Shown here in pieces: positions 1-64,000 of a DNA stretch of 64,000 nucleotides (the stretch's first letter is position 1; every line of letters starts with the position of its first letter). The notes under the pieces were generated by a model, which was not told where the DNA came from, made no database searches, and saw only the letters and a list, made by a program, of their open reading frames with translations. A program made the position numbers and the translations under genes. Source of the stretch: Candidatus Poriferihabitaceae bacterium (GTDB taxonomy: Bacteria; Pseudomonadota; Gammaproteobacteria; Arenicellales; Poriferihabitantaceae); NCBI GenBank assembly GCA_965226545.1, contig OZ245364.1, forward strand, positions 1,771,890 through 1,835,889, written 5' to 3'.

Positions 1-1228
1 GGCGCGGTTTTTCGAAGCCGTAATATTGCGCGGCCCACATTTGATGCTGCCCGACATCGGAGGTAACAAACGCTTCGCCGCGCGTCACCTGCATCATTTT
101 TTGCACGACATATTGCGGCTTAATCACCGTGTCGCTGGGTTCATACGCAAGCGAATCCACCGCCTTCCATTGGTTAACCTCGCCCCACCAAGCATCGACC
201 GCCGCGCGGTCAATCTCGCCGACGCGCGGCTTGATGCGCGCGAGCATATCGGTCAACACCTCGGCGCAATGCCCGACAATCGGCACTTCGACCGGCACGT
301 TTTTGCCTATCGACGAAGGGTCGATGTCGATTTGCACGATGCGCGTGCCCGGCGAAAATTTTCCCAAATCGCCGGTTACGCGGTCGTCAAACCGCGCGCC
401 GACCGCCAACATCACGTCGCAATCGTGCATCGCCATGTTGGATTCATAAGTGCCATGCATGCCGAGCATGCCGAGAAAATGCGGGTCGGATGCGGCAATC
501 GCGCCCAGCCCCATCAACGTGGTGGTCGCCGGGAATTTCAGCAACGCCAACAATTCGCGCAACGCCGACTCGGCCTCGCCGAGTATCACGCCGCCGCCGG
601 TGTAAATAATCGGCCGCTTGGCTGACAACAATAATTCGACGCCGCGCGCAATCTGCCGCCCATGCCCCTTGTGATGCGGCTGATACGAACGCATCTCGAC
701 GCTGCGCGGATAATGATATTCGGCGCGCTCGTTGGTGATGTCCTTGGGGATGTCGACCACGACCGGCCCGGGGCGCCCCGAAGCGGCGATGTAAAACGCC
801 TTCTTCATCGTCACTGCGATGTCTTCGACGCGCTTGACCAAAAAATTATGCTTGACGCAAGGCCGGGTGATGCCGACCGTATCGACCTCTTGGAAGGCGT
901 CGTCGCCGATTAATGTCGACGGCACTTGCGCGGTAATCACCACCATCGGAATCGAATCCATATAGGCCGTGGCGATGCCGGTCACGGTGTTGGTCACGCC
1001 CGGCCCCGAAGTCACCAACACCACCCCCGGCTTGCCCACCGACCGCGCATAACCGTCGGCGGCGTGCGTCGCCCCCTGCTCATGGCGCACCAAAATGTGC
1101 TTCACCTTATCCTGCTTGTAAAGCGCGTCATAAATATGCAGCGCCGCCCCGCCCGGATACCCAAAGATGTACTCAATATTCTCGTCCTGCAAACAACGAA
1201 CGATGATGTCAGCGCCGGTTATTGTCAC
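1..1228 (-). CDS. ilvI: acetolactate synthase (acetohydroxy-acid synthase) large subunit, N-terminal about 409 codons; the gene continues past the window start
   Basis: Minus-strand reading from GTG at 1228 gives MTITGADIIVRCLQDENIEYIFGYPGGAALHIYDAL..GVTNTVTGIATAYMDSIPMVVITAQVPSTLIGDDAFQEVDTVGITRPCVKHNFLV..RPGPVVVDIPKD, the classic ThDP/AHAS pattern. The frame is open to base 1, so it is absent from the ORF track. Confidence 0.85.
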   Translation of the reverse strand, partial: MTITGADIIVRCLQDENIEYIFGYPGGAALHIYDALYKQDKVKHILVRHEQGATHAADGYARSVGKPGVVLVTSGPGVTNTVTGIATAYMDSIPMVVITAQVPSTLIGDDAFQEVDTVGITRPCVKHNFLVKRVEDIAVTMKKAFYIAASGRPGPVVVDIPKDITNERAEYHYPRSVEMRSYQPHHKGHGRQIARGVELLLSAKRPIIYTGGGVILGEAESALRELLALLKFPATTTLMGLGAIAASDPHFLGMLGMHGTYESNMAMHDCDVMLAVGARFDDRVTGDLGKFSPGTRIVQIDIDPSSIGKNVPVEVPIVGHCAEVLTDMLARIKPRVGEIDRAAVDAWWGEVNQWKAVDSLAYEPSDTVIKPQYVVQKMMQVTRGEAFVTSDVGQHQMWAAQYYGFEKPR

Positions 1229-1363
1229 AATGCACTCGCGGATTGAATGGTCGAATTTACGCAACGGATTGGATGTGGGGGAGTATAGCGTAAATGTGGG
1301 GGTGGGGACACAACTGGCGGGGGTGAGTCGGGTGTCATCCATGCTCGATGTTGTTGCTTAGGT

Positions 1364-1924
1364 CTACCTTGGAACTTTCGTCGAGATTTTTTTCCGCAAG
1401 TCATCAGGCGACAATACCTCGACGTTTTCCAGCAATTGTTTGCCGATTACGCCGGTTAAATCGCCCCGTAAAGAATCTTTCATGTTGTCGAAATATATTT
1501 TGTCATCGTCGCTTTCCATTTTTCCGGCGACAAGCCAAAACTCGAATGCTCGATGCTCGAACAGTTTTTTTGCCTCGGTGTTTTTTGCCGATAAACGACA
1601 CAGCACCAGCATTGAGCCGTATGCTTTGAGTTGGTTTTCATCGCGAATTCGTTTGTTGACGATGTCATCTTTATCATTATCATCTAAGCAAGAGTACTCG
1701 TCTCGCACCATAGTGACAGTGCTCAACAAATCCGTTTCTTCAAGAAGAACAACGGCTTGATTGGTCGCCACAAAATAGTCACAACAATGTACTGTGCCTA
1801 ATCCAACATCGTCGCGCATATCAGTTGGCTCTCCAGACCCATCCATTCGATAGGCCGGATATTTACTTTTAATCTTTTTTTCACCGACAACAATCGGCTC
1901 CCTGTATTTTTCGAGTGACATCAC
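1364..1924 (-). CDS. hypothetical 186-aa protein, translationally coupled partner of the downstream twin ATPase
   Basis: ORF track entry. Its ATG overlaps the stop of the 1921-3312 ATPase by 4 nt. It is AT-richer than the flanks. I recognise no domain; there is a weak E..DxD pattern (IVVGEKK .. CLDDNDKDD). Confidence 0.6.
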   Translation of the reverse strand: MMSLEKYREPIVVGEKKIKSKYPAYRMDGSGEPTDMRDDVGLGTVHCCDYFVATNQAVVLLEETDLLSTVTMVRDEYSCLDDNDKDDIVNKRIRDENQLKAYGSMLVLCRLSAKNTEAKKLFEHRAFEFWLVAGKMESDDDKIYFDNMKDSLRGDLTGVIGKQLLENVEVLSPDDLRKKISTKVPR

Positions 1925-3312
1925 AACCCCGCCGTATACAAATCAGCAAAGGGTTTGGTCAATTCTCTTTTAATCGCCGCCATTTTGTCGTCAAAATCTT
2001 GACCATCAGCATCTTCGTTGTTAATCGGAAACTTGTTTAGGGCGATTAACTCTTTAGCATCAGGATTCTTTTTGGCATGCACTTCCAGCCATTTAAGAAT
2101 ATCCGGGCTGTGGGTGGCGATGACGACATGCACACCTTTTTCGGCGAGTGCAAACAAAGCCTTCGCCATAGTAACCTGCCACTCCGGATGAAGGTGGGCT
2201 TCCGGTTCATCAATGAAGAGAATGGAAGTCTCGTCCAATACTTTGCGTTCAATCAACAAAGCCAATACACCAAGATTAGTGGTGCCCATCGCAGTCGTCG
2301 ACAACGGAAACTTGCGTCCATTTTCCACAAACAGCAAGTTACCATCATCTGCAATAGTAATTTTTCCGCCCATCACTTTGTCCCCGGTCAAATTTTCATA
2401 AACATCCGAGAAAGCCATCTCACCTGTTTGGTCGAGTCGCAACGACCGAGCGAGGTCATAAAAATATTCCGGGATTCCAGTGATTCGCTTTCTCGCACTT
2501 AGCCAGTTCCACCCGCCAAGACGAACATCTTCCAAGGCATTTTTTAATTTCCAGTACACTGGAGACTCGAGATATGCAACTCTGGAGTATGCCTGCAACT
2601 CCATCAAGCCAGCGTGACTCATGTCAATACGAAACCTATTGTTTTCGATTTCCAGCATACCCAAATTGTCGATGTCAACCTTGGCTATCTGGTCTTTATT
2701 GCCCAGCAAATCCACAAGGTTTGGCACTTGGAAATTCTGAATCAGATTACTTGCAATCTTAGATTGCATTCCTTGTGCCAACAAATCCGAGGCGTTAACC
2801 TCCTCAAGGATTTTTTGTAAATTACCCAACTTTTCATCCAGTTCTTCCCAATATTTTTTAAAATCGTCTGCCGAAATCAACAAAGTTCTTTCGAGATTGC
2901 GCGGACATTTTCGAATGCCATCAATAGCATTTCGCACAGTTTCAATTTCTCGGATGATTTTTTGAGTAATTTCTTTAATCTTCCCGACATTATCAGCGGT
3001 AAAATTCTTAAATGCGTCTTCAATTTTTGCAATATGTCCAAAAATTGAGTTCACTTCTTCGTCCTCCAACTCGTTCATGGACAAAAACCGCATCATCTTA
3101 CCGAACGTGCGCGTTTCAGTGACAGGTTTCATTAAATTTTTAAAGTAAACGTCCGCATGATTCGCGTTCATCGCATCGAAAATCGAATACATCAACTTCG
3201 ACACAAAACTTTTGCCCGTGTTGTTAGGACCAGCAAGAACGGTAAACTGCCCGAACTCCAACTTGGCGTCGGTCAATTTACCAATATTCTTAATGTGAAC
3301 ATTAAATTTCAT
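1921..3312 (-). CDS. ABC/AAA15-type ATPase with intact motifs and a long helical insertion (SMC/OLD/PARIS-AriA-like architecture)
   Basis: Walker A is LAGPNNTGKSF. The C-terminal half carries STTAMGTTNLGVLALLIE, Walker B plus D-loop ILFIDEPEAHLHPEWQ, and H-loop IATHSP. The roughly 300 aa between the motifs are charged and helical. Confidence 0.8.
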   Translation of the reverse strand: MKFNVHIKNIGKLTDAKLEFGQFTVLAGPNNTGKSFVSKLMYSIFDAMNANHADVYFKNLMKPVTETRTFGKMMRFLSMNELEDEEVNSIFGHIAKIEDAFKNFTADNVGKIKEITQKIIREIETVRNAIDGIRKCPRNLERTLLISADDFKKYWEELDEKLGNLQKILEEVNASDLLAQGMQSKIASNLIQNFQVPNLVDLLGNKDQIAKVDIDNLGMLEIENNRFRIDMSHAGLMELQAYSRVAYLESPVYWKLKNALEDVRLGGWNWLSARKRITGIPEYFYDLARSLRLDQTGEMAFSDVYENLTGDKVMGGKITIADDGNLLFVENGRKFPLSTTAMGTTNLGVLALLIERKVLDETSILFIDEPEAHLHPEWQVTMAKALFALAEKGVHVVIATHSPDILKWLEVHAKKNPDAKELIALNKFPINNEDADGQDFDDKMAAIKRELTKPFADLYTAGL

Positions 3313-3342
3313 TTCGTTGCGTATCCGGTTGCGGGCGCGGCG

Positions 3343-3373
3343 ATTATAGCACTTTAAACATCACCTCTTGCAA
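3343..3373 (-). promoter_or_regulatory. candidate sigma70 promoter with extended -10 in the spacer between the two ATPase paralogues
   Basis: The minus strand reads TTGCAA-19 nt-(TGc)TATAAT, about 30 nt upstream of the ATG at 3312. The 19-nt spacing is long, which is partly offset by the TGn extended -10. Confidence 0.35.
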
Positions 3374-3394
3374 ACAAAACACCCACCGCCCCAC

Positions 3395-4786
3395 CTACAA
3401 CTCAACCAAATCCAAATCCGTAAACGGCTTAACAAATTCCTTTTTAATCGCCGTCATCTTTTCGTCAAAATTTTGATGCGCGGCTTGTTCGTTGTTGATC
3501 GGGAATTGGTTGAGGGCGATTAACGCCTTGTCCTGCGGGTTCTTTTTGGCTTGCACTTCCAGCCATTTAATAATGTACGGGCTGTGGGTGGTGATGGCGA
3601 TGTGTACGCCTTCGGATGCCAAGGCGAACAGCGTTTCGGCCATTAAGACCTGCCACGCGGGATGCAGATGCGCTTCGGGTTTGTCGATGAACAGAATCGA
3701 GTTTTCGTTTAATAGTTTGCGCTCCATCAACAACGCCAACATGCCGAGATTAACGGCGCCGGCGGATGCCGACAGCAGCAATGATTTGCGCTTGCCGGCA
3801 AATTCCCATTCGCCGTAATCGGGCACTTCGATTTTGCCGTCGATGGTTTGCTTGCCGGTTAACTTTCGATGCAATTCCGCAAACGCCGGGCGCCCGCTGC
3901 GGCCGGCTTTCAACGCATGCGCGAGGTCGTAAAACGATTTCGAAACCCCGTCGGCGTTGTCGTATAAATGCACATTGCGCAATTCGCGCCGGTTGAGATG
4001 AAAATATCTCAGCGATGGCATCAGTTGCCAATGCACCGCGGAATCCAAATACCACACATTGCAATCCGATTGCATTTGCGGCAAGGCGGCGTGGCTGATG
4101 ACGTTTTGCAAATCGCCGTTTTGGATTGCAAACATTTGCATCTCGCCGATATCGACCGAACTCGGCTTGCGTCGCTTGCTCGGCAACTCGGCGACACTTT
4201 TTACCTGAAACGCCTGCTGCATATTGTGGTCGAGTTGATGCTGTACGCCGCCGTCCAAAAAATCCGCAAAGTTGGTTTCCTGCAACGCCGTTTGCATTTC
4301 GCGCAGACGGTCATCGAATTCCTGCCAGTGTTTATTGACATCGCGCAACCGCACCGGCAACGTGCGTTCGTTTTCCTCCGCAGGGCGATGCAAATCCTCG
4401 GCGGCTTCGCGGATGGCTTCAACGTTTTCGATAATGCCGGCAATAATCGCGTTAAATTCATCGACATCATCCGCGGCAAAATCGGTAAACGCCGTCTCCA
4501 TTTTTTCGATGTTGTCAAAGATAATGTTAACTTCCTCGACATCCGATTTGCCAAAGGTCGAATAATTAATTTCGCGCAACAAATGCGCGCCGGCCACCGG
4601 GCGGAATAATTTGCGCAAATACGCATCCGCGTGATTCGAGTTAATGGCGTCAAAAATCGCATGCATCAACTGCAATGCAAAACGCTTGCCGGTATCGTTA
4701 TGCCCGACAAACACGGTAAACCGCCCAAACTCCAATTTGGAGTCGGTCAATTTACCAATGTTCTTAACATGAAAATCGAGTTTCAT
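3395..4786 (-). CDS. ABC/AAA15-type ATPase paralogue with degenerate nucleotide-binding motifs (predicted catalytically impaired)
   Basis: Same length (463 aa) as and collinear with the 1921-3312 product. Walker A reads FVGHNDTGKRF (Arg where Ser/Thr is expected). Walker B reads ILFIDKPEAHLHP (Lys where the catalytic Glu is expected). The H-loop TTHSP is retained. Confidence 0.75.
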   Translation of the reverse strand: MKLDFHVKNIGKLTDSKLEFGRFTVFVGHNDTGKRFALQLMHAIFDAINSNHADAYLRKLFRPVAGAHLLREINYSTFGKSDVEEVNIIFDNIEKMETAFTDFAADDVDEFNAIIAGIIENVEAIREAAEDLHRPAEENERTLPVRLRDVNKHWQEFDDRLREMQTALQETNFADFLDGGVQHQLDHNMQQAFQVKSVAELPSKRRKPSSVDIGEMQMFAIQNGDLQNVISHAALPQMQSDCNVWYLDSAVHWQLMPSLRYFHLNRRELRNVHLYDNADGVSKSFYDLAHALKAGRSGRPAFAELHRKLTGKQTIDGKIEVPDYGEWEFAGKRKSLLLSASAGAVNLGMLALLMERKLLNENSILFIDKPEAHLHPAWQVLMAETLFALASEGVHIAITTHSPYIIKWLEVQAKKNPQDKALIALNQFPINNEQAAHQNFDEKMTAIKKEFVKPFTDLDLVEL

Positions 4787-4837
4787 TTGGTTGCCTCATA
4801 GTGCGCACGGTAACTTCGAAACGTTAACACAAACACC

Positions 4838-6166
4838 TTACCCCAACCCGCCCTGCAACTGCGCCATCATCCGCTTCATCCCGCCTTTGCCGGCGCGTTT
4901 TAGCATCTTTTGGGTTTGGGTGAATTGTTTGAGCAGGCGGTTGACCTCCTGCACCTGCACGCCAGCGCCGGCGGCGACGCGTTTTTTGCGGGTGGCGCGC
5001 AGGATGTCGGGGCGACGGCGTTCGCCCGGGGTCATGGAATCGATGATGGCGATGTTGCGGGTGAATTGTTTTTCGTCGAGTTGTGATGCGGTTTGGGCGG
5101 CGCGGCTCGGGAGTTTTTCGGCGATGGCTTTAAGCCCGCCCATCTTTTGCATTTGCGCGAGTTGTTCGCGGAAATCGGCGAGCGTGAAGCCTTTGCCGCG
5201 CGCGACTTTGTCCGCGAGTTGTTTGGCTTGTTGGTCGTCGGCTTGGCGTTGGGCGTCTTCGACCAGCGACAGCACATCGCCCATGCCCAAAATGCGCGCG
5301 GCGATGCGTTGCGGATGAAACGGCTCGAGTGCATCGAGACGTTCGCCGACGCCGATGAATTTAATCGGCTTGCCGGTGACATGGCGAATCGACAACGCCG
5401 CGCCGCCGCGCGCGTCGCCGTCGGTTTTGGTCAGCACGACGCCGGTGAATGCAACCGCGTCATTAAACGCGCGCGCGCTGTTGACCGCATCCTGCCCGCT
5501 CATGCTGTCGACCACGAATAAAGTTTCGACCGGCGCGGTGGCGTCGCGGATTTGGCGAATCTCATCCATCATTTGCGCATCGACATGCAAGCGCCCGGCG
5601 GTGTCAATCAACACCACATCCATCGCCATTTTGCGCGCCTGGGTTACGCCGTCGCGCGCAAGTTGCACCGCGTCGACATCATCGCGATGAAAAAATTGCG
5701 CGCCGACTTCATCGGACAATCGACGCAATTGTTCGACCGCGGCCGGACGCTGCAGGTCGGCGGCGACGGTCATCACTTTTTTGCGGCGCTCGCCGAGCAG
5801 GTGCGCAAGTTTGCCGACTGTGGTGGTTTTGCCCGCGCCTTGTTGCCCGGCGACCAACACCACCGCCGGCGGTTCAGCCGCGAGATTTAATTCATCGCAA
5901 GCCGCGCCCATCAACTCGACCAATTCATCGCGCACCACCGCAATCACCGCCTGCGCCGGCGATACGCTGCGCAACACTTCGCCGCCAACCGCGCGCGCTT
6001 TAACGCCATCGATAAATTCGCGCACCACATCCAACGACACATCGGCTTCGAGCAACGCCACGCGCACTTCACGAAGCGCGGCGGTGACGTTGTCTTCACT
6101 CAACCGCCCCTTGCCGCGCAAGTTGCGGAAGGTGGCGGTCAAGCGGTCGCTGAGTTGGGTGAACAT
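4838..6166 (-). CDS. ffh: signal recognition particle protein Ffh
   Basis: MFTQLSDRLTATFRNLRGKGRLSEDNV.., GQQGAGKTTT P-loop, DTAGR, TKTDGDARGG, and a Met-rich C-terminal M domain. Confidence 0.95.
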   Translation of the reverse strand: MFTQLSDRLTATFRNLRGKGRLSEDNVTAALREVRVALLEADVSLDVVREFIDGVKARAVGGEVLRSVSPAQAVIAVVRDELVELMGAACDELNLAAEPPAVVLVAGQQGAGKTTTVGKLAHLLGERRKKVMTVAADLQRPAAVEQLRRLSDEVGAQFFHRDDVDAVQLARDGVTQARKMAMDVVLIDTAGRLHVDAQMMDEIRQIRDATAPVETLFVVDSMSGQDAVNSARAFNDAVAFTGVVLTKTDGDARGGAALSIRHVTGKPIKFIGVGERLDALEPFHPQRIAARILGMGDVLSLVEDAQRQADDQQAKQLADKVARGKGFTLADFREQLAQMQKMGGLKAIAEKLPSRAAQTASQLDEKQFTRNIAIIDSMTPGERRRPDILRATRKKRVAAGAGVQVQEVNRLLKQFTQTQKMLKRAGKGGMKRMMAQLQGGLG

Positions 6167-6444
6167 AGTTGGGTGGGCGTTAAATGACGGTGCGAGTCGG
6201 CGGTATAATTAGCGCGCGGTGTTGCAGTTCGCGCGCGAAATTTTATCGTGACGATTCATTATTAACGATATTAACAATTCGATTGTAAAGTTCACTTAAC
6301 AAAGTTTTTTGTAACATTTGATTGGTAAAAGTTTATTGATACAAGTTTACTTTTAAAGTGCACTTGTAAAGTTTATTTTCACAGTTAAGTTATAACATTG
6401 ATTAACATTACTCACACCATCACTTACACTTCATCAGGTGCGCA

Positions 6445-7299
6445 TTGATGTGGATGATGATTGTTGCCGCGGGGTTGTACAGCGCAATCAGCGCATTGAT
6501 TTGGCGGCGCATTGCCGTCGATGAACGGCGGTTTGCGCGGCGGGCAATTTCATGGGGCGGCTTGCATGCCTTGACCGCCGTCGCCGGCGGATTGCATGGT
6601 TGGCAATTATACCGCAACATCGTCGGTGTCGATGTCTTCAACTTGGCGCTCGGTCATTTCGTATCGTTGGTTGCATGGATGGGCGTTGTGTTGTATTGGT
6701 GCGTTGCGTTGTACAGCCGCCGCATCGCGCGCGCGACCGGCGCGCCATCGACCGCGATTCCATCGCTCGGCGTCATCGTGTTGCCGCTTGGGTTGCTCGG
6801 ATTATTAATTGGCGAGTTGGCGCCGGGCAATGTTTTTTTACTCGATGAATTTGTGCGCGGCATTGGTCGACATTTAATCATCGCGGTTGCCGCGTATGCG
6901 GTGCTCAGCATTGCATTTGCTCAAGCGTTACTTTTATGGCTACAGGAAAAACAATTGCGCCAACCGCGCCCGTCCGGTTTTTTTGCCGCCTTGCCGGCGT
7001 TGCAGACAATGGAGACGACGTTGTTTCGGTTGACGCTGCTCGGTTTTGTATTGCTCAGCGTCAACTTAATCACCGGCATGCGCGCGGTGCTCGAAAACTA
7101 CGATGCATTTTTATTGTTCAATCATCACATCCTTTTCGCGCTGCTCGCTTGGGGCGGCTTCGGTGCATTGTTAAGCGGTCGCGCAATATTCGGTTGGCGC
7201 GGACAAACCGCGGCGAAGTGGACGATGGCGGCATTCGGGTTGTTGGTGCTGGCGTATTTCGGCGCGCGCTTTGTCGGCGGCGTGTTGTTGGCGGGTTAA
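6445..7299 (+). CDS. ypjD: CcsA/YpjD-family cytochrome c assembly-like inner membrane protein
   Basis: Polytopic hydrophobic 284-aa protein divergent from ffh, as ypjD is in E. coli. Confidence 0.7.
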   Translation: MMWMMIVAAGLYSAISALIWRRIAVDERRFARRAISWGGLHALTAVAGGLHGWQLYRNIVGVDVFNLALGHFVSLVAWMGVVLYWCVALYSRRIARATGAPSTAIPSLGVIVLPLGLLGLLIGELAPGNVFLLDEFVRGIGRHLIIAVAAYAVLSIAFAQALLLWLQEKQLRQPRPSGFFAALPALQTMETTLFRLTLLGFVLLSVNLITGMRAVLENYDAFLLFNHHILFALLAWGGFGALLSGRAIFGWRGQTAAKWTMAAFGLLVLAYFGARFVGGVLLAG

Positions 7300-7369
7300 G
7301 GTGTAACTTGAAAGTAACTTGTGACGCATTTATGAATCGCGCTTACGACTCGCACTTGCACCCTGTCGA

Positions 7370-8179
7370 TTAACCCGACACATTCATCGAAGCGTTACTC
7401 GATGCCTTAACCGACGGCGTCGCCACCTGATTGCGCACATAACTTGCGCGCACTTCAAGCGGCGAGATTGCCGCATCGATTCGTTGCGCCGCAATCCGCG
7501 CAACAATTTCGGCTTGCGGATTTCGATTAACGATATGCATCGCCGGCGTCGGCAATTCATTTTGATACGCCGCCCAACCGCCGCCCACCGCCGTCGCCGC
7601 CCCGGGCAACACCAATTCACGCGGCGCGATTAACGACGGCGCAATTAATTCACGCGGCGGTTGCGCAACGTCGACTTGATAATGCGCATAATAAATTTGA
7701 TGCATACGCGCATCGATGGCCGGCAATACGCTGTATGTTTTTTTACCGTCGTGTGCGACTTTGTCACTGTCACTGTTACTGTTACTGTCACCGTCGCTGT
7801 CGGCATTGTCATCACCGTCACTGTTACTGTCACCGTCACCCGTTAACTTTGTTGACTGCGTCACCACCGATTGCGCCAACGCCTCGAGCGAACCAACCGC
7901 AATCACCTTCAACTGCGCCGCATAGCCAAGCCCTTGCGCAACGCCGATGCCGAGGCGCACGCCGGTAAATGAACCCGGCCCGACATCGACCGCAATCGCG
8001 GTTAACGCCGACAATTCGATGTTGCGTTCCGCCAACAACGAATCCACCATCGACAAAATCAACCGCGAATGCGCGCGCGAATGTTCGATGCGTTGCGTAA
8101 GCACATCATCCATCAACAACGCCGCCGAACAACTTTCGGTTACGGTGTCGATTGCAAGCAGACGCGGCGCAGTTGACAT
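7370..8179 (-). CDS. tsaB: tRNA threonylcarbamoyladenosine (t6A) biosynthesis protein TsaB, with a D/S/N/G low-complexity insert
   Basis: LLAIDTVTESCSAALL.., VDVGPGSFTGVRLGIGVAQGL. I prefer the ATG at 8179 over the TTG at 8197. It is adjacent to yoaA, as in E. coli. Confidence 0.85.
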   Translation of the reverse strand: MSTAPRLLAIDTVTESCSAALLMDDVLTQRIEHSRAHSRLILSMVDSLLAERNIELSALTAIAVDVGPGSFTGVRLGIGVAQGLGYAAQLKVIAVGSLEALAQSVVTQSTKLTGDGDSNSDGDDNADSDGDSNSNSDSDKVAHDGKKTYSVLPAIDARMHQIYYAHYQVDVAQPPRELIAPSLIAPRELVLPGAATAVGGGWAAYQNELPTPAMHIVNRNPQAEIVARIAAQRIDAAISPLEVRASYVRNQVATPSVKASSNASMNVSG

Positions 8180-8201
8180 TCGAATAAGTGGAATCAATAA
8201 A

Positions 8202-8272
8202 GTTAATTCGTAAACGTTAATTCACAAACGTTAATTTACAAATGTTAATTCGCCAATGTTAATTCGATAAAC
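8202..8272. repeat. 5 x 14-bp degenerate tandem repeat (GTTAATTCNNAAAY)
   Basis: gttaattcgtaaac gttaattcacaaac gttaatttacaaat gttaattcgccaat gttaattcgataaac, lying immediately upstream of tsaB. Confidence 0.9.
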
Positions 8273-8338
8273 TGCGCGCGACACAGTTCAACAGTTCACT
8301 CGATACACCGCACTCGACACACTTCATCCCGCCAAACT

Positions 8339-10243
8339 TCACTCATTAAAAAACGCCCGCACTTGTTCAATCGATTGACACTTGCGCATCTTCGGCAAAC
8401 TGTTAATAAACGACCGCCCATATGATTTCGACACCACGCGCGGGTCGCACAACACCAACACGCCGCGGTCGGTTTCCGAGCGGATCAATCGTCCGGCGCC
8501 TTGCTTTAATGCGGTCACCGCGGCCGGGATTTGGATGTCGCGAAACGGATTGCCGCCGTCCTGTTCGCAGGCGCGCAGCCGGCTTTTGAGCACCGGGTCG
8601 GACGGCGCGGCGAAGGGCAGTTTATCGATAATCACGCACGACAACCGTTCGCCGGCGACATCGACGCCCTGCCAAAAACTTGCGGTCGCAAACAACACCG
8701 CATGTTCGGCGCTGCGATAACGCGCCAGCAATTCCTGTTTGGGCGCTTCGCCCTGCAAAAAAATCGACCAATCGGCGCGCGCCGCAAAATTTTGATGCGC
8801 GCGTTTCATCATATCGATGCTGGTGAATAAACAAAACGCGCGCCCGCGACTTGCGCCGACGACTTGTTCAATCACTTTGCACAACGCCGATTCAAATTCG
8901 CGTTCGCGCGGCTCGGGCATGTGCGGCGGCAGATACAACAGCGCGTTGTTGGCGTAATCGTATTGACTATCGAAGCGTCGCGTCTCGGCCTCGTCGTCCA
9001 AACCAAGCCGCGCACAAAACGCCGTGAAGTCGTCGCCGACCGCCAGCGTCGCCGAAGTGAACACCCAAGCGACGCGGTTTTGTTGCATCATCTCGGTGAA
9101 TCGTTCGTCGATACGCAACGGCGTTGCGCAAAAGTTAACCCAGCCGTGCCCGATTTGCGCCCACTGCACCCAATCGCCGTCGCGTTGATGCAGCCAAGCG
9201 TCGAGGTTTTCCTGCAGTTGCAAACATCGTTCATGGCATCGCTGCAACGCTTCGCCTTTGCGCGCGGCTTTTTGCAGCAACACTTCATACGCCGCCAACG
9301 CGTGCGTCAATTCGGTGCAGGCGCGCTCGAATGCATCGCTTTGCAATGTCTCCTCATCGACCGACCGCCCGGCGAATTCTTCGGTGACGCGCACAATCGC
9401 CTTGCCGGCTCGATTCAATTCGCGCGCGCTGTCGCCAAAATCCACGCCGCTTTTTTCATCGCGTTCGGCGAGTTTTACATCGTTGGTTAATTCGCCAAAC
9501 TTTGCGGTCGATAACGCAAAGCCAAAAAAATCCGATGCAATGTCGGCGATGGCGTGCGCCTCGTCAAACACCACCGCCTCGGCTTGCGGCAACAATTCGC
9601 CGAAGCCTTCCAACTTCATCGTCAAATCGGAAAAAAACAAATGATGATTGACGACGACGACATCGGCTTTCATCGCCCGCTTGCGCGCCTTGTTCACCCA
9701 GCAATCCTTAAAATCCGGGCATTCGCCGCCCAAACAATTGTCGGTGGTCGAGGTCACCAATTTCCACAACGGCGAATCCTCGCCTATCTCGGCAACCTCG
9801 GCGATGTCGCCGTCGGCGGTTTGCGCAGCCCATTTTTCAATCGCGTCAAACGAATGCGCTTCGGCTTCGCCAATCAATTCGCTCTGCCGCGTATGCACCG
9901 CCAACCGATGCTTGCATAAATAATTCGCCCGCCCTTTCAGCAACACTGCATCGAGCGGTGCGCCCAACACTTTGGCGACTTGCGGCAAATCGCGATGAAA
10001 CAATTGTTCCTGCAGATGTTTGGTGGCGGTCGAGATAATCGTGCGCTTGCCGCTGACCACAATCGGCGCAAGATAGGCGAAGGTCTTGCCGGTGCCGGTC
10101 GCCGATTCGACCACCAATCGCCCGCCGTGCTGCAATGAATCCTCGACCGCCTGCGCCATCTCGCATTGCGCAACACGCGGCGTGAAATTTTCCAGCGCGC
10201 GGTCGAATACGCCATCGGGCGCAAGGGCGGCGGCGGCTTTCAT
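8339..10243 (-). CDS. yoaA: DinG/YoaA-family ATP-dependent DNA helicase (Fe-S XPD-like)
   Basis: ESATGTGKTFAYL Walker A, VVFDEAHA DEAH box, Cys cluster DNCLGGECPDFKDCW, and C-terminal GAGRLIRSETDRGV. Confidence 0.85.
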   Translation of the reverse strand: MKAAAALAPDGVFDRALENFTPRVAQCEMAQAVEDSLQHGGRLVVESATGTGKTFAYLAPIVVSGKRTIISTATKHLQEQLFHRDLPQVAKVLGAPLDAVLLKGRANYLCKHRLAVHTRQSELIGEAEAHSFDAIEKWAAQTADGDIAEVAEIGEDSPLWKLVTSTTDNCLGGECPDFKDCWVNKARKRAMKADVVVVNHHLFFSDLTMKLEGFGELLPQAEAVVFDEAHAIADIASDFFGFALSTAKFGELTNDVKLAERDEKSGVDFGDSARELNRAGKAIVRVTEEFAGRSVDEETLQSDAFERACTELTHALAAYEVLLQKAARKGEALQRCHERCLQLQENLDAWLHQRDGDWVQWAQIGHGWVNFCATPLRIDERFTEMMQQNRVAWVFTSATLAVGDDFTAFCARLGLDDEAETRRFDSQYDYANNALLYLPPHMPEPREREFESALCKVIEQVVGASRGRAFCLFTSIDMMKRAHQNFAARADWSIFLQGEAPKQELLARYRSAEHAVLFATASFWQGVDVAGERLSCVIIDKLPFAAPSDPVLKSRLRACEQDGGNPFRDIQIPAAVTALKQGAGRLIRSETDRGVLVLCDPRVVSKSYGRSFINSLPKMRKCQSIEQVRAFFNE

Positions 10244-10270
10244 GAGTAGTGGTTAATTGGGAGTTGCAAC

Positions 10271-10400
10271 GGTGATGACCGTGACTGTGATTGTGACGAT
10301 GACAGTGACAACGGTGACGATGACGGTAACGACGAGGTTGGAATGAACGAGGTCACTGTCACTGTTAACATTACTGTTACTGTTGATGTCAATCGCAACA
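10271..10400. repeat. hexamer-phased GTN-ACN/GAY degenerate repeat tract
   Basis: ggtgatgaccgtgactgtgattgtgacgatgacagtgacaacggtgacgatgacggtaacgac..gtcactgtcactgttaacattactgttactgttgatgtc. Confidence 0.8.
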
Positions 10401-10496
10401 ATAATAAGTGACTTAACACGTGACACAACGAGTGACCCAGTAAATAAATCGGCAAGCGACTCGGCAACCGACTCGACAATCGATTTAATAAATCAT

Positions 10497-11606
10497 TCAC
10501 GCCGCCAACTCATTCAAAAACCGCTTAATCTTCTCAGCCCATGAATCGCTGCGCGGTGCTTGGCGTTTGCCGCCGGCGGCGACCGACTCGGCGAATTCGG
10601 CGATGAGTTCGCGTTGTTTGGCGGTGAGATGCACCGGCGTTTCGACCGACACTTTGCACAACAAATCGCCGGTTGCGCCGCTGCGCACATTGCGCACGCC
10701 TTTGTCGCGCAGGCGAAACACGCGCGCCGATTGACTGCCGGCCGGCACCTTTAATTTGGCGCGCCCCGACAAGGTTGGTATTTCCAAGGTGCCGCCGAGT
10801 GCCAAGGTTGCAAACCCGACCGGCACTTCGCACAATAAATTGTCGCCGTCGCGCTGAAAAATTTCATGCGCGGCGACGCGTATCTGCACATATAAATCGC
10901 CGCTGCCGTGTTGATTGCTTTCGCCTTCGCCGGCCACGCGCACTTGGTCGCCGTCGTCAACCCCGGCCGGAATCTTGACCGACAACTCGGATTCATCGCG
11001 CACCACGCCGCGCCCTTTGCAGGAGTCGCACGGGTCGGTAATCACCCGCCCGCGTCCTTGACAATGTCGGCAAGTTTGCTGCACCGAAAAGAACCCTTGT
11101 TGCACGCGCACCCGCCCTTGTCCGTTGCAGGCGGTGCAGGTTTTCGGCGACGAACCGCGTCGCGCGCCCGAGCCTTTGCAATCCGCGCAGTTGACCGTTT
11201 TGGCAACGCGGATTTTTTTGGTCGCGCCGCGCGCCGCTTCGAGCAGCGTTAACTCCAACGCATATTGCAAATCGTCGCCGCCGCGCGCGCGCCTTCGCCC
11301 GCCGCCAAAAATATCACCGAAGATGTCACCGAAGATGTCGCCAAAGCCGCTGATATCGACATCGGCGCCGCCGGCCGCGTTTTCGACGCCGGCATGCCCG
11401 AATTGGTCATACGACGCGCGTTTTTTCGCATCGCCGAGCACCGCATAGGCTTCCTGCGCCTCCTTAAAACGCGCTTCGGCGCCGGAATCATTTTGTGCGC
11501 GGTCCGGATGATATTTCATCGCCAAGCGACGATACGCCTGCTTCAACTCGGCGGCAGTCGCACGGCGTTCGACGCCCAACACTTCGTAATAATCTTTTTT
11601 TTCCAT
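10497..11606 (-). CDS. dnaJ: molecular chaperone DnaJ
   Basis: J domain DYYEVLGV..YRRLAMKYHPDR, a G/F region, and four CxxCxGxG zinc-finger repeats. Confidence 0.95.
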   Translation of the reverse strand: MEKKDYYEVLGVERRATAAELKQAYRRLAMKYHPDRAQNDSGAEARFKEAQEAYAVLGDAKKRASYDQFGHAGVENAAGGADVDISGFGDIFGDIFGDIFGGGRRRARGGDDLQYALELTLLEAARGATKKIRVAKTVNCADCKGSGARRGSSPKTCTACNGQGRVRVQQGFFSVQQTCRHCQGRGRVITDPCDSCKGRGVVRDESELSVKIPAGVDDGDQVRVAGEGESNQHGSGDLYVQIRVAAHEIFQRDGDNLLCEVPVGFATLALGGTLEIPTLSGRAKLKVPAGSQSARVFRLRDKGVRNVRSGATGDLLCKVSVETPVHLTAKQRELIAEFAESVAAGGKRQAPRSDSWAEKIKRFLNELAA

Positions 11607-11832
11607 GGGGTAACCGGTGGCGAACTGTGGCGTATGCGGTGCGTTGCGTGAAAGGTTAATGCGTTAAGGGTTAACTTGAGTTGCAATAACGAAGTGAATT
11701 AATTAATAAGTGCGTTAATAAATGTTAACGAGCGAATTAACCGATTCATTAATAGTAAATGTATTAACACAAATGCATTAACATCAAGTGCATTAACAAA
11801 TGAGTCAATTAACCGGCGCGGATGAATGCGCC

Positions 11833-11853
11833 AAAAACGGGGCGCATGCCCCG
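11833..11853 (-). terminator. rho-independent terminator/attenuator between dnaK and dnaJ
   Basis: The minus strand reads CGGGGC-atgc-GCCCCG followed by TTTTT. Confidence 0.5.
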
Positions 11854-11872
11854 CTTCGGTCAACCGTCATCG

Positions 11873-11990
11873 CAATTGTCACGTCAATTGTCACGTCAAT
11901 TGTCACATCAATTGTCGCGCCAATTGCATCGGCGATTGTAAACCCGCTTGTTGGCAATCGTGTTGACAATCGCATTAACAATCGTGCCGA
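11873..11990. repeat. degenerate 12-bp tandem repeat (CAATTGTCACGT-like)
   Basis: caattgtcacgt caattgtcacgt caattgtcacat caattgtcgcgc caattgcatcgg, decaying to caatcgtgttga caatcgcattaa caatcgtgccga. Confidence 0.85.
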
Positions 11991-12016
11991 CAGTTTTGCA
12001 ATCGCGACAAGCGCAT

Positions 12017-13966
12017 TTACGATTTGTCCTTGTCTTTATCCTTGTCACCGACTTCCTCGAACTCAGCATCGACAACATCATCGTCGCCCTTGGCGGCGGC
12101 GTCAGCACCGCCGTCACCGCCGGCTTGCGCATCGTCGCCTTCAGCATTCGCTTGCGCATACATTTGCTCGGCGAGTTTGTGGCTGACGGCGGTTAACGCT
12201 TGGGTTTTTTCGCCAATCGCGGCGACGTCGTCGCCCTTCAACGCCGTTTCCAATTCGCCGACGGCGGTTTCGATGTCGCTCTTTTCGCTCGCTTCGATTT
12301 TGTCGCCCAACTCGCTTATCGATTTGCGCACGCCGTGAATCATCGCTTCGCCTTGATTGCGCGCATCGACCAACTCGCGCGCCTTGCGATCTTCCTCAGC
12401 GTGGGTTTCGGCGTCGGTAACCATCTGCGCAATCTCGGCGTCGGACAAACCGGAACTGGATTTGATGACGATTTTGTTTTCGCGCCCGGTGGCTTTGTCT
12501 TTCGCCGACACGTTTAAGATGCCGTTGGCGTCGATGTCGAACGACACTTCAATCTGCGGCACGCCGCGCGGCGCCGGCGGAATTTCGGTTAAATCAAACC
12601 GCCCGAGCGATTTGTTGCCGCCGGCGACTTCGCGTTCGCCCTGCAATACATGCACGGTGACCGCGCCTTGATTGTCGTCGGCGGTGGAAAACACCTGGCT
12701 CGCCTTGGTCGGTATCGTGGTGTTTTTGTCGACCAACTTGGTCATCACCCCGCCGAGCGTTTCGATGCCGAGCGACAGCGGCGTGACATCCAACAACAAC
12801 ACATCCTTAACCTCGCCGCCCAACACGCCGCCCTGTATCGCCGCGCCCACGGCCACGGCTTCATCCGGGTTGACGTCGCGGCGCGCTTCCTTGCCAAAAA
12901 AATCGGCGACCAATTCATGCACCTTCGGCATGCGCGTTTGCCCGCCGACCAAAATGACATCGTCGATGTCGGTCGCGCTCAACCCGGCGTCGGATAAAGC
13001 GGTTTTGCACGGCTTGAGCGTCTGCTGCAACAATTCGTCAACCAACGCCTCGAGTTTCGCGCGCGTCAATTTCATATGCAGATGTTTCGGTCCGCTTGCA
13101 TCGGCGGTGATGTACGGCAGGTTCACTTCGGTTTGCGCCGAGGACGACAATTCAATTTTGGCTTTCTCGGCGCCTTCCTTAAGCCGCTGCATCGCCAACG
13201 GGTCGCCGCGCAAATCCATGCCTTGATCTTTTTTAAATTCATCGGCGAGATAATCAATCAACCGTCGGTCGAAATCCTCGCCGCCCAAAAAGGTGTCGCC
13301 GTTGGTCGACAACACTTCGAATTGATGCTCGCCTTCGACTTCGGCGATTTCAATAATCGACACATCGAACGTGCCGCCGCCAAGGTCGTACACGACAATT
13401 TTGCGGTCGCCCTTGCCCTTGTCCATTCCATAAGCAAGCGCGGCGGCGGTCGGTTCGTTGATGATGCGTTTGACTTCCAGCCCGGCGATGCGCCCGGCGT
13501 CTTTGGTGGCTTGGCGTTGCGAATCATTGAAATACGCCGGCACGGTAATCACCGCCTCGCGCACTTCCTCGCCGAGATAATCCTCGGCGGTTTGTTTCAT
13601 TTTTTGCAAAATCCGCGCGGACACTTCGGGCGCGGCCATCTGCTTGCCGCCGGCTTCGACCCAGGCGTCGCCATTTTTGGCCTTGATGATTTTATACGGC
13701 ATCAATGAAATGTCGCGCTGCACGACCTCTTCATCAAACCGCCGCCCAATCAATCGCTTGACCGCAAACACCGTGTTGGCCGGATTGGTGACCGATTGAC
13801 GCTTGGCCGCCTGCCCAACCAACACTTCGTTATCCTTGGTGAACGCGACAATCGACGGCGTGGTGCGATCGCCTTCGCTGTTCTCAATAACCTTCGGCGT
13901 GCCGCCTTCGGTGACGGCAACGCATGAATTGGTCGTGCCAAGGTCAATACCGATAATCTTTGACAT
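12017..13966 (-). CDS. dnaK: molecular chaperone DnaK (Hsp70)
   Basis: [18 protein letters not shown].., [22 protein letters not shown], and an acidic tail ending in a KDKDKDK repeat. Confidence 0.97.
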
Positions 13967-14000
13967 GGTGTGCTTTCCTCAAAATTAATGAATCAAAAAA

Positions 14001-14045
14001 GTGTGCGTAAAAGTGTGCGTAAAAGTTTGCATAAAAGTTTACAGC
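14001..14045. repeat. about 3.7 x 12-bp tandem repeat in the dnaK leader
   Basis: gtgtgcgtaaaa gtgtgcgtaaaa gtttgcataaaa gtttacagc. Confidence 0.85.
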
Positions 14046-14090
14046 GACGCCGCATTGCATTAAGTTCAACGGCGCGCTCAGATGCGTTGG

Positions 14091-14120
14091 ATATGCGGGC
14101 GAATTAACGCAATGCAAGTC
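14091..14120 (-). promoter_or_regulatory. candidate sigma32 (heat-shock) promoter for dnaK
   Basis: The minus strand reads CTTGCA-13 nt-CCCGCATAT, against the consensus CTTGAAA-13/15-CCCCATNT. Confidence 0.45.
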
Positions 14121-14257
14121 GCCGCGAAATTGGCTCGGTCGATGATACTCGGTTGATGAGATGGTGACGGTGCTTTAGTTTATTAACGTCGACATTTAAT
14201 GAAACGCGAACCATTAATTAAACGGAAGTGAAGTGAATAAGTTACGAATTAATCGAA

Positions 14258-15013
14258 CTACGCGTCGTTACCGTCGCTTGCGACATCGCCTTGACCGTCA
14301 TTGTCGTTGCCGGCATCGACTTGACCGTCGTTGCCACCGTCGACTTGGTCATCACTTGCACCGCCACCTGCAACATCACCTTGCCCAGCACAAACCACCA
14401 CCATCGCCGGACGCAACAATCGTTCATTCAATGTGTAACCTTTTTGCACGACAGTAACAATATGGTCAGCGGCAATGTCAGGCGCGGCTTCGGTGCCGAT
14501 GGCTTGATGCAGTTGCGGGTCAAACCGCACACCCGGTGCGGCGGCGACTTCAGCGACCGCGAATTTGCCGAGGCTCAAATCGAATTGTTTCAATGTTAAC
14601 GCCAGCCCTTCCTTCATCTGCGTAACCGCATCACCGGCGTCTTGATTTAATTCGACTTCACAAGCACGCTGCAAACTGTCGCGCACGCCAAGCAATTCCT
14701 GCGCAAAATTTTCAATCGCAAACTTACGCGCCGCCGCAATTTCTTTCTGCGACCGCCGCCGAACATTCTCGACCTCAGCACGCGCACGCAAAGATTCATC
14801 TTTGGCTTGTTCGAGCTGCGCCTGCGCCTCGCTTAACTGTGCGGATAATGCACCGTCGGACTCGGCGGCGTCATCGGCAACATCAGCACCATCGACAACT
14901 TTGTCATCACCGACATCGACGTTCCCGTCGTTATCGACATGGTCGCCATTGCCATCGGCAACCGCATCGGTGTGCGCCGATGAATTGGCTTCGGCATCAA
15001 AAGAGTTCATCAC
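14258..15013 (-). CDS. grpE: nucleotide exchange factor GrpE with acidic low-complexity N- and C-terminal extensions
   Basis: Core sequence LRARAEVENVRRRSQKE..FAQELLGVRDSL..GYTLNERLLRPAMVVV. It lies upstream of dnaK. Confidence 0.9.
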   Translation of the reverse strand: MMNSFDAEANSSAHTDAVADGNGDHVDNDGNVDVGDDKVVDGADVADDAAESDGALSAQLSEAQAQLEQAKDESLRARAEVENVRRRSQKEIAAARKFAIENFAQELLGVRDSLQRACEVELNQDAGDAVTQMKEGLALTLKQFDLSLGKFAVAEVAAAPGVRFDPQLHQAIGTEAAPDIAADHIVTVVQKGYTLNERLLRPAMVVVCAGQGDVAGGGASDDQVDGGNDGQVDAGNDNDGQGDVASDGNDA

Positions 15014-15045
15014 AAGTTTAAGTTAAGCGGTGGAGTCACACAAAA

Positions 15046-15075
15046 AAATGGGGGCGCATCGATAAAAGGTCAAGG
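15046..15075 (-). promoter_or_regulatory. candidate sigma32 promoter for grpE
   Basis: The minus strand reads CTTGAC-14 nt-CCCCCATTT, about 30 nt upstream of the grpE ATG. Confidence 0.55.
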
Positions 15076-15092
15076 CGGGAAGTGGCGGACAC

Positions 15093-15425
15093 CTATACAG
15101 AAAACGACGAGCCGCAACCGCAAGTCGTGCTGGCGTTTGGGTTGTTCACTAAAAACCGGCTGCCCATGATGTCGTCCAAATAATCAATCTCGGCGCCGGA
15201 TAAATATTGCATGCTGAGCATATCGACCAACACTTGCACGCCGCTCTGTTCGACTTTCAGGTCGTCGTCTTGCGCTTCGCCGTCGAATTGAAAGCCGTAT
15301 TGAAAGCCCGAACAACCGCCGCCGCGAATGAATACGCGCAACTTCAACGCCGGGTCGCCCTTGTCGGCGAGCAGTTGATGGATGCGCGCAATCGCGCTTT
15401 CGGAAATGGTTAAATCGGTTTGCAT
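15093..15425 (-). CDS. erpA: iron-sulfur cluster insertion protein ErpA (IscA/HesB family)
   Basis: LRVFIRGGGCSGFQYGFQFD and C-terminal CGCGSSF. Confidence 0.85.
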   Translation of the reverse strand: MQTDLTISESAIARIHQLLADKGDPALKLRVFIRGGGCSGFQYGFQFDGEAQDDDLKVEQSGVQVLVDMLSMQYLSGAEIDYLDDIMGSRFLVNNPNASTTCGCGSSFSV

Positions 15426-15630
15426 GGTCGTGAGTGAACGCCGTCAAGTTGGGCGCGATGATGCGCCTTTGCAACACGGCGGCGATTATACTAAAAAAAC
15501 GCGCGCGGCATTGCGTTAAGATGGCGTTGGACGATATGCGCGAATATGATGTTGCGTGCGCGCGATTGCAATGCCGTGCGCCGAGATTGCGCGTATCCGA
15601 CGCCGCGATTATCCAACACAACGCACCCGG

Positions 15631-17229
15631 ATGAACACTGTGGAAAATTTTGATTTCATCATCATCGGCGCAGGCTCGGCCGGTTGTGTGCTGGCGAATC
15701 GCCTGAGCGCAAACCGCGCGCATCGAGTGCTGTTGCTCGAAGCCGGGCGGCGCGACCGCAATCCGTGGCTGCATATTCCGGTCGGCTATTTCAAAACCAT
15801 GCATAACCCAAAATTCGATTGGTGTTATCGCACGCAAGCCGAACGCGGGTTAAACGGACGCCGTCTTAAATGGCCGCGCGGCAAAGTGCTCGGCGGGTCG
15901 AGCGCGTTAAACGGCTTGCTCTACATCCGCGGGCAGGCGCAGGATTATGACGATTGGGCGCGCGACAATCCCGGCTGGTCGTTTGCCGAAGTGTTGCCGC
16001 ATTTTATTCGCGCCGAAGATCAAGAACGCGGCGCCGACCATTTTCACGGGCAAGGCGGCTTGCTTAAAGTGTCCGACATTCGCCTGCGCCGCGACATCAC
16101 CGAATCATTCATCATCGCCGCCGAACAAGCCGGCATCCCGTATAACCGCGATTTCAACGGCGCGGTGCAAGAAGGCGTCGGCTATTTTCAATTGACCGCA
16201 TCGCGCGGCTTGCGATGCAGCACCGCCGGCTATTTGCGCGCGGCAAAAAAACGCGGCAATTTATCCGTGCGCACCGATGCGCATGCAACGCGGATTAACA
16301 TTAAGGCGCAACGCGCAGTCGGCGTCGACTATCTGCATCGCAACATCGCCCACAGCGCAACCGCCAATCAAATTATCCTGTGCGCCGGCGCAATTGGTTC
16401 GCCGCAAATTCTGCAACTCTCCGGCATCGCCGACGGCGGCTTGTGTCAATCGCTCGGCATCGCGCATCAAGCGCATTTGCGCGGCGTCGGCAAAAACTTG
16501 CAGGACCATCTGCAAATCCGCGCCGTATACAAATGTCGTCAACCGACCTTAAACGATGAGATTAACAACCCGCTGCGCAAACTATTCATCGGCGCGCAAT
16601 ACCTGCTGACGCGCAGCGGCCCGATGAGCATGGCGGCCAGCCAAGTCGCCATCTTCACCCGCACCGCCAAATATCTCACCCGCCCGGACATTCAATTCCA
16701 TTTCCAACCGCTCAGCTCCGACAACCCCGGCGAAGGCGTGCATCCATTCTCGGCGTTCACCTCATCGGTCTGCCAATTGCGCCCAACCAGCCGCGGCACA
16801 ATCACCATCGCCGCCCCCGACCCAATGACGCATCCAACCATCGCGCCAAATTATCTATCCACCGAACTCGATTGCCAAACCGCCGTAATGGCAATGAAGG
16901 TATCGCGCAAAATCGCCGAAATGCCGGCACTCGCCGAATACATCACCGAAGAACACGACCCCGGCGACGCCGTGCGCACCGACGAAGAATTGCTCGCCCA
17001 CGCCCGCAACACGGCAACAACCATTTATCACCCGGCCGGCACCTGCAAAATGGGCCCGCGCGACGACAACGATGCGGTGGTCGACCATCGCTTGCGCGTA
17101 CACGGCATCGCCGGCTTGCGCGTGGCTGATGCATCGATTATGCCAACGATAACTTCGGGCAACACCAATGCGCCGACGGTGATGATTGCGGAGAAGTGTG
17201 CGGGGATGGTGTTGGAGGATTGTTTGTGA
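15631..17229 (+). CDS. GMC-family FAD oxidoreductase (choline/alcohol dehydrogenase-like)
   Basis: FDFIIIGAGSAGCVLANRLS, GKVLGGSSALNGLLY, and a C-terminal HPAGTCKMG..VVD..LRVHG..LRVADASIMP. The start is moved to the ATG at 15631 just before the FAD fold. Confidence 0.85.
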   Translation: MNTVENFDFIIIGAGSAGCVLANRLSANRAHRVLLLEAGRRDRNPWLHIPVGYFKTMHNPKFDWCYRTQAERGLNGRRLKWPRGKVLGGSSALNGLLYIRGQAQDYDDWARDNPGWSFAEVLPHFIRAEDQERGADHFHGQGGLLKVSDIRLRRDITESFIIAAEQAGIPYNRDFNGAVQEGVGYFQLTASRGLRCSTAGYLRAAKKRGNLSVRTDAHATRINIKAQRAVGVDYLHRNIAHSATANQIILCAGAIGSPQILQLSGIADGGLCQSLGIAHQAHLRGVGKNLQDHLQIRAVYKCRQPTLNDEINNPLRKLFIGAQYLLTRSGPMSMAASQVAIFTRTAKYLTRPDIQFHFQPLSSDNPGEGVHPFSAFTSSVCQLRPTSRGTITIAAPDPMTHPTIAPNYLSTELDCQTAVMAMKVSRKIAEMPALAEYITEEHDPGDAVRTDEELLAHARNTATTIYHPAGTCKMGPRDDNDAVVDHRLRVHGIAGLRVADASIMPTITSGNTNAPTVMIAEKCAGMVLEDCL

Positions 17230-17395
17230 GGGTGGTGGGGTGGCTTTGGTTTGTTGTAATTTTGGTTGGGTTGATTTTGGTTTTAATGGTGATGTGACTT
17301 TATTTCGTGACTTTACTTAATGTGTAGGGGAATTATGTGCGACACGAGAATTGTTAGTGTGACAACTTCAGGAAAAACAAAATGCGTTTGCTTCG

Positions 17396-17998
17396 ATGAA
17401 TAAAACCGTTCTATACACTGTCGGCCACTCCACGCATGAAACCAAAGCGTTTATTGCGCTGTTAAAACAGCACGACATCACCGCCTTGTGTGATGTTCGT
17501 TCACAGCCGTACAGCCGCTACAACCCGCAATACAACCGCGAAACCTTAAAAGGCGAAATCAAAATGCACGGCATTCATTATGTTTATCTCGGCAAGGAAC
17601 TCGGGGCGCGCAGCGACAATGCGCAATGTTATGCAAACGGACAAGTGCAGTTTGCGCGGTTGGCGCGCGATGAAACATTTCAGCGCGGCTTAACGCGATT
17701 GCGCAACGGTGCAAGCGAACATAAAATTGCATTGATGTGCGCCGAGAAGGACCCGTTGGATTGTCATCGAATGATTTTGGTAACGCGGCAATTGCGCGGG
17801 GAATTTTCCGTGCATCACATTTGCGCCGACGGTGCAATCGAAACCAATCAACAAGCCGAGCATCGTCTGATGAAATTGGTCGGCATCCACCCGTCGGCGT
17901 TAATTGCCGACGAAGACAACATCGCCGCCGCGTACGACAAACGCGGTGAACGAATTGCATACAAACGCGACGCCGGCAAATCTGAATCATCGAAATGA
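17396..17998 (+). CDS. DUF488-family protein
   Basis: LYTVGHSTH..F..LLKQHDITALCDVRS.P.S..NPQYN and ALMCAEKDPLDCHR. Confidence 0.7.
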   Translation: MNKTVLYTVGHSTHETKAFIALLKQHDITALCDVRSQPYSRYNPQYNRETLKGEIKMHGIHYVYLGKELGARSDNAQCYANGQVQFARLARDETFQRGLTRLRNGASEHKIALMCAEKDPLDCHRMILVTRQLRGEFSVHHICADGAIETNQQAEHRLMKLVGIHPSALIADEDNIAAAYDKRGERIAYKRDAGKSESSK

Positions 17999-18441
17999 AC
18001 ATCGACCTCTACACCATCGGCTTCACTCAAAAGAAGGCGCAGGAATTTTTTGGCAAACTGCAATCGGCCGGCGTTAAGCGGGTGTTGGATGTGCGGTTGA
18101 ACAATGTTTCGCAATTGTCCGGTTTTGCCAAGCGTGATGATTTGGCTTATTTTTTGCGGCAAATCGGCGCGATGGAGTATTTGCATTTAACCGAGTTGGC
18201 GCCGACGCGCGACATTTTGGATGCGTATAAAAAACACAAGGGCGAATGGGCGGAGTATGAAAAACAATTTCTTGCATTGATGACGCAGCGGCGCATCGAA
18301 GATACGTTGGATAAAAAGATGATGCATGACGGTTGTTTGTTGTGCAGCGAACACCAACCGCATCATTGCCATCGACGATTGGTCGCCGAATATCTGCGGG
18401 AAAAATGGGGCGGTGAAATGCGGGTTACGCATTTGCTTTGA
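17995..18441 (+). CDS. DUF488-family protein, second divergent tandem copy
   Basis: LYTIGFTQKKAQEFF..LQSAGVKRVLDVRLNN and LLCSEHQPHHCHRRLVAEYL. A 4-nt ATGA overlap couples it to the preceding gene. Confidence 0.7.
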   Translation: MNIDLYTIGFTQKKAQEFFGKLQSAGVKRVLDVRLNNVSQLSGFAKRDDLAYFLRQIGAMEYLHLTELAPTRDILDAYKKHKGEWAEYEKQFLALMTQRRIEDTLDKKMMHDGCLLCSEHQPHHCHRRLVAEYLREKWGGEMRVTHLL

Positions 18442-18530
18442 GCGATGCATCGGCGGCGGTTGCGATGCGCATGGGTTGTTGGGATTGGGTACAATCGCAT
18501 GCATGAGTTAACTTCATCGAGTAAACAAAA

Positions 18531-19427
18531 ATGTTCACGCGAATCGTTTTATTTTTGTTGACCAACATTGCGGTGCTGATTGTGTTGAGCGTCACCGCAA
18601 AATTGTTTGGCATCGAGCCGGTTTTACACGCGCACACCGGAATAAGCCTCTTCGGGTTGTTGTTGTTCTCCGCGGCGGTTGGCATGTTGGGCGCGTTGAT
18701 TTCCTGTGCGCTGTCCAAGCCGATGGCAAAGCGCATGATGCGCGTGCGCCTTATCGACGCGGACGCAACCAACGACCGCGAACGTCGGCTGTGCAACACG
18801 GTGCGCCGTCAAGCCGAGATGGCCGGCATCGGCATGCCCGAAGTCGGCATCTTTGCATCGGCGCAACCCAATGCATTCGCCACCGGAATGTTTCGCAATA
18901 ACGCGCTGGTCGCCGTCAGCGAAGGCTTGCTCGAAAAATTAACCGCCGACGAAGTCGAAGCGGTGCTCGCGCATGAAGTCACGCATGTCGCCAACGGCGA
19001 TATGGTCACGCTCAGTTTAATACAGGGCGTGGTCAACACTTTCGTCATATTCTTCTCGCGGATTATCGGCATATTGGTCGCGCAAATTTTATTTCGCGGT
19101 CAACGCGGCGGCTATCAAATCGGCTATTTCATCTGCTCGCTGGTCGCGCAAATCGTGCTGTCGGTGTTGGCGACGATGATTGTGATGCGGTTTTCACGCC
19201 AACGCGAATTCCGCGCCGACCAAGGCGGCGCAAAACTCGCCGGCCGCGCCAAGATGATTTCCGCCTTGCGCCGCCTGCAAAACGCCACCGAACCCGAAGC
19301 CGAATTGCCGAAAGCCATCGAAGCCGCCGGCATCACCGGCGCGCGCAACGGCGGTTGGCGGCGGTTGTTTATGAGTCATCCGCCGTTGGAGGAACGGATT
19401 CGGGCTTTGCAAGAATATGAGTGCTAA
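18531..19427 (+). CDS. htpX: zinc metalloprotease HtpX
   Basis: N-terminal TM helices, HEVTHVANGDM (HExxH), and HPPLEERI near the C-terminus. Confidence 0.9.
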   Translation: MFTRIVLFLLTNIAVLIVLSVTAKLFGIEPVLHAHTGISLFGLLLFSAAVGMLGALISCALSKPMAKRMMRVRLIDADATNDRERRLCNTVRRQAEMAGIGMPEVGIFASAQPNAFATGMFRNNALVAVSEGLLEKLTADEVEAVLAHEVTHVANGDMVTLSLIQGVVNTFVIFFSRIIGILVAQILFRGQRGGYQIGYFICSLVAQIVLSVLATMIVMRFSRQREFRADQGGAKLAGRAKMISALRRLQNATEPEAELPKAIEAAGITGARNGGWRRLFMSHPPLEERIRALQEYEC

Positions 19428-19476
19428 TTTTGTATAACCATTTGATGTTTTTTTATAAAAAATTGTGAGAATGTGC

Positions 19477-19505
19477 TTGACTTCTGGATGCTTTGATTAC
19501 ATAAT
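19477..19505 (+). promoter_or_regulatory. candidate sigma70 promoter for the 19543 orphan gene
   Basis: TTGACT-17 nt-CATAAT, followed by a GAGG Shine-Dalgarno 8 nt before the ATG at 19543. Confidence 0.45.
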
Positions 19506-19542
19506 TCCAAACTCACTTAACTCAAATATTGAGGCATCTATT

Positions 19543-19956
19543 ATGTATATTCAACTGCAAGTTAATGAACAAATCTGCACTCGGCTTGCCGCTTACGCAT
19601 CCAAGAAAGATATTTCTTGGGAAGCGGCAATTGACGACTTGCTTACGAAATGTGAGCAAGAAAACTTATCGCGCTCCGTCGAGCCGCGTGCAGTTTCCGA
19701 AGATGAGCCAATTGAACTTGTCTTCCATCCCCACAGCAAACGAGAATTTAAACGTCTCCTTATGCAGCAAAAGCAGGCGTTTGTCCGGCGGTGGTATGAA
19801 AACGGTTCGCATAGTGACCATATCTGGAACGCAAGCAACTTCACTGTACATTCCGATTTGGTTGGCAATCTGCGAACCGGTTATGCCCAACGCACTCGGT
19901 GCCTTAAAGAGGGCGTCGTAAAAGTGGAGGTTTCCATTGAGCCGTTTGCCAACTAA
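19543..19956 (+). CDS. hypothetical protein, possible ribbon-helix-helix-like N-terminus
   Basis: I prefer the internal ATG at 19543 (GAGG SD plus promoter). MYIQLQVNEQICTRLAAYASKKDISWEAAIDDLL resembles CopG/RHH antitoxin N-termini. The region is AT-rich. Confidence 0.5.
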   Translation: MYIQLQVNEQICTRLAAYASKKDISWEAAIDDLLTKCEQENLSRSVEPRAVSEDEPIELVFHPHSKREFKRLLMQQKQAFVRRWYENGSHSDHIWNASNFTVHSDLVGNLRTGYAQRTRCLKEGVVKVEVSIEPFAN

Positions 19957-20112
19957 TGCGCTTGCAGTTGGCGCGTCACCGGCGCTTCAGTTTTGCCCGC
20001 CAATGCGGCGGGCAAAACTACCGCTTGGAATCCCAAGGTTGCCAAAAACCCGGACGGTTGCGGCACCCTCTAATTGATTTATTTACTTCACTACTTATTC
20101 GGAGAAAACCGT

Positions 20113-20454
20113 ATGACGAACAAAGAATTCATCGCTTCCGCATGGCGCAATAACTCGCTCGGTCACAAAACCGGTGCAGTCTTTGGTGTTTCGATTAATG
20201 TTTCCGGGCACAACATCCTCGAACAGATACTCGGATTACAAACACCCAACAAAGTCGAATTGCGAATCGATGGTGACTGGGTTTCCATCAATATCACTGA
20301 CACTTTTTGGACAACCTGCCCCGAATGGCGCAAAAAAGAAATCGGCGCTTGGTTAATCGCAAACAAGCGCGACGACTGGGAACTCAACAACCCTACGAAA
20401 ATTCGCGTAACGCATTTAGGCGACAATCGATTCGCGCTTGCGTTTGCTGATTAA
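20113..20454 (+). CDS. hypothetical protein, distant paralogue of the 24479-24802 product
   Basis: A GGAGAA SD precedes the ATG at 20113. The C-terminal motif KRDDWELNNPTKIRVTHLGDNRFAL matches KKWDDNRTPQVMLCHRGDDEFEV in the other ORF. Confidence 0.5.
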   Translation: MTNKEFIASAWRNNSLGHKTGAVFGVSINVSGHNILEQILGLQTPNKVELRIDGDWVSINITDTFWTTCPEWRKKEIGAWLIANKRDDWELNNPTKIRVTHLGDNRFALAFAD

Positions 20455-20490
20455 ATGCCCGCAAAAGAAAATCGTCACACACCACAAAAA

Positions 20491-21342
20491 TCACTTCGCC
20501 CCATTCGCCCGCAACACCGCCTTCACCGCCTCCCCCTCCGCCGACTCCAACGTCGTCTCGCCGTTTTCATTAACCGTATTCACCTCCGCCCCATTCGCAA
20601 GCAGCAACTCCACCATCTCGAGCGCGGCGTTTTCCGCGGCGTGTTGTAGCGGCGTTCGGCCCAATGCATCGCGAAAGTTCAATTTGGCGCCGTTGGCGAG
20701 CAGAAGTTCGGCCAGTGCCACGGCGTTTTTGGGGGCGGCCCAGTGCAATGCCGTGTCGCCGAGGTTGTTTCGTGCGTTGACATCGGCGCCGTTGGCGATT
20801 AATACGCGCGCCGCGGCGGGGGCGTCCAAGGCGATGGAAACTTGCAGCGCGGTTAAGCCGTTGTTGTCGTTGGCGTCGACGGCGACGTTGTTATCGATGA
20901 GCAATTGACACACTTCGGCGTGATTGTTCCAAGCGGCCCAGTGCAACACCGTCGCGCCGTTTTTTTCGCGCAGGGCGAGGTTTGCGCCGTGGGCGATTAA
21001 GCGTTGCACGGCATCAAAGGCGCCGTTGCGAGCGGCGAAAAACAGCGGGGTGTTGTCGCGGTTATCGATGGCGTCGACTTGCGCGCCGTGAGCGATGAGC
21101 GCATCGATTAACGCGACCGCATTGAATTGCGCGGCGATGTGCAGCGGCGTCTCGTTGGCTTTGTTGGTTTCGCGCACATCCGCGCCGTTTTGTATCAGGC
21201 GATTGGCTTTTGCGGTGTCGCCGTCGGCGATGGCGTCGAACAATCGCGAACCGGCCAAGGCGGTTGTGCATACGGCGGTCGTCAACAACATTAACAGCGC
21301 AATTGATGCCCAGTTGATTGGAGTGCTGATTGGATTGCTCAT
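20491..21342 (-). CDS. secreted ankyrin-repeat protein
   Basis: N-terminal signal-like segment, then about 7 repeats of the G.T.LH.AA..G....V..LL..GA..N pattern. Confidence 0.85.
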   Translation of the reverse strand: MSNPISTPINWASIALLMLLTTAVCTTALAGSRLFDAIADGDTAKANRLIQNGADVRETNKANETPLHIAAQFNAVALIDALIAHGAQVDAIDNRDNTPLFFAARNGAFDAVQRLIAHGANLALREKNGATVLHWAAWNNHAEVCQLLIDNNVAVDANDNNGLTALQVSIALDAPAAARVLIANGADVNARNNLGDTALHWAAPKNAVALAELLLANGAKLNFRDALGRTPLQHAAENAALEMVELLLANGAEVNTVNENGETTLESAEGEAVKAVLRANGAK

Positions 21343-21605
21343 TGGATTGCCTCGAGTGGAATGCGCCCGATTTTACGCCCAAACGCCGCGCATATCGCCG
21401 CCGCCGAACTGTTATAATCGCGCCGCAATATTTTTGTGCGGGTTTTTTGTACAGCCCGCTTTTGTGCGATTTATTTTTGTATAATTAATTTGCACCCTTT
21501 AACATTTGTGCGATTTACTTTTATACGATTGATTGATACAACTTAACCTTTGCACAAAACTTATTAACATCGATACACCATAACTTCCACCGTAACGCCA
21601 ACGAA

Positions 21606-21905
21606 ATGAACGCCGCCACCCAACCGCCGGATTTTTTAATACACGACGCGCACGACGATGTCGGCGTGGTCGTCGTCGAAGAGATTGACGCCGGGCAACA
21701 GTTAACCGGCTGGTGCATGGAAACCGACGAGACCGTCACGGTCAAAACGCTCGAGCCGATTCCGCTTGGGCATAAGATTGCGTTGCGCGACATTAAGACC
21801 GGCGAGGATGTCATTAAATACGGCGAAATCATCGGGCGCGCGGTTGCCGATATTGCAACCGGCGCGCATCTGCATGTACACAACACCAAAACCAAAAAGT
21901 GGTGA
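21606..21905 (+). CDS. UxaA-family dehydratase/lyase small (SAF-domain) subunit; candidate sulfolactate sulfo-lyase SuyA
   Basis: 99-aa protein [42 protein letters not shown]...GAHLHVHN (SAF/UxaA N-terminus). It lies immediately upstream of the large subunit. Confidence 0.7.
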
Positions 21906-21910
21906 TCGAT

Positions 21911-23098
21911 ATGTCCGCCAATAAACCCGCAACGCCGCCGAGCATCCTCGGCTATCGCCGCGAAAATAAACGCGTCGGCATCCGCAATCATGTGGTGATT
22001 TTGCCGCTCGACGATTTATCCAACGCCGCCTGCGAAGCGGTCGCCAACCACATTCACGGCACGATGGCGATACCGCACGCCTATGGTCGGCTGCAATTCG
22101 GCGAGGATTTGCAACTGCACTTCCGCACATTGATTGGCACCGGCGCGAATCCCAACGTGGCGGCGGTGATTGTCATCGGCATCGAGCCGGAATGGACGCA
22201 AGTCATCGTCGACGGCATCGCCGAGAGCGGCAAACCGGTGCGCGGGTTTTCGATTGAACGGCACGGCGACATCAACACGATTGCGATGGCCAGCCGCACG
22301 GCAAAGGAATATGTGCATTGGGCGTCCGAATTGCGTCGCACCGAATGTTCGCTGGCGGATGTTTGGGTGTCGCATAAATGCGGCGAATCCGACACGACTT
22401 CGGGGATTGCGGCCAATCCGACGGTCGGCAATTTCGTCGACAAAACCGACGCCATGGGCGTGACCAACTGTTTCAGCGAAACCTCCGAGATTACCGGCGG
22501 CGAACATTTGTGCCGAGCGCGCGCGATTGATGAAAAAATCGGCGATAAATGGTACGCCACTTGGAAGGCGTACATGGACGAAGTCATCGAGCCGCACAAG
22601 ACTTCCGATTTATCCGACAGCCAGCCGACCAAAGGCAACATCGCCGGCGGCTTGACCACGATTGAAGAAAAGGCGCTCGGCAATTTGCAAAAAATTGGCA
22701 AGCGCGCGAAATATATCGATGTCCTCGAGCCGGCCGAGACTCCGAACAAAGGCGCGGGGTTGTATTTTATGGACACCTCCTCGGCCGCCGCCGAATGCGT
22801 TACGCTCAAAGCCGCCGCCGGGTTTGTCGTGCATTGTTTCCCCACCGGACAAGGCAACATCATCGGCAACCCGATTGAGCCGGTGATTAAAATCACCGCC
22901 AACCCGCGCACCATGCGCACGATGAGCGAACATGTCGATGTCGATGTATCGAAATTGTTGCGCCGCGAGATGAACATGGACGAAGCCGGCGATGCGTTGC
23001 TGGATATGGTGGTGCGCACCTGCAACGGACGATTGACCGCCGCCGAAGCGTTGGGGCATCGTGAGTTTGTGTTGACCAAGTTGTATCGAAGCGCGTAG
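21911..23098 (+). CDS. UxaA-family dehydratase/lyase large subunit; candidate sulfolactate sulfo-lyase SuyB
   Basis: [50 protein letters not shown], typical of the altronate-dehydratase C-terminal domain. The two-subunit split is as in SuyAB. Confidence 0.75.
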
Positions 23099-23203
23099 CG
23101 TTGTATTGCGCTTTGTTGTTTTTGTTTTTTTATTTTACTTAGCCACTTGAGTTTTCTTGCTGTTTAATCGCTACACCAATTCAATGAATGGGGGAATTTA
23201 AAA

Positions 23204-24343
23204 ATGTTACGACTATTCAAATTGCCGGCAATTGCTTTCGCCATTGTCGGCGCGGTATTTCTGACCGGATGCAGTGAAGACGACAACAAATCCACTTCGC
23301 AATCCGCCGAAGTCGAAAACCGAGTTACCATCCGCGTACAGTCGGTGTTGCCGACCAAGGCCGATGAAATCGTCATGGTCAGAGATTTTGCCGACAACGT
23401 CGCCGCCTTGACCAACGGTCAAGTCATCATCGAAGTGTTGCCCGACGGCGCAGTCGTCAGCGGGCGCGACATTCTCGATGCAGTCGACAAAGGGCTGGTT
23501 GACGGCGGCTTTGCGTGGACGCATTACTGGTCGGGCAAACACCCGGCTGCGATGCTGTTCGGTTCGCCGGTTGCCGGCGCCGGTGTCGGCATTGACAACA
23601 TCGCGTTCCTCTCGTGGTATATGAACGGCGGCGGACGCGAGTTGTATACCCGCTTGTGGGATGAGATGGGCATGAACATCAAAGGCTTGATGTTACAACC
23701 GGTCGGCCCCGAAGCGTTGGGTTGGTTTAAGGAGCCGATTAACAGCATGGAAGATTTTCGCAAATATCGCTTCCGCACCCCGCCGGGCATTCCCGGGCAA
23801 ACCTATAAAGACATCGGCGTCGCCTCAGTGGCGATGGGCGGCGGCGACATTTTGCCGGCGCTCGAAAAAGGCGTGATTGACGCCGCCGAATGGTGCTGCC
23901 CGAAACCCGACAGCGTGTTTGGTTTCCAAAAGGTGCTGAAGCATTATTATCTGCAGGGCTTGCATCAAGTCGTGGTCAACGCCGACATGTACATCAACAA
24001 AGATGTATGGAACAAATTAACCGACCGCCAAAAGCGCGCGATGGAAGTCGCCGCCGATGCGTCGTTGATTCGTTCGCTGTCGTATCGCATTTACGAAAAC
24101 GGCAAGGCGCTCAAAGACCTCACCGAGAATCACGGCGTCATCCTGCACGACACGCCGGCGGATTATTTTCCGGCATACATGAACGCCGCCAAAGCCAGCC
24201 TCGAGAAAAACGCCGCAAAAAACGCGTTCTTCAAAGAAGTCTGGGATTCACAAAAAGCCTTCGCCGAAATCGCCGTGCCGTTCTGGGCTGGCGCGCAAAC
24301 TTCGAATGCGAAGTTGGGCAAGGCGTTTGCTGACGGTCAATGA
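23204..24343 (+). CDS. TRAP transporter substrate-binding protein (lipoprotein-type signal); candidate sulfonate-binding component
   Basis: The signal peptide ends in LTGC. The product is about 380 aa and the membrane components follow downstream. Confidence 0.75.
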   Translation: MLRLFKLPAIAFAIVGAVFLTGCSEDDNKSTSQSAEVENRVTIRVQSVLPTKADEIVMVRDFADNVAALTNGQVIIEVLPDGAVVSGRDILDAVDKGLVDGGFAWTHYWSGKHPAAMLFGSPVAGAGVGIDNIAFLSWYMNGGGRELYTRLWDEMGMNIKGLMLQPVGPEALGWFKEPINSMEDFRKYRFRTPPGIPGQTYKDIGVASVAMGGGDILPALEKGVIDAAEWCCPKPDSVFGFQKVLKHYYLQGLHQVVVNADMYINKDVWNKLTDRQKRAMEVAADASLIRSLSYRIYENGKALKDLTENHGVILHDTPADYFPAYMNAAKASLEKNAAKNAFFKEVWDSQKAFAEIAVPFWAGAQTSNAKLGKAFADGQ

Positions 24344-24369
24344 TTGATTCGTTGAATTGACTGACGGAA

Positions 24370-24402
24370 CTCGACGGGCGTTGTGCCCGTCGAGTTTTTT
24401 TA
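24370..24402 (+). terminator. rho-independent terminator after the TRAP binding-protein gene
   Basis: CTCGACGGGC-gttgt-GCCCGTCGAG followed by TTTTTTT. Confidence 0.8.
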
Positions 24403-24478
24403 TTGTTTATTTGTTTACTGTTTTGTTTATTATTTTTTTGTCCCTTATTTTTTTACCATTTTATTGTGTATTTGTTCA

Positions 24479-24802
24479 ATGATGTCCTATCGAAGATTCA
24501 CCCTAACACTCGGCTTCTACGGCGAGAAAAAACACCTGTACATGCCGGTGTCGCTCAACGAATGCGCGCGGATATTTCAGCGTGAATGGGAGTCGATAAA
24601 GTTGTATTATGACGACCGTTGCCTGACCGTGCCGTTGCGGTTTTGTGCGTGGAACAATCGCATCGAATTGGACAGCGAAGAACTTCACCGGTATTTGGAT
24701 GTCCTCATCGACACCAAAAAATGGGATGACAACCGCACCCCGCAAGTAATGTTGTGCCATCGCGGCGACGATGAATTCGAAGTCGTTGGGCGTGTGTTTT
24801 AA
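24479..24802 (+). CDS. hypothetical small protein inserted inside the TRAP operon, paralogue of the 20113-20454 product
   Basis: The track ORF is trimmed to the ATG at 24479, because the upstream part is a T-rich spacer. There is no clear SD. Support comes mainly from the shared C-terminal motif with the 20113 ORF. Confidence 0.4.
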   Translation: MMSYRRFTLTLGFYGEKKHLYMPVSLNECARIFQREWESIKLYYDDRCLTVPLRFCAWNNRIELDSEELHRYLDVLIDTKKWDDNRTPQVMLCHRGDDEFEVVGRVF

Positions 24803-24920
24803 GAAGTTAAAGTCACAATTAAAAGTTACCTTGATAAGTTACTTTTATAAGTTACTTTTATAAGTTACAATCACCCAATCAAAATTAAATCAAAATTAAT
24901 TAAACCCAACACCAACGACC

Positions 24921-25532
24921 ATGCCGGAACAAATCGACCCGTCGAAACTCGACACCGCCGACGAACTCATCGCCGAGCGGCGCGGTGTGACCGCGCAACT
25001 GCCCGCCGACATGCCGACTTGGATGGCGGCGACGATACGCGCGATTGATGCGTTTAGTTTTGCCACCGGGCGCGTGGTCTGTTGGCTGTTGTTGCCGCTG
25101 GGGTTGGCGATGGTTTATGAAGTCATCGCGCGCAAATATTTTCTCGCGCCGACCATGTGGGCGTACGACATCAGCCGAATGTTTTACGGCGCATTATTTA
25201 TGCTCGGCGCGGCGTATGCATTGATGCGCGGCGTGCATATCCGCGCCGATTTTTTATATCGCAACTGGTCGGCGCGCGCACAAGGCGTAATTGACGCGAC
25301 GCTGTATCTCACCTTCTATTTCCCCGGCTTGATGGTGTTTTTGTGGACTTCCATCGATTACGCCTGGCTGGCAATTGAACGCGGCGAACGCGGCATGGAC
25401 ACCGCATGGATGCCGTACATGGGCCCGGTCAAATCGGTGTTGCCGATTGGCGCGGTGTTGCTGTTGATACAAGGCGTATCCGAAACCTTAAAAAGCGTTT
25501 ACGCCGCGCGCCATAATCGGTGGCCGACATGA
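24921..25532 (+). CDS. TRAP transporter small permease subunit
   Basis: 203-aa protein with 4 predicted TM segments. It overlaps the large-permease start (ATGA). Confidence 0.75.
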   Translation: MPEQIDPSKLDTADELIAERRGVTAQLPADMPTWMAATIRAIDAFSFATGRVVCWLLLPLGLAMVYEVIARKYFLAPTMWAYDISRMFYGALFMLGAAYALMRGVHIRADFLYRNWSARAQGVIDATLYLTFYFPGLMVFLWTSIDYAWLAIERGERGMDTAWMPYMGPVKSVLPIGAVLLLIQGVSETLKSVYAARHNRWPT

Positions 25533-26869
25533 TTGATTCCATCATCAACCTGCCGCCCGAATGGATTGGCGTCGTCATGATTGGCGTGATGTTGTTCGCC
25601 ATCTTCGTCGGCTTCCCGATTTCCTTCACGCTGATTTTCCTCGGCATGGCGTTCGGCTTGTGGGGGTTTGGTCAACTGGTGTTTTACCTGATGACCTTTC
25701 AATTCTCCAATGTAATGCTCGAGCAAACCTTGGCCGCGGTGCCGCTGTTTATTTTCATGGGCATCTTAATGGAACAAGCCGGGCTGATGGAACGCCTGTT
25801 CAAAGCCGTGCTGCTCACCTTGTCGCGCGTCAAGGGCGCGTTGTATGTCGCGGTGTTGTTGGTGTCGACCGTATTCGCCGCAGCCACCGGCATTGTCGGC
25901 GCCTCGGTCACGATACTCGGCATCATGGCGGCCAAAACCATGAACCAATCCGGCTACAACCCACGCCTCGCGGCCGGCACCATCACCGCCGGCGGCACGC
26001 TCGGCATTTTGATTCCGCCGAGCATTATGTTGGTGGTGATGGGCCCAATTCTCGAAGTGCCGGTCACCGATTTATTCGCCGCCGCCATCATCCCCGGCTT
26101 TATGCTGGCGATGTTGTACACCTTCTACGCCCTACTCCGTTGCCAGATAAACCCTTCACTCGGCCCGCCGTTGCCGGAACACATGCGCGCCAAATCGATG
26201 GCGTATGTATGGAAGGAATTCGCGCTCGGCTTGGTGCCGCCGGCGGCGTTGGTCGGCTTTGCCCTCGGCAGCATCCTGCTCGGCTTCGCCACGCCAACCG
26301 AAGCCGCCGGCATGGGCGCCATCGGCGCATTCCTGCTTGCAGCCGCCTATCGCAAACTCACCTGGCGCGGCTTTCAAGACGCGCTGATTAAAACCCTGGA
26401 AATCTCCGCGTTAATTTTGGTGCTGGTCGCCGCCAGCAATTTCTTCGGCGCCGTATTCTCCCGCCTCGGCACGCCGGGCATGCTGACCAACCATCTGCTC
26501 GCTTTGGAGATGTCGCCGTATATGGTGCTGTTCATGATTATGGCGTTGATTTTCCTCCTCGGCTGGCCGCTCGAATGGGTGCCGATTGTGCTGATTATCG
26601 TGCCGATTCTGTTGCCAGTCGTCGAACAACTCGGCTTCAATCTCGTCTGGTTCGGCATCTTAGTCGCCGTCAACCTACAAACCGCCTGGCTGTCCCCGCC
26701 GGTCGCCCTATCCGCCTACTTCCTAAAAGGCGTCGTCCCCGATTGGGATTTAAAGGACATCTACGCCGGAATGATGCAGTTCATGCTCATCCAACTGATT
26801 GGCTTGCTGCTGATTATTTTCTTCCCGCAGATTGCGTTGTGGTTGCCGGAGGTTTTGTATGGGCGGTAG
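25529..26869 (+). CDS. TRAP transporter large permease subunit (DctM family)
   Basis: Polytopic protein of about 446 aa. The ATG at 25529 overlaps the stop of the small subunit. Confidence 0.85.
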   Translation: MIDSIINLPPEWIGVVMIGVMLFAIFVGFPISFTLIFLGMAFGLWGFGQLVFYLMTFQFSNVMLEQTLAAVPLFIFMGILMEQAGLMERLFKAVLLTLSRVKGALYVAVLLVSTVFAAATGIVGASVTILGIMAAKTMNQSGYNPRLAAGTITAGGTLGILIPPSIMLVVMGPILEVPVTDLFAAAIIPGFMLAMLYTFYALLRCQINPSLGPPLPEHMRAKSMAYVWKEFALGLVPPAALVGFALGSILLGFATPTEAAGMGAIGAFLLAAAYRKLTWRGFQDALIKTLEISALILVLVAASNFFGAVFSRLGTPGMLTNHLLALEMSPYMVLFMIMALIFLLGWPLEWVPIVLIIVPILLPVVEQLGFNLVWFGILVAVNLQTAWLSPPVALSAYFLKGVVPDWDLKDIYAGMMQFMLIQLIGLLLIIFFPQIALWLPEVLYGR

Positions 26870-26957
26870 TTGTACGCCGCTTTCTGAACGCGAAAATTTT
26901 TTGATTTGTTTTGTGATATAACTGGCGTAGACACTAATCATATACGGCACGAAAACA

Positions 26958-28976
26958 ATGTCTGATTTAGGTCCCGGCAGAAATGCGCCCGCCGATTATG
27001 TGGCAATATGCCGCAACATCGCTGACAGTTACCCTGAAGGTATTTCGCATGGGTTGCAAAAAGACGCCATCCAAAACTCTTTGGATGCGCGCAAAAGCAA
27101 AAAAGCCACCGTGCACGTTTATTTCCGCGTGGTAAAAACCCGTCGCGGAAACTTCCTTACTTTCACTGACAGCAATACGACCGGTCTCACCGGCGATGTC
27201 AAGAGCGACATTGAAGATTACAAGCGTCTGGGCGAAGATGACCATTGGGCAAGATTTGAAGCTTTTGCATTCACAAAAGCCGACCCTGACGCTTTGGGGG
27301 CAAGAGGACAAGGCAAATTCATTTTTCTTCGTGCATCAGAACAATATCGCATGTTCTACGACACATTGCGGGATGACGGTGTATACCGACTTGGCGCCAC
27401 CGAAGTAACCACAGTTGGCCGCGAGAACTTCCCGTCTGGCGAAAAATGGGAAGATGCAACCGCAAAAGCGCGACTGCAGGAACACTGCGGATTAGACCCG
27501 CTGAGCGAAGTCGGCACTCGAATTATTGTCTGCGACCCCATCGAGGAAGTGTTGGAAGCGATTCGCAATGGCGAATTTGCTGGTGCCATTCAGGAAACTT
27601 GGTTTCGCGCGATTGAGAAAAAACAATTGAAGGTGTGGATTGACGCGTTTGACAAACGCGAGTCTGTTAATATTCCGGACATTCATCCGTTACCGAACAA
27701 AGATTCTGGTAACAACAAGACGTGGGTATTCCAAAAAGATTTTAATGATCCTGTTGTTACTGGCGACTTCAGAATTAAAAATTTTCACGCCGCATACCTT
27801 CCGGAATCTGACATTCCGGAAGCACTGCAAGGCATCGCAATTTTACAAGGCGGCATGAAAATCACCTCGCGCAATATTGATATGGCACCGCGAGATGTTA
27901 AGGAAAAAATCACCGGTTTTATCGAGTTTGACCGGGAACTGGACCAAGAGTTGCGAAAAGGCAACAACCAAAACCCCAACCACTACGATTTAAACTGGCG
28001 TCGTAGCACACCATCCGCCATCAAGAGTTTTATCGGGCGCCAATTACAAGATTTTGGACACAAAAAACTGGGAATTGGCGAAGACCGTCGAGCGCGGCAA
28101 AAGCGCACTCGAGATAACGCTGAGCAAGAAGCGATGAATATGTTGATGCGCTATGCGCCCGACTTGTCGCTCGCCGGCGGCAAAGTACGCCCTGGTCCAA
28201 ACCCACCTCCGCCGTCGCCGCCCCCACCCCCGTCGCACAAAAAAATTGGCGTTGGCATGTCGGTGCAATTCCCGGACGAAGCGAAAAAACCTCGCGTCGA
28301 CTGGGGGGATGAAATCCGGGTCACGGCGTCCTGTTTCAACAAAACAACGGCGGGCATTGCCGGCAAATTTGCTTTGCAAGTTTTACATGCCGACACGCCC
28401 ATCGAAAAATTGACCGAGGATGTAAATATTGATTTGCCCTCGGGCAGCACCGGCGCGCGCATTGTGCAAATTAACAACAACGAGGCTTTTGTCATAAATC
28501 TGGATAAAGCCCGATACAAAAATGCCGGTGAATACCGCATCCACGCGACATTGATAAACAGCGATAGTGGCGACAAAGTGGATACAGCCCGCCGAAAATT
28601 CTGGCTGGCGGAAGACCCGCCGCGTCGTTTGCCATTTGAACTAATCGCAACGTCGCTCGACGATAACCACGCTCGTTGGATTCCGAACGGGAGCGTTAAC
28701 GACTCCCCGGAAATTAGGTACAACACCAATCACCCGCATTACGAATCCTGCCAGGATGATGAGCAGAAGCATGCGGATTATTTGTTTAACATTTGCCTGG
28801 AAGGTGCATTGCATTTTATAATCACTCGTCCGCTTGGCGAAGACGAGAAGCCGGATTACACTCCGCTGGATACAACCGCAATTGTCGACGCCGACCCTCT
28901 CAACTTGCCGGGCATACTGTACGAAGAAATCAGCCTTTACTTCGCAAAAGTCCGATGGCGCATTCATGAGGATTGA
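26958..28976 (+). CDS. GHKL (Hsp90/MutL/MORC-like) ATPase-domain protein with a poly-proline linker and a beta-rich C-terminal region
   Basis: N-box-like LQKDAIQNSLDA, G1-like FTDSNTTGLTG, G2-like GARGQGKF, linker PGPNPPPPSPPPPPS. Visibly lower GC than the flanks. Confidence 0.65.
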   Translation: MSDLGPGRNAPADYVAICRNIADSYPEGISHGLQKDAIQNSLDARKSKKATVHVYFRVVKTRRGNFLTFTDSNTTGLTGDVKSDIEDYKRLGEDDHWARFEAFAFTKADPDALGARGQGKFIFLRASEQYRMFYDTLRDDGVYRLGATEVTTVGRENFPSGEKWEDATAKARLQEHCGLDPLSEVGTRIIVCDPIEEVLEAIRNGEFAGAIQETWFRAIEKKQLKVWIDAFDKRESVNIPDIHPLPNKDSGNNKTWVFQKDFNDPVVTGDFRIKNFHAAYLPESDIPEALQGIAILQGGMKITSRNIDMAPRDVKEKITGFIEFDRELDQELRKGNNQNPNHYDLNWRRSTPSAIKSFIGRQLQDFGHKKLGIGEDRRARQKRTRDNAEQEAMNMLMRYAPDLSLAGGKVRPGPNPPPPSPPPPPSHKKIGVGMSVQFPDEAKKPRVDWGDEIRVTASCFNKTTAGIAGKFALQVLHADTPIEKLTEDVNIDLPSGSTGARIVQINNNEAFVINLDKARYKNAGEYRIHATLINSDSGDKVDTARRKFWLAEDPPRRLPFELIATSLDDNHARWIPNGSVNDSPEIRYNTNHPHYESCQDDEQKHADYLFNICLEGALHFIITRPLGEDEKPDYTPLDTTAIVDADPLNLPGILYEEISLYFAKVRWRIHED

Positions 28977-28978
28977 AC

Positions 28979-29650
28979 ATGTCAGTTTTATTGCGTGAAA
29001 ATGCAACCATACGGGGCGAGCAAAAGGAAATCAAAGTTTTCCGCCCGTCCGGTTCTTTATCCCGGGAAAGCCGGGAACGCGCCGAACAACTTGATGTTTT
29101 TTTGGCGCGTGAAGTGCCGATTATGGCGGGGCGCGTAATGGACGTTCCGAAAAACAACACGCTCAAAAAATGGTACCGGTTTGGTCGGGAACTGCGCAAG
29201 ATTTTGGACAACAACAATCTTGTGTCTCGTTACGACCTGGAAAACGGTTTAATTTGGGCGGCTATCAAACAACATTTGCCGAAATCTATCGGCATCAAGG
29301 GAGCGGGGGAAGTGCAGGATGCAAAAACAAAACTTGGAGGGCACCGCGGGCACCTTGCAGAATGCTACGCAATTGCCGAACATGCTTGGGAAGATATCGA
29401 GTGGTTAAAACGCTGGACCGATTGGACAGAGTTTCACAACAGAGAAAGCATGTGCCGAGATAAGCGCGTACTTAAATTACTGCGCGAGGAAATTGCAAAA
29501 ATGAGTCCATACCCGAACCGTGATGTTTTTAGAGACATCATAAAACTGCTTTCGGCGCAAACCACCGGGAAAGACATCGCGGTGCTTGACGATTCCGTAA
29601 TCACGGAAAAGGTCCGTCAAGTTTTTAAGCAAATCAACCTTTCCGCTTAA
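28979..29650 (+). CDS. hypothetical 223-aa helical protein, tightly coupled partner of the GHKL ATPase
   Basis: The ATG lies 3 nt after the GHKL stop, with a GAGGA SD inside the upstream gene's 3' end (a TTG at 28973 would overlap by 4 nt). I recognise no domain. Confidence 0.6.
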   Translation: MSVLLRENATIRGEQKEIKVFRPSGSLSRESRERAEQLDVFLAREVPIMAGRVMDVPKNNTLKKWYRFGRELRKILDNNNLVSRYDLENGLIWAAIKQHLPKSIGIKGAGEVQDAKTKLGGHRGHLAECYAIAEHAWEDIEWLKRWTDWTEFHNRESMCRDKRVLKLLREEIAKMSPYPNRDVFRDIIKLLSAQTTGKDIAVLDDSVITEKVRQVFKQINLSA

Positions 29651-29739
29651 TGGACGGTAAAATAAAACAAATCAATAAATGCCAATTATCGATAAAAAAC
29701 ACACTCAAAACACAGACAACTTTCCCGACCATCCAACCC

Positions 29740-30411
29740 ATGCCAACCGAAAACTACGCCCTCTATCTCCTGGTCGCCGTCGGCTACATCGCATCGCCCG
29801 GGCCGGCGGTGTTTTTTGCCATCAACGGCGGCGCGACCATCGGCATTGGCAACACCGCCGTTGTTTTGTTCGGCAATACGATTGGCTTGGGGGCGTTGGC
29901 GTTAATCTCCGCGCTTGGCGTTGGGGCGGTGATACTCAACTCGGATGTGTTAACAAGCGTCATTAAAATCGCCGGCGCGCTGTGGTTGATTTACATGGGC
30001 GCAAAAATGATTTTGGCGAAGCCGTCCAACCCGCCGACCGTCAACACCGTCGCCCGCGCCAAGCCGGGTTGGGACAACAAACTGGTCGGGTTTTGCGAAG
30101 GGTTTTTGTTGGCGATTACCAACCCCAAACCCATCATCTTTTTCGTTTCCATTTACCCGCAATTCGTCGCGCCCAACACAAGTGCGATTCAACAGTTAAC
30201 CGCACTCGGCGTAACTTTCATGTGCCTGTCCTTTGTCGTGCTTAATGGCTATTCGATTTTTTCCAAACTAACCATCGGCCGCATCGCCAACCCGCGCACC
30301 GCGCGAATCATCAACTGGATTTTCGGAATCACATTTGTGGCGTTGGCGTTTTTTCTCATCCGCCAAATTCCCGTTATCGACCGTATTGCAGGGTATACTG
30401 CGCGTCCGTGA
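29740..30411 (+). CDS. LysE/RhtB-family translocator (small-molecule exporter)
   Basis: MPTENYALYLLVAVGYIASPGPAVFFAINGG.. and a 6-TM pattern of about 220 aa. The start is moved to the ATG at 29740. Confidence 0.75.
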   Translation: MPTENYALYLLVAVGYIASPGPAVFFAINGGATIGIGNTAVVLFGNTIGLGALALISALGVGAVILNSDVLTSVIKIAGALWLIYMGAKMILAKPSNPPTVNTVARAKPGWDNKLVGFCEGFLLAITNPKPIIFFVSIYPQFVAPNTSAIQQLTALGVTFMCLSFVVLNGYSIFSKLTIGRIANPRTARIINWIFGITFVALAFFLIRQIPVIDRIAGYTARP

Positions 30412-30487
30412 CCACCACTTTTTTATTTTTTAAGCGGTTTTGCGTTAAGATTGATGATGTTTTTAACCAAACTTAAGAGATTATGAA

Positions 30488-31735
30488 ATGAAAATTCAAC
30501 AATTTATTAACGAACGACACAAATACAAAGTCGATAAAACCTACCAACGACCGGAAGGCGTTTGGTCGCGCGCGGACAAGCAATGTTTGATTGACACCAT
30601 TCTCCGTGCGGAACCGATTCCTATATTTTTCCTGAATCACATTTCACGGGAAGATTTTTATTACATTGTCGATGGACAACAACGGTTGCATGCAATCCAA
30701 CAGTTCCATGACAATAAATTTACACTTGACGAAAAGTTTTCGTTGTCGAAAGACCACGGAAAAAATTTTAACGGCAACAACCCAATTTCTGATGAGCAGC
30801 GTGAGCAGTTTCTGGAGTACAAACTTAACTTCAAAATGCTCAAGGATTATGATGACGAACGCATAAGAATGATTTTTTCGCGCCTACAACGCGGAAAACC
30901 GCTTCAATTAGGCGAAAGATTAAATGCTAAACCCGGCAATATTGTGTTGCGCATGCGAGAAATCGCCGAGCATCCATTTATGCGCGAATCGATTGGGGTA
31001 CCCAAAAAACGTTACGGCAATTATCCGGACGCAGCGCGCATATTGTTTTACGAAAAATTCGGCGCCAAGCACATGGGGGCGGAAGAAATCAACAACTTTT
31101 TCGACACATACCGCGATATGGATAGAAACGACAAAGATTACAAATCTGTTGTCCGCGTCCTAAATTACCTTGCCCGGTGTTTCCCGTCGGAGCCGGGAGA
31201 TTACGCGTATTTAAGCAAGCACGCGTGGGTATTGGCGGCATATGGCATGGCGCGTAACTTGCTGTTGCGATATTCGACCGCCAACATTGAAAACAAAATC
31301 CAAGGTTTTGTTCGTTCGTTTCACAGCAAAGTCTATTCTGAGGATTGGCGCGGTTCCAACCCGGAAATCCAAAAATTTTACGAAAATGTTCGCGGCGGCT
31401 GGTCGGAAAAAATCATCAGCCTGCGAGCCGACATCCTGTTAAAACATTGCTTGGAGAAAATCAAACCCAACGCATTGAGCGATACTCGGCAAATTACCGA
31501 TGAAGAAAAGGCGCGCATATACGGCGAGCGAGGAGAGTGCTGCGAACGTTGCAGCACGCAGTTTAATGACCACAGGGAGCCGGAGTATCACCACATCAAA
31601 CGATATGTCGACGGTGGCGAAAGCCACATCGACAATATTGAAATGCTTTGCCGCGAATGCCATAAAAAAGTGCATGGCAAGAGCGACATTACTGAAACCG
31701 TGTCGATGCAAGACGAACCCGACGATGTAGAATAG
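30488..31735 (+). CDS. DUF262 (ParB/GmrSD N-terminal-like) protein fused to a C-terminal HNH nuclease; type IV restriction-like
   Basis: The N-terminus has YQRPEGVWSRADKQCLIDTIL....PIP.IF and the IVDGQQRLHAI (DGQQR) motif. The C-terminus has CERCSTQF...EYHHIKRYVDGGESHIDNIEMLCRECHKKVH. The gene is AT-rich. Confidence 0.8.
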   Translation: MKIQQFINERHKYKVDKTYQRPEGVWSRADKQCLIDTILRAEPIPIFFLNHISREDFYYIVDGQQRLHAIQQFHDNKFTLDEKFSLSKDHGKNFNGNNPISDEQREQFLEYKLNFKMLKDYDDERIRMIFSRLQRGKPLQLGERLNAKPGNIVLRMREIAEHPFMRESIGVPKKRYGNYPDAARILFYEKFGAKHMGAEEINNFFDTYRDMDRNDKDYKSVVRVLNYLARCFPSEPGDYAYLSKHAWVLAAYGMARNLLLRYSTANIENKIQGFVRSFHSKVYSEDWRGSNPEIQKFYENVRGGWSEKIISLRADILLKHCLEKIKPNALSDTRQITDEEKARIYGERGECCERCSTQFNDHREPEYHHIKRYVDGGESHIDNIEMLCRECHKKVHGKSDITETVSMQDEPDDVE

Positions 31736-31768
31736 CGACGCCACAAACACCACACAGGTAAACCAAAC

Positions 31769-33070
31769 ATGCACCATTTAAAACAAGCCGCCAAAACCCC
31801 CACCACCGGCGAAGGCGACACACTCGACACCGTGCGCACGATGTTGCGCGAGATTGAAGCCGAAGGCGAGGCGCGGGTGCGGCGGTATGCGCGCGAGTTG
31901 GATGGTTGGGAGGGGGAAATTGTCGTTGGGCGCGAGGCGATTGATGCGGCGGCGGCGGCGTTGGATTCGCGCACGCGGCGGGATATTGCGTTTGCGCATG
32001 CGCGGGTTAAAAAATTCGCCGAGGCGCAACTCGACAGTATGCGCGAATTCGAAATCGAATTGTCGCCGGGCTTGATGGCCGGGCAACGATTGGTGCCGGT
32101 CGCCACCGCCGGTTGTTATGTGCCGGGCGGGCGGTATGCGCACATCGCTTCGGCGATTATGAGCGTGACCACCGCGCGCGTCGCCGGCGTGCCCAATGTC
32201 ATCGCCTGTTCGCCGGCGCATCGCGAGCGCGGCGTTCATCCGGCGATTTTATACGCCGCCGATTTGGCCGGCGCCGACACCATACTCGCCTTGGGCGGCG
32301 TGCAGGGCGTCGCCGCGCTTGCCTTCGGGCATTTCACCGGGCATGCGGCCGATATTTTGGTCGGGCCCGGCAATCGTTTTGTCGCCGAAGCCAAGCGCAT
32401 TTTATTCGGGCGAGTCGGCATCGATTTATTTGCCGGGCCGACCGAGATTTTGGTCATTGCCGATGAATCCGCAGACGCCGAATTGGTCGCATCGGATTTG
32501 GTCGGGCAAGCCGAACACGGTTTGGATTCGCCGGCGTGGTTGGTCACCACTTCGCGCGCGCTTGGCGAACGCGTGTTGGAATTGATGCCGAAATACATCG
32601 ATCGCCTGCCGCAACCAAATCGCGACACCGCGCATTGCGCGTGGCGCGATTACGGCGAAGTGGTCGTCGTCGATTCGCGCGAGGCGGCGGTTGCAGTCAG
32701 CGACGATTACGCGCCCGAACATCTCGAAGTGCATGCCGATGAGTTGGAGTGGTGGCGGCAACATCTGCGCAACTACGGCTCATTGTTTTTGGGCGAACAA
32801 ACCACCGTCGCCTACGGCGATAAATGCAGCGGCACAAATCACATCCTGCCGACCAAACGCGCGGCGCGTTACACCGGCGGCTTGAGCGTCGCCAAGTTTA
32901 TTAAGGTGCTGACTTGGCAACGCATGACCGCCGAAGCCAACCGCGAAGTCGGCGCCGTCACCGCGCGCATCTCGCGCTCCGAAGGCATGCATGGTCACGC
33001 CTTAACCGGCGACGACCGACTCGGCAAATACTTCCCCGGCGAACATTTCGAATTGGGCGGCGACGATTAA
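31769..33070 (+). CDS. histidinol-dehydrogenase-family enzyme; candidate sulfopropanediol 3-dehydrogenase (HpsN-like)
   Basis: HisD-family pattern: GCYVPGGRYAHIASAIM, LGGVQGVAALAFG, GPGNRFVAEAKR, QAEHGLDS, APEHLEV. No other his genes lie nearby; the neighbours are sulfonate genes. Confidence 0.75.
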   Translation: MHHLKQAAKTPTTGEGDTLDTVRTMLREIEAEGEARVRRYARELDGWEGEIVVGREAIDAAAAALDSRTRRDIAFAHARVKKFAEAQLDSMREFEIELSPGLMAGQRLVPVATAGCYVPGGRYAHIASAIMSVTTARVAGVPNVIACSPAHRERGVHPAILYAADLAGADTILALGGVQGVAALAFGHFTGHAADILVGPGNRFVAEAKRILFGRVGIDLFAGPTEILVIADESADAELVASDLVGQAEHGLDSPAWLVTTSRALGERVLELMPKYIDRLPQPNRDTAHCAWRDYGEVVVVDSREAAVAVSDDYAPEHLEVHADELEWWRQHLRNYGSLFLGEQTTVAYGDKCSGTNHILPTKRAARYTGGLSVAKFIKVLTWQRMTAEANREVGAVTARISRSEGMHGHALTGDDRLGKYFPGEHFELGGDD

Positions 33071-33167
33071 TCGATGATGTTGATGTTGGCGTTAACGTTG
33101 ACCGCGACGTCGACATTAACGTCGACCTTAACTTCGACATCGACCTCATCCGCTTCGAACTTAATCC
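33071..33167. repeat. hexamer-phased GTYGAY/GTTAAC degenerate repeat spacer
   Basis: gatgatgttgatgttggcgttaacgttgaccgcgacgtcgacattaacgtcgaccttaacttcgacatcgacc. Confidence 0.8.
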
Positions 33168-33189
33168 CGCCTCGCATCGACACCATCGA

Positions 33190-33984
33190 ATGAACACCGC
33201 CGCCGAATTGCAAACAACGCGCGCGCGCGAATTGTTTTCGTTGGATGAAAAACACGCGCTGATTAGCGGCGGCGGCAGCGGCATCGGGCAAACGATTGGC
33301 GAAGCCTTGGCAAGCGCCGGCGCGCGCGTCACCTTAATCGGCAGACGCGCCGATGCACTTAGAAAAAGCGCCGCGCGAATTCACCAACAAGGCGGACGCG
33401 CCGAAATATACGCATGCGATTTAACCGAATTGGCGCGCATGGAAGAACACGTCGCCGCCATCACCGCACAACATCAATCGCCGGATATTTTGGTCAACGC
33501 CGCCGGCTGGCGCAAACGCGAATCTGCAAGCGACACTTCGGTTGACGCTTGGCAACGCACCTTGGACACCAACTTGTCCGCGCCGTTTTTTTTGGCGCGC
33601 GCGTGTGCGCCGGCGATGTGCGCGCGCGGCTGGGGGCGCATCGTCAACATCGCCTCGCTGCAATCCAAACTCGCCTTCGCCGGCGGCATCGCCTACGGCG
33701 CCTCCAAAGGCGGCGTCGCGCAATTGACTCGCGCGATGGCGATTGAATGGTCGGCGCACGGCGTCACCGCCAATGCAATTGCCCCGGGCTTTTTCCCCAC
33801 CGCATTAACCGCGCCGCTGTTTGCCGACGACGACACCGCCGCCGCCCTGGCCGCGCGCACCGCAATTGGTCGCAACGGCCAACTCACCGACTTGGTCGGC
33901 GCGGCGATTTTTTTATGCGCACCAGCCAGCGATTACATCACCGGACAAGTACTGTATATTGACGGCGGCTTTACCGCGAAATAG
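33190..33984 (+). CDS. short-chain dehydrogenase/reductase (SDR); candidate DHPS dehydrogenase (HpsO-like)
   Basis: ALISGGGSGIGQTIGEALA (TGxxxGxG) and YGASKGGVAQLTRAMA (YxxxK). The start is set at the ATG at 33190; the upstream part of the track ORF runs through the repeat spacer. Confidence 0.8.
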   Translation: MNTAAELQTTRARELFSLDEKHALISGGGSGIGQTIGEALASAGARVTLIGRRADALRKSAARIHQQGGRAEIYACDLTELARMEEHVAAITAQHQSPDILVNAAGWRKRESASDTSVDAWQRTLDTNLSAPFFLARACAPAMCARGWGRIVNIASLQSKLAFAGGIAYGASKGGVAQLTRAMAIEWSAHGVTANAIAPGFFPTALTAPLFADDDTAAALAARTAIGRNGQLTDLVGAAIFLCAPASDYITGQVLYIDGGFTAK

Positions 33985-34219
33985 TTGCGGGTTAAGTTTG
34001 AAGTTAAAGTTAAAGTTAAAGTTAAAATGAAATTGTGACAAACTTAAAACGAAGTTGAAATTAAGTCAAAACAAAATTAAAGTTAACTTAAGTTAAAGTG
34101 GAACAATTGTTTTACTTTTTGTTTTATTTATTTATTATTAACTTTACTTTTAACTTTAACTTGCGTTAACGGTTAAAGTTAAAGCACACCAACGACAACC
34201 CATAGAGTAACTTCATCCA

Positions 34220-35209
34220 ATGAAAGCCCTCGTTTACACCGCCAACCGCGAAATGACTTGGCGTGATGAACCGCCGCCGCAAGCGTCAAACGATGATGCA
34301 TTGGTGGCAATCGATTCGGTCGGCATTTGCGGCTCGGATATGCACGCTTATTTGGGACATGACCCGCGCCGCGTACCGCCGTTGATTCTTGGGCATGAAG
34401 CGGTCGGCACATTGGTCGATGGCGAAAACGCCGGGATGCGCGTCGTGCTCAATCCGTTAATCACCTGCGGCGAATGCGCCGAGTGCATGAACGGGCGACA
34501 AAATTTATGCGTCAAGCGCGACTTAATCGGCATGTATCGCCCCGGCGCTTTCGCCGAACAAATCGCCATCCCGCGCCGCAACTTAATCCCGGCGCCGAAT
34601 GATTTCGATGCGCACAAAGCCGCGCTGACCGAACCCGGCGCATGCGCCTTGCACGCCGTCAACCTCGCCGAAAAATCCCTGTCGCGCCCGATTAGCGAAT
34701 CACGCGCGCTGGTGTTGGGCGGCGGCTCGGTCGGTTTACTGTGCGCATTAATCCTCGCCGACAAAGGCGCCGCCGACATCCACCTCGCCGAAACCAACGC
34801 CCGCCGCCGCAAAACCATCAGCCAAACCGCCGCCCTGCGCGTCTTCGACCCAATCGAAAACGCCCCGCAACAAAACGATTACGACGTCATCTTCGACGCC
34901 GTCGGCGCCGCCCCAACCCGCGCCACCGCCATCACCTGCGCCCGCCCCGGCGCGGTCATCGTGCATATCGGCTTAATGGATTCACAAGGCGATATCGATG
35001 TCCGCAAAATAACCCTGCAGGAAATCACCTTCATCGGCTGCTACACCTACACGCCAATCGATTTACAAACCACCCTAACCAAACTCGCCGCCGGCGCCCT
35101 CGGCGATTTGGAATGGGCCGAACAACGCCCGATTAACGAAGGCGCACGGGCGTTTGCGGATTTGTTGGCTGGGGAATGTGCGGCGCCTAAGATTGTGTTG
35201 CGGGTGTGA
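34220..35209 (+). CDS. zinc-dependent medium-chain alcohol dehydrogenase; candidate DHPS dehydrogenase (HpsP-like)
   Basis: GICGSDMHAYLG, GHEAVG, the C..C..C zinc-site segment CGECAECMNGRQNLC, and VLGGGSVGLL (Rossmann fold). Confidence 0.8.
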   Translation: MKALVYTANREMTWRDEPPPQASNDDALVAIDSVGICGSDMHAYLGHDPRRVPPLILGHEAVGTLVDGENAGMRVVLNPLITCGECAECMNGRQNLCVKRDLIGMYRPGAFAEQIAIPRRNLIPAPNDFDAHKAALTEPGACALHAVNLAEKSLSRPISESRALVLGGGSVGLLCALILADKGAADIHLAETNARRRKTISQTAALRVFDPIENAPQQNDYDVIFDAVGAAPTRATAITCARPGAVIVHIGLMDSQGDIDVRKITLQEITFIGCYTYTPIDLQTTLTKLAAGALGDLEWAEQRPINEGARAFADLLAGECAAPKIVLRV

Positions 35210-35290
35210 TTGGTGTAAATGACCGCTGCTTTAAGCGGGGTCGCCACTGTGGATAAGCGCACTTCCGTAAACAAATTTCCGGAGTAAACA

Positions 35291-35560
35291 ATGTCTACCA
35301 TTTATCGACAACAAGAATTTGACGCCGAGTTGCGAAAAATGTTGTGCAAGGCAAACGCCAAAGGTCAACCGCGCGTTTGCATAGTCGCAAAAAAACTGCA
35401 CGACCGTGTTGTGAAAACGAACGAAAACCGTATGCGAATGGCATGCAAGGCGATGCGGAAACTTAAAGAACAACAAGGCATAGAAGCAAAAGTTATTTCC
35501 GAGCCGCCGAGCGGAGAAAGCACTACTCTGGAAATCGAATTCGACACCGCAACAATTTGA
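35291..35560 (+). CDS. hypothetical 89-aa basic protein
   Basis: A GGAG SD lies 8 nt upstream. The gene is AT-richer than its neighbours, and I recognise no domain. Confidence 0.4.
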   Translation: MSTIYRQQEFDAELRKMLCKANAKGQPRVCIVAKKLHDRVVKTNENRMRMACKAMRKLKEQQGIEAKVISEPPSGESTTLEIEFDTATI

Positions 35561-35599
35561 CCGATCAATCGGTCGATAACGTTTGCCTCTGCCAACAAC

Positions 35600-35630
35600 A
35601 TGAATCAAAACAATCGAAGTTTTGATTCAT
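35600..35630. terminator. perfect 12-bp stem hairpin between convergent genes (possible bidirectional terminator)
   Basis: ATGAATCAAAAC-aatcgaa-GTTTTGATTCAT. There is no strong U-tract on either side. Confidence 0.4.
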
Positions 35631-36583
35631 CAATCCAACAACGCCCCCACCACCTCATTCCACCCCAACGCCAAATTATCGCGGTTATACCCGCCGCCGC
35701 CGGTGGCGATGATGCGGCCTTGGCAGAATTCATCGGCGAGTTGCACCAAGCGTTTGGCGGCGTGGCCGTGGGCGGCGGGGGTGAAGCGCATGTGGGTGAG
35801 TGGGTCGCCGGCGATGCTGTCGGCGCCGGCTTGCAGCAGGATGATTTCGGGTTGGAAGGCGCGCAGGTGTTCCTCGACTTTTGGCCAGGCGCGGTGGAAG
35901 GTTTCGTCGTCGCTGCCGGGCGCCAGCGGGATGTTGAGTTTTGTGCCGGTTGCTGCGCCGCGGCCGGTTTCGGATGCTGCGCCGGTGCCGGGATAAAGGA
36001 ATTTGCCGTCTTCGTGCAGGTCGGCGAACGCGACATCGGGGTCGTCTTCGTAGGCGTAGAAAACGCCGTCGCCGTGATGGGCGTCGATGTCGACATAGGC
36101 GATGCGTTGGATGTTGTATTGCGCGCGCAGGGTTTCGATGAGTACGCCGATGTCGTTGAACGCGCAAAATCCGGCCGCGCCGTCTCGGCGGGCGTGATGC
36201 AAGCCGGCGATGGGAATGAACATTCGCGGCGTCTCGCCGGCGACGATGCGCGACAACGCATCCAAATCCGAACCGACCACATACAAGCCGGCTTCGAATA
36301 CGCCGGGATACGCCGGCGTGTCGCCGGCATCCAAAAATCCGTTTCCGCTTGTCGATGCCCGCTTCGATGCACGCTTGACATGCGCGATGTATTCGTCGGT
36401 GTGAAAGCGCGACAAACTTGATTCATCGCCGAGCACCGGCGCGATGATGTTGACGCGTTTGTCCAAACCGCGTTTGACCGTCTCACACCAAAACGCGTGA
36501 ATTCGGTCGGTGCCAAACGGATGCCCGCCGGGGAATCCATACAACCCAAGTTCATCGCCAAAATATACGCTTGCCGCTTTCAT
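35630..36583 (-). CDS. histone deacetylase-family amidohydrolase (AcuC/acetylpolyamine amidohydrolase-like)
   Basis: GLHHARRDGAAGFCAFNDIGV, YVDIDAHHGDGV, and a GGGGYN-type C-terminus. Confidence 0.85.
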   Translation of the reverse strand: MKAASVYFGDELGLYGFPGGHPFGTDRIHAFWCETVKRGLDKRVNIIAPVLGDESSLSRFHTDEYIAHVKRASKRASTSGNGFLDAGDTPAYPGVFEAGLYVVGSDLDALSRIVAGETPRMFIPIAGLHHARRDGAAGFCAFNDIGVLIETLRAQYNIQRIAYVDIDAHHGDGVFYAYEDDPDVAFADLHEDGKFLYPGTGAASETGRGAATGTKLNIPLAPGSDDETFHRAWPKVEEHLRAFQPEIILLQAGADSIAGDPLTHMRFTPAAHGHAAKRLVQLADEFCQGRIIATGGGGYNRDNLALGWNEVVGALLD

Positions 36584-36707
36584 TGTTGCGCCTTTGATTG
36601 TTGTTGCGATTAATTTTAAGTTTCGTTTAAGTTTGGTTTAAGTTTACTTTATAAGTTGCAATCGCCAACTGCGCAATTGCAATTGCCACCGCATTACATT
36701 CGTCACT

Positions 36708-37604
36708 TTAATCCGCGCCGAGCAATTGTGCAACTTGCGCGTCGCTTGCCAACGGGCGCGACAACGGATTGCCGAATTGCGTCAATTGCGCAATCAATGC
36801 CCCGTTGTTCGCCGCGCGCGCACCGTCTTTCAACTCCAATGCATTCTCAAAACCAACGCGCACATGCCCGCCCAACCGAGTCGCTTCGGTTAAGCAATCA
36901 AATTCACCGTCGCCAAACGCACACACCATCCACTGCACCGACTCGCCAAGCGCGACGCGCATTTCATGCAGTGCATCAATCGGCGAATAATTTATTGCAT
37001 CACCGGTAGCATCGACAGTCGAATCAACCGTCGCCGTCGCCACCGACAACCCGCGCCGCCCAACCACCAACAACACGCAATGTTTATCGGCGGGAATAAC
37101 GCCGCGTTTGCGCAGCGAGCAATATGCATCCACCTCATCGCGCGAATATAAAATGTATTGAATCAAAACCTCACGCGCACGCAAAAAATTAAACAAATCG
37201 CCCGCCGCCGCAACATCATCCGTCGTGCGAATCAATTCGCGCGGTGCAATCGATACGCCGTCGGGCGCATCGTGCGCGCATAACGCGCGCAACGCGCGGC
37301 ATTGGTCGACGGCGGCGTAGTGCCGCGCCGATTCGCTGGTCGCTTGAATAAACAATCGCGCGCCGACTTGTGCGCGCACCGCATCGATGGCCGCGCGATA
37401 GGCGTGTTCATCCAAAGTGTGCGCGCCGTGTTCATCGCGCACATGCAGATGCAACATCCGCGCGCCGGCGCGCAACACTTCCTCGGCGACGCCCGCCAAT
37501 TGCGCGGCGGTCAACGGCAACGCCGGATGGTCGGCGCGGGTTTTATACGCGCCGTTGGGCGCGGCGGCGATTAACAACGGTTGCTTTGCAATGCGGTCGG
37601 TCAC
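36708..37604 (-). CDS. 3-keto-5-aminohexanoate cleavage enzyme family (BKACE/DUF849)
   Basis: LLIAAAPNGAYKTRADHPALPLTAAQLA..MLHLHVRDEHGAHTLD, the family N-terminal signature. Confidence 0.8.
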   Translation of the reverse strand: MTDRIAKQPLLIAAAPNGAYKTRADHPALPLTAAQLAGVAEEVLRAGARMLHLHVRDEHGAHTLDEHAYRAAIDAVRAQVGARLFIQATSESARHYAAVDQCRALRALCAHDAPDGVSIAPRELIRTTDDVAAAGDLFNFLRAREVLIQYILYSRDEVDAYCSLRKRGVIPADKHCVLLVVGRRGLSVATATVDSTVDATGDAINYSPIDALHEMRVALGESVQWMVCAFGDGEFDCLTEATRLGGHVRVGFENALELKDGARAANNGALIAQLTQFGNPLSRPLASDAQVAQLLGAD

Positions 37605-37806
37605 GACTTTGTTAAATGTATTCGAATGGTGTCACTATTAATGCCAATGGTTAATAGTTTGATTGCGTTACTTAATCACGTTGCTTAATAAAGTTAACCT
37701 AAACCGTATTAACTTAACCAACGTTAACTTAAAACCATTAACTTAACCGTCAACAAAGTTAATTACCGCGCCGCACTGTGTCGAACTGTGCCGCACCACA
37801 TCGAAA

Positions 37807-39144
37807 TCACCCACGCGGAATTTTCTCCATCGCATCATCCAAAGACGCCGCAAGTTTATCGACCAACTCATCGACATGCGCGGCTTCATAAATAAACGCC
37901 GGCGCCAGCAAAATATGATGCCCGTTGTCGCCGTCGGCGGTGCCGCATTCGGGGTAAATCATCAGCGCATTATCCATCGCGGTTTGTTTGACCAGATGAT
38001 GCAGCGGAATCGATGCCGGATAAGGCGTTTTGTCGGCGCGCGATTTCACCAACTCGATGCCGATAAACAATCCGCGCCCGCGAATGTCGCCGACATTGGG
38101 ATGCTCGGCAAACCGTTCGCGCAGGGCGGCGAATAATTGCGCGCCGCGTACGCGCACATTATCCAGCAGATTTTCATCGACGATGGTTTGCTGCACCGCC
38201 AACGCCGCGCTCGCGGCCAGCGCATGCCCCAAATAAGTGTGTCCGTGTTCGAACGCGCCCGAGCCGTCGGCGATGGCGCGATAAATGCGTTCGTCCATTA
38301 AGGTCGCGCCAATCGGTTGATAGCCGCCGCCCAACCCTTTGGCGATGCATGCCAAATCGGCGCGCACGTTTTCCTGTTGATGCGCATACCACGCGCCGCT
38401 GCGCCCCATGCCGCACATCACCTCATCCAAAATTAACAACACGCCGTGGCGGTCGCAAATTTCGCGGATGCGTTGAAAATAACCGTCGACAGCCGGCGCC
38501 GCTCCGATGCTTGCGCCAACCACCGTTTCGGCGACAAAACCGATGACGCGCTCGGCGCCGAGTTGCATAATCGCCGCCTCCAATTCATCGGCGGCGCGCT
38601 TGGCGTATTGCGCTTCGCTTTCCTTATCGCTTTGATGCCGATAGGCGTAGCACGGCGCAATGTGTTCGCACGGCAACAACAGCGGTTGGTAATGCGCGCG
38701 ACGTTTGTCGTTGCCGCCGACCGACAATGCGCCGAGCGTGTTGCCGTGATAACTTTGTCGGCGCGCGATAAATTGCGTTCGATTCGGTTCGCCGATTTCG
38801 ATGAAGTATTGCCGCGCAAGTTTCAACGCCGTCTCAATCGCCTCCGAGCCGCCGCTGACAAAATAAGCGTATTGCAAATTATCCGGCGCGTGTTGGATGA
38901 GTTGTTCGCCAAGATTCTCGAGCGTCTCAGTCGTAAAAAACGCGGTGTGCGCATAACTCAATTGCGCCGCCTGCGCACAAATCGCGGCAACCACCGCCGG
39001 ATGGTTATGCCCCAAACACGACACCGCCGCCCCGCCCGAACCGTCCAAATACCGCTTGCCGTTGGCGTCAATCAAATACACCCCGTCGCCGCCAACTGCC
39101 GTCGGCAACGATAGTCGAGTGTGGCGATGCATGATGCGAGTCAT
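37807..39144 (-). CDS. class III (omega) pyridoxal-phosphate aminotransferase
   Basis: FVSGGSEAIETALKLAR, LILDEVMCGMGRSG, and product length of 445 aa. Confidence 0.85.
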   Translation of the reverse strand: MTRIMHRHTRLSLPTAVGGDGVYLIDANGKRYLDGSGGAAVSCLGHNHPAVVAAICAQAAQLSYAHTAFFTTETLENLGEQLIQHAPDNLQYAYFVSGGSEAIETALKLARQYFIEIGEPNRTQFIARRQSYHGNTLGALSVGGNDKRRAHYQPLLLPCEHIAPCYAYRHQSDKESEAQYAKRAADELEAAIMQLGAERVIGFVAETVVGASIGAAPAVDGYFQRIREICDRHGVLLILDEVMCGMGRSGAWYAHQQENVRADLACIAKGLGGGYQPIGATLMDERIYRAIADGSGAFEHGHTYLGHALAASAALAVQQTIVDENLLDNVRVRGAQLFAALRERFAEHPNVGDIRGRGLFIGIELVKSRADKTPYPASIPLHHLVKQTAMDNALMIYPECGTADGDNGHHILLAPAFIYEAAHVDELVDKLAASLDDAMEKIPRG

Positions 39145-39413
39145 TGGCGGAAGGTTTGTGGGTGGTTGATGAATTGTTAATGCAAATTGTTAATGCGTTG
39201 TTGACGAATGGATTGATGAATCAGTTGCGGGGGACTTTCGAATGCGCACTGTTGGCATTGGCGGCGCAACATCAATAACGCAACATTGTAACCGCATTGC
39301 GCGACAGTTTTATCGGCATAGTCGTCAGTCGATGGCGACGGCGGCTACGCGATGTACATTGCAGTTAACCGACGGAGTATAATGCCAACCCGTATTTAAT
39401 TGAGGTAATTATT

Positions 39414-40367
39414 ATGCACACTGTTAACAAGTTAACCAAATCAATTGTCGCACTGAGTTGCGCGTTGTCTTTGGCCGCGTTGTCCGCCCCCGCATCGGCC
39501 GCGGATTGTCGCACCGTGCGTTTTTCCGATGTCGGCTGGACTGACATCACCGCCACCACGGCGGCCGCTTCGGTGGTGCTCAAAGCGCTTGGTTATCGAA
39601 CCGATGTAAAAGTGTTGTCGGTGCCGGTCACCTATAAATCGCTCGCCAACGACGACATCGATGTCTTCCTCGGCAATTGGATGCCGACCATGGAAGCCGA
39701 CATCAAACCGTATCGCGAAGCCGGCACGGTCGACACCGTGCGCGCCAATCTGCAAGGCGCGAAGTACACGCTGGCGGTGCTCTCTCGCAGCGCGAAAAAA
39801 GGATTGAAGGATTTCGCCAACATCGCCGACTTCCGCGGCGACTTGGACGGCAAAATCTACGGCATCGAGCCGGGCAACGACGGCAACCGCATCATCTTGG
39901 ACATGATTAAATCCAACGCATTCGGCTTGCAGGGGTTTGAAGTGGTCGAATCATCCGAGCAAGGCATGCTCGCGCAGGTGGCGCGCATCAACAAGCGCGG
40001 CGGCGACATTGTATTTTTGGGATGGGAACCGCATCCGATGAACGCCAATTACAAACTTGCGTATCTGACCGGTGGCGACGATTATTTCGGCCCCAACTTG
40101 GGCGGCGCAACCGTATACACCAACACCCGCGCAGGCTATGTCAACGAATGCAAAAACGTCGGGCGATTGCTTGGCAATCTGGAATTTTCGTTGGCCATGG
40201 AAAATGAAATCATGGGCGCCATCTTAAACGACGGCGCCGCGCCTGAAGCCGCCGCCAAAAGTTGGCTGAAAGCCAACATCAACACGGTTAAAAAATGGCT
40301 CAAACGAGTCAACACCGCGGACGGCAACAAAGGCTACGCCGCCGTCAAAACGGCGTTGGGCGTTTAA
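39414..40367 (+). CDS. choline/glycine betaine ABC transporter substrate-binding protein
   Basis: Signal peptide, then VRFSDVGWTDITATTA..LGNWMP (ProX/ChoX-type). The X-W-V gene order follows. Confidence 0.8.
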   Translation: MHTVNKLTKSIVALSCALSLAALSAPASAADCRTVRFSDVGWTDITATTAAASVVLKALGYRTDVKVLSVPVTYKSLANDDIDVFLGNWMPTMEADIKPYREAGTVDTVRANLQGAKYTLAVLSRSAKKGLKDFANIADFRGDLDGKIYGIEPGNDGNRIILDMIKSNAFGLQGFEVVESSEQGMLAQVARINKRGGDIVFLGWEPHPMNANYKLAYLTGGDDYFGPNLGGATVYTNTRAGYVNECKNVGRLLGNLEFSLAMENEIMGAILNDGAAPEAAAKSWLKANINTVKKWLKRVNTADGNKGYAAVKTALGV

Positions 40368-40424
40368 CTCCCGCCCCTTGTTTGCAAACGCCGGCCTCTC
40401 CGTCTCCTTGCGGGAATAACGCTT

Positions 40425-41366
40425 ATGTTTGAGCAGGTGACGGAGTGGCTGGCGTCTTATCAATTGCCCATCGGCAAAGCGACTGAAACGTTTTTTGATT
40501 TCATCATCGCGCACAACGCGCCGCTGTTCGACGGCATCGCCGCGGTGTTACAGGCGGTCATCGATGCGTTGTTGTGGCCGCTTAAGTTTTTTCCCGCGCC
40601 GGTGATTGTTTTTTTCGCCGCGCTGGGCGCGTATTTAATCCACCGCAAAATTTCACTCGCCGCCTTTGTCGCCGGCGGCTTGTTGCTGATTATCAATCAA
40701 GGCTACTGGCAACAAACCGCCGACACCCTGGCGTTGGTGTTGGCCTCGGCGTCGTTGTGCATGGCGATCGGCGTGCCGTTGGGCATCGCCGCGGCGCATC
40801 GTCCGTGGCTGTATACCGCGATGCGTCCGGTGTTGGATTTAATGCAAACCATTCCGACGTTCGTGTATTTGATTCCGGCGTTGGTGCTGTTTGGTTTGGG
40901 CGAAGTGCCGGGCTTGGTCGCCACCGTCATCTTTGCAATCGCCGCGCCGATTCGCCTAACGCATCTTGGCGTGTCGTCGACTCCGCAAACGCTCATCGAA
41001 GCCGGCCAAGCGTTCGGCTGTTCGCCGCGTCAATTGCTGTTGAAGGTCGAGTTGCCGTTCGCCCTGCCGCAAATTTTGGCGGGGTTTACCCAAGCGATTA
41101 TGCTGTCGTTGTCGATGGTGGTCATCGCCGCGATGGTCGGCGCGCCCGGCTTGGGCGTGCCGATTTTGCGCGCGATTAACACGGTCAATATCGCCAAAGG
41201 ATTCGAAGCCGGCTTGGCGATTGTGGTCATCGCGATTATTCTCGACCGCGTCTGTCGCCCGCCGACGCGCACATCGCGCAACACCGCCAACAACGTGGAG
41301 CGCGTGCGCAAGCGGTTGCGACGCATCATCGGCGGCAAAAAACCGCGCGCGCGTCCATCCAAATGA
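40425..41366 (+). CDS. choline/glycine betaine ABC transporter permease
   Basis: Polytopic protein with an EAA-loop-like EAGQAFGCSPRQLLLKVELPFALP. Confidence 0.85.
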   Translation: MFEQVTEWLASYQLPIGKATETFFDFIIAHNAPLFDGIAAVLQAVIDALLWPLKFFPAPVIVFFAALGAYLIHRKISLAAFVAGGLLLIINQGYWQQTADTLALVLASASLCMAIGVPLGIAAAHRPWLYTAMRPVLDLMQTIPTFVYLIPALVLFGLGEVPGLVATVIFAIAAPIRLTHLGVSSTPQTLIEAGQAFGCSPRQLLLKVELPFALPQILAGFTQAIMLSLSMVVIAAMVGAPGLGVPILRAINTVNIAKGFEAGLAIVVIAIILDRVCRPPTRTSRNTANNVERVRKRLRRIIGGKKPRARPSK

Positions 41367-42397
41367 AATCGCCGATGGTTCATTTGGATGCGGTGTCGAT
41401 TGTGTTCGGCAATTCGCCGGCGCGCGCATTGCCGTTGATGGACGCCGGGCAAAGCCGCGAAGAAATTCAAGCGCAAACCGGGCAGATAGTCGGCGTACAC
41501 GACTGCAGCCTGCGCGTGATGCAAGGCGAGATAGTCGTGTTGATGGGCTTGTCCGGCTCGGGCAAATCAACCTTGTTGCGCGCGGTCAACGGCTTGAACA
41601 AAATCGCGCGCGGCGGCGTGCATGTCAACGACGGCGAAACATTAATCGACATCACGCGCGCCAACACCGCAACCTTGCGTCACTTTCGCACCGCGCGCAT
41701 CGCAATGGTGTTTCAGCAATTCGGATTGTTGCCGTGGCGCACGGTCGCCGAAAATGTCGCGTTTGGTTTGGAAATCGCCGGCGTCGCCGCCGAACAACGC
41801 AACCGGATAGTCAAGCGTCAATTGGCGATGGTGCATCTGCACGATTGGGGCGAATGCCGCGTTGATGAATTGTCCGGCGGCATGCAACAGCGCGTCGGCT
41901 TGGCGCGCGCGTTTGCGACCGAATCGCCGATTTTGTTAATGGACGAACCATTTTCCGCACTCGACCCGTTGATTCGCGTGCGCCTGCAGGATGAGTTGTT
42001 GGATTTACAAACGCGTCTGCAGCGCACGATTTTGTTTGTCAGTCACGATTTGGATGAAGCGCTCAAAATCGGCAACCGCATCGTGATTATGCAGGGCGGG
42101 CGCATCGTGCAAATCGGCGCACCCGAACAAATCGTGCTCAACCCGGCGACCGATTATGTCGCCGATTTTGTCGCCCACATGAACCCGCTCAAAACCCTGC
42201 GCGCAACCGCCGTGATGCGCAACTCATCCAGCCGGCCAACCGATAAACAGGCGACGGTCGATGCCGACGCCACCTTGCTGGAAGTGTTGCGCGTTAAACA
42301 CCAAAGCGGCGGGCGCGTGCATGTGCGCCAAGGCCGGCAATGGATTGGCGTCATCGACGACAACGACATTTACAACGCGCTGTTGCGCCAAAAATAA
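41363..42397 (+). CDS. choline/glycine betaine ABC transporter ATP-binding protein
   Basis: GLSGSGKST Walker A, LSGGMQQRVGLARA signature, LLMDEPFSALD Walker B, and a C-terminal regulatory extension. Confidence 0.9.
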   Translation: MKSPMVHLDAVSIVFGNSPARALPLMDAGQSREEIQAQTGQIVGVHDCSLRVMQGEIVVLMGLSGSGKSTLLRAVNGLNKIARGGVHVNDGETLIDITRANTATLRHFRTARIAMVFQQFGLLPWRTVAENVAFGLEIAGVAAEQRNRIVKRQLAMVHLHDWGECRVDELSGGMQQRVGLARAFATESPILLMDEPFSALDPLIRVRLQDELLDLQTRLQRTILFVSHDLDEALKIGNRIVIMQGGRIVQIGAPEQIVLNPATDYVADFVAHMNPLKTLRATAVMRNSSSRPTDKQATVDADATLLEVLRVKHQSGGRVHVRQGRQWIGVIDDNDIYNALLRQK

Positions 42398-42496
42398 ACG
42401 CCGCCGCGAACCGTGTCATCGTTGCCAACGCCCGCGATTGCCTGTTGATTCGCAACACCGTAACCGCAGGCGGCATGCGTCGGGGGAGTTAAGTGA

Positions 42497-42586
42497 CTTT
42501 GGTGTATGCCCTTTGTATGCGCGCTTGTATTCGAACTTGTATGCGCACTTGTATGCGACTTTGTAATGCGACTTTGTAATGCGCCG
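42497..42586. repeat. about 7 x 12-13-bp degenerate tandem repeat (CTTGTATGCGNN)
   Basis: ctttgtatgcgcg cttgtattcgaa cttgtatgcgca cttgtatgcga ctttgtaatgcga ctttgtaatgcgcc. Confidence 0.85.
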
Positions 42587-42716
42587 TTATCGACGGTGAT
42601 GCGCGGGAGTTGGCAAGCGGCTTTGCAACGGTGGTCGGTGATTGGGCAAGTGATTTTGTTGTTGAAATTATCGGCGCCGGTGTTTAGGTTGAGTTTTGTT
42701 GCACGGTGTTAATAAT

Positions 42717-42790
42717 GATTGTTTTTGATATTGTTTTGATATTGTTTTGATATTGTTTTAATCTTGTTTTAATCTAAATCTCAATCCCGC
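42717..42790. repeat. 11-bp degenerate tandem repeat (GATATTGTTTT)
   Basis: gattgttttt gatattgtttt gatattgtttt gatattgtttt aatcttgtttt aatctaaatct. Confidence 0.85.
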
Positions 42791-42802
42791 ATTAACTTCA
42801 CT

Positions 42803-43603
42803 TCACCGCGCCAACTCATCCACTATCGCCTGCAACTCATCCAACGGCAACGCGCCGGCGACGAATCGGGTGGCGCCGTGTTTGTTGATGAAAAACACCG
42901 CCGGGGTGCCGGTTACGCCGGCGTTTGCGCCGTCGCGATAATCGGTCATCACGCGCTCGGTCATGCGGCCGCCGGTTAAGCATTCGTCGAATGCATCGCC
43001 GTTGACGCCGGTTTCTTCCGCCAATGCGCGCAGGCGGGTTAAGGCGAATCCGCGTCCGCCGGATTTGGTGCGTTGATAAATTTCATCGGTGAATTTCCAA
43101 AACGCATCGTTGCCGGACAAGGCGGCGACGCATTCGGATGCTTCGGCTTGTTGTTGTGCGCCGGGGTTGTGAAAGCCCAGCGGGAAGTGGCGATACACCC
43201 AGCGCAATTTGTCGCGATTGTTTTGCTGCAATTGCGCGACGGTGAAATGAAAACGCTTGCAGTACGGGCATTCAAAATCGGAATACTCAATCAGCGTTAC
43301 CTCAGCATCCGCCGCGCCCAAGATGTGGTCGCGCGCCGCATCGACTGCGCGCAAATTTTCGCCGGGCGATTCGCGTTCGGCTTGTTGGCGGCGGACGAAT
43401 TCGACGATGCCGCTTTCAATCGCATCGGTCAACGCGCCTTGTTCAATCAAACGGTTTAATTCATCGCGCACCATCGCGCGCAATTCATCATTGGATGCGC
43501 CGCTTTGCGCAAACGCCGGCGTAATGCAAACCGTCAATGACAATGCCAACGCCAACGCGCGTGCAAAATAATTGATGCGGCTACTATCGATGCAATGCTT
43601 CAT
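42803..43603 (-). CDS. DsbA-family periplasmic thiol:disulfide oxidoreductase
   Basis: Signal peptide and a thioredoxin-fold active site SDFECPYCKRFH. Confidence 0.8.
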   Translation of the reverse strand: MKHCIDSSRINYFARALALALSLTVCITPAFAQSGASNDELRAMVRDELNRLIEQGALTDAIESGIVEFVRRQQAERESPGENLRAVDAARDHILGAADAEVTLIEYSDFECPYCKRFHFTVAQLQQNNRDKLRWVYRHFPLGFHNPGAQQQAEASECVAALSGNDAFWKFTDEIYQRTKSGGRGFALTRLRALAEETGVNGDAFDECLTGGRMTERVMTDYRDGANAGVTGTPAVFFINKHGATRFVAGALPLDELQAIVDELAR

Positions 43604-43614
43604 CAGATTCGCGC

Positions 43615-43911
43615 TTAGCGCATGCCGGACAGGTTGGCGATGAGACCGATGGTCTTGCGCTTAATCTCGCGGCGGAGTTTATGCGCCAAATCTTCATCGT
43701 GGCTTAAGCAAGTCGTGCACGCGTTTGCATATTCGACGCCGGCGCGAGTCACCGCGCTTTCCATTGCCGCGGCGACCAGCGTACGAATGCGCGCGATTTG
43801 TTCATCGCGCAACGGCGCATCCATCGTGTCGCTTATCGCTTTGGCAATTTCGCGCGCGTAATCGTCCGCGCTCTTTACGGTTGCCTCGCGGTTGGATTGT
43901 GCGGCGCGCAT
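43615..43911 (-). CDS. hypothetical 98-aa protein
   Basis: The start ATG overlaps the upstream stop (TAATG), which indicates coupling. The longer 182-aa track ORF overlaps the upstream gene. Confidence 0.45.
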   Translation of the reverse strand: MRAAQSNREATVKSADDYAREIAKAISDTMDAPLRDEQIARIRTLVAAAMESAVTRAGVEYANACTTCLSHDEDLAHKLRREIKRKTIGLIANLSGMR

Positions 43912-44195
43912 TAGTCGTCTCTCCATTTGGCAAACGGAAACGGTTTGTCGTCTGATTCGAAAGTGATGTAGCACAGCACGCGGTCGATGTAGCCGCGCAA
44001 CTGTTCGCCGAATTCCAGCAACGATAAATTGCGCGAACCGCCAATCAACAAAAAGCCAAACTGCACCGCCACCGACGCCGCCAACACCGCTTGCGCAACG
44101 CCGATACAGGCGATGAACAACAGCACCAACAACAAGCGCAACCAAGTTTCTTTGCGCAACCACGGTTTAACCGGCGAATTAAATTCCTCATTCAT
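43911..44195 (-). CDS. small membrane protein, DUF4389-like
   Basis: MNEEFNSPVKPWLRKETWLRLLLVLLFIACIGVAQAVLAASVAVQFGFLLI, giving two TM helices. Confidence 0.5.
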   Translation of the reverse strand: MNEEFNSPVKPWLRKETWLRLLLVLLFIACIGVAQAVLAASVAVQFGFLLIGGSRNLSLLEFGEQLRGYIDRVLCYITFESDDKPFPFAKWRDD

Positions 44196-44563
44196 AACGC
44201 CCTCAACATAAGTTGTGTAAGTTAAAAAACCAAGTGAACAATTAAGTAAAAAATTAAGTAACACATTAAGTACAAATCAAATTCAAAATAATATGCAAAA
44301 TGATATGCATCATCGCATTCGGCGTCGCACACTTCGTCACATTCGTCGCCGCCTACTTCGTCACATACTTCGTCGCATTCATCGCCACATTCATCGTCGC
44401 ACAAATCGTCAACTGTGAATCGAATTCGTCACCACTATCACCGCATTTATCGACGATACGCCATTGTCGCGTCGATGAACAACATTCGCGGCAACACAAA
44501 CTCGCTTGTCAACGCATTTGTCAACCGTACTTATCAACACACTTGTAAACGAATCCGCAAACC

Positions 44564-46978
44564 TCACCCACGCAACCGCACACCCCGCGCATCGAACGGC
44601 GGTTCGGTCAACAACTTCGCACGATGCGCGCGCCCAAGCACCGCGATTTCATAGTCGCCACCCGGCGTCACCGCATCGAAGTTGACATAACCCAAGGCAA
44701 GCGATTGCTTGACAAAAAAGCCGTAGCCGCCGGACGTCACCCGCCCGACATAGTCGCCGTTTAAATAAATACTCTCGCCGCCCGAAGCGTCGGCGTTGTC
44801 GGCGTCTATCGAAAAAATGCATAGTTGTTGACGCGGCGGCAGGTCGGCGACTTCGAGATAGGCGGCTTTGCCGAGGAAGGTTTTTTTGTCGGGCTTAACC
44901 AACGCCGCCATGTTGCTTTCATTCGGTCGCCATTCGGGCGAGTATTCGCGGCTCCAACTGCCGTAGCCTTTCTCGATGCGCATGCAACCCAAGGCGCGCG
45001 AGCCGACCGCGACTGCGTTAAATTCCGCGCCGCAGTTAAAAATCGCGTCGTACAACGCCAATTGATTTTGTTCGGCGACATAAATTTCATAACCCAAATC
45101 GCCGCTGAACGAAACCCGAATCAACGCCGCATCGAAGCCGTCTACGCGCACCGCGCGATTTTGCATAAACCGCAACTCATCATTCGGCAACGGCGCCTTA
45201 ATTAATTTCTCGACCAACGCGCGCGCGTTCGGCCCGGCGATGTTAAAACCGCACAACGCGCGACTCAACGAGCGAAACACCACGCCTTTGGCCGGCAAGT
45301 GACGCGCCAAGATGCGCAAGTGATATTCCTCAGCGATGCCCGAGCCAATCATCAACAACCGCTCGGCGGTAAATCGCGCAATGGTGAAATCGCCGGCGAT
45401 GCCGGCGCGCGGCGAAAGCAACGGCGTCAGGCGGGTTTGCCCGTCTTTGTCCGGGGCGTAATTGGCGAAGATGTCGTTTGCCCAGGCCAGCGCGTTTTTG
45501 CCGCTGATTTCATATTTGGCAAAGTTGGAGACGTCAATCACGCCGACCGATTGGCGCGTGCGCATGCATTCTTCGCCGACCGCATCGAACCACCTCGGGC
45601 GTTCGAAACTGAATTCATCCTGTTGCGCATCGCCTTCGCGCGCAAACCATTGCGGATGTTCCCAGCCAAATGAAAACCCAAACACCGCACCGCGCGATTT
45701 TTGTTTGGCGTATGCCGGACGCGTCTGCAGTGGCCTGCCGGCGTCTCGTTCTTCGAGCGGGAAGTGAATTCGAAACCGTGAACGATAGGCATCCATCGCG
45801 CGCGCAGTCGCGAATTTGCCGTTTGCCCAATCGCCGAATCGCGCGACATCCCAAGGGAACATATCCAACTCCGGCTCGCCTTCAATCATCCATTGCGCCA
45901 GCGTCAAGCCTAAGCCCGCGCTTTGGCTGAAGCCGGGGATGATGCCGCAACAAACAAAATAATTTTTCAAGCCCGGCACCGGGCCAAGCAATGCGGCCGC
46001 ATCCGGCGACCAAATCATCGGGCCGTTAATCACCTTTTTGACGCCGGCTTCGGCAAACACCGGCACACGTTCGCAGGCGCGCATCAAGTTGTCTTCGATG
46101 CGCGACAAATCGGGCGGCAACAAGTCGTGACCAAAATCCATCGGCGTGGCGTTTTCGCTCCACAACTTGCCGTCGCGTTCATACGCGCCGACCAACAAGC
46201 CGTTGCCTTCTTGGCGCATATAGTATTCATAATCGCGGTCGGCAATCGCCGGCAATTCGCGTCCGAGTTCGGCGATGGCCGGGATTTCTTCGGTCACCAA
46301 ATATTGATGTTCCATCGGCACCAACGGCAAGGTCACGCCGGCCAATTGCGCAACTTCACGCGCCCACAACCCGGCCGCGTTAATTAAATAGTCCGCGTGA
46401 ATTTCGCCTTGGTCGGTCACCACCCGCCAACCGCCTTTATCGGCGCGGGTTTCGCGCACTGCGGCAAATCGATGAATCTCCGCGCCGCGTTGACGCGCGC
46501 CGGCGGCATAAGCATGAGTCACGCCGGACGGGTCGACATGCCCGGCGAGCGGTTCATACATCGCGCACAACACGCCGTCCATCTGCACCAACGGATGCAA
46601 TTCGCGCACATCGTCTTCGCCGATTTCATAAAACTCAGCATCGAACGCGCGCGCCTTGGATGCGGCGATGCGCAGTTGATGCACGCGGTCTTTGGTGCAT
46701 GCAAGATAAATGCCGCCGGGTTGATGCACGCCGCAGGATTGTCCGGTCTCGGCTTCGAGTTCGGCATATAACGCCATCGTGTAATACTGCAGTCGCGAGA
46801 TGTTGTTGGTGTCGTGCAACCCGTGCGTGCCGGCGGCGGCGTGCCAAGTCGAGCCGGAGGTTAACTCATCGCGCTCGAGCAACACCACATCGCGCCAACC
46901 GAGTTTGGTTAGGTGATACAAAATGCTGCAGCCAATCAACCCGCCGCCGATGACCACCGCTTGTGCGTGTGTTTTCAT
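44564..46978 (-). CDS. FAD-dependent oxidoreductase fused to a GcvT-type folate-binding domain (dimethylglycine/sarcosine dehydrogenase family)
   Basis: N-terminal VVIGGGLIGCSILYHL dinucleotide fold. The 804-aa length and C-terminal aminomethyltransferase-like region are typical of DMGDH/SardH. Confidence 0.85.
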   Translation of the reverse strand: MKTHAQAVVIGGGLIGCSILYHLTKLGWRDVVLLERDELTSGSTWHAAAGTHGLHDTNNISRLQYYTMALYAELEAETGQSCGVHQPGGIYLACTKDRVHQLRIAASKARAFDAEFYEIGEDDVRELHPLVQMDGVLCAMYEPLAGHVDPSGVTHAYAAGARQRGAEIHRFAAVRETRADKGGWRVVTDQGEIHADYLINAAGLWAREVAQLAGVTLPLVPMEHQYLVTEEIPAIAELGRELPAIADRDYEYYMRQEGNGLLVGAYERDGKLWSENATPMDFGHDLLPPDLSRIEDNLMRACERVPVFAEAGVKKVINGPMIWSPDAAALLGPVPGLKNYFVCCGIIPGFSQSAGLGLTLAQWMIEGEPELDMFPWDVARFGDWANGKFATARAMDAYRSRFRIHFPLEERDAGRPLQTRPAYAKQKSRGAVFGFSFGWEHPQWFAREGDAQQDEFSFERPRWFDAVGEECMRTRQSVGVIDVSNFAKYEISGKNALAWANDIFANYAPDKDGQTRLTPLLSPRAGIAGDFTIARFTAERLLMIGSGIAEEYHLRILARHLPAKGVVFRSLSRALCGFNIAGPNARALVEKLIKAPLPNDELRFMQNRAVRVDGFDAALIRVSFSGDLGYEIYVAEQNQLALYDAIFNCGAEFNAVAVGSRALGCMRIEKGYGSWSREYSPEWRPNESNMAALVKPDKKTFLGKAAYLEVADLPPRQQLCIFSIDADNADASGGESIYLNGDYVGRVTSGGYGFFVKQSLALGYVNFDAVTPGGDYEIAVLGRAHRAKLLTEPPFDARGVRLRG

Positions 46979-47003
46979 TTTCGTTTTTTTCGAGAGTGGG
47001 ATT

Positions 47004-47195
47004 TGTGTTGATTGATGTTGAGGTTAATGTCGATATTAATTTCGATGTCGATGTCGATGTCGATGTCGATATTAACGTTAAGTTCGAAGTGAAAGTTTGT
47101 TACTGATGTTGATGATATCGAGGTTAATGTTAACTTGCACTGTCACTGTTACTGTTACTGTTACTGCTGATGTCGATGTCGGCATTGTCGCCGAC
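47004..47195. repeat. hexamer-phased degenerate repeat spacer (GTYGAT / GTTAAY / GTYACT blocks)
   Basis: gttgaggttaatgtcgatattaatttcgatgtcgatgtcgatgtcgatgtcgatattaacgttaag...ctgtcactgttactgttactgttactgctgatgtcgatgtcggc. Confidence 0.85.
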
Positions 47196-47215
47196 GACAG
47201 CGGCATTGTAACAAA

Positions 47216-48379
47216 TTAAAGCGAATCGACAAACCCACAAATGCGCCGACACGCCTCGACCAAGCGCGCATCATCGACGCATAAACTCAGCCGCAACAAA
47301 CCGCGCGCGCCGAAGCCGTCGCAGGACAACACCGACACGCCGGCATCATCCAACAATCGGCGCGCGAATTGATTGGCGCAGATATGCAATGCGCCGATGT
47401 CCAGCACAACAAACATCCCGCCGGGCGCGGCGAATAATTCGATGCGCGCGCACGACGCGAATGCATCGCGCGTTAATTGTTGCCGCCTATCCAACTCGAT
47501 GCGTATTTGTTTTGCCGGCGATTCGGTCAACGCCAACGCCGCTTGCGCCGCATCCTGCACAAACGCCGGCAAGCCGTACGCCATGCACACCGACAGATTG
47601 TATAAATGCGCAATCAGCGTCGGCGGCGCAAACGCCCAGCCGAGTCGCCAGCCGGTCATTTGATGTGATTTGGATACACTCGATATGCCGATGCACACCT
47701 CGCGCGCGCCATCGAATTGATACGGGTTGGCGCGTTCGTGTTGATGCAACAACTCGGCATACACCTCATCGATAATCAACCAAACGCGCCGCTCGACGCA
47801 GGCGCGCACAATCGGCGCATACCGCGCATCGTCAATCACCGAGCCGAGCGGATTGTTCGGCGAGTTCAACACAATCGCGCGCGTCGCCGGCGTTATCGCT
47901 GCAATGATTTCATCGGCATCGATGGCGAAACGATTCTCGCGCCGCACCGCCACCGGCACCAATCGCGCCGCGCATGCGCCGAAGGTCGCCGGATAGGTCG
48001 CGTAATACGGCGCCGATAAAATCACTTCGTCATCCGCCTCGAGCAAACATTGCGCAACCGCAAACAGCGCATTTTGCGCGCCGGCAAAAATCGCGCAATG
48101 ATGTTCATCCGCCCAAGCCGCGCGCGCGCGATAATGCGCGGCAACCGCGAGACGCAAATCATCCTGCCCGCTAATCGGCGTGTAATGATGTCGCCCTTTA
48201 CGCAAACTGCGCACCGCCGCCTCGACGATGGGCGCAGGCGTAACCGCATCACGCTGCTCGCCGACGCTGAGTACAATCACATCTTCGCCGGCATCGAAGC
48301 GCGCCATCGCGTCATAATGCACTTGCCACACATCGACCGACTCGCCGCCGATGCGTTCGGTTAAGGTGGAGAACTTCAT
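47216..48379 (-). CDS. class I/II pyridoxal-phosphate aminotransferase
   Basis: SVSKSHQMTGWRLGW (PLP-lysine motif) and NSPNNPLG. The start is trimmed to MKFSTL.. because the longer ORF reads through a (GTTGGT)n spacer repeat. Confidence 0.8.
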   Translation of the reverse strand: MKFSTLTERIGGESVDVWQVHYDAMARFDAGEDVIVLSVGEQRDAVTPAPIVEAAVRSLRKGRHHYTPISGQDDLRLAVAAHYRARAAWADEHHCAIFAGAQNALFAVAQCLLEADDEVILSAPYYATYPATFGACAARLVPVAVRRENRFAIDADEIIAAITPATRAIVLNSPNNPLGSVIDDARYAPIVRACVERRVWLIIDEVYAELLHQHERANPYQFDGAREVCIGISSVSKSHQMTGWRLGWAFAPPTLIAHLYNLSVCMAYGLPAFVQDAAQAALALTESPAKQIRIELDRRQQLTRDAFASCARIELFAAPGGMFVVLDIGALHICANQFARRLLDDAGVSVLSCDGFGARGLLRLSLCVDDARLVEACRRICGFVDSL

Positions 48380-48761
48380 TGAGCGCGGCATTGAGGACGA
48401 CATTGCGGCGGGGTTGGTGTTGGTGTTGGTGTTAATAGTGACATCTGCGTCGGACAAACGCTCGACATTGACGGAAGGCGACATTTTAACACGCACACCT
48501 GACACCGCCGCTTGTGCCGACACGGATTTTAGGTTTGCATTATTATGCGCTTTGCGTTATGTAACTTGCGTTGACTGAGTTGCGTTTATCGACTTGCATT
48601 TATAATGTGTAACGTTTACTTGTTTGGCGTACACTTGATTGACATACGCTTGTTTTGACTTGCACTTATTTCGTGCACTTGCTTAACATTATTTGTTTAA
48701 CATTAATCGGTTTGACACTTTTCGAATTTCCGCCACCCCCCCACACTTGGAGCGAATCGAT

Positions 48762-50129
48762 ATGAAAAATCTCAATGCAAAAAATCGCACTGCGAATCAC
48801 AGCACAGCACCCGCAACTGAACGCGGGTTGCATGAACTCTATCGCATCGATGCCGAACGCGCCGATGCATTGGTGTTTGGTCGACGCGTCAACCACAACC
48901 GTCGCGGCTTTTTAAAGCGCGCCGGATTGATTGGCATCGGCGGCGCACTTGGCGGCGTGGCGTTGCCGTTTGCCGCCAATTTTCCCGGCGGATTAATTCC
49001 CGCAGCCTTAGCGGATTCGACCGCGCCGTTTAATTTGGCGGCGTTTGGCAAACGCGGTTTGACCATACTCAACGACCGCCCCATCAACGCCGAGACGCCG
49101 CCGCATCTTCTCGACGATGCGTTCACGCCGGCGCATTATATGTTTGTGCGCAACAACGGCACGCCGCCGGCGCTCGCCGATATTAATGTCGACGAGTGGA
49201 CGTTGTCAGTCGGCGGCGAAGCCTGCGCGCATCCGCAAACGTTCACTTTGGCGCAATTAAAAAAACGATTCGACCAACACGAATACGCATTGCAGATTGA
49301 ATGCGGCGGCAACGGGCGCGCCGAATATCGTCCGCCGGCAAAAGGCAATCAATGGACCACCGGCGCGGTCAGTTGCGCCAAATGGCGCGGCGTGCGGTTG
49401 GGCGATGTGCTTAAATCCTGCGGCATCGCCGACAACGCAAAATACATCGCCTATTACGGCGCCGATAAACATCTCAGCGGCGACCCCAACAAACGCCCGA
49501 TTTCGCGCGGCGTGCCGATGGCTAAGGCGTTGGAAAAAGAATCGTTAATCGCTTGGGCGATGAACGGTGAAGACATCAATTTGTTAAACGGGCATCCGTT
49601 GCGCGTGGTGACCGCCGGCTGGCCCGGCTCGACCTGCGGCAAATGGATTACCCGCATCGACATCCGCGACCGTGTACACGACGGCGCGAAGATGACCGGC
49701 GCATCGTATCGCGTGCCGCGGTATCCGGTTGCGCCCGGCGAAAAGGTCGCCGACGCCGACATGGAAATTATCCAAAGCATGCCGATTAAATCCTTAATCA
49801 CCCGCCCGCAAACCGGCGCGCGTTTCGCGCCCGGCGATGTGGTGGCGATGCGCGGGCATGCATGGGGCGGCGATGTTGCGGTCGACCGTGTGCATGTCTC
49901 CATCGATTTCGGCGCAACTTGGCGCGCGGCAAAATTGAATTCGCCGGTCAACCGTTTGGCATGGCAACGGTTTTCGGCCAAGGTGAAATTCATCGACCCC
50001 GGCTATTATGAAATCTGGGCGCGCGCCACCGACAAAAACGGCCGCGCCCAACCGATGGTCGTACCCGGCTGGAATCCAAAAGGCTATCTCAACAATCGCT
50101 GCCATCGAGTTGCGGTGTATATCGCATGA
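48762..50129 (+). CDS. sorA: molybdopterin sulfite dehydrogenase/oxidase catalytic subunit (SorA-like), Tat-exported
   Basis: Twin-arginine signal NRRGFLKRAGLIGIGGALGG and a sulfite-oxidase-family core (FVRNNG, ECGGNGR, GAVSCAKWRGV). A GGAG SD precedes the ATG at 48762. Confidence 0.8.
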   Translation: MKNLNAKNRTANHSTAPATERGLHELYRIDAERADALVFGRRVNHNRRGFLKRAGLIGIGGALGGVALPFAANFPGGLIPAALADSTAPFNLAAFGKRGLTILNDRPINAETPPHLLDDAFTPAHYMFVRNNGTPPALADINVDEWTLSVGGEACAHPQTFTLAQLKKRFDQHEYALQIECGGNGRAEYRPPAKGNQWTTGAVSCAKWRGVRLGDVLKSCGIADNAKYIAYYGADKHLSGDPNKRPISRGVPMAKALEKESLIAWAMNGEDINLLNGHPLRVVTAGWPGSTCGKWITRIDIRDRVHDGAKMTGASYRVPRYPVAPGEKVADADMEIIQSMPIKSLITRPQTGARFAPGDVVAMRGHAWGGDVAVDRVHVSIDFGATWRAAKLNSPVNRLAWQRFSAKVKFIDPGYYEIWARATDKNGRAQPMVVPGWNPKGYLNNRCHRVAVYIA

Positions 50130-50446
50130 GCCGCGCGCGGCTTCGCTTGGTCGTTGCATTAACGATGTCGCTCGGCGGCGTCGCGCAGGCGGAATACGAT
50201 GCGCACGGTTTATTCATCGCCCCGGGCGGCGAATGGGTCGCCGCGCATTGCACCGTGTGTCACTCGGCGAAGTTAATCATCCAACAAGGCGCAAGTTACG
50301 AAGGCTGGCGCGACATCATCGAATCGATGCAGGATGAACAAGGCTTATGGGAAATTCCGCCGGCGCAACTTGGGGCGATGTTGGATTATCTCGCCGCGCA
50401 TTACGGTGAAGAGCGTCCGCATTGGGGTGGTGGGGTGGCGCAATAA
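50126..50446 (+). CDS. sorB: monohaem cytochrome c subunit (SorB-like)
   Basis: Signal peptide and a CTVCHS haem-binding CxxCH motif. ATGA overlap with sorA. Confidence 0.75.
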   Translation: MSRARLRLVVALTMSLGGVAQAEYDAHGLFIAPGGEWVAAHCTVCHSAKLIIQQGASYEGWRDIIESMQDEQGLWEIPPAQLGAMLDYLAAHYGEERPHWGGGVAQ

Positions 50447-50480
50447 AAAAACCCGCCCGATGCATTGGGCGGGTTTATTA
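50447..50480 (+). terminator. rho-independent terminator after sorB
   Basis: AAACCCGCCC-gatgcatt-GGGCGGGTTT followed by ATT. It is flanked by an A-run, so it may act in both directions. Confidence 0.7.
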
Positions 50481-50607
50481 ATTAACGCTTGGCTTAGGTG
50501 ATGACAAACTCGGTGATTTTGGAATCCGGACCAACTTCGTCTCGGGTGTTGATGTGGCAGGCTTTGGCGAAGGCGATTACATCAACGAGGGGCGGGCGGC
50601 GGGCGGA

Positions 50608-51162
50608 TTAGCCGCGAGATTTCTTTTTGAGCGGTGCGTTGAGAGCCAGTTCATCCAAATGCGAATCGAGTTCGATGAATTTGGAGCAAGTTCTTTTTAG
50701 TTCGGCCGATGTTCGCGCCCAAAAAACGACTTCCACTGTAAAGCCGTCTTTGACCAACATCTCAACCGGCGGGATGAAATCGCCATCGCCGGACACCAAC
50801 AAAATTTTATGGTGTGCGGGGCCGTCGCTAACATAAGCGTCTTTAATCATGTCTTTGACGATGGAGGTATCAACGCCTTTTTCTTTATTGGCGACATTGC
50901 GGTCTCTAATTTCCAATTCAAACCCGGCGGATTTGGCGCGCGCCCACAGCGAATCATTCGGCGGCGGACGCGAACCGACCAACAACGCCCGACCAATCTC
51001 GCCATCACCGTTTTGGGTAACAAAACGGTAGAGTTTGCCAAAATCAATTTTGTAGTTGAGGTCGAGCGTTTTGCCGCTCTTGTCATTTTTCCCAATCGCC
51101 GCCGCAACACGTTGCCCTTCGATAAACAAATTGGAGTTGTCGATATAGATAAACTTTTTCAT
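50608..51162 (-). CDS. NYN-domain (LabA/PIN-like) predicted ribonuclease
   Basis: MKKFIYIDNSNLFIEG.., EKGVDTSIVKDMI, ILLVSGDGDFIPPVE. The start is trimmed to the ATG at 51162. Confidence 0.75.
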   Translation of the reverse strand: MKKFIYIDNSNLFIEGQRVAAAIGKNDKSGKTLDLNYKIDFGKLYRFVTQNGDGEIGRALLVGSRPPPNDSLWARAKSAGFELEIRDRNVANKEKGVDTSIVKDMIKDAYVSDGPAHHKILLVSGDGDFIPPVEMLVKDGFTVEVVFWARTSAELKRTCSKFIELDSHLDELALNAPLKKKSRG

Positions 51163-51200
51163 TGCGTTTACTCTCGTTGATGTTTTGCACGGTGTGGTGT

Positions 51201-51240
51201 AGAAAAACCGCGCACCATTGTTAAGTGGCGGCGCGGTTTT
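51201..51240 (-). terminator. hairpin terminator/attenuator between the small ORF and the NYN gene
   Basis: AAAACCGCGC..17 nt..GCGCGGTTTT, with a U-run on the minus strand. Confidence 0.5.
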
Positions 51241-51245
51241 GGGTG

Positions 51246-51509
51246 TCACTTATCGTCAAGCACGTTGTCCAGTGTTTCCAGATTCAACGGCAATTCTTCC
51301 ATAATTTTGGTGGCGTTATTTTCGGCGCTCCATTCGGAAAAGGCGATAATCATTTCTTTGTTTTTGCATTTTTGTTCGCTGTGTTTGCCGCCATAGTGGT
51401 CGAAGCAGTTTTGGCTGTTAATCGCCCACTTCACCAACACCCCTATGGCGCAGTCGCCCGGATTAATCGGTTTGCGGTCGTAATCGGTTTTAAGGAATTC
51501 ATCGGTCAT
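51246..51509 (-). CDS. hypothetical 87-aa protein upstream of the NYN nuclease
   Basis: A GAGGTG SD lies 6 nt before the ATG at 51509. The product is Cys/His-containing (DCAIGVLVKWAINSQNCFDHYGGKHSEQKC). Confidence 0.5.
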   Translation of the reverse strand: MTDEFLKTDYDRKPINPGDCAIGVLVKWAINSQNCFDHYGGKHSEQKCKNKEMIIAFSEWSAENNATKIMEELPLNLETLDNVLDDK

Positions 51510-51638
51510 TTGGGTCACCTCGTTTGATGTGAAGTCGGAATGGATTTTAACACAAGTGCCGCGCATAAAAAACCGCGCATGTTGTGCGCGGTTATTGGGC
51601 GGCGGTCGGCGATTCTGTTATGGCAAATCGCAGAATCA

Positions 51639-51849
51639 AGCGTTAGCGGTGCCGGCGCAAGCGTTACCGACGCTGTCATTAGCGTTAGTGACGACTCCAT
51701 TAGCGTTACTGACGCTGTCATTAGCGTTAATGGCACTCGATTAGCGTTAGTGACGCCGCCATTAGCGTTAGTGACACCACCGTTAGCGTTAGTGACGACT
51801 CCATTAGCGTTACTGGCGACTCTATTAGCGTTAGTGACGCGGCAAATCG
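51639..51849. repeat. about 10 x 21-bp tandem repeat (AGCGTTAGTGACGNNNCCATT)
   Basis: agcgttaccgacgctgtcatt agcgttagtgacgactccatt agcgttactgacgctgtcatt agcgttaatggcactcgatt agcgttagtgacgccgccatt agcgttagtgacaccaccgtt agcgttagtgacgactccatt agcgttactggcgactctatt ... Confidence 0.9.
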
Positions 51850-52000
51850 CGCTAATTTGACGGGTTTATGCGGGTTTTGGGGGGTGCGGGTGGTGGGGAA
51901 TGGCTTATGTATGCGGTTTTGGGCGAGGGCGGGGTTGGGGGTGCGCCATTTGAGTTTGTTGTTAATTGACTGTTATTGACGGCAAATACCCCACTTTTTG

Positions 52001-52029
52001 TTGACACCGCAGGCAACCGTTGGCAAAAT
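52001..52029 (+). promoter_or_regulatory. candidate sigma70 promoter driving leader A and the outer-membrane barrel gene
   Basis: TTGACA-17 nt-CAAAAT. The conserved leader begins 6 nt downstream. Confidence 0.5.
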
Positions 52030-52035
52030 CCGTTT

Positions 52036-52216
52036 CGCCAATATTTCGGAAAGTAGCCCTTTTGCGGGTTACCCGCTTTAAGTAAACGCAACATTGCTTG
52101 CCTGCGCGAGATTCATTCTCTCGCGGGCATGGACGGTTGTAGCCGCTTTCGCGGTATTGGCAACGGTTCGTCACTTCGGTGGCGGAGATTGTCAATTTTG
52201 TAACCGGAGATTTGAA
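52036..52216 (+). ncRNA. conserved structured 5' leader, copy A (candidate riboswitch or other cis-regulatory RNA)
   Basis: 181 nt. It shares blocks, helices and length with the 183-nt leader at 57049-57231 on the minus strand; see findings. Confidence 0.55.
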
Positions 52217-52837
52217 ATGTTTAAGAAACTTATTGCTGTATCGCTCGCCGCGGTTATGTCGCTTGCTTCGGCAAGTGCGTTGGCGGCGGAAGAGTATTAC
52301 GGGCTCGCTTATTCCAACATCAATTTGAATTTTGACGAATTGTTCGGCAATTCCTACAACACAGGCGATTTTTCGCTTAAAGCCATCGGGCTTACAATTG
52401 GCGAGTTCAGCGACGACAACGATTTCCTTGGCTTCGAGTTTTACATCGGCACCGGCATAGGGGAGACATCCGACGAAGGGGTGTTGAACCCCAACAGTGC
52501 TGCAAATCGTCTCGTTGCCAACCATGACTGGGAGTTAAATTATGCCGGCGGTGCAAGCATTCGGTTTGGCGCATTGCACAGTGACCGAACGGTTAATCCG
52601 TATGCGTTACTCGGTTACCACTGGATGCGCGTGGGCTTTTTGGGTGGCCCCTCCGGTAACACAATTACTGACAGGGATGGGAGCCAAACGGATGAGGTGA
52701 TTCTGGTCGGCACATCGTATGGCATAGGTGTCAACATCGGGCAAGACGATGTTCACTTGGGCCTTAAGTACGTCGGTTACGGCTTTGAATACGTGGAAGC
52801 CAATTCGGTGCAGGCTGAACTCGTTTGGAGTTTTTAA
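52217..52837 (+). CDS. small outer-membrane beta-barrel protein (OmpW/OMP_b-brl-like)
   Basis: Signal peptide MFKKLIAVSLAAVMSLASASALA, alternating beta-strand pattern, and C-terminal ..ELVWSF (terminal Phe). A GGAGA SD is present. Confidence 0.75.
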   Translation: MFKKLIAVSLAAVMSLASASALAAEEYYGLAYSNINLNFDELFGNSYNTGDFSLKAIGLTIGEFSDDNDFLGFEFYIGTGIGETSDEGVLNPNSAANRLVANHDWELNYAGGASIRFGALHSDRTVNPYALLGYHWMRVGFLGGPSGNTITDRDGSQTDEVILVGTSYGIGVNIGQDDVHLGLKYVGYGFEYVEANSVQAELVWSF

Positions 52838-52868
52838 ACACGCACCGACAAACTTCGTTGGTGTAGTT

Positions 52869-52896
52869 GCCCCGTCTGCAGGCGGGGCTTTTTTTT
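52869..52896 (+). terminator. rho-independent terminator after the barrel gene
   Basis: GCCCCG-tctgcagg-CGGGGC followed by TTTTTTTT. Confidence 0.8.
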
Positions 52897-52920
52897 GCAA
52901 CATAATGCTTGGCATAAAGA

Positions 52921-52955
52921 TAAAAAAACGGCGGCAATGTTTCCACTGCCGCCGT
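52921..52955 (-). terminator. rho-independent terminator after the Bor-like gene
   Basis: The minus strand reads ACGGCGGCA-gtggaaacat-TGCCGCCGT followed by TTTTTTT. Confidence 0.8.
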
Positions 52956-52968
52956 CAAGATTGCCGAA

Positions 52969-53274
52969 TTAGTTTCGGCAATACACTCGCGCTTGTTGCG
53001 GCGTGAAAATGCCAAAGGTGATGGCACCAAGCAGACCGTTAATAAACGTGGTTTGCGTTTCCACACGGACAATGTTGTCGTCCCCTCCGCAAATTTCGCC
53101 GGGGTCGATGTTTTTTTGTTGCCCAAGCCCGCTGATGAAATAAGGCTGCGCACGGTCGTAAGTCGCAACCGCCCCATCCGAATTCTCTTGCAGGTTGAAC
53201 TTGGTTTGTGCGCACCCGGCAAGCCAGATGGCACAAAATACTGCAATCACTTTAAAAATGCTTTGGTATTTCAT
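52969..53274 (-). CDS. Bor/Iss-family outer-membrane lipoprotein (phage lambda Bor homologue)
   Basis: Lipobox LAGC. FISGLGQQKNIDPGEICGGDDNIVRVETQTTFINGLLGAITFGIFTPQQARVYC matches, from memory, lambda Bor FVSGIGQKKTVDAAKICGG..VKTETQQTFVNGLLGFITLGIYTPLEARVYC. Confidence 0.8.
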   Translation of the reverse strand: MKYQSIFKVIAVFCAIWLAGCAQTKFNLQENSDGAVATYDRAQPYFISGLGQQKNIDPGEICGGDDNIVRVETQTTFINGLLGAITFGIFTPQQARVYCRN

Positions 53275-53415
53275 TGGAACCTCTACATTGATGAAGATTG
53301 AAATTTGCGGCAAACGCCGCGCGGGTAAAACAAAGGTCAAGGGCGGCGATGTTGCCATTGCCGCCGTGGGTAACTGATTTTGGATGGTGCGTTGGTTGGG
53401 GGTGGTTGAATCGTA

Positions 53416-54741
53416 TTAATCAACGTAGACCCTTACACCGTCCGAGCAATTGTTGGAACGGTCGGTGTCGTCAGTGTCATCCACGCAAGCCCCGTAATAT
53501 TGGGAGCCGCGCCAATAAACTGTAAAGGAATATTGTTCATCGTCAGTTTCCCCGGGAGCGAGCGCATCCACTTCGTCATACCTGCTGAGAGGTGTGTCAC
53601 TCGACGATATGTAGGAGTTGGTCGAACGGTAATATGTGACCCGAGTGTCAAGTGGTGATTTGCCGCCGCCTGAAGCATTGCGGACTGTTACCGTAAGTCT
53701 GAGTGTGCTACCGTAATCCACGGTGTAGTAAGTGGTTGTGCCATTAATTTCAAAATCTTCCGCCACCAAATCCCATTCACTGTCCTTTACGACGACTTTC
53801 ACGCCGGGATTCCGACAATCATTTGTGCCGTCGGAATCGTCGCGGTCGTCCACGCACACGCCATAGTAGTAAGTGCCGGGAGTGTCCGGGGCATCCACAT
53901 CTATGTCTTCGTCGCGATTGCGGCCCGGTGAAATTCTGTAAATTCTGTCAGACCCAACACTGGTATCGCCCCTTGTTATCTCGTCATTTGGCGAACGATA
54001 GTATCTTATCCGGACATAACCATCCCAATCCGCCGTAGAGCCTCGGCTATTTTCGATTGTCGTCGAAAGGGTGATTTCCTCACCCGGATAAGGGTTTACG
54101 TTATCCACCTCAAAGGCGATTGGGCGTAAATCCCATTCGCCTTCTTCTTCGGTCTCGCTCTGCTCTGTAGATGGGGTGCCGCCACCGCCACCGCCGCCGC
54201 CACCGCCGCCGCCCGAGTCACTGGCGGCAGCGTACGAAATGGTTACACCGTAAGCCCCGCCGGGACCGCCCGGTTCACTGACCACACCCAATTTAAAAGT
54301 GGGGGCGCTAGTATCGGCGTTAGCGTAAACAAAACTGAAGTTCGTGCCTGTGCCGCTATTGTCATCGGCAACAAGGCTGTTGCTGAAGTCGCTGAGAACG
54401 TTGTTGGGGTACAGACTGCCGACTGTGTCGGTTGCCCCCGTGCTCCAGACATGAAATTCGCCTGCGCTACCTGACATAGGCCGAAATCGAAACCAATCGA
54501 GGTCGTTGCTACCAAGCACCCCAGTTGCGTAGGCAACGCCGCTACTGGCCCCAACCCAAGTGGCGTATTCATGGTTTTGGCTGTGGTCATCACCAGGGTC
54601 AAGATTGGGGTCAATGACGGCAACATTTTCAGCACCGCCAGAATCGCCGCCACCAGAATCACTGTCGCTACTGCCACTGCTACTGCAAGCAGTAACAGCG
54701 GCGATTGCGAAAATGAGGAAAATAATTTTGAGAAGTTTCAT
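53416..54741 (-). CDS. lipoprotein: PPC (pre-peptidase C-terminal)-like domain, poly-Gly linker, two CARDB-like repeats
   Basis: Lipobox VTAC. The PPC-like region has DLDWFRF..GEFHVWSTGATDT..GAYGVTISY. About 12 Gly follow, then two roughly 115-aa repeats starting EWDL.. and ending ..YYG.CVDD.DD.D..N.C. Confidence 0.7.
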   Translation of the reverse strand: MKLLKIIFLIFAIAAVTACSSSGSSDSDSGGGDSGGAENVAVIDPNLDPGDDHSQNHEYATWVGASSGVAYATGVLGSNDLDWFRFRPMSGSAGEFHVWSTGATDTVGSLYPNNVLSDFSNSLVADDNSGTGTNFSFVYANADTSAPTFKLGVVSEPGGPGGAYGVTISYAAASDSGGGGGGGGGGGGTPSTEQSETEEEGEWDLRPIAFEVDNVNPYPGEEITLSTTIENSRGSTADWDGYVRIRYYRSPNDEITRGDTSVGSDRIYRISPGRNRDEDIDVDAPDTPGTYYYGVCVDDRDDSDGTNDCRNPGVKVVVKDSEWDLVAEDFEINGTTTYYTVDYGSTLRLTVTVRNASGGGKSPLDTRVTYYRSTNSYISSSDTPLSRYDEVDALAPGETDDEQYSFTVYWRGSQYYGACVDDTDDTDRSNNCSDGVRVYVD

Positions 54742-54777
54742 TGCGAGTTGCTCCAAAGTGGTGAATGCACAATTTGG

Positions 54778-55686
54778 CTATTGGCCAGGGCAGGTTAGGC
54801 TGCGACGTATGGTTGCGGCGCCGGGAGTTACGTCATAACAACAACTACTACAACTTTGGTCGCCGTCGATGCCAACGCCCCAGGAAATTGAGGTGCCGCG
54901 AATTTCTGCCCCATAGCAGATGTCGCCTGTGAGACCATCGACATTAAGGGAGACGCCAATGGTGTCGCCGACTGTATTGGCATTGTTCGTTGTGTAGACT
55001 TGGCCACTGGAAGGCCAACTGGCGTACCGAGAACTTACGCTAGATGTGCGGTAAGCGAAAAATCGTGCATTCAACGCCCCGTGAACTGCACAATTGTCAG
55101 TGAGTTCAAAACGCATTCCCGTGTTGCCGCCGCCGCCGCCACCGCCGCCACCACCACCGCCTGAACTGGCATAAGCGTAAGAAACGGTTAAGCCATAAGC
55201 CCCGGTGCTACTGCTGTGACCACGCACCCGTATTCGGAAAGTAACGTTACTGGCGGCTGGGTTGGTGTAAGTAAAACTGAAATTGCTGCTTGAGCCGTCA
55301 TCATCGTCGGACGCAAGGGCTGATGCGGAGGTACTGGAACTGTTGTACATATCACCTAATGTGTCGGTTGACCCGGTGCTCCAGACGTGCATTGTTCCCG
55401 CACTACCTGCCGGAACCCAAAATCCAAACCAATCTTCGTCACCAGACACCTCAATGTTGCCGCTTGCGCGGCCAACATTGCCGCTGAAGACTACTGCTGA
55501 GGTGTATCGACGGTTGTTGCTGTGGTCATCGCCGGCACCAAGATTGGGGTCGATGGTGGCGACGCTATTCCCAGCGCCGCCGCCACCGCCACTGCTTGAA
55601 TCACTGCTACCACCACTGCTACTACAACCAGCAACAGCGGCGGCTAACAGCGCAATGAGAATAAGATTGATAATTTTCATTGTCAT
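54778..55686 (-). CDS. lipoprotein: paralogous PPC-like domain, poly-Gly linker, Cys-rich C-terminal domain
   Basis: Lipobox VAGC. DEDWFGFWVPAGSAGTMHVWSTGSTDT..GAYGLTVSY is collinear with the 53416 product. 12 Gly follow, then an unrelated 120-aa Cys-containing domain. Confidence 0.7.
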   Translation of the reverse strand: MTMKIINLILIALLAAAVAGCSSSGGSSDSSSGGGGGAGNSVATIDPNLGAGDDHSNNRRYTSAVVFSGNVGRASGNIEVSGDEDWFGFWVPAGSAGTMHVWSTGSTDTLGDMYNSSSTSASALASDDDDGSSSNFSFTYTNPAASNVTFRIRVRGHSSSTGAYGLTVSYAYASSGGGGGGGGGGGGNTGMRFELTDNCAVHGALNARFFAYRTSSVSSRYASWPSSGQVYTTNNANTVGDTIGVSLNVDGLTGDICYGAEIRGTSISWGVGIDGDQSCSSCCYDVTPGAATIRRSLTCPGQ

Positions 55687-55695
55687 TCCCCCAAA

Positions 55696-57048
55696 TCAAA
55701 GCGCGTCAACGCGCACCGCAACCTTGCGGACAACATTCATCTCACCGTTAAAAAGAAGTTGCGCAGTAACAACCGCACTAACCTCACCGGCGGGGATAAC
55801 AACATCAATCGGCGTAGCGTCAAAATCGACGCCGGCAACGGCGGCGTTTTCGACATTGGGGGAAACCAAACGCACTTGCAGAGGCGTATCGGCGGATGCA
55901 ACTTGCGGCAAGGTAACCTCGATATCCAAAGTGCCGCCGTTGCCGGTGCGCTTTTGCAAAAATTGCGCGGTGATGCCGTTGGCTTGGGTGAACACTTGCG
56001 GGGTAACTTCGCGCCGCGACACTTCGATTCTGCCGTCTGAAGTAATCGGTGCAAAATCATCGTTGCCGGCGAAACTGCGCGAGGTGAAATTCAATTGCGG
56101 CTTGCCTTTGGCGGTGCGCCCATTGCCAAACAGATATTTGTAACTCACAAGCGCGCCAAAATCGCCGTCGTTGCCGATGCCGCCAAGCCGCAATCCATAC
56201 AAGCCATTGGTGCGCGGCGATTGATAATCCAGACCAAGTTGTGCGGAAGTTACAAAATCGCCGCTGCCGTCGGTGCGTTCGCTATGCGTGAAGGCGATAT
56301 TGCCGATGGCGGTTTTGCTGAATACGCGATTGACCGAGAGGACGGTTTTTTCAATCGGGCGTTCGTAATAATCGCCGACAATGCGCTCATCGCTAAGCGG
56401 CATAAAATGTTCGATTTGGAATGCATTGGCGTTGTAAATCCGTTCGAATCCCAAGCGAAGACGGCGGTGACCGTATTCGGCGTTTTCCTGTCCATACGCC
56501 CAAAACCCCGAGCGTTGATAATTCGCGCCATTGGTTTCGCCAAAACGGAATACGCCGCCATAACGCAAATCGTTGCGGTCGATATTGGCGGAATCTTGAT
56601 AGCGGGTGTTGCCGAATTGCAAAAACAGTGCGCGGCTTGCATTTGGATTGGCGGACGCCGCCAAAGACAGCGGCATAACGGCATCCAAATCACCGGCAAT
56701 GCCGCGCTCGTCGTCATACTGCAACGACGAATGCGCGCGCATATCTTGTCCGGTTAACCGGTTTGCAAGTGCAATCGCTTTATTTGCACCGGCGGAAAAT
56801 GCAACGCGGCTTATGCTTTGTTGCAGTTTGCGCCCCGCCGTTTCAAGCGTTTGCTCAATCGCTTGTTCGGCATCGTCGGCATCGGCAAACGAAGACGACA
56901 TTTGCAAAATGCCAAGCGGAAGTTTTGTTACCTCTTGGGTAATTAAATCGCGAATCAAAACGCCGTCTTGTGCAGAAACACTGTGGGTGACGGCCATGCC
57001 ACTGAATGCAATGCACCAAGCGGCACAAATGCGGGTAATGCGTTTCAT
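55696..57048 (-). CDS. inverse-autotransporter (intimin/invasin-type) beta-barrel protein with a short Calx-beta-like passenger
   Basis: Signal peptide MKRITRICAAWCIAFSGMAVTHSVSA. Barrel motifs LFLQFGNTRY, YGHRRLRLGFERIY.....IEHFMPLSDE....DYYERP parallel intimin HRRWGLG.E.....L..N.Y..LSGW....DYEERPA. The C-terminal roughly 100 aa has AGVDFD...VVIPAGE (Calx-beta-like). Confidence 0.65.
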   Translation of the reverse strand: MKRITRICAAWCIAFSGMAVTHSVSAQDGVLIRDLITQEVTKLPLGILQMSSSFADADDAEQAIEQTLETAGRKLQQSISRVAFSAGANKAIALANRLTGQDMRAHSSLQYDDERGIAGDLDAVMPLSLAASANPNASRALFLQFGNTRYQDSANIDRNDLRYGGVFRFGETNGANYQRSGFWAYGQENAEYGHRRLRLGFERIYNANAFQIEHFMPLSDERIVGDYYERPIEKTVLSVNRVFSKTAIGNIAFTHSERTDGSGDFVTSAQLGLDYQSPRTNGLYGLRLGGIGNDGDFGALVSYKYLFGNGRTAKGKPQLNFTSRSFAGNDDFAPITSDGRIEVSRREVTPQVFTQANGITAQFLQKRTGNGGTLDIEVTLPQVASADTPLQVRLVSPNVENAAVAGVDFDATPIDVVIPAGEVSAVVTAQLLFNGEMNVVRKVAVRVDAL

Positions 57049-57231
57049 CGTAATGCTCCGAATGAGATTGGCAACCCCCGACACCGAAGTGTCGGGCCTT
57101 TGCCAATATCACGGAAAGCAGAGTGAAATCCCCGCCTATTCGCACCACGCGAGCAGGACTCGCGCGGCGAAAAAACGCTGTTGTATTTGGCGGGTAACCC
57201 GACCAAGGGCTACTTTCCGGAAATATTGGCG
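57049..57231 (-). ncRNA. conserved structured 5' leader, copy B (candidate riboswitch or other cis-regulatory RNA)
   Basis: 183 nt on the minus strand, between the predicted -10 and the inverse-autotransporter ATG. Homologous to 52036-52216. Confidence 0.55.
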
Positions 57232-57237
57232 AGGCGG

Positions 57238-57266
57238 AATATACAAAACAAAACCGACAACCGCAA
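57238..57266 (-). promoter_or_regulatory. candidate sigma70 promoter driving leader B and the inverse-autotransporter operon
   Basis: The minus strand reads TTGCGG-17 nt-TATATT. The conserved leader begins 6 nt downstream, the same geometry as copy A. Confidence 0.5.
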
Positions 57267-57277
57267 GCGAAAAATCG

Positions 57278-57301
57278 AAAAAAAAAGCGGCTTTCGCCGC
57301 T
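57278..57301 (-). terminator. rho-independent terminator after mutL
   Basis: The minus strand reads AGCGGC-gaaa-GCCGCT followed by TTTTTTTTT. Confidence 0.8.
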
Positions 57302-57343
57302 AATCGCCCAAGCCAAAATCAACCAAACACCCAACCAACAACC

Positions 57344-59245
57344 TCACCGCCCCCGCATAAACCATTTATCAATCTCCCCAAGCGAAACCCGCATCCAAGT
57401 CGGGCGACCGTGATTGCATTGTCCGGCGCGTTCGACTTGTTCCATTTGGCGCAACAGCGCATTCATTTCGATGTGGGTGAGTTTGCGGTTGGCGCGAATC
57501 GAGCCGTGGCAGGCGGCGGTCGATAAAATTTCATGTTGCGCGTTTTCGATTCGTTGGCTGCTGCCGTGCGCGATTAAATCGGCGAGTGCATCGCGAATCA
57601 ATTCGGCGATATCCAAATTGGCGAGCAATTCCGGCGCGGCGCGGATGATGAGTTGTTCGTCGCCGACCATCTCCATATCAAAACCAATCTCGTTAAATTG
57701 CGCGCCAAACAGCATAGCGGCTTCGGCTTCATCCGGGTTGACGACCACGGCAATCGGCACCAACAACGGTTGACTGGACGGATTTTTTTCGCCCGCTTGG
57801 CGTTTTAAGGTTTCATAAGTAATGCGTTCATGCGCGGCATGCATATCGACCATCACCAAACCATCGGCGTTTTCGGCGAGGATGTACGCGCCTTTAAGTT
57901 GCGCCAATGCATACCCCATCGGCGGAATTTCCGCGCCGTCAGTTTCGACCCAAGCGTCGCCCATCGATTCGCGCGAAGCATTATCGACGCCGCCAACATT
58001 GCCGGCGAATGCATCGGCTGAGCGATGTAACTCACCGTAAGGTTGCAGTTGCTCGGCAACCGACAGATGATGTTGGCGATGATTGGTTGGATAGAAAAAT
58101 GGTTTTGATGATGACGGTGACGACGGTGACAGTGACTGTGCCGACGCCGCCAACGCCGCATCAGGTGTCGGCAGATTAACCGCGCCATCGCCGACTGCAA
58201 GGTTGGCGATAACTCGATGCAGCGTTCGATAAATATAATCCTGCACCGCGCGCATCTCGCGAAATCTGACTTCGGTTTTTGCCGGATGCACATTAACATC
58301 GACCAAGTTCGGCGCAATTTGCAAAAACAACACAAACGCCGGATGCCGTCCGTGATACAGCACATCGTTATAAGCGCGGCGCACCGCATGCGCGATTAAA
58401 TAATCGCGCACCGCGCGTTGATTAACAAAAAAATGCTGCATGTCGCGTTGGCTGCGCGAGAAAGTCGGCAAACCAATCCACCCTTGCAACTGCAATGCAC
58501 CGGCATGGTCGTCGACGGCGACACTTTGTTCGGCAAACGGCGCGCCGCAAATCGCCGCCAACCGCGCGCGGCGTTGTGCATCATCATTGGCGGCGCGCGC
58601 GTGAAACAGCGTTTTGCCGTCGTGGGCGAATTCGATTTCGATTTGTTCATGCGCCAATGCGATGCGGCGCACGACTTCCTGCATGTATTTTAATTCGGTG
58701 CGTTCGCTGCGCATAAACTTGCGCCGCGCCGGCGTGTTGTAAAACAACTCGGCGACTTCAATCGTCGTGCCCGGCGGATGTGCCGCGGGTTTGAGTTCGC
58801 CGAATTGTCCGCCGTCGCAGGTGATACTGCAGGCGTGTGCGGCATCGGCGATGCGCGAGGTTAATGTCAAACGCGACACGGCGGCGATGCTCGGCAAGGC
58901 TTCGCCGCGAAAACCGAGCGTGGTGATGTTGTATAAATCGTCGAAGCGATTTAGTTTGCTGGTGGCGTGGCGCGACAATGCAAGCCGCGCGTCGACTTCG
59001 GCGATGCCGCCGCCGTTGTCCTGCACGACCACGCGCTTAAAGCCGCCGCTTTCGGTTCGTATGCGAATGTGGGTTGCGCCGGCGTCGACGCTGTTTTCCA
59101 ATAATTCCTTTAACAACGACGCCGGGCGTTCAATCACTTCGCCGGCGGCGATTTGATTGATGAGTTTGTCATCCAACTGCACAATTCCACCACGCGCGGA
59201 TGCGGGCGGGGCGACGGATTGGGCGGCGGTGCGCGACATTGGCAA
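57344..59245 (-). CDS. mutL: DNA mismatch repair protein MutL
   Basis: LINQIAAGEVIERPASLLKELLENSVDAGA (GHKL N-box), DNGGGI, LGFRGEAL, and a C-terminal dimerisation domain. Confidence 0.95.
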   Translation of the reverse strand: MPMSRTAAQSVAPPASARGGIVQLDDKLINQIAAGEVIERPASLLKELLENSVDAGATHIRIRTESGGFKRVVVQDNGGGIAEVDARLALSRHATSKLNRFDDLYNITTLGFRGEALPSIAAVSRLTLTSRIADAAHACSITCDGGQFGELKPAAHPPGTTIEVAELFYNTPARRKFMRSERTELKYMQEVVRRIALAHEQIEIEFAHDGKTLFHARAANDDAQRRARLAAICGAPFAEQSVAVDDHAGALQLQGWIGLPTFSRSQRDMQHFFVNQRAVRDYLIAHAVRRAYNDVLYHGRHPAFVLFLQIAPNLVDVNVHPAKTEVRFREMRAVQDYIYRTLHRVIANLAVGDGAVNLPTPDAALAASAQSLSPSSPSSSKPFFYPTNHRQHHLSVAEQLQPYGELHRSADAFAGNVGGVDNASRESMGDAWVETDGAEIPPMGYALAQLKGAYILAENADGLVMVDMHAAHERITYETLKRQAGEKNPSSQPLLVPIAVVVNPDEAEAAMLFGAQFNEIGFDMEMVGDEQLIIRAAPELLANLDIAELIRDALADLIAHGSSQRIENAQHEILSTAACHGSIRANRKLTHIEMNALLRQMEQVERAGQCNHGRPTWMRVSLGEIDKWFMRGR

Positions 59246-59391
59246 AGTATCGACCGAATCAACAGTGATTGCAAGCGAGGGTTAAGGCGTGTTGGTGGTG
59301 GCGGCGTTTGTAGTCGATGCGCTTGCGAAGTTAATTAAAGTGGTGCGCATTAATATCGCTGCGTAACTTTGTTAAATAACTTGTTGCGCAT

Positions 59392-59646
59392 TTATTTATT
59401 GTGCAATTCGAAGGGCACAACAAACGCGGTTAAACCGTGTTGTTTAATAGTGTTACTTACATAGTGTTGGTTAATGATGGCTTTTAAATAATGACGGGTT
59501 TCGAAGTTGTTATACAACGCCATCGCGCGCAAATATTGTTGCGCAACATCGAGAAACCCAGCATCGCCTTCAAGATTCGATACAAAACCAACGCGCATTG
59601 CACCAAAAGGCGATTGATGTTTTCCAATAATTTTTACACTACTCAT
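59392..59646 (-). CDS. hypothetical 84-aa protein
   Basis: Track ORF in an AT-rich gap between amiB and mutL. No recognisable domain and no obvious SD. Confidence 0.3.
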   Translation of the reverse strand: MSSVKIIGKHQSPFGAMRVGFVSNLEGDAGFLDVAQQYLRAMALYNNFETRHYLKAIINQHYVSNTIKQHGLTAFVVPFELHNK

Positions 59647-59917
59647 TTATGCAATGCGTATACAAATGCGCGCGAATCAAATTAAAGGTGTGCGTTGCCT
59701 TATGCGCGAATACAATTCACTTCTCAAGCGAACACGAATCGACAGTGAACTGAGAAGGTACACCATGATTAATGTGAGAGACAAACTGAAATGTGTAGTG
59801 GCAAATAAATTGCCAAACAAAGTGACGAAAAAAATGACAAACACAAGCACATGCAACACAACACCGCAAATGCGAAAAAAGGAACGCAATGAATTGCTCA
59901 ACAAAATACGCATCGTC

Positions 59918-61114
59918 TTAACGCCCGCCGTAGCGATTTGGGTTTTGCGCGACATAACGTTTGATGCCGTTGACAATCGCGCCGGCGATGCGCGTTTGAT
60001 GTTTGCTGTTGCGCAATAATTTTTCCTCGCGCGGATTGGTGATGTAGGCGGTCTCGACCAAAATCGATGGAATCTCCGGCGACTTCAACACCGCAAACCC
60101 GGCGCGTTCGACGCGCGGACTGTGCACTGCGCCGATTTTTTTTAATTCCGCCAACACCGCCGCGCCAAAGTTGTGCGATTCTTTCGAGGCGATTGTCATC
60201 GACATATCGCGCAACGAGAAGGCGACATCATCCTCCTTATCCGCCAAACTAACCGCGCCGATTAAGTCGGCGGCGTTTTCCTTGTTGGCAAGCCATTTCG
60301 CATTTTCACTGCTGGCGCCGCGCAACGATAATGCATACACCGATGCGCCGCGCGCGCGTGAATTTTTAAATGCATCGGCATGCAGCGACACAAACAAATC
60401 CGCGCCGAGCGAATGCGCGATGCGAATCCGTTTGCGCAGCGGCACATAATAATCGCCGCGCCGCGTCAATTCGGCGCGCATATTGCGCTGGCGATTAATC
60501 GCGGCTTGCAGTCGTTTGGCGATGACCAACACCACCGCCTTTTCATGCGTATGCCGCCCGCTTGCGCCGGGGTCTTCGCCGCCGTGTCCGGGGTCTATCA
60601 CGACCAACAACTTGCCCTTGGGTTTTTTGCCGCGCGATGTTGCAATGCGCGGCTTGCTTGGTTTGCGCGGCTTGGCGTCGCGCGGATAAAAATCCACAAC
60701 CAATCGATAGCGATACGGTTTGCGCGGCGTGAGCATCTGCACTTCATAGCGAAGCGATTTGCGCAAATCGAAAACCAATCGCGCGCGCCCGGCGTGGTCG
60801 CCCGCGCGAATTGCGCGAATGAATTGCCCAACTTTATCCGGCGACGGAATGCTTGCATCGACGCGCGCGTTTTGCAGGTCGACGACAATGCGGTCCGGTT
60901 TCTTTAAATGAAAAACATTAAACGCCGCGCGTTGGTCGAGGTCGAACACAATGCGCGAACGTTGCGGCGCATGCCACATTCGAATGTCGCCAATCGTCGC
61001 GACATCGTTTTGCCCGACCGCCGGCGCGGCGATTGCACCGAGCGCGATGCATAACAACATCGCCGGGCACCGAAACATTGCGCGTGTGCGTCGAGTATTA
61101 ATCGTATGCAACAT
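59918..61114 (-). CDS. amiB: N-acetylmuramoyl-L-alanine amidase (AmiB/AmiC type, AMIN domain plus Amidase_3)
   Basis: VVIDPGHGGEDPGA, SLHADA. The position between tsaE and mutL matches E. coli amiB. Confidence 0.9.
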   Translation of the reverse strand: MLHTINTRRTRAMFRCPAMLLCIALGAIAAPAVGQNDVATIGDIRMWHAPQRSRIVFDLDQRAAFNVFHLKKPDRIVVDLQNARVDASIPSPDKVGQFIRAIRAGDHAGRARLVFDLRKSLRYEVQMLTPRKPYRYRLVVDFYPRDAKPRKPSKPRIATSRGKKPKGKLLVVIDPGHGGEDPGASGRHTHEKAVVLVIAKRLQAAINRQRNMRAELTRRGDYYVPLRKRIRIAHSLGADLFVSLHADAFKNSRARGASVYALSLRGASSENAKWLANKENAADLIGAVSLADKEDDVAFSLRDMSMTIASKESHNFGAAVLAELKKIGAVHSPRVERAGFAVLKSPEIPSILVETAYITNPREEKLLRNSKHQTRIAGAIVNGIKRYVAQNPNRYGGR

Positions 61115-61117
61115 TTT

Positions 61118-61543
61118 TTATGGTTGACGGATATGCACTTGACGCTGCCCGTTTTCGATGCAGTGAATCGACACTTCGACATCGGCCGGCGGCAACTGTC
61201 CGGCGGCGCGTTGCGGCCATTCAATCAACATCAAATTAGCATCGGTTATTAAATCGCGAAACCCGAGCATCTCCAATTCGGCCGGGGCGCGCAATCGATA
61301 TAAATCGAGATGATAAACATCGCCGGCGCGCAACGGATAATGTTCGCATAAAGTGTAAGTCGGGCTCGGCGTTGCGCCGTGATGCCCCAACGCCGCCAAC
61401 ACCCCGCGCGCAAACGTGGTTTTGCCGACGCCCAACGCACCGCGCAAAAACACCAGCGCATCGCCGCGCTCGACAAATTGCCGCGCACAACGCATGCCGA
61501 GTGCGTGCATAGATTGTTCGGTTGGCGCGGAAAATTCCTGCAT
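61118..61543 (-). CDS. tsaE: tRNA t6A biosynthesis ATPase TsaE
   Basis: LRGALGVGKTTFARGV, SPTYTL...Y, HLDLYRL, and WPQRA (variant of the conserved EWPE). Confidence 0.9.
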   Translation of the reverse strand: MQEFSAPTEQSMHALGMRCARQFVERGDALVFLRGALGVGKTTFARGVLAALGHHGATPSPTYTLCEHYPLRAGDVYHLDLYRLRAPAELEMLGFRDLITDANLMLIEWPQRAAGQLPPADVEVSIHCIENGQRQVHIRQP

Positions 61544-61722
61544 GGCGCGCCGATTTTAACATTGCCGCGCGCGACGTGTTGCATCATTGTTGCATCGTCG
61601 TTGCATTGTCGATAGGTTGTCGATGTGTTGTCAATGTGTTGTCGATGCGTCGACGATGCATCGGACATCATACGGTGCACAGTGCAATTGACGCGGCGAC
61701 ACAATAGTAAAGACGACAACCG

Positions 61723-63228
61723 TTACACTTCGCCTTGACATTCGCGCAACACCGTCGGCAACGCATCGATTACATCGCCCGCCAGCAAGCCGCGTTCGCC
61801 GCGCGTCTGCACCGCAACATCGGCGGCGCGCGCATGCAACCACACCGCAGATTCGGCGGCGGCAAGTGGCGCATCGCCTTGGGCAAGTTGCGCGGCCAGC
61901 AAGCCGGTCAACACATCGCCCATGCCGGCCGATGCCATGCCCGGATTGCCGAGGATGCACACCTGCGCGCTTGTGCCGTCACTAATCAAAGTGCCCGCGC
62001 CTTTTAATACGCACACCCCGCCATACCGCGCGGCAATCGCATGCGCGGCGGTCAATCTGTCGGCTTGCACTTCGCCGACCGTGGCGTCGAGCAATCGCGC
62101 CGCTTCGCCGGGATGCGGGGTGAGCAACCAATCATCGCGGCGGCGCCCGGTGCGCGCCAAATGATTCAAGCCGTCGGCGTCGACAACCATGCCGGCTTTG
62201 GTATCGACATCGCCATCGACAAACTGCGCAAACACCCGCGCGCTCCACGCGCTTTGCCCCAGCCCGGGGCCGAGTGCAACCACATCCGCCGGCGGCGCAT
62301 CAGAGAGCGCATCAACGCTCATTAACTCGGCGCGATGCAAGGCGATTTGCGCGCAATGCGCCGCGCAGGTTGCAATCGTCACCAAGCCGGCGCCGCCGCG
62401 CAACGCCGCCCGCCCGGACAACAACGTTGCTCCAAGCATGCCGACATCGCCGCCGACCACCAGCACGCGCCCGGCGTCGCCTTTATGCATGCTCGGCGCG
62501 CGCTTGCGCAGACGCGGTGCGCGCAGGATTCGCGCGCAAGGCGCAACCACTTCACGCGCCGCGCGCGGAATGTTGAGGTCGGCAAAGACCAAATCGCCGG
62601 CGACATCGCGACCGCTTGCGGTCAACAACCCCAACTTGACGCCGATGAAGGTGACCGTGACATCGGCCTGCACGCACGGCGCAAATGCAACGCCGGTGTC
62701 GGCGCACAACCCGGACGGCAAATCCAATGCAAGCACCGCACAATCGGCGCGGTTGATGCAATCGATTAACGCGGCCGCGTCACCTTCAGGCGCGCGCCGC
62801 AAGCCGGTGCCGAACAATGCATCGACAATCACTTCGGCTTCGTCAATCGCTTTATGTTGCGCGGCGCGGTCGCGCACGATGACGCCGCCGGCGGTTTGGT
62901 AGTCCTCAGCGCAGGCGCGCGCATCGACGCCGCGCGGCGCGCCAATGGCGAGCGCGCGAGTCGGCACGCCGATTTGTTGCGCGCACGATGCAACGACATA
63001 ACCGTCGCCGCCGTTGTTGCCGGCGCCGCACACCACGACCAAGTTGGCGGCGCCGCCAAAGCGCATCATCATTGCATCGAACGCCGCCCGTCCGGCGCGG
63101 CGCATTAATTCACCGCCGCTGACCGCGTGGTGTTGCATCACAATGCGGTCGAGTTCGCGCGTTTGCGCGGCTTGATAAACTTCGTCGGGGAGCATAAACC
63201 TGCGTGGTTGAAACTGTGGCGGATGCAT
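61723..63228 (-). CDS. nnr: bifunctional NAD(P)H-hydrate epimerase/dehydratase Nnr (YjeF)
   Basis: CGAGNNGGDGYV (YjeF-N) and HKGDAGRVLVVGG..GNPGMASAGMGDVLTG (YjeF-C). Confidence 0.9.
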   Translation of the reverse strand: MHPPQFQPRRFMLPDEVYQAAQTRELDRIVMQHHAVSGGELMRRAGRAAFDAMMMRFGGAANLVVVCGAGNNGGDGYVVASCAQQIGVPTRALAIGAPRGVDARACAEDYQTAGGVIVRDRAAQHKAIDEAEVIVDALFGTGLRRAPEGDAAALIDCINRADCAVLALDLPSGLCADTGVAFAPCVQADVTVTFIGVKLGLLTASGRDVAGDLVFADLNIPRAAREVVAPCARILRAPRLRKRAPSMHKGDAGRVLVVGGDVGMLGATLLSGRAALRGGAGLVTIATCAAHCAQIALHRAELMSVDALSDAPPADVVALGPGLGQSAWSARVFAQFVDGDVDTKAGMVVDADGLNHLARTGRRRDDWLLTPHPGEAARLLDATVGEVQADRLTAAHAIAARYGGVCVLKGAGTLISDGTSAQVCILGNPGMASAGMGDVLTGLLAAQLAQGDAPLAAAESAVWLHARAADVAVQTRGERGLLAGDVIDALPTVLRECQGEV

Positions 63229-63483
63229 CGATGATATAAGAAAAGCGCGCGCCGCGACAATCGGTTACGATTGATGCATTGCTTTACGGTGTATTTTACT
63301 TTCGATGATGGTTTTTTGTTTTTATTTTTTATTTTTGCTTTGCTTGCGCAGTTTACTATTTGAGTTGATTTGTTTTTTTTGTTTTGTTTTGCATTGAAAT
63401 GAATTGTATTGAATTGAATTACGTATAACTTGAACCAAACCAAACAAAATAAACCAAACTAAATCAAACCAAATTAAATTAAG

Positions 63484-64000
63484 ATGACCGCGCACAGCAC
63501 AGACACTTACGACGCCGCCGCGCTCGTGCAAAAAATTAAAACCTGGGGCGCGCAACTCGGCTTTGCGCACACCGCCATCAGCGATGTCGATTTGCGCGCC
63601 AGCGAGCGGCGGTTGGTTGCATGGCTGGCGAATAACTTTCACGGCGAGATGGCGTACATGGCGCGCCACGGCGTCAAGCGCAGTCGCCCGGGCGAATTGT
63701 TGGCGGAGACGGTGCGCGCGATTACCGTGCGCATGGATTATTTGCCGCAACCGATGCGCGATGCACAAGCGGCGTTGGACGACGCCACCATCGGCTACAT
63801 CTCGCGCTATGCACTCGGGCGCGATTATCACAAGATGATGCGCAACAAACTTGCAACACTTGCGCGGCGCGTCGGCGATGAAGTCGGCGCGTTTGGTCAT
63901 CGCGCATTGTGCGACAGCGCGCCGGTGTTGGAAAAGCCGCTCGCGCAAAAATCCGGGCACGGCTGGATTGGCAAGCACACCAATTTAATCAACCGCGAAC
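63484..64000 (+). CDS. queG: epoxyqueuosine reductase QueG, N-terminal part; continues past the window end
   Basis: ..FHGEMAYMARHG.KRSRPGELL..ISRYALGRDYHK..DSAPVLEKPLAQKSGHGWIGKHTNLI. Divergent from nnr, as with E. coli yjeS/yjeF. Confidence 0.85.
   Translation, partial: MTAHSTDTYDAAALVQKIKTWGAQLGFAHTAISDVDLRASERRLVAWLANNFHGEMAYMARHGVKRSRPGELLAETVRAITVRMDYLPQPMRDAQAALDDATIGYISRYALGRDYHKMMRNKLATLARRVGDEVGAFGHRALCDSAPVLEKPLAQKSGHGWIGKHTNLINRE

Follow-up and report, generated by a model that had tools for sequence, protein, structure and literature searches.

Translational riboswitches, such as the add adenine riboswitch of Vibrio, have expression platforms in which an alternative helix uses the 3' strand of P1. 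The 5' leader analyzed here resembles the add type in several respects. A domain at the 5' end of the mRNA is closed by P1, the 3' strand of P1 overlaps a competing helix by 6 nt just upstream of the Shine-Dalgarno (SD) sequence, and P1 is predicted to form first during transcription. It differs from the add type in that the leader has no Rfam aptamer match, the competing helix excludes the SD, a conserved anti-SD or terminator was not found and natural variants dispense with the inner domain.

A second described system is the 5' UTR of E. coli ompA, a 5'-terminal stem-loop that stabilizes the mRNA. The present leader is likewise long and structured and belongs to a gene for a secreted or outer-membrane protein, with a helix 0-2 nt from the predicted 5' end and a second hairpin near the ribosome binding site. 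However, the two have no sequence similarity, the multi-helix domain of the present leader is much larger and has an alternative pairing, and a stabilizing effect is here putative. A third comparison is with the orphan riboswitch candidates and Rfam 'Cis-reg' motifs of the Weinberg/Breaker type, which were found by comparative genomics. Like these motifs, the present leader is defined by stems that covary and junctions that are conserved, and it stands before a coherent class of genes. Unlike them, the leader matches no curated family, comes from one group of co-occurring strains in one metagenome sample, and has modular deletion variants.

The leader is a real, lineage-specific, structured cis-acting 5' RNA that is undescribed in Rfam. 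The best single explanation for it is a two-state conformational switch, which we put forward tentatively, at a little under an even chance, and for which we infer the trigger, the output and the population of both folds in vivo.

Leader copies and neighbouring genes

Two copies of the leader lie in the 64-kb window (the whole stretch of DNA analyzed, 64,000 nucleotides). The predicted transcript of the copy B leader is about 180 nt long and runs on the minus strand from ~57232 to 57049. Its promoter (57266-57238, minus strand), recognized from the sequence, consists of a -35-like TTGCGG (57266-57261), a 17-nt spacer and the -10 box TATATT (57243-57238), with a 7-nt gap between the -10 box and the 5' arm of P1. 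A consensus promoter scan did not list this promoter because its -35 is weak. A preliminary description of this DNA had taken the interval 57049-57266 as the leader; the leader does lie inside it, but both promoter elements are inside as well. At the 3' end (57066-57046, minus strand) a linker, CUCAUUC, is followed by the SD GGAG (57059-57056), a spacer and the AUG at 57048-57046, three bases further 3' than the start codon at 57051 that had been implied. The long stem of the 3' hairpin, formerly placed about 20 nt before the SD, in fact ends 7 nt short of the SD, with 18 nt between its base and the AUG.

The gene behind the copy B leader (55696-57048, minus strand) encodes a 450-aa secreted protein with a signal peptide and without a Pfam match. 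Its single homologue (44% identity; L004, 6283-7608) is on a low-coverage contig of the metagenome sample described below, and the sequence upstream of that homologue has no related leader. The two following genes of the operon (54778-55686 and 53416-54756) each encode a secreted protein or lipoprotein, the latter with a CARDB domain. Upstream of copy B lies mutL (57344-59245) with a terminator of its own (57301-57286). A 53-codon ORF with a TTG start (57045-57206, minus strand) spans the leader and ends in an AUGA overlap with the start codon of the gene. It was considered as a leader peptide and is unlikely to be one, since its frame and length are unconserved in the other variants; no conserved uORF was found among the leader variants.

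A blastn search of the window with the copy B leader gave a match at 52029-52196, with 70.6% identity over 177 nt. This is the copy A leader (52035-52216, plus strand). It is preceded by a sigma-70 promoter at 52001-52029 (plus strand; TTGACA, 17 nt, CAAAAT, with a TG upstream of the -10 and 10 of 12 consensus matches), and its SD, GGAG, is at 52206-52209. The gene behind it (52217-52837, plus strand, ATG at 52217) encodes a 206-aa outer-membrane beta-barrel protein (PF13505), for which a homologue search found none. Just upstream of the copy A promoter, at 51660-51840, is a 21-bp tandem repeat (consensus AGCGTTAGTGACGCTCCATT, 8.7 copies, 77% matches). Copies A (plus strand) and B (minus strand) are inverted relative to each other and bracket a 5.2-kb segment (52036-57230) made up of two convergent transcription units, the outer-membrane protein gene on one side and on the other the three-gene secreted-protein operon together with a Bor-like lipoprotein gene (52969-53358). 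No third copy was found in the 64-kb window, either with a covariance model of the 3' hairpin (R1, filters off) or with an nhmmer profile. One weak match, at 22093-22175, lies within coding sequence and was rejected.

Leader variants in related strains

Relatives were reached through variants of MutL, 94-99% identical proteins that are encoded on many contigs of the ENA sample ERZ25073868. Ten MutL loci were fetched, with the region downstream of mutL examined for L009-L011 and L014-L019, and eight further leader variants were obtained. All of these comparative sequences come from closely related strains of one lineage in one metagenome sample.

Between mutL and a gene for a molybdenum oxidoreductase lies an island that differs from strain to strain; in the window it extends over ~50130-57340. 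Its gene sets vary among the ten co-assembled relatives and include secreted ankyrin-repeat, DUF4189, CARDB, outer-membrane and TbpB-like proteins. An IS1595 transposase is present in the island of one relative and an HNH gene in one. The island is flanked by dsr genes, and the nearest named MutL relatives are from uncultured Gammaproteobacteria, one of them a Candidatus genus associated with sponges (57% identity). On these two grounds the organism would be a sulfur oxidizer that is probably host-associated.

The promoter-leader unit precedes differing genes for secreted or surface proteins of the island (ankyrin-repeat, DUF4189 and outer-membrane). Full-length leaders are found in L018 and in L014, which is the same as L017. 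The other variants are shorter. L016b has P1, P1b and P2 alone, with a reduced inner domain; in L011 and L015 the inner domain is missing and P1 encloses just 26 nt; L010 and L016a have the long hairpin alone, directly behind its own promoter, and both P1 and the inner domain are missing. The inner "aptamer" domain is thus absent or truncated in L016b, L011/L015 and L010, which precede the same gene families. All ten leader instances have the same orientation and lie between a sigma-70-type -10 box and an SD and AUG. In eight leader variants P1 begins 6-7 nt after the conserved -10 box, which places the predicted 5' end of the mRNA within the helix. No variant leaves its 5'-terminal nucleotides unpaired; P1 pairs them, except in L010, where the long hairpin does so.

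In L016 the mutL-proximal promoter (TTGATTTTGG...GCATAAT) and a shortened leader are duplicated inside the island (20090-20240), after an HNH gene, which suggests that promoter and leader form a portable unit.

Helices of the leader and their covariation

Compared with shuffled sequence, the folding z-score is -5.5 for copy B and -3.8 for copy A. P1 in copy B (minus strand, as are all copy B positions given below) is an 8-bp helix between GCCAAUAU (57230-57223) and AUAUUGGC (57109-57102), with double changes at 4 of its 8 positions. The preliminary description had proposed this closure of the 5' end on a downstream segment, and the pairing is present and strongly supported by covariation. The extension that it gave as CGGAAAG/CUUUCCG is also present (within 57219-57210 and 57121-57112), but the comparative data show the true helix, P1b, to be 10 bp long, formed by CGGAAAGUAG (57219-57210) and CUGCUUUCCG (57121-57112). 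The closed domain, estimated at about 125 nt, spans 129 nt.

The inner domain (57209-57131) contains P2, P3, P4 and their junctions, all of which are in the minimum-free-energy fold of a transcript begun at the predicted start site. P2 pairs CCC (57209-57207) with GGG (57200-57198). P3 pairs CCCGCC (57194-57189) with GGCGGG (57136-57131) and has double changes at 2 of 6 positions, while the P4 hairpin (57169-57159 with 57153-57143, loop UCCUG) has them at 9 of 11. The junctions are AAAUACAACAGCGUU... (57188-57170) and CGAAUA (57142-57137). Partly conserved junction sequences (AAUACAACAGCGUU, GCRAAUAGGC and UUCAC) are common to copy B, L014 and L018; the junctions of L018 and L014 are 78-84% identical to those of copy B, and those of copy A 57%. 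In copy A, P1 is formed by GCCAAUA (52037-52043) and UAUUGGC (52155-52161) and P1b, weaker than in copy B, by 52047-52054 and 52145-52153, all on the plus strand. P2 and the P4 hairpin (52099-52129, plus strand) are present there, and P3 is organized differently from that of copy B.

Covariation was assessed on an alignment (A5) of helix strands concatenated without gaps and assembled by hand from fixed anchor points. In this alignment, which leans towards structure, P1, P1b and the inner UUCG hairpin are 96.5% paired and 12 of the 26 pairs are changed on both sides. P1 and P1b account for double changes in 10 of 18 pairs and the inner hairpin stem for double changes in 2 pairs. For these helices, all of the measures lay beyond what any of 500 shuffles reached, and sliding the partner strand by one to three columns reduces pairing to 28-43%. 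P1b is perfectly complementary over its 10 bp in sequences as unlike as CGGAAAGUAG, UGGAAAGUUG, CAAACCGUAG and CAGAGCGUAG. The helices contain 22 G.U pairs versus 4 A.C mismatches, and this excess indicates that the sense strand is the folding molecule. MAFFT alignments (A4 and A6) mis-register P1 and P1b, which is why RNAalifold run on A6 gave the hairpin fold alone.

The whole window has no match in Rfam 15 at gathering thresholds. Copy B, copy A and L018, scanned permissively (E<=10) against 4227 families, gave chance matches alone, at 15 bits or less and with E of at least 1.3.

The palindrome noticed earlier near the start of the transcript exists as a sequence, UUUCCGGAAA in copy B and UUUCGGAAA in copy A. 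In copy B it occupies 57223-57214, beginning with the final base of P1, crossing the junction to P1b and taking in six bases at the start of the P1b 5' strand. A repressor operator at this site had been offered as the alternative to an RNA element, and this proposal fails on the comparison of variants: the palindrome is absent from L014 (UUUUUGGAAAG), L018 (UCUUCAAACCG) and L016b (CUUCAGAGCG), in which P1b pairing is kept by double changes. The sequence TTTCCGGAAA occurs in copy B only, with TTTCGGAAA, TTTTTGGAAAG, TCTTCAAACCG and CTTCAGAGCG at the equivalent positions of copy A, L014, L018 and L016b, respectively. As an operator it was rejected, being unconserved and identical with the covarying 5' strand of P1b.

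Competing helices

Between the closed domain and the 3' hairpin is a segment, AUAUUGGCAA (57109-57100), that belongs to two helices: 57109-57102 is the 3' strand of P1 and 57107-57100 the 5' strand of the hairpin extension. The 3' hairpin module follows at 57099-57067, with an internal loop AGG, the stem strand CCCGACAC (57096-57089), a UUCG loop, the strand GUGUCGGG (57084-57077), GG, and the 3' arm UUGCCAAU (57074-57067). Pairing of AUUGGCAA (57107-57100) with this arm lengthens the CCCGACAC-UUCG-GUGUCGGG hairpin. That the P1 segment could pair downstream in this way was already seen in the preliminary description; the pairing was confirmed here, and the long 3' hairpin proved to be a conserved element. 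Copy A retains both options, as had also been stated, with GCCAAUA/UAUUGGC for P1 and AUUGGCAA (52156-52163) with UUGUCAAU (52189-52196, plus strand) for the extension, which includes one G.U pair. Its inner stem is UUCGUCAC-UUCG-GUGGCGGA, and the hairpin is followed by the tail UUUUG.

Six nucleotides (57107-57102) are common to the 3' strand of P1 and the extension's 5' strand, and each of the four full-length variants has this overlap. P1 and the hairpin extension therefore cannot coexist, as the earlier claim of mutually exclusive helices required. The overlapped core, GCCAA/UUGGC, is almost invariant, while P1 positions 6-8 and the whole of P1b vary, a pattern that fits a double constraint on the core. 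All four full-length variants retain the whole extension (7-8 bp), next to a linker that diverges freely, and among these variants the 3' arm has a single variable site (C/U). In L014 a G-to-A change in the shared segment is matched by a U in each of its two partner strands, the 5' arm and the 3' arm. In L010/L016a the extension exists without P1 and has undergone a compensatory swap of G-C to C-G. RNAalifold on an unsupervised alignment returned the hairpin fold, in which the extension pair that varies in L014 is represented by GC twice, AU twice and GU once. Taken by itself, however, the extension covaries weakly: pairing in its outer stem is 82.8%, a single pair is changed on both sides, and the observed value is equalled in 43-67 of 500 shuffles. 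It has decayed in L016b and L011/L015, where P1 stays. Since L010 keeps the extension without P1, each fold can occur without the other, before the same gene families.

Predicted probabilities of the P1 and hairpin pairs in four variants are 0.75/0.24, 0.13/0.52, 0.12/0.87 and 1.0/0.0; the equilibria thus differ widely, and L018 is predicted to be wholly in the P1 fold. In nearest-neighbour predictions at 37 C, the gap in ensemble energy between the folds is 0.9-1.3 kcal/mol for copies A, B and L014 and 6.0 kcal/mol for L018, and the findpath barriers between them are 13-24 kcal/mol. The predictions do not make all of the leaders bistable. In prefix folding, P1 has formed before the 3' arm is transcribed in three of the four variants. 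An RNA thermometer is unlikely, as no consistent temperature trend was predicted from 5 to 45 C.

For an output, two kinds of element were considered, a terminator and an anti-SD, and neither is conserved among the variants. The predicted accessibility of the SD drops in the hairpin fold from 0.38-0.67 to 0.14-0.24 in copy B, L014, L017 and L018; the effect is reversed in copy A. The 3' strand of P1b (CUGCUUUCCG) is predicted to act as an anti-SD in the alternative fold of copy B. The complementarity of this strand to the SD is above that of shuffled controls in L014 and L017 only, and is at the level of chance in four of six leaders, including copy B. The riboswitch or attenuator logic first read into this leader stands as to a structured leader, its closure by P1 and the exclusive helices, but lacks a conserved output, strong covariation of the extension and an indispensable inner domain.

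Proposed mechanism

The two-state switch that we tentatively favour would operate as follows. Transcription would begin 0-2 nt before P1, at the predicted start site. In the nascent RNA an 18-bp bipartite stem, P1 plus P1b, would close the three-helix domain of P2, P3 and P4 and bury the 5' end, and the UUCG hairpin would form after this closure. The emerging 3' arm UUGCCAAU may then invade P1 by pairing with the shared UUGGCAA, which would lengthen the hairpin to ~16 bp, expose the 5' end and dissolve the closed domain. The balance of the two folds would set the expression of the downstream gene. The P1 fold would protect the 5' end and leave ~15 nt before the SD unpaired. The hairpin fold would expose the 5' end and place the end of a rigid stem 7 nt from the SD, which is predicted to be paired in most variants. 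The trigger could be a small molecule, a protein, an sRNA or the kinetics of folding.

If the two folds do make a working switch, it would be an RNA control device new to Rfam, carried by a portable promoter-plus-leader unit on strain-variable secreted proteins of a lineage that is uncultured. Ankyrin-repeat, DUF4189, outer-membrane beta-barrel and CARDB proteins are, in symbionts, usually assumed to mediate contact with the host. A true switch would provide a handle on the timing of expression of secreted genes and a new orphan RNA to de-orphanise. Even if it is static, the leader shows clearly how a natural 5' leader can be built from modules, with a conserved hairpin, a stem that closes the structure and an inner domain that may be left out, and be exchanged among gene cassettes.

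Alternative explanations

The main rival to the switch is a static structured leader, a serious reading that we nevertheless regard as doubtful. The domain closed by P1 and P1b would stabilize or insulate the 5' end, and the UUCG hairpin would be a separate element for protein binding or processing. The pairing of the 3' arm with the 3' strand of P1 would then be a relic with no regulatory role, the 5' arm having been duplicated from the 3' arm, and the 5' arm of L016b (UUGCCAA) does have the same sequence as the canonical 3' arm. A static leader would also suit the pairing of the 5'-terminal nucleotides in every variant, the predicted dominance of P1 in copy B, L018, L016b and L011 when folded from the predicted start site, and the decay of the extension in L016b and L011/L015. 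The hairpin, moreover, is conserved in sequence as well as structure. It is the best-conserved part of the leader (96% identity to L018 and to L014; 81.9 bits with model R1), and this conservation of sequence hints at sequence-specific recognition by a protein or nuclease. However, a relic does not readily explain a 3' arm that stays complementary over 7-8 bp in all four full-length variants despite a divergent linker, or a shared core more conserved than the remainder of P1. The L014 change that suits both partner strands and the compensatory swap by which L010 keeps the extension also argue against a pairing without function.

A metabolite or second-messenger riboswitch is a narrower form of switch, in which the P1-closed domain would be an aptamer, a ligand would stabilize P1 and the extension would be the expression platform. 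It would amount to a new riboswitch class switching on secreted ankyrin-repeat, DUF4189 and outer-membrane proteins, the presumed host-interaction factors of this uncultured gammaproteobacterium, and we consider it unlikely. The multi-helix domain of ~129 nt, with its covarying stems and partly conserved junctions in copy B, L014 and L018, is what an aptamer might look like, the alternative helix overlaps the 3' strand of P1, and the downstream genes form a coherent secreted or surface class. On the other hand, none of the 4227 Rfam families matches, even at E<=10, and natural variants before the same gene families dispense with the domain. Junction conservation falls to 57% in the paralogue, copy A, with its differently organized P3; a conserved terminator or SD-sequestering output was not found; and the motif is known from a single lineage.

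It is less plausible still that the leader is a transcription attenuator, in which the long hairpin would be an intrinsic terminator blocked when P1 holds the shared segment; this we judge very improbable. UUUUG follows the hairpin of copy A, and UUUGUUUUUAAUUUAUU comes directly after the inner hairpin in L011/L015. However, a terminator scan calls the hairpin in neither copy, the tails are poor in U in copy B (CUCAUUC), L014 (CGUCGAUU) and L018 (CUCAAUUG), the U-tract of L011 follows the inner stem, which P1 does not touch, and a conserved leader peptide is absent.

A DNA-level element, whether an operator at TTTCCGGAAA or a recombination site or MITE-like inverted repeat marking cassette boundaries, is barely credible, for although copy B has the palindrome, copies A and B are mutually inverted and the leader lies at the edge of strain-variable gene cassettes with its promoter-leader unit duplicated within the L016 island, the palindrome is unconserved while its pairing partner covaries, the stems have wholly different sequences from one variant to the next, which sites of transposases or recombinases do not, G.U exceeds A.C (22 against 4) in a strand-specific way, all copies are oriented and placed alike with respect to the promoter and ribosome binding site, and no recombinase gene is adjacent in the window. 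A site like the attC of integrons is also unlikely, since the R''/R' core motifs are absent (by eye) and there is no integrase nearby.

Searches in other genomes and related elements of the island

Representative genomes, JGI metagenomes and viral contigs were scanned with the pattern GGAAAGTAGCCC-N4-10-GGGTTAC(C). These scans gave chance matches alone, with a pattern so narrow that it misses even L014 and L018, and they are thus no proof of absence elsewhere. A viral scan with AATACAACAGCGTT gave 120 chance matches, none of which was confirmed by nhmmer, and blastn of plasmids and phages gave no match.

Several further hairpins were seen in the islands of the relatives. A third, looser type of leader precedes an ankyrin-repeat gene in L014 (13960-14016), L016 (17024-17080) and L010 (15678-15734); its hairpin is related, CCCCCGACAC-AAAAGA-GUGUCGAGGG, and is flanked by UUGGCAAU. 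Intergenic hairpins, followed by a near-identical ribosome binding site and start block, GGAGAAUUGAAAUGA, occur in L010 (13835-13900 and 15133-15202), L014 (13415-13484) and L016 (16479-16548). They lie between island genes and are weak matches to the hairpin model, with E values of 0.18-1.5. In L011 (5386-5440) and L015 (11985-12040) the conserved hairpin runs directly into UUUGUUUUUAAUUUAUU, a terminator-like arrangement ~30 nt before the DUF4189 gene. In L015, a circular genome at 738x coverage, two substitutions (AAC to UAU) break the hairpin extension.
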